Source: Clostridia bacterium
Lineage (GTDB): Bacteria; Bacillota; Clostridia; TANB77; RGIG9151
Direction of reading: 5' to 3'
Assembly (NCBI GenBank): GCA_016287855.1
Contig: JAEEXS010000001.1
Location: 1 to 37,256, forward strand
Length of the DNA: 37,256 nt
A program made the position numbers and the translations under genes. Position 1 is the first letter of the stretch. Every line of letters starts with the position of its first letter. Shown here in pieces: positions 1-37,256 of this stretch. A model generated the notes under the pieces. The model did not search any database. It was not told the DNA's origin and saw only the letters and a list, made by a program, of their open reading frames with translations.

Positions 1-352
1 GTTTGCCAGTATTTGTTATATTGCTTTTGTTTTGGTCAATTTTATATACACCTAAGAATCGAAAATAGCCGTCATTTTTTTCGAAGACGAATCGAGTCTT
101 TTTGGCCATTTCCGAAAGAGGAATCCCTCCCCAGGAAACTACTTTGGTATCAAGTTGTTCTTCAATTATATAATCATTGGAGAACCAATTTCGCCAACCT
201 GCTCTTTCTCTACCATCTATATTAACCATCCAAATATAGGCATTATCACCGTAAAAGTAAATGGTTTTCATCCATTGATTATAATGTGTGCCTATAATAT
301 TATTTAATAATTCAGCATTTGTATCCGCGTAAATGATGTCACCTTTTTTCAT
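1..352 (-). CDS. hypothetical protein, N-terminal fragment (gene runs off the left edge)
   Basis: My own minus-strand translation: ATG at 350-352, open with no stop down to base 1 (MKKGDIIYADTNAELLNNIIGTHYNQWMKTIYFYGDNAYIWMVNIDGRERAGWRNWFSNDYIIEEQLDTKVVSWGGIPLSEMAKKTRFVFEKNDGYFRFLGVYKIDQNKSNITNTGK...). It is not in the ORF track because its stop lies outside the window. Only a weak SD is present and I recognise no family. Confidence 0.45.
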   Translation of the reverse strand, partial: MKKGDIIYADTNAELLNNIIGTHYNQWMKTIYFYGDNAYIWMVNIDGRERAGWRNWFSNDYIIEEQLDTKVVSWGGIPLSEMAKKTRFVFEKNDGYFRFLGVYKIDQNKSNITNTGK

Positions 353-605
353 TTGGATTAAAATTGTCCTTTTGTAGAATCTAATCATTTATATATTCGA
401 CAAAAAATTTGTTATGTCCTAAAATTTTTATTGTTAAATGTTTTAATTAATATAAATTTTTGTCTGATGTAGGCGATTATCCTAAAAACGAGTATTGAGT
501 CATTTTATAAGCAATATATTCGATTAAAAGTGCTATCTAACTAAAACAGATACATTGTGTGCATTATGGCCTTAAGGATGTATCGGAAAAATTTATTGTT
601 TGACA

Positions 606-640
606 TAAAAAAGACCTAAACAAATTGTTTAGGCCTTTTT
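606..640 (-). terminator. intrinsic terminator ending the tRNA cluster
   Basis: Read on the minus strand: AGGCCUAAACA-auu-UGUUUAGGUCU followed by UUUUUUAU. The one non-Watson-Crick position is G-U on the minus strand but A-C on the plus strand. Confidence 0.7.
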
Positions 641-726
641 TGGTGGAAGGAGATGGATTCGAACCATCGAAGTCGACGGACGGCAGATTTACAGTCTGCT
701 CCCTTTAGCCACTCGGGAATCCTTCC
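641..726 (-). tRNA. tRNA-Tyr (anticodon GTA)
   Basis: Reverse complement GGAAGGATTCCCGAGTGGC...GCAGA-CTGTAAA-TCTGC...GATGGTTCGAATCCATC-TCCTTCC-A-CCA. It has a 7-bp acceptor stem, a long variable arm and an encoded CCA. Confidence 0.92.
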
Positions 727-766
727 ATATGATAGCTAATATTGGATTGGCTTATTAAAGTTCAAA

Positions 767-842
767 TGGAGCTGGCTAACGGAATCGAACCATCAACCTG
801 CTGATTACAAATCAGCTGCTCTGCCAGTTGAGCTAAGCCAGC
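767..842 (-). tRNA. tRNA-Thr (anticodon TGT)
   Basis: Reverse complement GCTGGCTTAGCTCAACTGGCAGAGC-A-GCTGA-TTTGTAA-TCAGC...TTCGATT...AGCCAGC-T-CCA. Cloverleaf folded by hand; the T stem contains two G-U pairs. Confidence 0.88.
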
Positions 843-850
843 ATAGTAAT

Positions 851-926
851 TGGTGCCTTGGGGCGGAATCGAACCACCGACACGGGGATTTTCAGTCCCC
901 TGCTCTACCGACTGAGCTACCAAGGC
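851..926 (-). tRNA. tRNA-Phe (anticodon GAA)
   Basis: Reverse complement GCCTTGGTAGCTCAGTCGGTAGAGCA-GGGGA-CTGAAAA-TCCCC...GGTTCGATTCC...CCAAGGC-A-CCA. Confidence 0.93.
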
Positions 927-974
927 ATAACACCCTTAAAGTAAAATAGTTAACTCTTTCGGGTTAACTATCTT

Positions 975-1051
975 TGGCGACCCGAATGGGGCTCGAACCC
1001 ATGACCTCCAGCGTGACAGGCTGGCGCTCTAACCAGCTGAGCTACCGGGCC
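975..1051 (-). tRNA. tRNA-Asp (anticodon GTC)
   Basis: Reverse complement GGCCCGGTAGCTCAGCTGGTTAGAGCG-CCAGC-CTGTCAC-GCTGG...GGTTCGAGCCC...TCGGGTC-G-CCA. Confidence 0.92.
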
Positions 1052-1067
1052 AAATATTAAGTCAGAA

Positions 1068-1143
1068 TGGTGGGGGCAATAGGACTCGAACCTATGACCA
1101 CCTGCTTGTAAGGCAGATGCTCTACCAGCTGAGCTATACCCCC
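1068..1143 (-). tRNA. tRNA-Val (anticodon TAC)
   Basis: Reverse complement GGGGGTATAGCTCAGCTGGTAGAGCA-TCTGC-CTTACAA-GCAGG...GGTTCGAGTCC...TGCCCCC-A-CCA. Confidence 0.92.
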
Positions 1144-1163
1144 TCATTGAACTGACAAGTAAT

Positions 1164-1192
1164 AATATATAAGATTCTGAATAAAATGTCAA
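1164..1192 (-). promoter_or_regulatory. sigma-A type promoter for the Val-Asp-Phe-Thr-Tyr tRNA cluster
   Basis: Minus strand TTGACA (1187-1192), 17-bp spacer, TATATT (1164-1169), about 20 nt upstream of tRNA-Val. Confidence 0.6.
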
Positions 1193-1266
1193 TATAAAAT
1201 CATAATTTTTTTATATTTTTTTGGATTATTCTCCATAATTACACTATTTATTGAAAGAGGTTTAAT

Positions 1267-1899
1267 ATGACTTTATATTATCGAAGAAGGCGTAGGCGAA
1301 TAATTTTATTCATAATTTTACCCTTAATAATTACTTTTTTAGCAATATACTTTTATTCAGAAATCTCAAGAAATTTCGTAGACTTAAGCCAAGAAAAAGT
1401 CTATTCTGCCTGTTTTAACCTAATAAATTCTGTTATATCAGATAAAATTTCTGAAATAGGTACAGAAAATATTATTGAATATAAATATGATTCTAATGGT
1501 TCAATCATCGCAGTAAATGCAAATGTAGTTGCAATGAACATTTTAAACACAAAAATTGCGGAAGAAATAACAAACAACTTGTCAAAACTAAACAATCTCT
1601 ATGTAAAAATTCCACTTGGAAGTTTTTTCTCCAGCAATATATTGGCAGGAGTCGGTCCAGATATTCCAATTCGTATACTTCCTTTAAGTATAGTTCATAC
1701 AGAATACAATACCGAATTTACATCTACTGGAATCAACCAAACTCAACACAAAATATTTATAAAAATAAATTGCACAGTTGGTGTTTTATCTTCGTTATCT
1801 AGTCGCACACAAGAAATAAATATCGAAATCCCTATTGCTGAAACTATAATTATTGGAAACGTACCTCAAACATTTTTTCAAGTTCCACAGCAAAACTAA
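1267..1899 (+). CDS. yunB: sporulation protein YunB-like
   Basis: 210-aa ORF with an arginine-rich N-terminus and one TM segment. A later stretch KIPLGSFFSSNILAGVGPDIPIRILP...TGINQTQHKIFIKI resembles the YunB family as I remember it. SD is AAAGAGG. Confidence 0.65.
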   Translation: MTLYYRRRRRRIILFIILPLIITFLAIYFYSEISRNFVDLSQEKVYSACFNLINSVISDKISEIGTENIIEYKYDSNGSIIAVNANVVAMNILNTKIAEEITNNLSKLNNLYVKIPLGSFFSSNILAGVGPDIPIRILPLSIVHTEYNTEFTSTGINQTQHKIFIKINCTVGVLSSLSSRTQEINIEIPIAETIIIGNVPQTFFQVPQQN

Positions 1900-2111
1900 T
1901 TTATTAAATTACATATATCTCCCACAGTGACACATTTAGACAATTCTTCCTCTGTAACAGTTGTTCCCCTTACTACCAATTCCATTTGCAAATTTAATAT
2001 ATTAAGTGATTCCCAACCCTCTAAAGTATTTAATTTCGTATCTTCCTGCAAAGAATATTCCGGTGCATATATTACCTTTTCAATTAATTCAATTTTCTCA
2101 TCAGTTGTCAT
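1896..2111 (-). CDS. acyl/peptidyl carrier protein-like (DltC-like small carrier)
   Basis: 71 aa and acidic, with a helix-II-like motif LEGWESLNILNLQMEL. The (D/E)-S-L serine sits where a phosphopantetheine attachment site would be. It starts 2 nt after the stop of the upstream SGNH-like gene. Confidence 0.6.
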   Translation of the reverse strand: MTTDEKIELIEKVIYAPEYSLQEDTKLNTLEGWESLNILNLQMELVVRGTTVTEEELSKCVTVGDICNLIN

Positions 2112-2112
2112 G

Positions 2113-3531
2113 CTACTCCTCCTTTTTTATCTCTTTCGCAATTATTTCAGATAATTTATTCGCACCATTGATATTTAAATGATCATAATCTTGGAAATCG
2201 TTTTCGTTAAATTCATCTGATTCAAATAAATTTATTAAAGTACAACATTTATGTGCTTCTACAACTGGCAAAACCAATTGATTATACGAATTTACCATAT
2301 CTTTTGAGATACTAGCTCTATAAAACTTCGTAGCCGGCGGAACAAATAAAATTACCTTCTTATTTAGCTCCTCCATGTTATCCAAAAACTTATCTAATAA
2401 CTTTTGATTATATATTCCCCTATCTAAATTAAAATTCGTATTATGACCTTCCGCACGAATTTTACCAGCAGCAAAATTTTGCTCATCAGTCTTTTCTTTA
2501 AAATCATAACTAAGCATTCCGCCAGCTGGTCTTTGATTTATCCTATTGTAATATGGCATATTCTCTAATTCTCGCATAAGTGCATTATTATAAATATCTC
2601 TAACTGCTGTTATATCCGCCACAATCTCGTAAATTGGCAAATCAGTCGTCCTTGTATAAACTGGTTCTAACTCGCCAGTATATCCATGCAATTTATTGAA
2701 AACTGGATAATCTACTTTGCTTAAAATTGAAAGCATATAATCTGATGGACTCGCATTCATATCGCTAAAGAAAAAATAATACGCAAAAGATATAACTATT
2801 GTATCTAGCTCTGGTGAGCGCTCTAATGCCTCTTTTACAGACAATAACGTATAATATAAGTCCTGAGCATTAACCGCAACGTTGCTCGCTTTATCTGGCA
2901 TTTTATCTTCTAGTAAACCAACCATTGTATAGCTAGAACCTGCAAGTAAAATCTTACTTTTTTCTTTTTTTATTTTATCTAATTTTGCAGTCAAATAAAG
3001 CCTATCATACGTAAACGGATCTATAGGGTAAATTGTATTTGCTGCTTGAACTAAATCTTCAAAAGTAAGAACAATATCTACCGCATTTTCAAGTTCTTCA
3101 CTTATTTCCTCATTATTCATATACAACAAATACTTTAACTCATCTTGCATATTATATGCTAAATCAATACATTTTTCCTCATCCTCAATAAGAACGATTT
3201 TCATATTTTTGTTGAAAGGCAAATTTACTGTTGGAGTAACAAAAAGTACAATATCTATTTTAGTTAACATCTCACCTTGCATCATTTTTAAAGCCATTTT
3301 TAATCTATTCGTGCTTCTTCTAGTCAATGTTTTTCCCTCTACAATAGTTTGGGCAAGGTTTATTAATTCTTTTTGCACCTCGTTAAAACTTTCTAACTCT
3401 GCAATAAGACTAACACTACTCGTAAGCCAACCTGAAACCTCTTGAACAAGATCAAATAGTTTCGTACTATCGTCTGTATCAAAGCGTTCAATGAGTTGTG
3501 TTACGCATAAAATAGGCAATTTCTCCATCAT
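2113..3531 (-). CDS. SGNH/DltD-like hydrolase or acyltransferase with an unrecognised N-terminal domain
   Basis: ORF track gives 2113..3579. I prefer the ATG at 3529-3531 (MMEKLPIL...) because GGGAGGAG lies immediately upstream. The C-terminal half has LLAGSSYTMVG (block-I-like G-S-S) and DYDHLNINGANKLS (block-V-like DxxH). No TM segment is present, and the N-terminal ~190 aa are unrecognised. Confidence 0.55.
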   Translation of the reverse strand: MMEKLPILCVTQLIERFDTDDSTKLFDLVQEVSGWLTSSVSLIAELESFNEVQKELINLAQTIVEGKTLTRRSTNRLKMALKMMQGEMLTKIDIVLFVTPTVNLPFNKNMKIVLIEDEEKCIDLAYNMQDELKYLLYMNNEEISEELENAVDIVLTFEDLVQAANTIYPIDPFTYDRLYLTAKLDKIKKEKSKILLAGSSYTMVGLLEDKMPDKASNVAVNAQDLYYTLLSVKEALERSPELDTIVISFAYYFFFSDMNASPSDYMLSILSKVDYPVFNKLHGYTGELEPVYTRTTDLPIYEIVADITAVRDIYNNALMRELENMPYYNRINQRPAGGMLSYDFKEKTDEQNFAAGKIRAEGHNTNFNLDRGIYNQKLLDKFLDNMEELNKKVILFVPPATKFYRASISKDMVNSYNQLVLPVVEAHKCCTLINLFESDEFNENDFQDYDHLNINGANKLSEIIAKEIKKEE

Positions 3532-3600
3532 TACTCCTCCCAACAAACCCATTATACAAAACCAAAAGGGAATTGACAATATATCAACTCCCTTTAATTT

Positions 3601-6240
3601 TTACTTCATAGCTTCAATTCTCTTTTCAATACCAGCTAAAATATCTTTTAACTCATTAACTCTATCTTTTATTTCCTTAACTTTTGCCTCAGGTGCTTTT
3701 GTTATAAAGCCAGTATTAGAAAGCATTGCACTTAATTTATCAAATTCAGCTGTTGCTTTTTCTTTCTCTTTTTCTAAACGAGATAACTCTGCCTCTTTAT
3801 CTATTAACTCTTCTAGCGGAATATATGCCTCTATTCCAGGTCCCATAATAGATATCGCATTTTCAGGAATGTTCTCTTTTTCTTCCTCTATTATTATTTC
3901 CTCTGCAAAGCCTAATTTCTTTATAAACAAATCTCCACCTAAAATCGTATCTTTTGCAGTCTTTGTAACAAAAATTATCTTAGACTTTTTCGCAGGGTGA
4001 ATATTCATATTTGCCCTTGCATTTCTTATGCCAGTTATTATTGTCTTTATTACCTCAATTTGTTCCTCTTCTTTAGTAAAATCGAATTTACTTTCAGCCT
4101 TAGGCCAAGAAGATAACATTATTGTTTTCTCAGCTCCAATTAATTTTGTATATATTTCTTCAGTAACAAAAGGCATAAATGGATGTAATAACTTTAATGA
4201 TTGTGTCAAAACATGATTTAATGTAAATTCAGCCTCAAGTCTTGTTGGATGATTTAAATCATATAATCTTGGTTTTACCATTTCAATATACCAATCGCAG
4301 AACTCATCCCAGATAAAGTTATATATTTTTTCTAATGCAACACCCAAATCATAGTTATTTATATTTTCTGTTACTTCAGAAATAAGTCTATTTAACTTAC
4401 CTAAAATCCACTTATCTTCTACTGCAAGTTTATTAATATCGTAATTAAATATTTCCTCGTCTTTTGTTAAGTTCATTAAAACAAACTTTGCAGCATTCCA
4501 AATCTTATTACCGAAATTAGCAGCTGATTCTAATTTTTCAGGTAAGTATCTTAAATCATTTCCTGGAGACGTATTTTGAACTAGTGAAAATCTTAAAGCA
4601 TCAGTTCCGTATTTATCAATAACTTCAATAGGATCAATTCCATTTCCTAAAGATTTAGACATCTTACGTCCCTGACTATCTCTTACTATACCATGAATAA
4701 ATACTGTATTAAATGGTGTTTCTCCCATATGCTCTATACCTGAGAAAATCATTCTTGCAACCCAGAAGAAAATTATATCGTATCCTGTTACTAATGTTGA
4801 AGTAGGATAGAAATATTTTAAATCTTCTGTTTCTTCTGGATAACCCAAAGTTGAGAATGGCCATAATGCAGAGCTAAACCATGTATCTAGCGTTCCTTCA
4901 TCTTGAGTAAAATGAGTATCTCCACATTTAGGACATTTATCTGGCATACTTTCTTTTACTACAATTTCGCCACATTTATCGCAGTAATATGCTGGTATTC
5001 TGTGGCCCCACCAAATTTGTCTAGAAATACACCAGTCTTGAATGTTTTCCATCCAGTTATAATAAGTCTTTGCAAATCTATCTGGAACGAATTTAGTTTT
5101 TCCTTCTTTTACTGCTTTTATAGCAGGTTCAGCAAGTGGTTTCATTTTTACGAACCATTGTTCAGATGGCTTTGGTTCTATCGATGTATGACATCTATAG
5201 CATTTTCCAACGTTATGAGTATAATCTTCAACCTTTACTAAAACTCCTAATTTTTCTAAATCTTTAACGATTTCTTCTCTTGCAGTTAAGGTATCCATTC
5301 CTTGGTATTTAGGAACAATATCTAGCATTTTTGCTTCATCGTCAAATACATCTATTATCTCTAAATCATGTCTTAAAGCAGTTGCATAGTCGTTTGGATC
5401 ATGTGCCGGTGTAATTTTAACAGCACCTGTTCCAAATTCTTTTTCAACGAAATCATCTGCAACTATTGGAATCTCTTTATTAACTAGTGGTAAAACTACT
5501 GTTTTTCCTACTAAGTCTTTATATCTTTCATCGTCTGGGTGAACTGCAACAGCAGTATCTCCAAGCATTGTTTCAGGTCTTGTTGTTGCAACAATTACAC
5601 TGTATTTTCCATCTTTTGATGAATACCTTATATGCCATAAATGACTTGCCTCTTCTTCAAACTCAACCTCAGCATCTGAAATTGCAGTTTTACAACAAGG
5701 GCACCAATTAGTCATTCTCTTTCCTTTATAAATTAAGCCTTTATCATATAATTTTACAAAAACTTTAAGTACAGCTTTAGACAAGCCCTCATCCATTGTA
5801 AATCTTTCTCTATCCCAATCACATGAACAACCAATTTTTCTAAGTTGTCTTACAATAGTTCCACCATATTCTTTTTTCCATTCCCATGCACGTTCTAAGA
5901 ATTTTTCTCTTCCTAAATCATCCTTAGAAACTCCTTCTTTTTTTAGGGCTTCAACAATTTTTGCTTCAGTTGCAATAGCAGCGTGGTCTGTTCCAGGAAC
6001 CCAAAGTGCGTTATATCCCATCATCCTTTTAAATCTTATTAAAATATCTTGAAGGGTATTATCTAGTGCATGACCCATATGTAGCTTTCCTGTTATATTT
6101 GGAGGAGGCATCACTATCGTAAAAGGCTCCTTACTTTTGTCTGGTTCAGCTTTAAAATATCCCTTACTTTCCCATTCGTTATAAAGTTTTTCTTCAAAAT
6201 CTTTTGGAGTGTACTTATTTTCTAATTCTCCCTTACTCAT
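3601..6240 (-). CDS. valS: valine--tRNA ligase
   Basis: HMGH (HIGH-type) and KMSKS motifs, CP1 editing domain, C-terminal coiled coil. Start is placed at MSKGELENKY (6238-6240) behind AAAGGGA. The upstream 14 codons of the track ORF overlap the T-box terminator. Confidence 0.97.
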   Translation of the reverse strand: MSKGELENKYTPKDFEEKLYNEWESKGYFKAEPDKSKEPFTIVMPPPNITGKLHMGHALDNTLQDILIRFKRMMGYNALWVPGTDHAAIATEAKIVEALKKEGVSKDDLGREKFLERAWEWKKEYGGTIVRQLRKIGCSCDWDRERFTMDEGLSKAVLKVFVKLYDKGLIYKGKRMTNWCPCCKTAISDAEVEFEEEASHLWHIRYSSKDGKYSVIVATTRPETMLGDTAVAVHPDDERYKDLVGKTVVLPLVNKEIPIVADDFVEKEFGTGAVKITPAHDPNDYATALRHDLEIIDVFDDEAKMLDIVPKYQGMDTLTAREEIVKDLEKLGVLVKVEDYTHNVGKCYRCHTSIEPKPSEQWFVKMKPLAEPAIKAVKEGKTKFVPDRFAKTYYNWMENIQDWCISRQIWWGHRIPAYYCDKCGEIVVKESMPDKCPKCGDTHFTQDEGTLDTWFSSALWPFSTLGYPEETEDLKYFYPTSTLVTGYDIIFFWVARMIFSGIEHMGETPFNTVFIHGIVRDSQGRKMSKSLGNGIDPIEVIDKYGTDALRFSLVQNTSPGNDLRYLPEKLESAANFGNKIWNAAKFVLMNLTKDEEIFNYDINKLAVEDKWILGKLNRLISEVTENINNYDLGVALEKIYNFIWDEFCDWYIEMVKPRLYDLNHPTRLEAEFTLNHVLTQSLKLLHPFMPFVTEEIYTKLIGAEKTIMLSSWPKAESKFDFTKEEEQIEVIKTIITGIRNARANMNIHPAKKSKIIFVTKTAKDTILGGDLFIKKLGFAEEIIIEEEKENIPENAISIMGPGIEAYIPLEELIDKEAELSRLEKEKEKATAEFDKLSAMLSNTGFITKAPEAKVKEIKDRVNELKDILAGIEKRIEAMK

Positions 6241-6264
6241 CTTAATCACATCCCTTTCTAACTG

Positions 6265-6502
6265 TAAAACAAAAAACGTCATCCTAAAAAGGACGACGTT
6301 GTCGTGGTACCACCTTAATTCGTAATAAACATATTACCTCAAAATATTTAACGCATATTACACGGCATACTCTACTCAATTTCAAATATGCAACTCCCAA
6401 GCTACCTTCAATTGTTAAAATTAAGAAAAGCTCTCAGCCGGTGACTTTTCATTTCTGTTAATTTGTTGCAATTTACTCCTCTTGTTCACAGTTTTTCAAT
6501 AT
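6265..6502 (-). promoter_or_regulatory. T-box leader (Val specifier) with promoter and terminator/antiterminator
   Basis: Minus strand:
- promoter TTGACA (6532-6537), 17 bp, TATATT (6509-6514)
- specifier-loop-like GAAAAGUCA (GUC = Val)
- AGAGA and AGUA-type boxes
- T-box sequence AAUUAAGGUGGUACCACG
- terminator ACGUCGUCCUUUUUAGGAUGACGUUUUUUG (6271-6300). Confidence 0.88.
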
Positions 6503-6542
6503 GCAAATAATATACCAAAAAAGCAAAAATTTGTCAATATGT

Positions 6543-6586
6543 AAAAAAGAAAGAGCGAAAAACTATATTTCAAGTTTTTCGCTCTA
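6543..6586 (-). terminator. intrinsic terminator after the sigma-factor gene
   Basis: Minus strand AGAGCGAAAAAC-loop-GUUUUUCGCUCU (12-bp stem) followed by UUCUUUUUU. Confidence 0.8.
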
Positions 6587-6591
6587 AGTTT

Positions 6592-7221
6592 TTAATAATC
6601 CCAATTTTGAATTGTCGTGCTCAAGCATCGCGTGATTTTTTCTAGCCCACGATATTTCAGGATCTGAACATTGCCTCTTGACATTCCCAACTTATGGGCA
6701 ACCTCCACTTCAGTAGAAGCTGGTCCACCTGGAGTAAAAAGTTCATACAACACTTCATATTCTTTCGGCGTCAATAAAGCTTTGAACCGCTTAAAAATAT
6801 AATATGCTGTACTTGACCAACATGCCATCTCATGAGCTTCCTCAATCCCACCGTCAGTAGGGATAACTCCAACCTCATCTAAAGGAATTATAACGTACTC
6901 GTTTCTGCCTCTTTTCTCAACTAGATTACGCTTTATTGCGCCTTGTATACAAAGCACAACGTAATCATTAAACCCGCCCAGTGAAGGTTCATAAGCTCTT
7001 ATTGCTTTTAACGCTCCAAGATACGCCGCACTCTCGAAGTCATCCAAATCCAGGATGTCTCTTCGACTACCTTCGTATGCCTCGTAAGACAATAGGGCAG
7101 TCCTCTTGATTAACCTTTTTAATCGCAATATTACTTCTGTTTCCCACTTCTCATCTCTTTCCTCCTTTGGGACTGATAAAAAATAGGAGACCTCATGCTT
7201 CCTCAACGTCCTTCCTGCCAT
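6592..7221 (-). CDS. sigma-70 family RNA polymerase sigma factor (region 2 plus region 4), stand-alone
   Basis: Region-2-like DLDDFESAAYLGALKAIRAYEPSLGGFNDYVVLCIQGAIKRNL and region-4 HTH LTPKEYEVLYELF...VAHKLGMSRGNVQILKYRGLEKI. The ATG at 7219-7221 lies 11 nt after GGAAGGAG; the track start at 7233 is a GTG abutting the SD. The gene is visibly G+C-richer than its neighbours. Confidence 0.75.
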   Translation of the reverse strand: MAGRTLRKHEVSYFLSVPKEERDEKWETEVILRLKRLIKRTALLSYEAYEGSRRDILDLDDFESAAYLGALKAIRAYEPSLGGFNDYVVLCIQGAIKRNLVEKRGRNEYVIIPLDEVGVIPTDGGIEEAHEMACWSSTAYYIFKRFKALLTPKEYEVLYELFTPGGPASTEVEVAHKLGMSRGNVQILKYRGLEKITRCLSTTIQNWDY

Positions 7222-7297
7222 TGTGCAATGCACTCCTTCCTATTTAACGTCCTATGATTTCACAATATCATATATCCCCCTATTAATTTCCGAATAG

Positions 7298-7326
7298 ATT
7301 ATATCAAATTATGTCAACGAGGTCAA
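7298..7326 (-). promoter_or_regulatory. sigma-A type promoter of the sigma-factor gene
   Basis: Minus strand TTGACC (7321-7326), 17-bp spacer, perfect TATAAT (7298-7303). Confidence 0.6.
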
Positions 7327-7344
7327 GAAAATATTTCCTATCAT

Positions 7345-7419
7345 TTCATAATTCTATTGACTTTTTTCAATCAAGAAAAAATCTTCCATTGTTTTATAAT
7401 TCTATTGACTTTTTCCAAT
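7345..7419. repeat. two-copy direct repeat, 48-bp phase
   Basis: The exact 19-mer ATAATTCTATTGACTTTTT occurs at 7348-7366 and 7396-7414. Flanks are similar (..TT[C/T]ATAATTCTATTGACTTTTT[T/C]CAAT..). Confidence 0.9.
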
Positions 7420-7433
7420 TGAAATATTATCAT
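7405..7433 (+). promoter_or_regulatory. candidate sigma-A promoter for the pyrophosphatase gene
   Basis: TTGACT (7405-7410, inside repeat copy 2), 17-bp spacer, TATCAT (7428-7433). This would give a leader of about 125 nt. Confidence 0.45.
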
Positions 7434-7567
7434 GTATAAGATGAAAGATATGCTTGGTCAAAATTTAAACTTCATTTTTTGCGCATGAAAACCAATGTGT
7501 ATCTGTTTTTTAATATTATTTTTTCATTTTTTGGCGAAATTTGTCAAAATGAAGAGGAGGGGTTTTA

Positions 7568-9664
7568 ATGAATTATGAATTACTTGCACCAATTGGTTCA
7601 GCTATCGCCCTACTTTTTGCTGTTTATTTAGCATTAAAAGTATTGCGTGCTCCTGAAGGAAACGACACAATGAAAAAGATTTCAAGCCATATTCGTAAAG
7701 GTGCAAATGCCTACTTAAAACGCCAATATAGCATAGTTGGAATATTCTTTGCAGTTATGACTGTAGTACTTGCTATAATGGCTGTATTTGGTTATGTTAC
7801 ACCATTCGTTCCATTTGCCTTTTTAACCGGTGGTTTCTTCTCTGGTTTATCTGGTTTTATCGGAATGAAGATTGCTACTGCTGCTAACGCAAGAACAGCA
7901 AATGGTGCTAATGAGAGTCTTAATAAAGGCCTAAGAATTGCTTTCTCAGCTGGTGGCGTAATGGGATTTACTGTTGTAGGTCTTGGATTATTAGATATTT
8001 CAATCTGGTTCTTCTTCCTAAAATGGTGGTATTCAAATCCTGAACTTGCTTTAACTGCTGCAGAACAAATTGAAAAAATTACTTCTGCTATGTTAACATT
8101 CGGTATGGGTGCTTCTTCTATGGCTCTTTTCGCAAGAGTTGGTGGTGGTATCTTTACTAAAGCAGCCGATGTTGGTGCTGACTTAGTAGGAAAAGTTGAA
8201 GCTGGTATTCCTGAAGATGATGTTCGTAACCCTGCTACAATAGCTGATAATGTTGGAGATAACGTTGGAGACGTTGCAGGTATGGGTGCTGACTTATATG
8301 AATCATATGTTGGTTCAATTATTTCTACTAGTGCTTTAGCTGTTGCTGCTGGATACGGATTTGCAGGAGTTTCAATCCCTATGGCTATGGCTGCTATTGG
8401 TATTTTAGCTTCTATTATAGGTACTTTCTTAGTTAGAACTAAAGAAAATGCCGATCAAAAATATTTATTAAATGCACTTAGAAAAGGTACTTGGGTTAGT
8501 GGTATAATAATTGCAGTTGCTTCTTTCTTCTTAATTAAAACTGTATTTCCTGATAAAATTGGTATTTGGGGTTCTGTTATAACAGGTCTTGTTGCTGGAA
8601 TATTAATTGGATTCTTTACCGAGTACTATACTTCAGATACATATAAACCTACTAAAAAGTTAGCTGGAATGGCTGAAACTGGTTCCGCTACTGTTATAAT
8701 TGGTGGTTTATCTTTAGGTATGTTATCTACTGTTATCCCTGTTTTAATAATTGGTATAGCAATATTAATAAGTTATTGGTTATCTGGCGGAATGGAAGTT
8801 TATACTCACGGATTATATGGTATAGGACTTTCTGCAGTAGGTATGTTATCTACTTTAGGTATTACATTAGCTACTGATGCTTATGGTCCTGTTGCAGATA
8901 ACGCTGGTGGTATTGCTCAAATGTCTGGTCTTGATGAAGAAGTTCGTCGTAGAACTGATGCTCTTGATTCTTTAGGTAATACTACTGCTGCTACTGGAAA
9001 AGGATTTGCAATTGGTTCTGCAGCTTTAACTGCACTTGCACTTTTAACTTCATATATTGAAAGAATTAAGATTATAGATCCAGAATTTAATTTTGATTTA
9101 AGTATAACAAACCCTACTGTATTAATTGGTTTATTTGTTGGTGCTATGTTAACATTCTGGTTCGCATCAATGACAATGAGCGCTGTTGGTAATGCCGCAA
9201 AGAGTATTGTTATTGAAGTAAGACGTCAATTCAAAGAAATTAAAGGAATCATGGAAAACAAAGCAGAACCTGATTATGCAAAATGCGTAAATCTTTGCAC
9301 AAAGGCTGCTCAAAAAGAAATGATTTCTCCAGCATTAATCGCAATTGTTGCTCCTATCGTTACAGGTCTTATCTTGGGCGTAAACGGTGTTACAGGATTA
9401 CTTGCTGGTGCTACAGTAACTGGATTTATCTTAGCTATTATGATGGCTAACTCTGGAGGAGCTTGGGATAATTCTAAGAAATATATTGAAGCTGGAAACT
9501 TTGGTGGAAAAGGATCTGATCCTCACAAAGCAGCTGTTGTTGGAGATACAGTAGGAGATCCATTCAAGGATACTTCTGGTCCTTCAATAAATATATTAAT
9601 TAAACTTTTATCTATGGTTTCAATCGTATTTGCAGCTCTAATTGTTGCATTCCATATATTCTAA
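7568..9664 (+). CDS. hppA: membrane-bound pyrophosphate-energized cation pump (K+-dependent subfamily)
   Basis: 698 aa and polytopic, with motifs DNVGDNVGD and GDTVGDPFKDTSGPS. GNTTAATGKG carries Ala rather than Lys, which is the K+-dependent signature. Strong SD GAGGAGGGG. Confidence 0.95.
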   Translation: MNYELLAPIGSAIALLFAVYLALKVLRAPEGNDTMKKISSHIRKGANAYLKRQYSIVGIFFAVMTVVLAIMAVFGYVTPFVPFAFLTGGFFSGLSGFIGMKIATAANARTANGANESLNKGLRIAFSAGGVMGFTVVGLGLLDISIWFFFLKWWYSNPELALTAAEQIEKITSAMLTFGMGASSMALFARVGGGIFTKAADVGADLVGKVEAGIPEDDVRNPATIADNVGDNVGDVAGMGADLYESYVGSIISTSALAVAAGYGFAGVSIPMAMAAIGILASIIGTFLVRTKENADQKYLLNALRKGTWVSGIIIAVASFFLIKTVFPDKIGIWGSVITGLVAGILIGFFTEYYTSDTYKPTKKLAGMAETGSATVIIGGLSLGMLSTVIPVLIIGIAILISYWLSGGMEVYTHGLYGIGLSAVGMLSTLGITLATDAYGPVADNAGGIAQMSGLDEEVRRRTDALDSLGNTTAATGKGFAIGSAALTALALLTSYIERIKIIDPEFNFDLSITNPTVLIGLFVGAMLTFWFASMTMSAVGNAAKSIVIEVRRQFKEIKGIMENKAEPDYAKCVNLCTKAAQKEMISPALIAIVAPIVTGLILGVNGVTGLLAGATVTGFILAIMMANSGGAWDNSKKYIEAGNFGGKGSDPHKAAVVGDTVGDPFKDTSGPSINILIKLLSMVSIVFAALIVAFHIF

Positions 9665-9675
9665 TAATAGATAAT

Positions 9676-9708
9676 AAAAAGTCGCACTTTAAAGTGCGAC
9701 TTTTTTTA
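9676..9708 (+). terminator. intrinsic terminator after hppA
   Basis: AAAAAGTCGCACTTT/AAAGTGCGACTTTTTTT: perfect hairpin plus T7. Confidence 0.85.
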
Positions 9709-9719
9709 ATGTATTTTAT

Positions 9720-9795
9720 TGGAGCTCATAACCGGAGTCGAACCGGTGACCTCTTCATTACCAATGAAGTGCTCTGCCTGCTGAGCTATATGAGC
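9720..9795 (-). tRNA. tRNA-Thr (anticodon GGT)
   Basis: Reverse complement GCTCATATAGCTCAGCAGGCAGAGCA-CTTCA-TTGGTAA-TGAAG...GGTTCGACTCC...TATGAGC-T-CCA. Confidence 0.92.
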
Positions 9796-9810
9796 ATACG
9801 TACAAAAGAT

Positions 9811-9839
9811 ATATTACAATGTTAAAAGGTTATTGTCAA
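9811..9839 (-). promoter_or_regulatory. sigma-A type promoter for the solitary tRNA-Thr
   Basis: Minus strand TTGACA (9834-9839), 17 bp, TAATAT (9811-9816), about 15 nt upstream of the tRNA 5' end. Confidence 0.6.
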
Positions 9840-9860
9840 TAACCTTTTAATTATTTTAGC

Positions 9861-9896
9861 CAAAAAAAGAAAACGTAGCAAATTCTACGTTTTCTT
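9861..9896 (-). terminator. intrinsic terminator after secF
   Basis: Minus strand AGAAAACGUAG-loop-CUACGUUUUCU followed by a U7 run. Confidence 0.8.
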
Positions 9897-9907
9897 TTTT
9901 CATATTT

Positions 9908-10846
9908 TTACTTTTTAGCTTTTTTATTACCTGAATTAGTAACTCTTCTCCAATCATACCACAAGTTACTTGCCAAGCAAAGTGAAGTATATGTTCCTAT
10001 TATCATTCCAACCATTAATGGCAATGCAAAACGTTGCATTGAAGTAACCTTATACCAAGCGCTAAATCCAAAGATTAAAGCTAACGCAACTGTTACAGAA
10101 ACACTAGTAAAGATTGTTCTTCTTACACTTTGAGATATACTCATACTAATTAATTCTTTATCTTCCATTTTTCTATGTAACAATTGATTTTCTCTTATTC
10201 TATCATAAACAACAACCGTATCGTTTACAGAGTATCCTAAAATAGTAAGTAAAGCTGCAACGAAAGTTGTATTAAGTGGGAATCCACATAAAGAATAAAC
10301 TGCACACATAATTATTAAGTCATGAACCAATGCTAAAGCAGCTGTTATTCCAGCAGAAAAACCACCTGCTTTTCTAAATGCGAAACCAATATATAATATA
10401 ATTGCGATTATAGCAATTATTGTAGCACGTACTGCTCTACTTTTCATTTCATCTCCAAAAGTAGGTTTTACAGTTCTAAATGTTGCTAATTCGCCAATAT
10501 TTTCTATACTATATGTTTCACCTATTTTATTGATTATATCATCTTTTTCACTTTCTTCTAAAGCATTTGCACTAATAGATATACCAGAAGAAATTACATT
10601 CCCTTCCTCATCTCTTCTTTCAGATTTTTGAACTCTAGGCTCTGAATTTGGTGCAAATTCTTTTACAATTCCTTCAATAATAACATTATCCACATCAACT
10701 GGTAATGTCATATCTATCACTGTACCACCGCTAAATTCTATATCTTGTTGGAACCCTTTAACTGCAAAGGATATAACAGATAATACAATTAAAATAGCGG
10801 AAAAAATGTAAAACCATTTTCTATTTTCTACAAAATTAAATTTCAT
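9908..10846 (-). CDS. secF: protein translocase subunit SecF
   Basis: 312 aa with N-terminal TM, periplasmic-type domain and C-terminal 5-TM bundle (GYSVNDTVVVYDRIREN). Lies directly downstream of secD. Confidence 0.93.
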   Translation of the reverse strand: MKFNFVENRKWFYIFSAILIVLSVISFAVKGFQQDIEFSGGTVIDMTLPVDVDNVIIEGIVKEFAPNSEPRVQKSERRDEEGNVISSGISISANALEESEKDDIINKIGETYSIENIGELATFRTVKPTFGDEMKSRAVRATIIAIIAIILYIGFAFRKAGGFSAGITAALALVHDLIIMCAVYSLCGFPLNTTFVAALLTILGYSVNDTVVVYDRIRENQLLHRKMEDKELISMSISQSVRRTIFTSVSVTVALALIFGFSAWYKVTSMQRFALPLMVGMIIGTYTSLCLASNLWYDWRRVTNSGNKKAKK

Positions 10847-10860
10847 CTGTCATCCCTCCT

Positions 10861-12156
10861 TTATATTCCATATACATGTTTGTTAGGTTTATCTACCACT
10901 TGAGAAGTCCATCTCATCATAAAGCGTAACACTAACATTGAAACTATAAAGCTCAAAACCGTACCTACAACTAATGCTATTGCAAAGCCTTTTACAGGGC
11001 CGGTTCCAAAATACCAAAGTATGCAACCAGAAATAACTGTTGTAAGGTTTGAATCACGAACTGCTGAAAATGCTCTATTAAAAGACAAATCTACAGCTGT
11101 TTTTAAGGTCTTACCAGATTTAATTTCTTCTCTAAACCTCTCATAAATAATTACACTAGCATCAACCGCCATTGCAACAGTAAGAATTATACCTGCAATT
11201 CCAGGCAATGTAATTGTAATACTAGCCCATTCATGAACTAATAAGAATAAGCTACCAAATAGAACTAATGCAATAATTGTGAGTAAACCAGGTAATCTAT
11301 AAATAATTAACAACAATAATACTACAACTATAAATGCTGCAATTCCGGCTCTTACAGTTACGGTAAATGCTTCTTGTCCAATTGTAGGTCCAATATATTC
11401 TTCGTTTTCAACTTTTAATGTGAATGGTAATGCACCAGAAGAAATTAATTCAGCCATTTCACGAGCTTCTTTTGCAGTATATTCACCCGTAATTATAGGG
11501 TTCGCTGTTTCAATTCTTTCATGAACAGTTGGTGCCATTAACATCTCATCATCTAAGTAAATATATATTATATTTCCAATTGCTCTTTCTGTTGCATCTG
11601 CGAATTTAGTAACAGCTTCGTCAGAAAGTTGTAATTGAATATAGTATGAATTTTGACCTAAAGCATCATTTTTTACATTACCATATTCTGCTTTTGCTCC
11701 AACTATATCTGCACCTTCCATTATTACAGATAAAACTTCTTGTTCGTTTCCTTCTTCGTCTGTAACGGTTTGAGATTCAAGGAATTGCAATTTAGCAGTC
11801 TTTCCTAAGAAATCACTAGCTTCTTTTGGATCTGTAAAACCAGGAATCTCAACAACAAGCATACGATTATCTGAATTTGTATCATCAATTGTAACTGTGG
11901 CTTCATTTAAGCCCTTTACATCTAAACGGTTTCTTAATACCATTTGAGCGACATTCAACCCCTCGGTTGTAATCTCCTCTCCTTCTGGCTTGTAAACAAG
12001 TCTTACACCACCAGCAATATCTAATCCCATTCTTAATTGACTTACTCCAGGCATTATTTGGGTGTCTTTAACTTTAAAACCATAATAAGCGCCTAAAGCT
12101 AGTCCTACTGTAATTAAGAGAACTAGGATAAGACAAATCGAACTTTTTACTTTCAT
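10861..12156 (-). CDS. secD: protein translocase subunit SecD
   Basis: 431 aa with LGLDIAGGVRLVY-type motif and C-terminal RND-like TM bundle (AVDASVIIYERFREE). Confidence 0.93.
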   Translation of the reverse strand: MKVKSSICLILVLLITVGLALGAYYGFKVKDTQIMPGVSQLRMGLDIAGGVRLVYKPEGEEITTEGLNVAQMVLRNRLDVKGLNEATVTIDDTNSDNRMLVVEIPGFTDPKEASDFLGKTAKLQFLESQTVTDEEGNEQEVLSVIMEGADIVGAKAEYGNVKNDALGQNSYYIQLQLSDEAVTKFADATERAIGNIIYIYLDDEMLMAPTVHERIETANPIITGEYTAKEAREMAELISSGALPFTLKVENEEYIGPTIGQEAFTVTVRAGIAAFIVVVLLLLIIYRLPGLLTIIALVLFGSLFLLVHEWASITITLPGIAGIILTVAMAVDASVIIYERFREEIKSGKTLKTAVDLSFNRAFSAVRDSNLTTVISGCILWYFGTGPVKGFAIALVVGTVLSFIVSMLVLRFMMRWTSQVVDKPNKHVYGI

Positions 12157-12264
12157 TATTTTTGCCTCCCTTTTTTGTTTTCCGTCCGTAAATTCTAATT
12201 CAAATATTGTTACTTAATTGAAAAAGAAACATACAAACACGAAAAAAGTATATTTTAATTTTTG

Positions 12265-13134
12265 TCAAAAGTCAACAGAAAAAATTTTCTTACAAGGTTT
12301 TATAATCTCATTAGAAATAGTACAAATTCCATATAATTTTTTGTCTATATACACCCTATATAGCCCATCTTCTAAGCCTTCTTTTTTCAATCTAATTCCA
12401 TTTATATACTGTTTTTCTTCTTTTTCGTCTAACTCTATAATTTGGAACTTTTCTAAAACACTCTCTAAATCTATAATATACTTTCCAGGGCTCTCCTTAA
12501 TATCTTCTAGTTTTACTGAAGTTGAACTCGAAAAACTTCCTGCTTTTATTCTTTCTAGTTTTGACATAGTTGCTCCGCAACCTATTTTCTCACCTATATC
12601 TCTGCACAACGTCCTAATATATGTTCCTTTAGAGCAATGTACCGTAAAAGAAATTTTATCTTCTTCCATTTTAATATTATATATATCAAATATCTCTATT
12701 TCTCGACCTTTTCTTTCTATCTCTTGCCCAACTCTCGCTAACTCATAAAGCTTTTTCCCATTAACTTTTAGCGCTGAATACATTGGTGGTACTTGAATTT
12801 GTTTTCCTATAAAAGACTTTATTACTTCACTAATTTTTTCAAAATTTAAATCATAATCTTTTAAATCATTTTCTTTTAAAACATTGCCCCATATATCTTC
12901 TGTATCCGTTTCTATACCTAATTTTAGCTCTGCATTATATATTTTATCATCATTTTCCATATACTCAATTACTTTTGTAGCTCTCCCCACTGCAACCACT
13001 AAAACTCCAGTAGCATTAGGGTCTAGTGTACCAGAATGACCAACTGACTTAGTATTAGTGATTTTTCTTATTTTAGAAACAACGTCAAAAGAAGTCATCC
13101 CCGCTTCTTTATATATATTAAATAGTCCATCCAT
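12265..13134 (-). CDS. truB: tRNA pseudouridine(55) synthase
   Basis: GHSGTLDPNATGVL catalytic-Asp motif, 289 aa, C-terminal PUA-like segment. Confidence 0.93.
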   Translation of the reverse strand: MDGLFNIYKEAGMTSFDVVSKIRKITNTKSVGHSGTLDPNATGVLVVAVGRATKVIEYMENDDKIYNAELKLGIETDTEDIWGNVLKENDLKDYDLNFEKISEVIKSFIGKQIQVPPMYSALKVNGKKLYELARVGQEIERKGREIEIFDIYNIKMEEDKISFTVHCSKGTYIRTLCRDIGEKIGCGATMSKLERIKAGSFSSSTSVKLEDIKESPGKYIIDLESVLEKFQIIELDEKEEKQYINGIRLKKEGLEDGLYRVYIDKKLYGICTISNEIIKPCKKIFSVDF

Positions 13135-13261
13135 AATTTTTTCCCTTTCTTAAGTCTTCACTCCATTTTCTCACAAATACGACAATATGTAAATAATTAT
13201 ATTTTTTGCTATTTACATTTTTTGGAATTTGTGATATATTTCCAGCGAGGTGAATTTTTTA

Positions 13262-14353
13262 ATGAATTTTTATATGCTTTGGCTTACAAAAGTATTTAAT
13301 GTAAGCAATGTTAAACTAATGGAATTTAGCTCTATAATTCCACCCAATGTAGCGTATAACTCAACTAAAGAGGATTTTGAAGAATTAAATATTCCAGAAA
13401 ATTTAATCGAGAAACTACTTTCTACAAAAATAAAAGACGAAGCAAAACGTGACTTCGAATTTTGCGAAAAAGAAAATATAAAAATAATAGATATAACATC
13501 TAATGAATATCCTTTTAACTTATTTAATATACCATCTCCCCCTCCAATACTATATTGTAAAGGGACTCTTTTACCACAAGATGAAATATCTATTTCAATA
13601 GTAGGCTCAAGGAAATATAGCGAATATGGAATGTTATGCACAAAAAAGTTTGCATATGAATTAGCTAAATGTGGAATAAGTATAATAAGTGGTATGGCAA
13701 GTGGAATAGACTCCTTTGCCCATAAATATGCATTAGAAGCAAAAGGCAGAACTATTGCCGTTCTTGGGAATAGTGTAAATATTATATATCCTGAAGAAAA
13801 CAAAAAATTATATTATGATATTATCCAAAATGGCGCGATAATTTCTGAATTTCCATTAAATACTGCTCCTCTTCCTAAAAATTTCCCTGTAAGAAATAGA
13901 ATTGTTGCTGGAATGTCGCTTGGAACACTTGTAATAGAGGCAAATAAAAAAAGTGGAACAATGATAACTGCTCGTCTTGCAGCTGAAGCTGGAAGAAATG
14001 TATATGCTGTGCCTGGTTCAATATTTTCTCAGAGTTCACTTGGCACAAGCTCTTTAATAAAAGATGGTGCAAAAATAACTACATCTACTGAAGATATTAT
14101 AGAAGACATATTTTTCGAAATTTCAAAAAAACTTCCAAGGTCAGAACAAATTTCATTATTTGATACACCAAAACTTTCCGATAAAGAAAATGTGATTTAT
14201 AAAAAACTGTCGCTGATGCCTACAACTATTGATAATTTAGTTTGTGATACAAAACTTCCAATAAGTGAATTAATTTCAATTTTATCCATGCTCGAAATTA
14301 ACGGATATATAAAATCTCTTCCAGGAAGACAGTATGTTATAAACGCAAAATAA
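13262..14353 (+). CDS. dprA: DNA-processing protein DprA (Smf)
   Basis: Rossmann-like core GSRKYSEYG...GMASGIDSFAHKYAL...RNRIVAG, C-terminal winged-helix region, and the classical dprA-topA pairing. The ATG at 13262 follows GAGGTG; the track start 13250 is a GTG inside the SD. Confidence 0.9.
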   Translation: MNFYMLWLTKVFNVSNVKLMEFSSIIPPNVAYNSTKEDFEELNIPENLIEKLLSTKIKDEAKRDFEFCEKENIKIIDITSNEYPFNLFNIPSPPPILYCKGTLLPQDEISISIVGSRKYSEYGMLCTKKFAYELAKCGISIISGMASGIDSFAHKYALEAKGRTIAVLGNSVNIIYPEENKKLYYDIIQNGAIISEFPLNTAPLPKNFPVRNRIVAGMSLGTLVIEANKKSGTMITARLAAEAGRNVYAVPGSIFSQSSLGTSSLIKDGAKITTSTEDIIEDIFFEISKKLPRSEQISLFDTPKLSDKENVIYKKLSLMPTTIDNLVCDTKLPISELISILSMLEINGYIKSLPGRQYVINAK

Positions 14354-14419
14354 TTGTTGCATATTTTTTTTTAATGTTGTAAACTCTATATGAGTTTTGA
14401 ACTTAGAACGGAGGATAAA

Positions 14420-16483
14420 ATGGCTAATTATTTGATTATTGTTGAGTCTCCTGCTAAATCAAAAACTATAAAAAAGTTTTTGGGAAACAATTATAAAGTA
14501 GTAGCTTCAATGGGACACATAAGAGATTTGCCTAAAAGTCAATTAGGTGTAGATATTGAAAACGACTTTGAACCTAAATATATAAATATACGTGGTAAAG
14601 CTGCGTTAATAAACGAATTGAAAAAAGAAGCAAAAGCCGCAAAAAAAGTATATCTTGCAACGGACCCTGATCGTGAAGGAGAAGCGATTTCTTGGCACCT
14701 TGCATATCTACTAGATATTCCAAGTAAAAAAATACAAAGAATTACTTTTAACGAAATTACTGAATCAGCTGTAAAAAGTGCAATTGAAAATCCACGTGAA
14801 ATAGATATGAATCTTGTAGATGCTCAACAAGCTAGACGTGTTTTAGATAGAATTGTTGGATACAAAATAAGTCCTCTACTTTGGAAAAATGTAAAAAAAG
14901 GACTTAGTGCTGGACGTGTTCAATCTGTAGCGCTTGAAATGGTTGTTAAACGTGAAGAAGAAATAGAAAAGTTTGTGCCAGAAGAGTACTGGTCAATTAT
15001 CGCAAAACTATCCGATGCTAAATCTAAAAAAACATTTGATGCTAAATTTTATGGGACTTTAGAAAAGAAACTAGATATTACATCAAAAGCTCAAGCAGAT
15101 AAAATTTTAAAAGATATAAAAGATGCTAAATATACTGTGACTTCTATAAACCCTGGTGAGAAAAAACGCAATCCTGCACCGCCTTTTATAACAAGTACTT
15201 TGCAACAAGAAGCATCTAGAAAATATGGCTTTGGCACATCAAAAACAATGATGATTGCTCAACAATTATACGAAGGTCTTGAAGTTAATGGGCACGGAAC
15301 TATTGGTTTAATTACCTATATGAGAACTGACTCTACACGTATCGCTACCGAAGCTCAAGAAGAAGCCAAGAAAATAATAGTAAAAGAATACGGAAAAGAT
15401 TTTTATCCAGATACTCCTAACGTTTATAAATCAAAAAAAGGTTCTCAAGATGCTCACGAAGCGATTCGTCCATCTTATATATCTATAAAACCTGACGAAA
15501 TAAAATCTTCCGTAACTCCGGAACAATATAAATTATATAAATTAATTTGGGAAAGATTTATGGCTAGCCAAATGACACCTGCAATATATAAAACAATGAC
15601 AGTAGATATTGCTGCAAATGACTATTTATTTAAGGCAACTGGCTCTCAAATTAAATTCCCTGGTTTTATGACTCTATATATTGAATCAACAGATGATAAT
15701 TCAACTAACGATAAAGACGTATTACTTCCTGAATTAAAGGAAAAACAAGTGTTAAAACTAGATGAATTATTACCTGCTCAACATTTCACAGAACCACCTG
15801 CAAGATATTCAGAAGCTGGCCTTGTAAGAGCTTTAGAAGAAAAAGGAATAGGTCGTCCTAGTACTTATGCTCCTACGATTTCAACTATAATTGCACGCGG
15901 ATATGTAGATCGTGAGAAAAAAATTCTTTATCCAACTGAACTTGGAACGATAGTTTCTAATTTATTGGAAGAACATTTTAAAGATATTATGGATTTAACC
16001 TTTACCGCCTCTATGGAATCTGATTTAGATAGCGTAGAAGAGGGCGAAAAAAGATGGAAAAGCGTAATACGTGAATTTTATTCTAAATTTGCAAAGACTT
16101 TAGAACTCGCAGAAGAGCATATTGGCAAGGTTGAACTAAAATATGAAGAAAGTAATGTGCCTTGTGAAAAATGCGGAAGAATGATGGTTATAAAGCAAGG
16201 GAAATACGGGAAATTTTTAGCATGTCCTGGTTTTCCTGAATGTAGAAATGCAAAACCTATTGTTGAAGAAACTAAATATTTATGCCCTGTTTGTGGCGGA
16301 AAAATATTAATTAAAAAATCTAAACGTGGTAAGAAATATTATGCATGTGAGAATAGTGCTAATTGTAAATTTATGATATGGGAAGCACCTACTGATGAAA
16401 AATGCCCTAAATGCGGAACTTTCTTGTGTAAAAAAGGTAAAAAACTTGTATGTGCCAACCCAAAATGTGAATTTGAAAAGTAA
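14420..16483 (+). CDS. topA: DNA topoisomerase I
   Basis: Toprim N-terminus LIIVESPAKSKTIKKFL, active-site region YMRTDSTR, C-terminal Cys4 zinc ribbons. Start is at MANYLII (14420) behind GGAGG. Confidence 0.96.
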   Translation: MANYLIIVESPAKSKTIKKFLGNNYKVVASMGHIRDLPKSQLGVDIENDFEPKYINIRGKAALINELKKEAKAAKKVYLATDPDREGEAISWHLAYLLDIPSKKIQRITFNEITESAVKSAIENPREIDMNLVDAQQARRVLDRIVGYKISPLLWKNVKKGLSAGRVQSVALEMVVKREEEIEKFVPEEYWSIIAKLSDAKSKKTFDAKFYGTLEKKLDITSKAQADKILKDIKDAKYTVTSINPGEKKRNPAPPFITSTLQQEASRKYGFGTSKTMMIAQQLYEGLEVNGHGTIGLITYMRTDSTRIATEAQEEAKKIIVKEYGKDFYPDTPNVYKSKKGSQDAHEAIRPSYISIKPDEIKSSVTPEQYKLYKLIWERFMASQMTPAIYKTMTVDIAANDYLFKATGSQIKFPGFMTLYIESTDDNSTNDKDVLLPELKEKQVLKLDELLPAQHFTEPPARYSEAGLVRALEEKGIGRPSTYAPTISTIIARGYVDREKKILYPTELGTIVSNLLEEHFKDIMDLTFTASMESDLDSVEEGEKRWKSVIREFYSKFAKTLELAEEHIGKVELKYEESNVPCEKCGRMMVIKQGKYGKFLACPGFPECRNAKPIVEETKYLCPVCGGKILIKKSKRGKKYYACENSANCKFMIWEAPTDEKCPKCGTFLCKKGKKLVCANPKCEFEK

Positions 16484-16490
16484 AAATTAA

Positions 16491-16540
16491 AACTTAACAA
16501 AAACATGATTAGTTGTGTTTTTTGTTAAGTTTTTTTTTTG
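16491..16540 (+). terminator. intrinsic terminator after topA
   Basis: AACTTAACAAAAACA...TGTTTTTTGTTAAGTT followed by T9. Confidence 0.8.
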
Positions 16541-16588
16541 GTTGCCGATACTAAATTGTACTTAAATATAATTGGAGGATAGAATTTT

Positions 16589-17401
16589 ATGGATATATTG
16601 AGTGTTGGTGGATTAGTTTTAGCTTTTACAATGTTTATAGTCGCATTCTTTATGGAAGGTGGAACTTTTGAATCATTATTGCAGCCAACTTCAGCTATGA
16701 TAGTTTTTGGTGGTACGTTTGGTACAATAATGGTTTCCTTCCCTATGACTGAACTTAAAAAACTGGGAAAGTGTATGAAAATAGTATTCTTCAATGCACC
16801 AGTTGATCGTCTTGCAATAATAGATAAGTTAGCTGAATTAGGAGATAAAGCTAGACGTTCTGGAATATTAAGCCTTGAAGAAGAAATTCCAAAACAAGAC
16901 AATATGTTAATAAAAAAAGGACTTGAATTAATCATGAGCGGTCTTGATAAAGACCTTGTTTATGATGCATTATCTCGTCAAGCCGAAATAGATGAAAAAG
17001 ATTTAGACGCTTGTGCGGCTATATTTGAGGCTGCCGGTGGTTACTCCCCTACTATGGGTATTATCGGTACAGTTATGGGTATGATAAGCGTTCTTAGTAA
17101 TATAAGTGGAGGAGCTGAGGAACTTGGTCACTCCATAGCCGTTGCATTCGTTGCTACGTTGTACGGTGTTTGTTTTGCAAACGTTGTTTACCTTGCATTC
17201 GGAAGAAAAATTAAAACTGTTATGAAAAACCAAATGGCTGCATCTGAATTAGTTGTAGAAGGTATTGTTGCTATACAAGCAGGAGAAAACCCTAAAGTTA
17301 TGAAAGATAAACTAGGCTATGAAACAATTGCAGAATTAGAGGGAGTTAACTTAGAAGCTAGAGCTGCTGCTGCTAAAGCAGCTAAACAAAATGCACAATA
17401 G
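16589..17401 (+). CDS. motA: flagellar-type stator protein MotA (MotA/TolQ/ExbB proton channel)
   Basis: 270 aa with 4 TM segments. Conserved C-terminal channel region GYSPTMGIIGTVMGMI...AFVATLYGV. Followed by motB. Confidence 0.85.
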   Translation: MDILSVGGLVLAFTMFIVAFFMEGGTFESLLQPTSAMIVFGGTFGTIMVSFPMTELKKLGKCMKIVFFNAPVDRLAIIDKLAELGDKARRSGILSLEEEIPKQDNMLIKKGLELIMSGLDKDLVYDALSRQAEIDEKDLDACAAIFEAAGGYSPTMGIIGTVMGMISVLSNISGGAEELGHSIAVAFVATLYGVCFANVVYLAFGRKIKTVMKNQMAASELVVEGIVAIQAGENPKVMKDKLGYETIAELEGVNLEARAAAAKAAKQNAQ

Positions 17402-17417
17402 TAAGGAGTGAAAGTAT

Positions 17418-18158
17418 ATGCCAAAGAAAGCTAAATTGCCTCCTGAAGAACACGAAAATTCTGAACGTTGGACCGTTACATATTCCGACTTGATGAATTT
17501 GTTGCTAGTATTTTTTATAGTTTTATATTCTACTGCTAACCAAGATACAGAAAGAGCAAAAGAAGTTTTAAGTGCTATTGCCGGTGCTATGAGTGGTACA
17601 GAGTTTATATTAGATGGTAGCGGAGATAGTATTCTAGATAGTTATTCTGGCGGAGAATTAACTAACGAAGCAATCGAAGCTAGAAATATGGAAGCCGTTA
17701 AAGAAGCTGTTGAACAAATGTCTGAAGCGATGGGAATGGCTGAAGGTTCTATAGAAGTTGCAATCGATGAAGTGGGGGTTCATATAAAAATAAAAGATGC
17801 CGTATTGTTTAATAGTGGAAGTGCTGCAATAAATGCAAATGCTCAACCCGTAATGATAAAACTCGGCGAAATATTAAAAAATCTTCCTAACAACTATATT
17901 CAAGTTGAAGGACATACAGATAATATTCCTATGGGTGGGAATCCTAATATTCCTACTAACTGGGAACTAGGAAGTTTAAGAGCAGTAAATGTGCTTAGAA
18001 TACTAGTCGAAAAAGCCGCACTTAATCCTGCTTACTTAAACGCTACATCTTATGGTGAATTTAGACCAATCGATACAAATAGTACACCTGAAGGGCGTGC
18101 AAATAATCGTCGAGTAGAGATTACAATTTTAAGAAATTATGCTGTTTCAGAAATGTAA
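17418..18158 (+). CDS. motB: flagellar-type stator protein MotB (OmpA-like C-terminal domain)
   Basis: N-terminal TM carrying the conserved Asp (TYSDLMNLLLVFF). OmpA-like end GHTDNIP...NWELGSLRA...NRRVEI. Confidence 0.85.
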   Translation: MPKKAKLPPEEHENSERWTVTYSDLMNLLLVFFIVLYSTANQDTERAKEVLSAIAGAMSGTEFILDGSGDSILDSYSGGELTNEAIEARNMEAVKEAVEQMSEAMGMAEGSIEVAIDEVGVHIKIKDAVLFNSGSAAINANAQPVMIKLGEILKNLPNNYIQVEGHTDNIPMGGNPNIPTNWELGSLRAVNVLRILVEKAALNPAYLNATSYGEFRPIDTNSTPEGRANNRRVEITILRNYAVSEM

Positions 18159-18167
18159 ATTGGATAT

Positions 18168-18198
18168 AAAAAATGAGGATTGCGATCCTCATTTTTTT
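18168..18198. terminator. bidirectional intrinsic terminator (motB / pilin-like gene)
   Basis: AAAAAATGAGGAT-TGCG-ATCCTCATTTTTTT, with A/T runs on both sides between the convergent genes. Confidence 0.8.
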
Positions 18199-18228
18199 GT
18201 ACCACCAATTAATTCAATTCTCTATTAA

Positions 18229-19398
18229 CTAAATTCCTATTGTATATGGAACATCTGATGTTCCGCTTCCACCTACTATCTTTATTCTGGATTTTAATGT
18301 TATTACAGGTCTTAAACCATATGTACCACTTGCATCAGCCGTACTATTATCGTTATATGCTCTATATAAAGCAGCCCAATCCGCTGTACTACCGTTTTTA
18401 TACATCCTACAAGCATTGAAAACAGAACATCCATTCCCTGGTTGAAGGAATCTTGAAGCAACCCAAACATACCCTGTACTATGTTTTAATGCTGAATTAC
18501 TTTGTATTATTGTTTGGTCACTCGTATAATATGTATCATGATATGGGAATATTCTTTCTCTTGCTGCTGCAAATGTTAATGGATACTGGCTCGTATCTAC
18601 CTGATCTAAACTACTACTCGTTGCACCTAAACATCTACCTTTACTTGCATATTTGCTATTTACATACGCTTTACATTCATCATTCAATATTTTTACATAA
18701 TTTATATAAGCATCTGCCCCGCTTAAAGTTAAATCTCCTACACTTTCTTTACTTATTATCTCTATTGTGCCCCCATTATTTCTCAATACTACCCACTTGC
18801 CTGTATAACTTCCTCCTGTATAATCTATATAACTTCCAACTGCCACATCACTATTTTCCATTATAGCAACTATACTACTATCCTCTTCTTCCGTTAAGCC
18901 CTCTATTGTTTGGGCTGTTGAAAATATCTGATTATTTTCTTTTATAAATTCCTTTATTTCCTTTTCTTCGCTCCAAGCCCAACCTGCATGATTTCTATTT
19001 CTATATACACTATTAGATATTTCTTGACCATCTTTACCTATTCCAACTATTATCTTTTTACCTGTTTGAGTTTGAATTGCAGTAACTATATATGTTCCAT
19101 CTGGCATTGATTGAGGAATTAACCCTTTTTTAACATAGTGTTCTACCTCTTCTAAATCATCATATCTTACTACTGTTGGATATAAAGCTATTCCTTTTGA
19201 TTTATCTAAATCAGCCTCTCGCACAGTTAAAGCCTTGCCTATTTCTGCACAAGTTGCTTTGTCTGACCTTACCTTCACTCCTTCTTGTATTGCACCATAA
19301 GCAACAGTTCCTATAAGTATTATAATTGCTATTATCGCTATCACTATTACTAGCTCAACCAATGAAAACCCGTTATTTAATTTTTTATTCTTCACCAT
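18229..19398 (-). CDS. prepilin-type N-terminal cleavage/methylation domain protein with a large C-terminal domain
   Basis: N-terminus MVKNKKLNNG-FSLVELVIVIAIIAIIILIG has the class III signal (G/F cleavage site, Glu at +5). It is followed by about 350 aa of soluble sequence ending ...GYVWVASRFL...YGLRPVITLKS. Confidence 0.75.
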   Translation of the reverse strand: MVKNKKLNNGFSLVELVIVIAIIAIIILIGTVAYGAIQEGVKVRSDKATCAEIGKALTVREADLDKSKGIALYPTVVRYDDLEEVEHYVKKGLIPQSMPDGTYIVTAIQTQTGKKIIVGIGKDGQEISNSVYRNRNHAGWAWSEEKEIKEFIKENNQIFSTAQTIEGLTEEEDSSIVAIMENSDVAVGSYIDYTGGSYTGKWVVLRNNGGTIEIISKESVGDLTLSGADAYINYVKILNDECKAYVNSKYASKGRCLGATSSSLDQVDTSQYPLTFAAARERIFPYHDTYYTSDQTIIQSNSALKHSTGYVWVASRFLQPGNGCSVFNACRMYKNGSTADWAALYRAYNDNSTADASGTYGLRPVITLKSRIKIVGGSGTSDVPYTIGI

Positions 19399-19520
19399 AA
19401 AATATCACCCACTAGAATATCGTCACTTTGAAATTATTTCATTACTATTTAATGATTTTATATACTAAAATAATATTGCATTTATAAAGATTTTAAATTA
19501 TACTCTTTTCGGTGATAAAA

Positions 19521-20408
19521 ATGAATTGTAATCTTTGCCCTAAAAATTGCAATATAAATAGAGAGTCAAAAACAGGTGCTTGTGGTGTAACAAATACACT
19601 AAAAATTGCTCGTGCTTCTCTTCACTTTTGGGAAGAGCCTTGTATTTCCGGCGAAAATGGTTCTGGCACGGTTTTCTTTTCTGGCTGCCCTCTAAAATGT
19701 GTATTTTGTCAAAATTATGATTTAAGCCATAAAAATAGTGGAAAAGAAATTTCTATCGAAAAACTTGCAGATATATTTTTAACTCTTCAAGATAAAAATG
19801 CTCACAATATAAACCTTGTAACCCCTACTCACTTCGTTCCTCAAATAATATCTGCGTTAAAAATCGCAAAAGAAAGTGGTTTAACTATTCCAATAGTATA
19901 TAACTCAAGTGGCTACGAAAATGTCGATACTCTTAAGTTGTTAGATGGCTATATTGATGTATATTTGCCTGATTTTAAATACTTTTCTAATGCTCTTGCT
20001 AAAAAATATTCTAATGTATCTAATTATTTTGAATTTACAACCAACGCATTACAAGAAATGTTTAGGCAAGTTGGTGAGTTCTCTTTAGACGAAGCTGGAA
20101 TTATAAAAAGAGGAATGATTGTTAGACATCTTATACTCCCTGGACTATTAGACGACTCTAAAGACGTAATATCTCATGTTTATGATTTATTTAGAGATAA
20201 AATATATATTAGCATAATGAATCAATATACTCCTCTTCCCCATGTTTCCAAATACCCGGAAATAAATAGAAAAGTTACTAACGAAGAGTATGATGAAGTT
20301 ATTGATTTTGCGCTTTCTCTTGGTATAGAAAATGCGTTTATTCAAGAAGGCGATACTGCAAAAGAAAGTTTTATTCCGGATTTTTCTCCTGAAACTAATA
20401 TTTTCTAA
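19521..20408 (+). CDS. radical SAM protein (PflX-like putative activase)
   Basis: CPLKCVFCQN (CxxxCxxC) plus an N-terminal Cys cluster CNLCPKNC...GACG. About 295 aa. Start could also be the GTG at 19512. Confidence 0.8.
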   Translation: MNCNLCPKNCNINRESKTGACGVTNTLKIARASLHFWEEPCISGENGSGTVFFSGCPLKCVFCQNYDLSHKNSGKEISIEKLADIFLTLQDKNAHNINLVTPTHFVPQIISALKIAKESGLTIPIVYNSSGYENVDTLKLLDGYIDVYLPDFKYFSNALAKKYSNVSNYFEFTTNALQEMFRQVGEFSLDEAGIIKRGMIVRHLILPGLLDDSKDVISHVYDLFRDKIYISIMNQYTPLPHVSKYPEINRKVTNEEYDEVIDFALSLGIENAFIQEGDTAKESFIPDFSPETNIF

Positions 20409-20415
20409 GAAGCTA

Positions 20416-20563
20416 TTGACAAATTTTAACTCTCGTGATAATATATTTGAAGTAAAGAAGAAGTTATCCACTTCTCACCTACCGAATTTCGTTTTGGTTG
20501 GTTAAAAATAACTGTGTTTATTTGTTGTGGATTAACTTCTAAAAGTTAGTCCATTATTTTTTA
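20416..20563 (+). promoter_or_regulatory. infC operon promoter plus L20-type ribosomal-protein leader with attenuator
   Basis: TTGACA (20416-20421), 17 bp, TAATAT (20439-20444). A ~115-nt leader ends in hairpin GGAUUAACU-ucuaaa-AGUUAGUCC (20529-20552) followed by AUUAUUUUUU just before the infC SD. This matches the architecture of L20 autoregulation in Firmicutes. Confidence 0.6.
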
Positions 20564-20577
20564 GGGAGGGATTTGCT

Positions 20578-21090
20578 ATAAAAGAAGAAACCAAAATCAA
20601 CGAGGAAATCAAATGTAAAGAAATTAGAGTAATTGGTCCAAATGGGGATATGCTAGGCGTTATGGAGCCTTCTGAAGCTTTAAAAATTGCTGATGAAAAT
20701 GAGTTAGATTTAGTTATGATTGCTCCTACTGCTGTACCACCTGTTTGTAAAGTTATGGACTATGGGAAGTACAAATTCGAAGAAATGAAAAGAGAGAAAG
20801 AAGCTAAGAAAAAACAAAAAACTATAGAAATTAAAGAAATTAGAATTTCTCCTAATATCGACCAGCACGACTTCGAATTTAAAGCGAAAAATGCTATTTC
20901 ATTCTTAAAAGCTGGTAATAAAGTAAAAATTACTTTGCGTTTTAAAGGTAGAGAAGCAAGTTATTCTGAACTAGGAGAAAAAGTTTTACTAAGATTTAAA
21001 GACGCTCTAGAAGATTACGGAGTTGTTGAAAAAGAACCTAAACTTGAAGGAAGAAATATGACAATGCTTGTAGTGCCTAAAGTTGGTTAA
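20578..21090 (+). CDS. infC: translation initiation factor IF-3
   Basis: The frame is open upstream of the track ATG (IKEETKINEEIKCKEIRVIGPNGDMLGVM...). No in-frame ATG/GTG/TTG lies near the SD. ATA at 20578 sits 7 nt after GGGAGGG, and non-canonical AUU/AUA starts are the known IF-3 autoregulatory feature. This gives 170 aa. Confidence 0.85.
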   Translation: MKEETKINEEIKCKEIRVIGPNGDMLGVMEPSEALKIADENELDLVMIAPTAVPPVCKVMDYGKYKFEEMKREKEAKKKQKTIEIKEIRISPNIDQHDFEFKAKNAISFLKAGNKVKITLRFKGREASYSELGEKVLLRFKDALEDYGVVEKEPKLEGRNMTMLVVPKVG

Positions 21091-21181
21091 TAATAATTTT
21101 TAATTATTAATATAAATACGACAATATTTTGAAACTAGTAATTTCTTGTGTTGTTAAATAGTAAAGATAGGGGGATTTAAA

Positions 21182-21379
21182 ATGCCAAAAATTAAAACTC
21201 GCAGAAGTGCTGCAAAGAGATTTTCATTTACAAAAACAGGCTTGGTTAAAAGAGCTAAAGCAAATAGAAGACATTTATTAAATGGTAAACCTTCTAAGAG
21301 AATGAGATCTTTAAGGAAAATGGGATATGCTGATGAAACAAACATCGATGCTATCAAGAAAATGTTACCATATGCATAA
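21182..21379 (+). CDS. rpmI: 50S ribosomal protein L35
   Basis: [14 protein letters not shown]..., 65 aa. Confidence 0.97.
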
Positions 21380-21407
21380 TTTAGTAAATTGTTAGGAGGA
21401 ATATAAA

Positions 21408-21758
21408 ATGGCAAGAGTTAAAACAGGAATGATTACTCGTTCCAGACATAAAAAAGTTTTAAAAGCTGCTAAAGGCTACTTTGGCGCAAAAAGTGTAAGA
21501 TTTAGAATGGCCAACCAAGCTGTAATGAAATCATTAAACTATGCTTACGTTGGAAGAAGATTAAAGAAGAGAGATTTTAGACAACTTTGGATAGCTAGAA
21601 TCAATGCTGCAACTAGAATGAATGGAATGTCTTACAGCAAATTTATTTCAGGTCTTAAAAAAGCTGGAGTTGATATAAACAGAAAAATGTTATCTGAAAT
21701 AGCTATTAGTGATGCTGAAGGCTTCAAGAAATTAGTTGAAATTGCAAAAGGAAACTAA
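21408..21758 (+). CDS. rplT: 50S ribosomal protein L20
   Basis: [27 protein letters not shown]..., 116 aa. Confidence 0.97.
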
Positions 21759-21767
21759 AAAATATAA

Positions 21768-21801
21768 ATGACTTAAGGTAAAATCCTTAAGTCATTTTTT
21801 T
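21768..21801. terminator. bidirectional intrinsic terminator (rplT / 91-aa gene)
   Basis: ATGACTTAAGG-taaaat-CCTTAAGTCAT followed by T7, with an A-rich run on the other side. Confidence 0.85.
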
Positions 21802-21811
21802 GTCTTATGTA

Positions 21812-22087
21812 TTATTCTAATGTAACTTTGCGATTATTTTTTTGAATCTCTTCTATTACTTTTTTTGTACTTTCTGTTGAGCCTTCTGTTAAAATTTTTA
21901 TTTTTCTAATCATACCTAGCCTACTTAACTGATTTACTATACTTTGAATAGAATCTTCTTTGGTATTAGCATCTAAAATCACATCGAATATTTCCTCTTT
22001 ATTGGCATTATTAAAACTATCTAAAATATTGTATATAAGCGACCATAAACCAAATAATGCTAAAACCCATAAAACAATATATTCCAT
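21812..22087 (-). CDS. hypothetical small membrane-anchored protein
   Basis: One N-terminal TM (YIVLWVLALFGLWSLIY) followed by a ~65-aa soluble part. The ATG at 22085-22087 lies 5 nt after AGGTGA. No family recognised. Confidence 0.5.
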   Translation of the reverse strand: MEYIVLWVLALFGLWSLIYNILDSFNNANKEEIFDVILDANTKEDSIQSIVNQLSRLGMIRKIKILTEGSTESTKKVIEEIQKNNRKVTLE

Positions 22088-22130
22088 AACCATCACCTAT
22101 TATCATAGTATGATTATGTAAATATTTTTG

Positions 22131-22337
22131 ACACAAAAAAATTCCCGCCTATGCCGTTTATTAGAGCTATTTCCGAGCCTGCGTAAGCAGGTGGGTTTCG
22201 TCTTATATATTTCACGTTTCCCATTCCGTTTTTCAACGAGGGCCTACAATCGATATATAAAGTTAAGAATCCCATATAAATTGTGTTGGTTCGAAATAAC
22301 CCTATCACACGTACATCGCAGGAATTTATTTTCCTAT
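22131..22337 (-). ncRNA. ssrS: candidate 6S RNA (ssrS-like rod-shaped RNA)
   Basis: The 290-bp spacer has no credible ORF.
- Minus-strand promoter: TTGAAA (22368-22373), 17 bp, TAAAAT (22345-22350).
- Closing stem 22139-22148 / 22318-22327 (10 pairs, one G-U valid only on the minus strand) runs straight into U7.
- Second stem 22168-22179 / 22288-22298.
- Central unpaired region with a CCUGC-UUAC-GCAGG hairpin on its 3' side (22178-22191).
- Long imperfect apical stem.
Size is about 200 nt. Ends and strand are approximate. Confidence 0.45.
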
Positions 22338-22386
22338 TAATATAATTTTATCATAAATATCGCATGATTTCAAGGAAAAAAGCCAT

Positions 22387-23841
22387 TTAAAACACTTTAT
22401 CTATTACCTTTTTGTACAAATTTATGTAATGTTTCGATACATTTTTCCATGAAAAATCTTGACTCATACCACGCTTTGCAATATCTTCCCAAACATCTGG
22501 CATATTTTTATAAACCGATACAGCTCTAACCAATGTTTTCATAAGAGTTCTAGCATTATATGGTTTAAATGAGAAACCATTTCCCACCTCTTCTTCTACC
22601 TTAAAGTCTTCTACCGTGTCTGCAAGACCTCCGGTTTGCCTTACTATAGGTACGGTTCCATATCTAAAAGCTATTAATTGGCCTAAACCACAAGGCTCAA
22701 ATTTAGATGGCATTAAGAACATATCTGAACCGGCATAAATTTTATGAGCTAATGTATCGTTAAATTCAATATTAGCAGAGAATTTATTAGGATATTGTTT
22801 AGCATAATCTTTAAATAAATTCTCATAATATGGATCCCCTAGACCCAATACAACAAATTGGATATCTGTGCTAAGTAAGTCTGGTAATATTTGAGCTATA
22901 AGTTCAAAACCTTTTTGATCACAAATTCTTGTTACCATGCTTATTATTGGAGCATTAGCCGTAGGTAATCCTAAATCCAATTGTAATTCTCTCTTATTTA
23001 TAGATTTATTATGGAACGTATTAACGTCAAATTTCTTGTATATTCTATCGTCTGATGCAGGGTCATATAATTTGACATCTATACCATTTACAATTCCGTA
23101 TAGGTCGGTTTTTGTTCTAAGGAGACCCTCCATTCTTTCTCCATATTCTTCTGTTTTTATTTCTTCAACATAAGTCCTACTAACTGTGTTTACTACTTCA
23201 GAATATAGAATACCTGACTTCATAAAATTTACTTGCCCATAAAACTCTAATTTATCTGATGCAAAATATTCGTCTCCTAATCCCATTACCGGTAAAACTC
23301 CCTTACCAAAATTTCCTTGGTATTGAAGATTATGAATTGTATACAAAGTTCCTATTTGATTATAAAAGGCATCTTCATTATATAAATCTCTTAAATATAG
23401 TGGTATAGGACCAGTTTGCCAGTCATTGCAATGAATTACATCAGGTCTAAAACCAATCTTAGGAAGCATTTTTAAGACTGCTTTATCAAAGAAACAAAAT
23501 CTATCTGCATCATCTCCATAACAATATATGTTAGGTCTATCAAAATAATGATAGCTATCTACAAAATAAACTGGAATAGAATATGCCTCTCCATCTTCAT
23601 CAAAATTAAGAGAACCTTCACGAACAATCGCAGTTTCTTCATGACCTAGCATATCTACTGAAAAATCAGTTAAATAACTCATTTTTGCAGATATACATTG
23701 ATATCTCGGCATAACTATTCTAACATCATGTCCCATTGCCTTTAATGCTTTGGGTAAAGAGCCTGCAACATCTGCTAGCCCTCCTGTCTTTGCAAAAGGT
23801 TCAACCTCTGCTGAAACCATCAAAATCTTGAGCTGTTCCAT
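22387..23841 (-). CDS. glgA: glycogen synthase (ADP-glucose type)
   Basis: N-terminal KTGGLADV motif, GT5/GT1 architecture, 484 aa. Confidence 0.95.
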   Translation of the reverse strand: MEQLKILMVSAEVEPFAKTGGLADVAGSLPKALKAMGHDVRIVMPRYQCISAKMSYLTDFSVDMLGHEETAIVREGSLNFDEDGEAYSIPVYFVDSYHYFDRPNIYCYGDDADRFCFFDKAVLKMLPKIGFRPDVIHCNDWQTGPIPLYLRDLYNEDAFYNQIGTLYTIHNLQYQGNFGKGVLPVMGLGDEYFASDKLEFYGQVNFMKSGILYSEVVNTVSRTYVEEIKTEEYGERMEGLLRTKTDLYGIVNGIDVKLYDPASDDRIYKKFDVNTFHNKSINKRELQLDLGLPTANAPIISMVTRICDQKGFELIAQILPDLLSTDIQFVVLGLGDPYYENLFKDYAKQYPNKFSANIEFNDTLAHKIYAGSDMFLMPSKFEPCGLGQLIAFRYGTVPIVRQTGGLADTVEDFKVEEEVGNGFSFKPYNARTLMKTLVRAVSVYKNMPDVWEDIAKRGMSQDFSWKNVSKHYINLYKKVIDKVF

Positions 23842-23868
23842 TTTACCACCATACCCTTTTAACTTTTT

Positions 23869-25929
23869 CTATAGTGTAATTTCACTAAACTTTGAGTTTA
23901 CTTTATCAAATAAACTCTTATAATTTATATCATCTCTCCTATTTGAGAAAATATCTTTTGCCACTTTAGAAGTTTCTTCTAAAACCAAATTATCTGCAAA
24001 TATATTTGCAATTTTAAACTCTGGTAATCCGTGTTGGCGCACTCCCAAAAACTCTCCCGGCCCACGAATTTCCAAATCTTTTTCGGCAATTTTAAAACCA
24101 TCATTCGTCTTAGTCATTATATTCATTCTCTCTTTAGTATTATCACTAAATGAATAACATTTTAATATGCAATAAGACTTTTCATCTCCACGCCCTACTC
24201 TACCTCTTAATTGGTGAAGTGCTGCTAAACCAAATCTTTCAGCATTTTCTATAATCATCAAAGTTGCATTTGGTACATTAACACCTACTTCAATAACAGT
24301 AGTAGATACCAAAATATCTATTTCATGATTTTTAAACTTAAGCATTATCTCATCTTTTTGAGACTGCTTCATTTGTCCATGTAGAAACTCTATCTTATAA
24401 TTTGGAAAAACTTTTTTGTATTCTTCTGCTACTTCCATGACAGTTTTTAGTTTAGGTTTATCCTGAAGATCTATTTTTTCTTCATCTTCCTCTATTAAAG
24501 GACAAACTACATAAACCTGCCTACCTGCGTCAATTTCCTTGCTAACAAAAGAATTTAACCTATCTTGCAATTTCTCGCCTATTAAAAAGGTCTCTACCGG
24601 CTTCCTATTAGGTGGCAATTCGTCTATTATTGAAATATCTAAATCACCATATAATATTAAAGCAAGTGTTCTTGGGATTGGCGTTGCAGTCATTACCAAA
24701 GTATCAGGATTTTCTCCTTTCTCGGTAAGTTTACTACGTTGCTTAACCCCAAATCGATGCTGTTCGTCAGTGACTATAAAGCCAAGATTTTTAAACACAA
24801 CATCATCTTCAAGTAATGCATGAGTACCAATAACAATATTAGCCTCTCCAGAACTAATACGTTCCTTGGCAAGTTTCTTTTGCTTTGCTGTCATTCCTCC
24901 AGATAACAATTCAACGTTTATATTGTATTCACTAAAAAGCTCTTTAAAACTATTAAAATGTTGCTCCGCAAGAATCCCAGTCGGTGCCATCATTACAGCT
25001 TGATACCCATTTTTAACAGCATTAAACATAGCTATCGCTGCAACAATTGTCTTACCACTACCTACATCTCCTTGAACCAACCTATTCATAGGTTTTGTGC
25101 TTTGCATATCTTCAAGAATCGTCTCAACAACTTTATTTTGAGCATTGGTAAGTTTAAATGGCAAATTATTTATAAATTTATTTACTTCGTCCGAGACAAA
25201 AAATTTTATTCCAACTTTATTATAATCTTTACTATATTTGAGTTGCATAAGTCCTAGTTGTAGTAAAAGTAGTTCATCAAAAACCAACCTTCTTCTTGCC
25301 TCAATATAACTTTCCTCATCATCAGGAAAGTGTATATAATACAAGGCATTATTTATATCGACTAAATTGTTATTTAATCTTATACTTTCTGGCAAAAACT
25401 CATCAAATTTATCTCCTAAACTATTAAATGTCTCTTGCATAACACTTCTAATCGTATTTTGCGTTAACCCGGAAGTTGAAGGATATATAGCCAATATTTT
25501 ACCTGTATTTTTATCACTCCCACATTCCTCAAAAACCGGATTTATCATTTCTATCTTGTTGACATTCCTCTTTACCTGCCCAAAAAAAGTATACGTTCTA
25601 CCGGGTTTTAAAGCACTTTTCACATAAATTGCATTAAACCAGGTCAAGCTAACCGACCCAGTTGAATCTACAACTGTGGTTTTTAACATTTTCATATTTC
25701 CCCTAATAGAAACTATGGAAACATTCCCATTAACAGTCGCATCAAATGCTACTCTCTCTCCATCAAGCAGTTCAATAATCTGTTTCTTTTTAGTCCTATC
25801 TTCATAGTCTCGTGGGAAATAATATATTAAATCATTTAATGTATATACCCCCAAAGTATTAAATAGCTTTTCCTTTTGAGGGCCTACTCCTTTTACATAT
25901 CTTATTGGCTCAGTAAGAGAAAATTTCAT
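23869..25929 (-). CDS. recG: ATP-dependent DNA helicase RecG
   Basis: Wedge domain followed by helicase motifs GDVGSGKT, DEQHRFG and QLRGRVGRG. 686 aa. Confidence 0.96.
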   Translation of the reverse strand: MKFSLTEPIRYVKGVGPQKEKLFNTLGVYTLNDLIYYFPRDYEDRTKKKQIIELLDGERVAFDATVNGNVSIVSIRGNMKMLKTTVVDSTGSVSLTWFNAIYVKSALKPGRTYTFFGQVKRNVNKIEMINPVFEECGSDKNTGKILAIYPSTSGLTQNTIRSVMQETFNSLGDKFDEFLPESIRLNNNLVDINNALYYIHFPDDEESYIEARRRLVFDELLLLQLGLMQLKYSKDYNKVGIKFFVSDEVNKFINNLPFKLTNAQNKVVETILEDMQSTKPMNRLVQGDVGSGKTIVAAIAMFNAVKNGYQAVMMAPTGILAEQHFNSFKELFSEYNINVELLSGGMTAKQKKLAKERISSGEANIVIGTHALLEDDVVFKNLGFIVTDEQHRFGVKQRSKLTEKGENPDTLVMTATPIPRTLALILYGDLDISIIDELPPNRKPVETFLIGEKLQDRLNSFVSKEIDAGRQVYVVCPLIEEDEEKIDLQDKPKLKTVMEVAEEYKKVFPNYKIEFLHGQMKQSQKDEIMLKFKNHEIDILVSTTVIEVGVNVPNATLMIIENAERFGLAALHQLRGRVGRGDEKSYCILKCYSFSDNTKERMNIMTKTNDGFKIAEKDLEIRGPGEFLGVRQHGLPEFKIANIFADNLVLEETSKVAKDIFSNRRDDINYKSLFDKVNSKFSEITL

Positions 25930-25931
25930 AT

Positions 25932-26426
25932 CTAATATCTCCTCGTAAATTCTAATGGAAGATTATTTCTAGCTAATGAATTATTTCTATATCTCTCATC
26001 TTCTGTAACTTCTTTTATTACCCAGCTTGGTGCAACAAATCTATCCGCTTCCTCTTTAGAAGGGAACTCTACTTCAAGACAAGCAAGGCCTTTCAAATCT
26101 CCATCAAAAATATCTATTTCATACTTATTGTTACCTTCATTAACAAGATATCTATCTTTTTGGATTTTTTGAATATCCTTTCTTGCCATTAGTTTTGAAT
26201 ATGCTTCCTTAGAAATCTTAAACTCAAGCTCTTTTCTAACAGTTGCGTCATCAGTATTTGCTTTTATAGTCATAACATAATCTTCACCAGAAATGGAACG
26301 CACTCTAATCTCAGGTTTATATATAATATATCCCTGCTCAATAGTCTTTTTAGCCAATTTTGAGAAATCATATGGGATATTATTAATATCCAATAGAAAC
26401 TTCCTTTCAATTTCAGTATCTTTCAT
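25932..26426 (-). CDS. CYTH domain protein (triphosphate tunnel metalloenzyme)
   Basis: N-terminal EIERKFLL (ExExK signature) and alternating charged beta-strand pattern. About 164 aa from the ATG at 26426; the track start 26435 is a GTG next to the SD. Confidence 0.8.
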   Translation of the reverse strand: MKDTEIERKFLLDINNIPYDFSKLAKKTIEQGYIIYKPEIRVRSISGEDYVMTIKANTDDATVRKELEFKISKEAYSKLMARKDIQKIQKDRYLVNEGNNKYEIDIFDGDLKGLACLEVEFPSKEEADRFVAPSWVIKEVTEDERYRNNSLARNNLPLEFTRRY

Positions 26427-26450
26427 CTTTATCACGTTCCTTTCTAAAAT

Positions 26451-27566
26451 TTAAAATCTCAAACCAGTTTTTCTTATAGAAATACCAAGTAATATTCCAA
26501 GTGACACCATATTTGTAAGCATTGAACTTCCGCCATAACTTACAAATGGCAACGGAATACCAGTAATTGGTGCTAAACCCATGGTCATTCCAACATTAAT
26601 AAATATATGAAATGCGAACATAGTCGCAAGCCCTACCGCAATTAATCTTCCCTCTTCATCTCTAGCATCTTTCGCTATCATAAGCGAATTAATTACCAAT
26701 AAAATTAATAAAACAATTAATATAGTTGCTACAATAAATCCCATTTCTTCAGCAATTGCTGCAAAAATAAAGTCTGTAGTCTGGGCAAACAAATAGCCAC
26801 GTTGAGTTTGTATTCCATTATATAACCCCATTCCAGAGAATCCACCAGCTCCTACCGCAAGTTTTGACTGAATAACATGATACCCCGCTCCTTGTGGATC
26901 CAAATCTGGATTAAAAAACACGTTTATTCTGTTCTTTTGAACAGGTGATAAAAAAACAAAATATGTAAGTGGTGCTATAATTAAAGCTGCTATAATACCA
27001 TAGCGTATATATTTATAATCAATTCCCCAAACAAATACCATTGCAACTAATGCTGCCACAATAACCATTGCCGTACCAAAATCCGGTTGCTTTAATATTA
27101 GGAAAATAGGAACAGCCATAACTCCAGCGATAACCATCACTCTTATAAAAGTGTCTTTTGCACTTAATACATTCTTTTTTAAATCTGTAAGCATTTCTGC
27201 CATAGCCAATATTAAAACTATTTTTGTTATTTCTGATGGTTGAAACGCAATTCTTCCATTGAAAAATTGGAACCAACTTCGCGCATTATTCCTAGCTTCA
27301 GTAAACAAAACTAGAACAAGCATTACTAAACAAACAGCATAAAACACATACCAAAATTTAGAATACAATTCATAATCTATACTAAGCGCTATTCCGCAAG
27401 CTATAGTACCAATAATAACCGCAATTATCTGTTTTTTAATATTTGAATAATTCAAATCAGATAAATACGAGGCGCTCCCAAGTTCAATTAGCCCAATAAC
27501 AAGAATTAATAAAACGACCAATATTATCTTAAATTCTCTACTCTTTATAACCTTCCAAAATTTCAT
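26451..27566 (-). CDS. rodA: FtsW/RodA/SpoVE family peptidoglycan polymerase, RodA by context
   Basis: 371 aa with ~10 TM segments and SEDS motifs (QPSEITKI, DFGTA, PLPFVSYGGSS). Directly downstream of minDE, the usual rodA position. Confidence 0.85.
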   Translation of the reverse strand: MKFWKVIKSREFKIILVVLLILVIGLIELGSASYLSDLNYSNIKKQIIAVIIGTIACGIALSIDYELYSKFWYVFYAVCLVMLVLVLFTEARNNARSWFQFFNGRIAFQPSEITKIVLILAMAEMLTDLKKNVLSAKDTFIRVMVIAGVMAVPIFLILKQPDFGTAMVIVAALVAMVFVWGIDYKYIRYGIIAALIIAPLTYFVFLSPVQKNRINVFFNPDLDPQGAGYHVIQSKLAVGAGGFSGMGLYNGIQTQRGYLFAQTTDFIFAAIAEEMGFIVATILIVLLILLVINSLMIAKDARDEEGRLIAVGLATMFAFHIFINVGMTMGLAPITGIPLPFVSYGGSSMLTNMVSLGILLGISIRKTGLRF

Positions 27567-27634
27567 TCTTTACTCCTTTATCTAAAAAGCACAAAAGGAT
27601 ATCCTATTTATAAAGAATATCCCTTCAATTTACA

Positions 27635-28039
27635 TTATTTTTTTACCGGCTTTTTAGGTATAGCTTTTTTAGGTTTTTCAACCTTCTCATCTTTCTCGCT
27701 ACTTACCTCTACTTTTTCTTCCTTTTTCTCTTCTTCGGTATTAACCTTTATCTTTTCAACATCAGTTGATTTTACATTTATAATAGGGATATTCGCAACA
27801 AGTTGAGGAACAATCCTATCACCTTCATCGCTCTTGACTTTAGTAAGCTGAATATCTAAAGCCTCCTCATCTATTTCCATGTACTTCTTTATAACCTTTA
27901 TTATCTCACCTTTAACCATCTCTAAAAACTGAGGTGAAACATTCGCTTTATCATGTATTAAAACTAATTTTAATCTTTCTTTAGCTAAATCTTTTGATTT
28001 CTCTTCTTTTCTAAAAAATTTAAAAATACTGTCAAACAC
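27635..28039 (-). CDS. minE: cell division topological specificity factor MinE with a K/E-rich C-terminal extension
   Basis: Core FDSIFKFFRKEEKSKDLAKERLKLVLIHD... A GTG start at 28037-28039 lies 8 nt after AAGGGAG, whereas the upstream track ATG has no SD. About 46 extra residues follow the MinE core (EEEKKEEKVEVSSEKDEKVEKPKKAIPKKPVKK). Confidence 0.85.
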   Translation of the reverse strand: MFDSIFKFFRKEEKSKDLAKERLKLVLIHDKANVSPQFLEMVKGEIIKVIKKYMEIDEEALDIQLTKVKSDEGDRIVPQLVANIPIINVKSTDVEKIKVNTEEEKKEEKVEVSSEKDEKVEKPKKAIPKKPVKK

Positions 28040-28106
28040 AAGATACACTCCCTTCAATTTAAGCATTGCAGGATTTACGGCATGACAACTTAGTCATCCC
28101 ATTCCA

Positions 28107-28910
28107 CTAATTTTCTTCTTTCTTTTTCGTTAGTAATGATTTTATCTTTTCAAAAATACTCTTTTTCTTACCGTCATCAAAAGGTACATCTTCACCCATA
28201 ATTCTTCTTACAATATTTCTATATGCGTGCCCTGCGTTAGACTTATTATCTGTAACAGCTGGCTCTCCTTTGTTAGTAGCAACAATTATGCTTTGATCAT
28301 CTGGTACAACACCAATTAAATCAATAGCTAATATTTCAAGCACATCTTCAGTACTCATCATATCGCCACGTTTTACCATATCGTCTCTTACTCTATTTAG
28401 TAAAAGTTTAGGTTCTCTAAGCTCGTTAGCTTCAAGTAACCCTATAATTCTATCTGCATCCCTTACAGCAGAAACTTCAGGTGTTGTTACAACTATAGCT
28501 CTATCTGCTCCAGAAATTGCATTTTTGAAACCTTGCTCAATACCAGCTGGGCAATCTACAATTATATAGTCAAAATCTTTTTTTAGCTCTTTACAAAGCT
28601 TTTTCATTTGTTCAGGCTTAACAGCATTCTTGTCCTTTGTTTGAGCAGCAGGCAATAAATATAGTCCTTCATAACGTTTATCTTTAATTAATGCCTGTTT
28701 TATTTTACAAGTTCCTTCTACAACATCAACTAAATCATAAACTATCCTGTTTTCTAGACCCATTACAACATCAAGGTTTCTAAGTCCAATATCTGTGTCA
28801 AGCAATGCTACTTTTTTACCTTTTAATGCTAAACCGGTACCAATATTAGCAGTAGATGTAGTTTTACCAACTCCACCTTTACCGGATGTAATAACAATTA
28901 CCTCTCCCAT
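28107..28910 (-). CDS. minD: septum site-determining ATPase MinD
   Basis: Deviant Walker A GKGGVGKTT, 267 aa, C-terminal amphipathic helix (SIFEKIKSLLTKK). Confidence 0.96.
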   Translation of the reverse strand: MGEVIVITSGKGGVGKTTSTANIGTGLALKGKKVALLDTDIGLRNLDVVMGLENRIVYDLVDVVEGTCKIKQALIKDKRYEGLYLLPAAQTKDKNAVKPEQMKKLCKELKKDFDYIIVDCPAGIEQGFKNAISGADRAIVVTTPEVSAVRDADRIIGLLEANELREPKLLLNRVRDDMVKRGDMMSTEDVLEILAIDLIGVVPDDQSIIVATNKGEPAVTDNKSNAGHAYRNIVRRIMGEDVPFDDGKKKSIFEKIKSLLTKKKEEN

Positions 28911-29005
28911 TTATTAACCTCCTAATTTTTTGTTGAAAACAAAAAGTAATAATTCCAATATGTATAACACAATAAATATATAATTTTATTTTCAAAATGT
29001 CAATT

Positions 29006-29034
29006 GCATATTTAATTGTTAATAAGAATAAAAT
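29006..29034 (+). promoter_or_regulatory. possible sigma-E type promoter for spoIID
   Basis: GCATATT (29006-29012), 14 bp, AATAAAAT (29027-29034). This loosely resembles my recollection of the mother-cell sigma-E consensus (ATATT ... CATACA-T). Weak. Confidence 0.25.
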
Positions 29035-29061
29035 GTAGACGAAATGAGAGGTGGCGATTAA

Positions 29062-29958
29062 ATGAAAAAATTTTTATTCATATTTTTAGGGATTTTCTTA
29101 ATATATGCATTATACAAGGAGATCCCGGGAAATATATCTAGTAATAATTCTAAAAAAATTTTTATGACGGTTTCAAAAACAAATGATATCGTTGAGCTCG
29201 ACTTAGAAGAATATTTAAAAGGAGTACTACTCGCAGAAATGCCTATGAGCTTTTCTTTAGAAGCATTAAAAGCCCAAGCTGTTGCCTCAAGGACATATAC
29301 AATAAAAAAACTTGAAAATGGAGATGCTATATGTGATAACTCTGCTCATTGCCAAGCGTGGGTAGATCCGACTGGCTCAGAATATTATGAAAAGATTTCG
29401 GAGGCAGTAGAAGAAACCTGCGGCGAAGAATTAACTTATTTAGGGGAGCCGATTGAAGCCTTTTTTCATTCGGCTAGTGGAGGAGCTACAGAAAATTCAG
29501 AAAACGTATGGGCAACCAAAAAGCCATATCTTGTATCCGTAGAAAGCCCAGGTGAAGAAGAAATAATGCAAAATTTCTATAGTACATTAGAAATTACATA
29601 TGAAGATCTTATAAAAAAAATAAATGCCTATAAAGGCACTCAACTAATAACAACTTCTAAATTAAAAGATAAAATAAAAATACTTTCAAGGACTAATGGG
29701 AAACATGTAAAGGAAATAAAAATACAAAATTCGACATTTTCTGGCACAGAAATAAGAAATATACTTGAATTACGTTCAACAAATTTTAATATTGAGCTCA
29801 CAAATAACTCAATTATATTTAATGTCTCTGGGTATGGCCATGGTGTCGGCATGAGCCAATATGGTGCCGAAGCCATGGCTAAAAGTGGAAGTACATACAA
29901 AGAAATACTATCTCACTACTACCCAGGAACATCACTTAAAAAATATAACTCTATTTAA
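29062..29958 (+). CDS. spoIID: stage II sporulation protein D (lytic transglycosylase)
   Basis: SpoIID/LytB domain motifs [42 protein letters not shown]-terminal TM anchor. Confidence 0.9.
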
Positions 29959-31174
29959 TAATAATCTTTTTATAGTTTTTCTTACCACGTCTTACTATTA
30001 TTCCGTCGCCTTCTAGTTCCTTTTTAGTAAACGTCAATTTAGTATCTGTTATTTTATCATTGTTTACACTAACTCCGCCTTGCTCTATTGCACGTCTACC
30101 TTCGCCTCTTGATGGAACTAACTCACTTTTCTGAAGAATAGCTAAGATATCTATTACCCCATCAGTTAAATCTTCGTCTGTAAGTTCTACTGTTGGCATA
30201 CCTGCAGAATCCCCTGCACTAAATATAGATCTTGCACTCTCCATAGCACGATTTGCCTCTTCTTCCCCATGAACAAGCTTTGTAAGTTCAAATGCGAGAA
30301 TTTCTTTAGCTTTATTAAGTTCAGAGCCTTCCCAACTCTCCATTTTCTTAATTTCTTCAATAGGTAAAAATGTAAGCATTTTTAAGCATTTAATAACATC
30401 ATCATCTGCTACATTTCTCCAGTATTGGAAAAACTCAAATGGAGAAGTCTTATTTGGATCAAGCCAAACTGCTCCACTTTCAGTTTTACCCATCTTTTTT
30501 CCTTGAGAATTAAGTAATAAATTAATTGTCATAGCATAAGCATCTTTACCAAGTTTACGACGAATAAGTTCAGTCCCTCCAAGCATATTACTCCATTGGT
30601 CGTCTCCACCAAATTGCATATTGCAACCATATTTTTGGAATAAAACATAGAAATCATAGCTTTGCATTATCATGTAATTAAATTCAAGGAAAGTTAAACC
30701 TCTTTCCATCCTTTGTTTGTAACATTCAGCTGTAAGCATTCTATTTACAGAAAAATGAGGCCCTATCTCCCTAAGCATTTCAACATAATTTAAGTCTAAA
30801 AGCCAATCTGCATTATTTACAATAAGAGCCTTCCCATCTGAAAAATCAATGAATTTGCTCATTTGTTTCTTAAAGCATTCACAATTGTGAGCAATATCTT
30901 CCTTTGTAAGCATTTTACGCATATCTGTTTTCCCAGAAGGATCGCCTATCATACCAGTTCCTCCGCCAACTAAGGCTATAGGTTTATTACCAGCCATTTG
31001 AAGTCTCTTCATAAGGCACAAAGCCATGAAATGACCAACATGTAGACTATCTGCTGTAGGGTCAAAACCAATATAAAAAGTTGCCTTACCATTATTAATT
31101 AATTCTTTAATTTCTTCCTCATCAGTAAGTTGAGCAAGCAATCCTCTTTCTTTTAATTCATCAAAAATTGTCAT
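29951..31174 (-). CDS. tyrS: tyrosine--tRNA ligase
   Basis: HVGH (HIGH) and KMGKT (KMSKS-type) motifs, C-terminal S4-like domain, 407 aa. SD is AAAGGAGGAA. Confidence 0.96.
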
Positions 31175-31195
31175 AAAAATTCCTCCTTTTACTTC

Positions 31196-31471
31196 TTTTC
31201 AAAAAAATAACTCTCGTCCTAGAAAGGACGAGAGAAAATCTCGTGATACCACCTTAATTCGTAAATAACTCGCATTATCTACCTCATAAAGTACAGCCAA
31301 AAGCGATACTTTTGCGTTATAACGTACGCCCACGTTCAAGCCTACTAAAATTTCAGCCGAAAGCTCAAAGATGTATTCATAATTAACTTTTCTTGCACCT
31401 CTCACCAACCGGTAACTCTCTTTTAGCATTATTAATTACTACTTCTTCTTATCAACGCCTCTTATTTAATT
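31196..31471 (-). promoter_or_regulatory. T-box leader (Tyr specifier) with promoter and terminator
   Basis: Minus strand:
- TTGACA (31501-31506), 17 bp, TAAACT (31478-31483)
- specifier-like GAAUACA (UAC = Tyr)
- T-box AAUUAAGGUGGUAUCACG
- terminator CUCUCGUCCUUUCUAGGACGAGAG plus a U-run (31201-31234). Confidence 0.88.
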
Positions 31472-31617
31472 ATTATTAGTTTACCCCCTCTTTCAAATTT
31501 TGTCAATAGGTAAAAAAATTTCTTATTTGTGCATATCTTTCGACAAAATCCGCATTTTGGATGTGATATATTCGCCCCATGGTAGCTACCAAATATTCAC
31601 AGAAAGGAGGTAAAAAT

Positions 31618-31689
31618 ATGAATAAACTTGTTAAAATTATATTCTTGATTATACTTTTTTACATACTTCTTATTGAGGTATGTTATTAA
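31618..31689 (+). CDS. candidate 23-aa hydrophobic micro-protein
   Basis: Found by eye, not in the track. AAAGGAGG lies 7 nt before the ATG. Translation is MNKLVKIIFLIILFYILLIEVCY-stop, and its own terminator follows 14 nt later. Confidence 0.4.
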   Translation: MNKLVKIIFLIILFYILLIEVCY

Positions 31690-31702
31690 AGTTAGTCAAG
31701 AG

Positions 31703-31736
31703 AAAAAGCGAGGGTACGACCTCGCTTTTTCTTTTT
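31703..31736. terminator. intrinsic terminator after the micro-ORF
   Basis: AAAAAGCGAGG-gtacga-CCTCGCTTTTTCTTTTT, A/T-flanked on both sides. Confidence 0.75.
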
Positions 31737-31823
31737 AAATGAATAAACTTGTTTTTGAGCTTTCGCTCTATGTAGTGATTATACACCACATTGTATACTC
31801 CTGTCAATCTTTTATCCCCCATT

Positions 31824-31852
31824 GTATAAATAAAAGAAATTAGGCAATAATT
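31824..31852 (+). promoter_or_regulatory. possible forespore (sigma-F/G type) promoter for the M23 peptidase gene
   Basis: GTATA (31824-31828), 14 nt, GGCAATAATT (31843-31852). My recollection of the sigma-F consensus is GywTA-N15-GgnrAnAnTw. The -10 part fits at every specified position, but the spacer is one nt short. Confidence 0.35.
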
Positions 31853-31871
31853 ATATTTGGGAGGAATTATT

Positions 31872-32495
31872 ATGAAAAAATTATTCTTTATAACAGCTTT
31901 AAGCATACTTATCTTTATATTTGTTGCATTTTTTTCAATACAACTTACTAACCAAAAATCTGCACCATATGAAGAAAATATAAAGGAAAATATAACAAAA
32001 GTAACCACGACGGAACCAGATATTAAAATTTTAACGCAAACATTTGATGTTACCGAGGCAGCTGAAATGGAAAACGACGCGCCACTTGTATTTTCATATC
32101 CCGTATCTGGAGAAATAGGACTTTCCCATTCTCCAGACACACTTATTTATTCTAAAACACTAAAAGAATGGACAACCCACAACGGCATAGATATTCAAGC
32201 AAAACGTGGCACTCCAGTTTTTGCAGCCGAAGCTGGCACAATAAATTCAATTACCGAAACTCCAGGTATGGGAATAGAAATTGTTATTTCGCATAAAGAT
32301 GGCTATAAAACTATATATTCCAATCTTTCAACTAAAGAAATGGTAAAAGTCGGGCAAAGAGTAGAAAAAGGGCAAGTAATAAGTGGTATAGGTAATACCT
32401 CCTCTTTTGAATACTATGAACCGGAGCATTTGCATTTTGAAATATATAAAGATAACAAACCATTAGATCCTCAAAAAATATTAGTTGGGGATTAA
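31872..32495 (+). CDS. M23 (LytM) family metallopeptidase, SpoIIQ-like membrane-anchored form
   Basis: N-terminal TM (LFFITALSILIFIFVAFFSI), then a LytM domain with intact metal ligands HNGIDI and HLHFEI. The ATG at 31872 lies 6 nt after GGGAGGA. About 207 aa, similar to clostridial SpoIIQ. Confidence 0.8.
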   Translation: MKKLFFITALSILIFIFVAFFSIQLTNQKSAPYEENIKENITKVTTTEPDIKILTQTFDVTEAAEMENDAPLVFSYPVSGEIGLSHSPDTLIYSKTLKEWTTHNGIDIQAKRGTPVFAAEAGTINSITETPGMGIEIVISHKDGYKTIYSNLSTKEMVKVGQRVEKGQVISGIGNTSSFEYYEPEHLHFEIYKDNKPLDPQKILVGD

Positions 32496-32544
32496 AAATT
32501 TACATTTTTTTCTTAGAATAATAAAAATATTTTTACACACAATA

Positions 32545-32985
32545 ACACCATAAGGGTTTGCAATGGTTGAGCCAAGAGGGGTTTTTTCTACCCTTCGGTC
32601 AAAGGTCATTAGATACAATTCTTCTCTGGCCGGCGAGCAGAGCTTATATGATGGCGGCAGGTGTAGTTTTAATATATGGTTTACCTCTTATTTTACAATT
32701 TGTTTTTAATAAAGGTCCCTATATCGTAAGCTATCATATATGTTCGAGCTAAGACTGATATTTGTGCCGCAGGTATAATTGCTAAAGAGGGAGCACTCTC
32801 CCTCTTCAGCAAGCTCTTAAAATTTGTTAAGAGTTAACTAACGAGTCATTGATTCGTAAAGGTGCATATATCAGTCGAACAAAGGTCTTCCCGTGTGGTG
32901 TATCGTGAAGTTTTTAACTTTGCGTGTAATTGCTAGGCAGGGCTGTAGTGTAGATTATTGCAGGCCCTTAATTGTTTATTTAAAA
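32545..32985 (+). ncRNA. unclassified large structured RNA candidate (independent RNA or structured 3' UTR)
   Basis: ORF-free, G+C-enriched 484-bp spacer between convergent genes. It contains at least eight hand-paired helices, including a four-way junction. The five long-range/junction/terminal helices that carry G-U pairs pair only on the plus strand. It ends in a hairpin (32939-32968) plus a U-rich tail. See finding. Confidence 0.5.
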
Positions 32986-34005
32986 ACTTTCTAATACACC
33001 TCTTGCAATAGCACGTCCAGCTTTTTCTAAAAAAGTATCATTTTTTAATTTTTGCAAATCACTCCAGTTAGTCATATACGCTACCTCTACTATAACTGCT
33101 GGCATATTTGTTTTATTTAATACATATAAATTATTTCTATTTATTACACCCTTGTTATATGTCCCCGCTTCTGTACTTACAACTTGTTGTAACTTTTGTG
33201 CCAAACTATATGCAGTAATTCCATTTTTTACTATACTACTTGTAGGATATAAAACTTCTGTACCTTTTATAGAAGTTTTGTTAGGCATTGCATTATTATG
33301 CACGCTAACAAACAAATCTGCATTCAAATAATTCGCTAAAGTAGTTCTTGAAGCTAAAGTAGTCGTAACGTCTTCAGTCCTTGTCATATAAACTCTAACT
33401 CCATTCTTTTCTAACTCATCTTTTACATACTTTGCAATTTTTAAATTAATATTTTTTTCATAAATTCCACCATAAGTTGCACCAACTTCTGTTCCCCCAT
33501 GTCCTGCATCAACTACAACTATCTTATTTACTGCTTTAGGATATTTACTCCTTCTATCATAACTTCTACTAACATTTTGTGCTCTTTCCATGATTGCATC
33601 ATCTTCAATTACAATATTAACAATCTCCGTATCTTGATACCACTCTATCTTAGCATCTATATAATCTTCCAAAAATTTAATTGGTACCATAGTTGTAGAA
33701 TTTTTTAATACCGGAAACGTATCAATTTCTTCCTCTACTTCATTAACAATAACCTTATTCGAGTTCAGTGTTAAAACTATATTATCTTCTCCATTATCTA
33801 CAGTAACAATACCATTCGGATCCCATCCCACATTGCAATCAAATATCTCTGCTATAATTCTAAGCGGAAGTAAAGTCCTATTATTTACAATTATAGGTTC
33901 TTCCGGCATATTAATTTTACTAAAATTAACCCTAACATCAACTGCACTGGCTGTTGAAAACAATAAAAAAATAACAAACAAAAAACTTATATAGATTTTT
34001 TTCAT
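32980..34005 (-). CDS. N-acetylmuramoyl-L-alanine amidase (Amidase_3) with copper-amine-oxidase-like N-terminal domain
   Basis: Signal peptide. N-terminal domain NNRTLLPLRIIAEIFDCNVGWD. Catalytic domain VVDAGHGG...FVSVHNNA...VEVAYMTN. Confidence 0.88.
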   Translation of the reverse strand: MKKIYISFLFVIFLLFSTASAVDVRVNFSKINMPEEPIIVNNRTLLPLRIIAEIFDCNVGWDPNGIVTVDNGEDNIVLTLNSNKVIVNEVEEEIDTFPVLKNSTTMVPIKFLEDYIDAKIEWYQDTEIVNIVIEDDAIMERAQNVSRSYDRRSKYPKAVNKIVVVDAGHGGTEVGATYGGIYEKNINLKIAKYVKDELEKNGVRVYMTRTEDVTTTLASRTTLANYLNADLFVSVHNNAMPNKTSIKGTEVLYPTSSIVKNGITAYSLAQKLQQVVSTEAGTYNKGVINRNNLYVLNKTNMPAVIVEVAYMTNWSDLQKLKNDTFLEKAGRAIARGVLESF

Positions 34006-34116
34006 ATGTACTACACCTCTATATAAGTTTTCAATTTGATATCTATTTAGCCTTTATGTAAATCTCGGTAATATAGGAATATTAAGCCATTTTCATATAA
34101 TTTATGCTTCACCCTA

Positions 34117-34154
34117 TAAAAAATAAAAGGTAAAGACCTAGATCTCTACCTTTT
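34117..34154 (-). terminator. intrinsic terminator after the 97-aa membrane protein gene
   Basis: Minus strand AAAAGGUAGAGAUCUAGGUCUUUACCUUUU followed by AUUUUUU. Confidence 0.65.
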
Positions 34155-34210
34155 GACTTTACAGCTCCCACTCATTGATAGGGTTCACCTGATTTTGCTG
34201 TAAATAAATA

Positions 34211-34504
34211 TTATACCCCGCCAGCTTTCCCAACAAGAATAAGACCTGAAATAAGAAGTATAATGAATCTTATAACAACAAACACTACTATTCCAATTAT
34301 TAAATATAACGCATCTTTTAATTCTTTTTTTCGTTGATTTTCCAATTTAACCTTTTTTTCTTCATTCTTAGTAATCTTAATCATTAAGGTTAAAATCAAA
34401 ACCCATATTAAAATAAGCACCTCTATTAGTCCCAGAATTATCGGCACATAGACCAACACCCCAGCTAATATAATTAAAAGTGGGTTATTAAGCGGATTAC
34501 TCAT
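34211..34504 (-). CDS. hypothetical small membrane protein (hydrophobic ends, K/E-rich central loop)
   Basis: 97 aa. Hydrophobic N- and C-terminal segments flank KITKNEEKKVKLENQRKKELKD. SD is GAGGAGG. No family recognised. Confidence 0.55.
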   Translation of the reverse strand: MSNPLNNPLLIILAGVLVYVPIILGLIEVLILIWVLILTLMIKITKNEEKKVKLENQRKKELKDALYLIIGIVVFVVIRFIILLISGLILVGKAGGV

Positions 34505-34601
34505 AAATATTCCTCCTCTATTGTTTATTCTACGAGATTATTTTTACAAAATATTTGCCAAAAGTCAATATGCATTTTTTTATAAGTACAATAATAAGCC
34601 A

Positions 34602-34643
34602 ACAAAAAAGTGGTTACCTTAACTTAATTAGTAACCACTTTTT
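34602..34643 (-). terminator. intrinsic terminator ending the spoIIIA operon
   Basis: Minus strand AAAAGUGGUUAC-loop-GUAACCACUUUU followed by UUG. Confidence 0.8.
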
Positions 34644-34654
34644 ATTATTTTTTG

Positions 34655-35197
34655 CTAGTTCTTTGTCACAATATGTATATTCTCCGCACTTGCACCTGAT
34701 TCTCTCATAACAATATTTTGAATTTGAGCAACCTCTGCAATTCCAAGCTCCTCCATCGATTTCACCACAACATTAACACTATCGTCGTTTATAATAGCAA
34801 CCGTATCATCAAAACCCTTTGCCTTAAGTAAAGTTTCTATACTCATTTCTTTATTCAAATTATTAGAAATATGATTTATTTGCTCTTGAGCAATTTTCTT
34901 CATATTATCATCAGATTTCTCGTTATATAAAATATTTTCTTGAATTTCAATCTGTTCCCCATAAGTCCTATCTCTCTCAAGCTTTGCAGAAACAAAATAC
35001 GCGTCTCCAATATTACTAGGACTAGTCACCTCCAAGTTTCCAACCACTTCGGAAACAGACGACGCCTCCCCAGTATTCGGAACAATATCTCCACTTACCT
35101 CTATCCCAGGTTGATTTCCATAATTAATTATCCCAGCTGTAACTAATGCTACCCCTAGGACTCCAGCCAAAATATGTTTTTTTCTTACCAAAAGCAT
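34655..35197 (-). CDS. spoIIIAH: stage III sporulation protein AH
   Basis: Last gene after spoIIIAG. N-terminal TM, then a YscJ/FliF-like soluble domain ending VNVVVKS...IQNIVMRESG...IHIV. The ATG at 35197 lies 8 nt after GAGG. Confidence 0.8.
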   Translation of the reverse strand: MLLVRKKHILAGVLGVALVTAGIINYGNQPGIEVSGDIVPNTGEASSVSEVVGNLEVTSPSNIGDAYFVSAKLERDRTYGEQIEIQENILYNEKSDDNMKKIAQEQINHISNNLNKEMSIETLLKAKGFDDTVAIINDDSVNVVVKSMEELGIAEVAQIQNIVMRESGASAENIHIVTKN

Positions 35198-35217
35198 CAC
35201 CTTCACCTCATTTAAAT

Positions 35218-35793
35218 CTATTTATTCTTTTTAGGAAAAACCTGCACTTTATCTGCTGAAATTCCAGTTATAACCGTAACTGCTTTAATCATATTAGCTC
35301 TAACCGTCTCATCACCTCCGCCATCGCAAGTAACAATAACCCCTTCCACAACAGGCATAATAGTTTTAGAAATATATGGTATCTTATTTCCACTTTTTTC
35401 TTGATTAAAAATAATACTAGTTTCAACACTACTTTGCTCCGTTTTTCTAACTCTTCCTGTATCATTTTCCTCCGTAACAGTATTACTATCCTTCGTATCT
35501 GAAAGTGGAACCGTTTCTATACCGGTATGGTACGAAACCATAACCTTAACATTTCCTGCTCCCTTTATCTCCGAAAGAATTTTAGCAAGCTTATTTTCAA
35601 ATAATTCTGCATCAAAAATATTATTAGTACTACTCTCTACTACCTTTTTATCTTCATTGTTTCCAAAAATATAACTTCCAGTAATAATTACTATGACAAC
35701 TCCCACCAAAAATATAACCAAATTCTCAATATTTTTTCTCCTACAGTTTGGACTAAAAAACTTGTCCTTCAAATTAATAAAAACTGTTCTCAT
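35218..35793 (-). CDS. spoIIIAG: stage III sporulation protein AG
   Basis: N-terminal TM plus the conserved C-terminal ring-forming domain (PVVEGVIVTCDGGGDETVRANMIKAVTVITGISADKVQVF). ATGA overlap with spoIIIAF. Confidence 0.85.
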   Translation of the reverse strand: MRTVFINLKDKFFSPNCRRKNIENLVIFLVGVVIVIITGSYIFGNNEDKKVVESSTNNIFDAELFENKLAKILSEIKGAGNVKVMVSYHTGIETVPLSDTKDSNTVTEENDTGRVRKTEQSSVETSIIFNQEKSGNKIPYISKTIMPVVEGVIVTCDGGGDETVRANMIKAVTVITGISADKVQVFPKKNK

Positions 35794-35795
35794 CT

Positions 35796-36290
35796 TTACC
35801 CCACCTTTACCTTTTCATTATCCACTTCACAAATATCTGCCACTCGCTTCTTTAAGAGTGCCATATCTTGTACTTTTCCATGAGTTTTTACCGCCACTTC
35901 TTTAACTTCAATGATTTTCCCGTTCTCATCATGTGAAAATAATATTTTACATTCCTCAATTTGCATATCTTTATACATTCCATTAAATTTATCCACCACA
36001 TTTTTTGAAAAAACCTCTTCTAAAATCTCATTTTGCCTGTCTACCGCTGCTCTTAAAGTATCTATGTAATAAAAACTTTCTTCCGGTATGTCTATATCAA
36101 AAATCTCATCAAGCGAAAAGTCACTTGCAAAAAGCTTAATAATTGGAGTTGAAATAATTATACTTAATATCACCCCAGTAATTAAAAATACAAATTTCTT
36201 TATTTCCCCCTCTGGCACAATAACCTCAATTAAGCCAATTAAAACAACTCCTGCCAATATACAACTTATCCAATTATTTATTAAATCCAT
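35796..36290 (-). CDS. spoIIIAF: stage III sporulation protein AF
   Basis: Two N-terminal TMs (WISCILAGVVLIGLIEVIVPEG...) and a C-terminal soluble domain. The ATG at 36290 lies 6 nt after GGAGG. Position between AE and AG. Confidence 0.82.
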   Translation of the reverse strand: MDLINNWISCILAGVVLIGLIEVIVPEGEIKKFVFLITGVILSIIISTPIIKLFASDFSLDEIFDIDIPEESFYYIDTLRAAVDRQNEILEEVFSKNVVDKFNGMYKDMQIEECKILFSHDENGKIIEVKEVAVKTHGKVQDMALLKKRVADICEVDNEKVKVG

Positions 36291-36304
36291 AGTCAACCTC
36301 CGTA

Positions 36305-37256
36305 TCACCTATACATAGCAACCGAATTAGTAATCTTAAGCAACATTACAGTTCCAATAACAAACATAACTAGAACTGTGACCAACATTCCTAAAATAAT
36401 ACCTCCAGCATCTTTCATGCTATTTAAACACTTACAAATTCGACTATCTGCAAATGGCTCTATAACCGCACCTGTAACAAAATATACAAGGACAACAGTT
36501 AAAACTTTTATAATCGGGACTAAAGCTAGGCCAAAAATGACTGTAATTCCCACAAATCCAATAGCATCTTTCATTATTAGAGTGCTACCTAAAATAGTAT
36601 CCACAGAATCTCCAAGTAATTTCCCAACTACCGGAATTCCTCCTGAAAACAAAAATTTTGCAGTCTTTACCGTTACCCCATCTACGGTAGAGGCCACCGT
36701 TCCCTCTAAAGATACTATTCCAACAAACAGTGTTAAAATTATACCTAAAGCCCAAATAGATAAAGACTTCAAAAAGCCTTCTACCTTAGAAACTGAAACT
36801 CTTTTAGAAATATTATTTACTATTCCAAGTGCAAAACATATCATTGAAACTGGTAATAAAACCTTACTCACAAATAATGTTATAAACTGAGAAAAGAATG
36901 CAATAACTGGATATATTAATGAAGTTGTTGCAATTCCTCCAGTAGAAGCTATTAGCCCTACAATAATAGGAGTTAAAACGTTCATAAACTTGCTTATCTC
37001 TTCAATAAAATCTTTTGCAATATTATATATATTTGTAAAGCTCGCCAAAAGTAAGGTTATTAGTAAAACGTAGCAGACATAAAATGCAATTTGGCTTACC
37101 CCTTCGGATGAAAAGGAAGATTTTAAATTATCTAAAAGCCCTATAATTAGTGCTATTAAAATAACTTGTATTGCTAAGCCAATATTACTTCTTAATTCTT
37201 TAATCAAGAACTTTCCCACATTTCCAAAAATCTTTTTATAGTCAAACTTAAAATTT
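36305..37256 (-). CDS. spoIIIAE: stage III sporulation protein AE (5' end outside window)
   Basis: Polytopic membrane protein. The frame stays open upstream of the track's GTG (37219) to the window edge (NFKFDYKKIFGNVGKF...), so the gene is truncated by the window. Confidence 0.85.
   Translation of the reverse strand, partial: NFKFDYKKIFGNVGKFLIKELRSNIGLAIQVILIALIIGLLDNLKSSFSSEGVSQIAFYVCYVLLITLLLASFTNIYNIAKDFIEEISKFMNVLTPIIVGLIASTGGIATTSLIYPVIAFFSQFITLFVSKVLLPVSMICFALGIVNNISKRVSVSKVEGFLKSLSIWALGIILTLFVGIVSLEGTVASTVDGVTVKTAKFLFSGGIPVVGKLLGDSVDTILGSTLIMKDAIGFVGITVIFGLALVPIIKVLTVVLVYFVTGAVIEPFADSRICKCLNSMKDAGGIILGMLVTVLVMFVIGTVMLLKITNSVAMYR

Follow-up and report, generated by a model that had tools for sequence, protein, structure and literature searches.

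A large, highly structured RNA family of Clostridia-type Bacillota with a putative sporulation-type promoter

What is encoded in a gap of 484 bp that separates an M23 (SpoIIQ-like) peptidase gene from an Amidase_3 gene in a genome of the Clostridia? The gap occupies positions 32496-32979 of the window, by which we mean the whole stretch of 37,256 nt analysed here (contig JAEEXS010000001.1), and the peptidase stop lies at 32495. The first-pass annotation had given the gap this same length, had described it as G+C-rich, devoid of a credible ORF and not separated from the peptidase gene by a terminator, and had proposed a large, plus-sense structured RNA. These observations hold: the G+C content is 0.355-0.385, against 0.24-0.31 in neighbouring stretches and a window mean of 0.326; a search of 32300-33300 revealed no terminator-like site, and the window copy is without a canonical terminator after its closing helix, P1; and the plus strand folds at -156.3 kcal/mol (z = -7.8) against -106.5 kcal/mol (z = -4.2) for the minus strand. 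The proposal of a large structured RNA is itself borne out by family conservation, covariation and absence from Rfam. Judging from sequence comparison, we give a probability of roughly 60% to the reading that ~32550-32970, on the plus strand, is an independent gene for a highly structured noncoding RNA of ~420 nt, transcribed from a sporulation-type promoter and acting in trans as a compact folded molecule.

Searches with nhmmer returned full-length matches at ~50 loci, with E values from 1e-19 to 1e-114, and the family comprises 35 distinct full-length members of 382-461 nt and 35-65% G+C. In the window, the family HMM matches 32538-32970 (E = 8e-86), and neither this model nor blastn detects a second copy there. 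Members come from metagenomes, from Clostridium estertheticum CP086249.1 (a direct match, at about 3,068,958-3,069,418) and from contigs whose neighbouring proteins, on which the attribution is based, resemble those of Moorella thermoacetica, Peptococcaceae or Tepidanaerobacter. The M. thermoacetica copy is placed in the spacer that an HD_5 gene and a PHP gene enclose. Most of the distant members were fished with an exact pattern that included the GAGCUAA columns, while seven close relatives were found by synteny. Tandem pairs of divergent copies are found in some genomes, and "type B" copies exist among the members. By these matches, the family is widespread among Clostridia-type Bacillota that form endospores. 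No member was found in searches of phages, plasmids and viral contigs; viral contig L152 fitted a pattern by coincidence only, and what it encodes is a permuted tmRNA.

The Rfam comparison that had been suggested at the outset returned no known family. None of the 4227 covariance models of Rfam 15 matches 32496-32979 at the gathering threshold; searches of 600 nt at E<=10 gave only noise (eukaryotic lncRNA, miRNA and snoRNA models at 10-20 bits); 33 further family-bearing loci yielded no relevant family at E<=1 or at the gathering threshold; and a Moorella-type copy searched alone had no relevant match. The RNA is likewise not described in the literature that we searched on large noncoding RNAs, the Breaker-lab surveys, forespore sRNAs, C. 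difficile transcription start maps and Moorella. The smtA "Soda Lake RNA" is restricted to Thioalkalivibrio. We regard the family as previously uncatalogued, although it may have been described outside Rfam and the literature searched.

The search for relatives and covariation, also suggested by the first-pass annotation, carries the structural argument. A structure-blind MAFFT alignment of the 35 members (alignment A5; 574 columns) supports 127 consensus pairs in 12 helices, 94 of them with compensatory changes. At these positions, 93.6% of the cells hold a pair, a share that falls to 38-41% once the partners are slid; the covariation score, 0.627, drops to 0.10-0.13 in the slid controls, and the observed values were reached in none of 500 shuffles. 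G-U is the commonest type at many pairs and would become A-C on the opposite strand, which identifies the plus strand as the RNA and agrees with the orientation first proposed. The ends of the RNA pair in a 17-bp P1 that encloses five arms: P2, P3, P4/5, P6 with its inner hairpins, and P10-12. Near-invariant, purine-rich linkers join the arms (CAAA, GGMGRGMA, GAGCUAA, GAGCAAAG and GUAGYGUAGA), and GNRA tetraloops cap several arms in most lineages. The fold is especially stable in a Moorella-type member (-214.7 kcal/mol, z = -17), in which the MFE and centroid structures coincide. A scan of unpaired columns for pseudoknots and tertiary pairs returned low-complexity noise only, and a candidate pairing of the GGMGRGMA linker with an invariant UGCCGC was rejected on reading the alignment, because its C/A variation is uncompensated.

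Features of the RNA gene and its putative promoter in the window (5' end of the gene placed from promoter geometry, 3' end from the end of P1)
Feature	Position	Strand	Description
-35-like box GAATA	32515-32519	+	family consensus G[T/A/C]ATA; 17 nt upstream of the -10-like box
-10-like box CACAATA	32537-32543	+	family consensus nAnAATA (CATAATA, TACAATA etc.); ends ~8 nt before P1
RNA gene (inferred)	32550-32970	+	~420 nt
P1 5' strand	32552-32568	+	pairs with 32953-32969, 17/17 pairs in the window; family: compensatory changes at 12/17 pairs, 96.3% of cells paired
P2 hairpin	32571-32599	+	GCC/GGU 32571-73/32597-99 and GAGGGGU/ACCCUUC 32576-82/32590-96; family: 10 pairs with double changes, 98.7% paired
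J2/3 linker CAAA	32600-32603	+	within near-invariant UCGGYCAAAGGU block
P3 hairpin	32604-32631	+	shortened in the window; G604-C631 to A608-U627, then A611-U625 to A613-U623 (read from the window sequence); family: 10 pairs with double changes
J3/4 linker GGCGAGCA	32632-32639	+	family consensus GGMGRGMA, conserved columns
P4 enclosing P5	32640-32745	+	P4 32640-54/32731-45; P5 and clade-specific extension 32662-32723; pairs with double changes: P4 12, P5 8
J4/6 linker GAGCUAA	32746-32752	+	invariant in 35/35, but columns are part of the fishing pattern
P6	32753-32876	+	32753-68/32861-76; encloses variable sub-domain; 8 pairs with double changes
3' arm	32879-32949	+	P10 32879-80/32948-49, P11 32884-99/32929-44, P12 32904-24; pairs with double changes: P10 2, P11 13, P12 10
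P1 3' strand	32953-32969	+	followed by UUAAUUGUUUAUUU

In the window copy, P2, whose pairing was read from the sequence, is shorter than in most members; an extension of P5 (the hairpin 32682-32716) is present only in the window and two other members (L016 and L140); and the sub-domain inside P6 folds into hairpins 32781-32810, 32812-32835 and 32841-32857, which show compensatory changes at the level of the clade and of which the first two are confined to it. The GNRA loops that other lineages keep on P9 and P12 are lost in the window's clade. The seven close relatives that synteny had revealed likewise have the linker J4/6, UCGAGCUAAGA, without change.

Set against this consensus, the helices that had been paired by eye fared unevenly. 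The family supports the helix 32645-54/32731-40 as part of P4, the stretch 32753-68/32861-76 as P6 and the three hairpins inside it, while the P5 hairpin, a clade-limited insertion, stays among the unconfirmed helices. GAGGGG and CCCUUC (32576-81/32591-96) do pair, as the conserved P2, and not as an alternative fold; the helix proposed in their place, 32571-81/32621-30, is unsupported, and 32621-31 forms the 3' strand of P3. There is no terminal hairpin at 32939-32968 either, where 32953-32969 instead pairs back to the beginning of the RNA as P1. Both P1 and the P11/P12 arm (32884-32944) were absent from that earlier list. Two copies of the repeated heptamer AAAGGTC, at 32601 and 32881, fall on conserved junction motifs (CAAAGG and AAAGR), and the third, at 32711, is part of the insertion peculiar to the clade.

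How the RNA is transcribed can be judged from two boxes upstream of P1, a conserved arrangement that differs from the weak promoter initially noted at 32499 (TTTACA). A two-box promoter of this kind precedes P1 in nearly all members; the distance of the boxes from P1 is constant in 26 of 35, for a chance expectation of ~0.026 per sequence, and their spacing is fixed at 17/18 nt across lineages that range from 35% to 65% G+C. Scored with PWMs trained on the mapped promoters of one species, C. difficile (leave-one-out accuracy 83-89%), 23 of the 35 promoters fit σF/σG best, 12 σE (mostly as near-ties) and none σK. The window promoter scores 6.9 bits for σF/G, 5.1 for σE and -0.1 for σK; near-ties between σF/G and σE are found in the window's clade and in the type B copies. 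High σF/G scores (at least 12 bits) occur in 10 of 35 members, compared with 5 of 700 random windows, and CACAATAAT of the -10-like box is found also in the mapped σG promoter of C. difficile sspA (Saujet 2013, Table S6). As matches to a consensus, these patterns suggest a sporulation-type promoter that belongs to the RNA itself, with forespore σF/σG as the best fit and σE possible for the window's clade. From this promoter (G[T/A/C]ATA, 17/18 nt, nAnAATA), transcription would begin 1-3 nt ahead of P1, and the RNA would end just past that helix.

Several other explanations of the locus deserve to be weighed. The same independent, structured RNA could be transcribed by σA, or by a stationary-phase factor, and not be specific to sporulation, with the G[T/A/C]ATA box being incidental or the mark of another factor. 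We consider this a tentative alternative with some weight: TACAAT, CATAAT, TAGAAT and TATAAT among the -10 boxes are acceptable σA hexamers, the PWMs discriminate imperfectly and derive from a single training species, and some lineages that carry the RNA are not firmly known as spore-formers. Yet the best σA match reaches only 6-9 of 12, and a good TTGACA-like -35 box or a TGn extended -10 is missing from every member; the G-initial -35 box at fixed spacing over so wide a range of base composition and the enrichment of high σF/G scores over random windows also speak against σA. So does the presence of sporulation genes beside the RNA in two unrelated lineages, one with SpoIID, the M23 peptidase and SpoIIIA, the sporulation and cell-wall neighbourhood that had been recognised at the window locus, and the other with a Germane-domain protein. 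That the RNA is a long structured 3' UTR of the peptidase mRNA, the second of the two options left by the first-pass annotation, draws on the missing terminator after the peptidase gene and is very improbable. In L018, L019 and L026, two or three minus-strand genes, joined in L026 by a plus-strand ORF, intervene between peptidase and RNA; neither an M23 peptidase nor an amidase was found beside distant members; and the conserved promoter lies directly upstream of P1. The other option, an independent RNA, is the one that stands. A regulatory leader acting in cis, be it a riboswitch, T-box-like or protein-binding, is equally hard to defend. It can cite L022 and L031, which are devoid of the amidase and in which an ORF of 144 aa that has a ribosome-binding site follows on the same strand, 27-29 nt past the RNA, with no terminator between. 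In the window, L016 and L030, however, the gene that follows is convergent, and in other loci it is unrelated; at least 15 of 35 members end in a terminator 2-20 nt past P1 that does not overlap it, and five arms in 380-460 nt are far beyond the size of known cis-leaders. The family shows neither a consistent downstream gene on the same strand nor a platform overlapping an aptamer, in line with the early remark that this is not a classical 5' riboswitch.

The neighbours themselves change from lineage to lineage, synteny being broken on both sides of the RNA, and it is this variation that makes the RNA neither a 3' UTR nor a cis-leader. SprT-like, Germane-domain and SbcCD-like proteins, HD_5/PHP and others adjoin it elsewhere, and we found neither a protein partner nor a gene association that is conserved. 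A peptidase-anchored search of GTDB recovered the RNA only in the closest lineage (~66-67% peptidase identity), with none within 6 kb of peptidase loci at 32-53% identity; SprT-like neighbours in Marinisporobacter and Petroclostridium have no copy within 5 kb. A decayed protein-coding or small-protein gene, for which one could cite a TTG-initiated frame of 64 codons at 32558-32752, is scarcely conceivable. This frame has no Pfam match, and in the 35 members the longest stop-free stretch is no longer than in shuffled sequence (69.7 against 70.2 aa), conservation has no codon periodicity, indel lengths are unbiased towards multiples of 3 (127 vs 251) and substitutions are compensatory across helices; the earlier verdict of no credible ORF is upheld. 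It is also highly unlikely that the element acts as DNA (a MITE, or a recombination or replication site) or is a diverged RNase P, OLE, raiA, ROOL, GOLLD or 6S RNA. The two ends of the element, paired as P1, are indeed inverted repeats, and the size is like that of RNase P RNA, but the single copy in the window, the lack of copies in phages, plasmids and viral contigs, the many G-U pairs and the strong strand asymmetry indicate an RNA, and one to which Rfam offers no match. The window's genuine 6S RNA lies elsewhere, at 22138-22327 on the minus strand (98.5 bits, Rfam).

An independent noncoding RNA with its own promoter is thus the reading that we carry forward, and it can be placed among known RNAs. 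It belongs with the orphan large structured ncRNAs, a descriptive group that implies no homology: it exceeds 300 nt and has many covariation-supported helices, conserved junction nucleotides, transcription signals of its own and no coding potential. OLE, raiA, ROOL, GOLLD and HEARO have no covariance-model match here; where oapA would mark OLE, a tRNA or phage context ROOL and GOLLD, and IscB HEARO, the neighbours are peptidase/amidase, HD_5/PHP and others, and no phage copy was found. The range of OLE RNA (RF01071) includes Moorella-type organisms, and OLE is likewise an ornate large ncRNA of anaerobic or extremophilic Bacillota with many conserved junction nucleotides; it differs in its size of ~610 nt, its RNP with OapA/B/C and its usually conserved gene neighbourhood, whereas the new RNA has 380-460 nt and no conserved neighbour. 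The raiA motif RNA, or ModT (RF03072), is another large, independently transcribed and highly structured orphan of Bacillota, of about half the size (~200 nt) and different architecture, for which we know of no sporulation-type promoter. RNase P RNA resembles the new family in size (~350-400 nt), P1-closed ends, arms radiating from a conserved core, single copy number and own promoter. Neither RF00010 nor RF00011 matches, however, nor does the element contain the universal P4/CR-I motif GGAAAGUCC, and the tandem divergent pairs of some family genomes are unlike RNase P. The 6S RNA (RF00013) is a rod of ~190 nt with a central bubble, in contrast to the branched, five-arm fold found here.

Links to sporulation exist for some of these RNAs and for smaller ones. 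Knock-outs of raiA/ModT disturb sporulation (PMC10861870, PMC11706538). In Bacillus, CsfG (the reverse strand of the Rfam ylbH motif) and Bvs196/S357 are stand-alone forespore ncRNAs, transcribed by σF/σG, with terminators of their own and poorly defined targets (PMC9147052; PMC3574147). CsfG, from the ylbG-ylbH spacer of Bacillaceae, has 136 nt and CU-rich loops and binds Hfq (PMC3574147); it is one third the size and lacks the five-arm fold, and the ylbH model finds no match here on either strand. Bvs196 (294 nt, hinT-ecsA spacer, B. subtilis group only) differs by its description and seems not to share the five-arm fold. ROOL and GOLLD, large ornate RNAs, self-assemble into homo-oligomers (PMC12286853); they are longer (580-800 nt) and often associated with phages or tRNAs, and to imagine that the new RNA oligomerises as they do is pure speculation.

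What the RNA does can be sketched only in the conditional. It may act in trans, as a compact folded molecule, in spore development or in the spore. Our best guess is a sporulation-specific scaffold or ribonucleoprotein; it would most likely be the scaffold of an RNP or assemble by itself into a particle, held together by tertiary contacts of its tetraloops, although the loss of the P9 and P12 GNRA loops in the window's clade makes it less likely that such a mechanism is universal. A role as a base-pairing regulator is unlikely. The RNA might also be linked in function to the SpoIIIA-SpoIIQ-GerM trans-envelope complex, since it is adjoined by spoIIQ-like/spoIIIA genes in one lineage and by a Germane-domain (GerM-like) gene in another, unrelated one. 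The boldest version, an ornate RNA class made only in the sporulating cell, packaged into or acting on the spore, and either catalytic or a self-assembling particle, strikes us as doubtful.

Large, intricately folded bacterial RNAs are rare, and each of the earlier classes (RNase P, tmRNA, OLE, GOLLD, ROOL and raiA) has brought new biochemistry or a prominent open problem; the structural support for the new family is as strong as for any of these. The formation of endospores is among the best-studied developmental programmes, and we know of no conserved large structured RNA that has been assigned to it, nor did we find one in the literature searched. The family spans lineages from 35% to 65% G+C and counts among its carriers a cultured species, C. 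estertheticum, and apparently M. thermoacetica as well; its putative promoter, of a type that serves sporulation alone, offers a testable handle, through the timing and compartment of expression and through spores that lack the RNA. If the RNA proves to be made in the sporulating cell alone and to enter or act on the developing spore, endospore development would gain its first dedicated large structured RNA.

The gap 32496-32979, which lies between two convergent genes for an M23 peptidase and a Cu_amine_oxidN1/Amidase_3 protein, contains a real, probably new class of large structured RNA. The first-pass annotation had proposed such an RNA here, and the proposal is borne out both by folding 32540-32985 alone, where the plus strand reaches -156.3 kcal/mol (z = -7.8 vs dinucleotide shuffles) and the minus strand -106.5 kcal/mol (z = -4.2), and by covariation in 35 family members. 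The G+C enrichment noticed by eye is also real, with 0.355-0.385 in the gap vs 0.24-0.31 in adjacent sequence and 0.326 in the entire window. The helices initially paired by hand are partly right, but they miss the pairing of the 5' end (~32551-32568) with the 3' end (~32952-32969). The features discussed here are collected in the table.

Features of the window and of two related contigs (L043, L113) with paired RNA copies
Feature	Location	Strand	Basis or remark
Predicted RNA gene	window ~32550-32970	+	
First promoter box, GAATA	window 32515-32519		
Second promoter box, CACAATA	window 32537-32543		
M23 peptidase	window 31857-32495	+	ORF list, start codon TTG 31857
Cu_amine_oxidN1/Amidase_3 gene	window 32980-34005	-	ORF list and Pfam
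SpoIID	window 29062-29958		sporulation gene near gap
6S RNA	window 22138-22327	-	Rfam
Two T-box leaders and seven tRNA genes	window 31221-31464, 6286-6498, 644-1143, 9723-9795	-	Rfam
Tyrosyl-tRNA synthetase gene, downstream of one T-box leader	window 29951-31174		
RNA paralogue pair, L043	4212-4654, 5614-6002	-	
RNA paralogue pair, L113	11565-11971, 12220-12675		

Invariant blocks are visible across seven close sequences, and a scan of metagenome contigs with one of them, CGAGCTAAGA-N8-12-TGCCGCAG, returned at least 120 matching stretches; iterated nhmmer gave full-length matches at ~50 loci (E 1e-19 to 1e-114). Thirty-eight distinct full-length members span 382-461 nt and 35-65% G+C, and 34 of these plus the window copy make up the 35-sequence alignment. 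Members were placed taxonomically by neighbouring proteins: a SprT-like neighbour gene led to the copy in Clostridium estertheticum CP086249.1 (L153 6634-7094), which has a Germane-domain gene on one side and an SbcD-like gene on the other. Exact-sequence look-up matched a protein of L114 to Moorella (Neomoorella) thermoacetica, L061 to Tepidanaerobacter, and both L046 and L094 to Moorella sp./Peptococcaceae. In the core block the C. estertheticum copy reads GGGUCUCCGCAGG and metagenome members read GGUGCCGCAGG; because this copy departs from the core pattern, the exact-pattern scan under-samples the family. The invariance of the core block is partly an ascertainment effect of that scan. In Moorella-type loci the RNA lies between an HD_5 (HD-GYP-like) gene and a PHP-domain gene, with a c-di-GMP-I riboswitch (L114 2831-2919; L046 3717-3808) upstream of the HD_5 gene. 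Two contigs with Clostridia-type M23 peptidase homologues, L006 and L011, are filed as 'Spirochaetales bacterium' and 'Barnesiella intestinihominis', probably through binning contamination.

The alignment was made with MAFFT and is thus structure-blind, and its RNAalifold consensus holds 127 pairs in 12 helices, 94 pairs showing at least one compensatory double change, so that the conservation and covariation anticipated for relatives are found. Standard pairs fill 93.6% of cells (38-41% when the 3' partners are slid by 1-3 columns), 877 cells are changed on both sides (slid control 120-205) and the covariation score is 0.627 (0.10-0.13); none of 500 shuffles attains the observed values, and every long helix contains 8-13 covarying pairs. 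The closing helix P1, 17 bp, joins the RNA ends and encloses five arms, namely P2, P3, P4/P5, P6 (with a variable region and P8/P9) and P10-P12. The most conserved parts are the inter-arm linkers (GA, CAAA, GGMGRGMA, GAGCUAA, GAGCAAAG and GUAGYGUAGA). GNRA tetraloops (GUCGARAGAU) cap P9, P12 and often P3 in most lineages; in the window clade they are replaced, and two extra hairpins lie inside P6. A Moorella-type member folded alone adopts the same architecture (-214.7 kcal/mol, z = -17.3, MFE = centroid). G-U pairs are frequent across the family and therefore identify the plus strand as the transcribed one in the window, as first read. A pseudoknot scan gave no convincing candidate.

The first-pass annotation had left open an independent RNA or a long 3' UTR of the peptidase gene, and of these the former stands. 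Contigs fetched via peptidase homologues carry close relatives of the element (L016/L017, L018/L019/L001, L022-L025, L026-L028, L030 and L031, with L140 found later), and their gene arrangement varies. The peptidase and an RNA that still adjoins the amidase are separated in L018 and L026 by two or three genes on the minus strand (DUF6320, an unnamed gene and CpXC in L018), and in L026 by a 121-aa plus-strand ORF as well; L022 and L031 have the RNA after the peptidase but lack the amidase, and a 144-aa ORF comes next. Because synteny breaks in this way, the 3' UTR is rejected, and the element behaves as a separate gene. A cis-leader is likewise rejected (a classical 5' riboswitch was already discounted on first reading), since downstream genes differ in identity and orientation across contigs and terminators lie 3' of P1 without overlap. 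In the L022/L031 lineage, the 144-aa ORF (L022 1763-2197; L031 6312-6746) starts 27-29 nt downstream of the RNA on the same strand, with a GGAG ribosome-binding site, no Pfam match and no intervening terminator, and the two may share a transcript.

The gap's 64-codon frame has no Pfam match, in line with the early view that it holds no credible ORF, and a coding region is rejected for the family: stop-free stretches equal the shuffled expectation, indels lack a multiple-of-three bias and there is no codon periodicity. A mobile element is rejected because the RNA is single-copy and strand-asymmetric, and searches of phage, plasmid and viral contigs gave zero family copies; the sole viral contig matching a family sequence pattern, L152, holds a permuted tmRNA (1362-1563(-)) and no family member. 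The proposed comparison with Rfam 15 matched no known family at gathering score, at E<=10 for the window region and a Moorella-type copy, or at E<=1 for 14 further loci, among 33 further family-bearing loci searched overall. RNase P, tmRNA, SRP, OLE, raiA, ROOL, GOLLD, HEARO and ylbH/CsfG are excluded as far as covariance models reach, and a genuine 6S RNA lies elsewhere in the window. The element is an independent and conserved RNA that folds compactly and has protected ends. No description of the family was found in Rfam 15 or the searchable literature, and it may have been published outside that scope.

Upstream sequences aligned on the first base of P1 reveal a conserved two-box promoter in 26 of the 35 members (chance expectation ~0.026 per sequence). 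The first box, G[T/A/C]ATA (GTATA, GAATA or GCATA; GTAAT in some close relatives), is separated by 17-18 nt from the second, nAnAATA (CATAATA, CACAATA, TACAATA or TAGAATA), which ends 6-10 nt 5' of P1. The arrangement does not follow the σA pattern, with a best match of 6-9/12 and no TGn extension, and a σ70-type scan gave matches at chance numbers only. We trained two-block PWMs on experimentally mapped σF/σG, σE and σK promoters of a single species, C. difficile (Saujet et al. 2013, PMC3789822, Tables S6 and S7; leave-one-out accuracy 85%, 89% and 83%), and the best class is σF/G for 23 family promoters, σE for 12 and σK for none. Divergent lineages, including Moorella-type copies, Tepidanaerobacter, L039, L046, L058, L059 and L084, place σF/G ahead by ~7-20 bits; the window clade is a near-tie between σF/G and σE (window copy 6.9 vs 5.1 bits). 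Scores of at least 12 bits for σF/G occur in 10/35 members vs 5/700 random windows. By this consensus argument only, the promoter is likely of sporulation type, with the forespore type favoured. A canonical terminator lies 2-20 nt 3' of P1 in at least 15 of the 35 members, and L018, L046 and L130 show visible terminator-like stems that escaped the strict scan. None is recognisable for the window copy; its 3' end may be generated through processing as far as P1, or may overlap that of the amidase gene.

C. estertheticum-like contigs (L043, L069, L072, L077, L092 and L113) carry two divergent copies ~0.2-0.9 kb apart, of type A (~459 nt) and type B (~392-412 nt); in L043, the two flank a Germane-domain gene. 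In type A promoters, GG stands directly 5' of the -10 box (GGTAAGAATA), as in σF promoters, and the scores are clearly σF/G; type B promoters of the C. estertheticum group are near-ties of σF/G vs σE. Both types share a short, conserved palindrome, AUCCUAGGAU or UCCCUAGGGU, that follows P1 and precedes the terminator (L069, L072, L076, L092, L097, L113, L153 and others); it could fold into a small hairpin or serve as a self-complementary site for dimerisation.

Sporulation-related genes surround the gap in the window, with SpoIID nearby and SpoIIIAH and the remaining spoIIIA operon downstream. The peptidase probably starts at ATG 31872 and not at TTG 31857, because its close homologues are all 207 aa, starting MKK; an overlapping 156-aa minus-strand ORF (31670-32140) is probably spurious. 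In the window, a 97-aa hydrophobic ORF without Pfam match (34211-34504(-)) occupies the amidase-spoIIIAH interval; its place in L016, a relative with 93% identity, is taken by an N_methyl (prepilin-type) gene of 395 aa (8392-9579(-)).

In B. subtilis, SpoIIIA-SpoIIQ-GerM is a trans-envelope complex. By Pfam domain, the RNA's neighbours in two unrelated lineages resemble proteins of this complex (M23 peptidase and spoIIIA operon in the window clade, a Germane-domain protein in the C. estertheticum clade), which may hint at a connection; the neighbourhoods of other lineages show no such link, so the hint serves as a lead only. We infer that the RNA would be expressed during sporulation. It might act in trans by means of its fold and perhaps not by base-pairing, serving as the scaffold of an RNP, a self-assembling particle or a catalytic RNA, because conservation concentrates in junctions and tetraloops and not in accessible single strands. 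The closest functional likeness is to raiA/ModT and OLE, orphan large ncRNAs of Bacillota, although this RNA is not a member of either. Its probable regulation recalls that of two forespore sRNAs, CsfG (136 nt; PMC3574147), to which it does not belong, and Bvs196 (294 nt, Bacillus only), which is set apart by its description. What is probably a new RNA class carries a testable link to sporulation.
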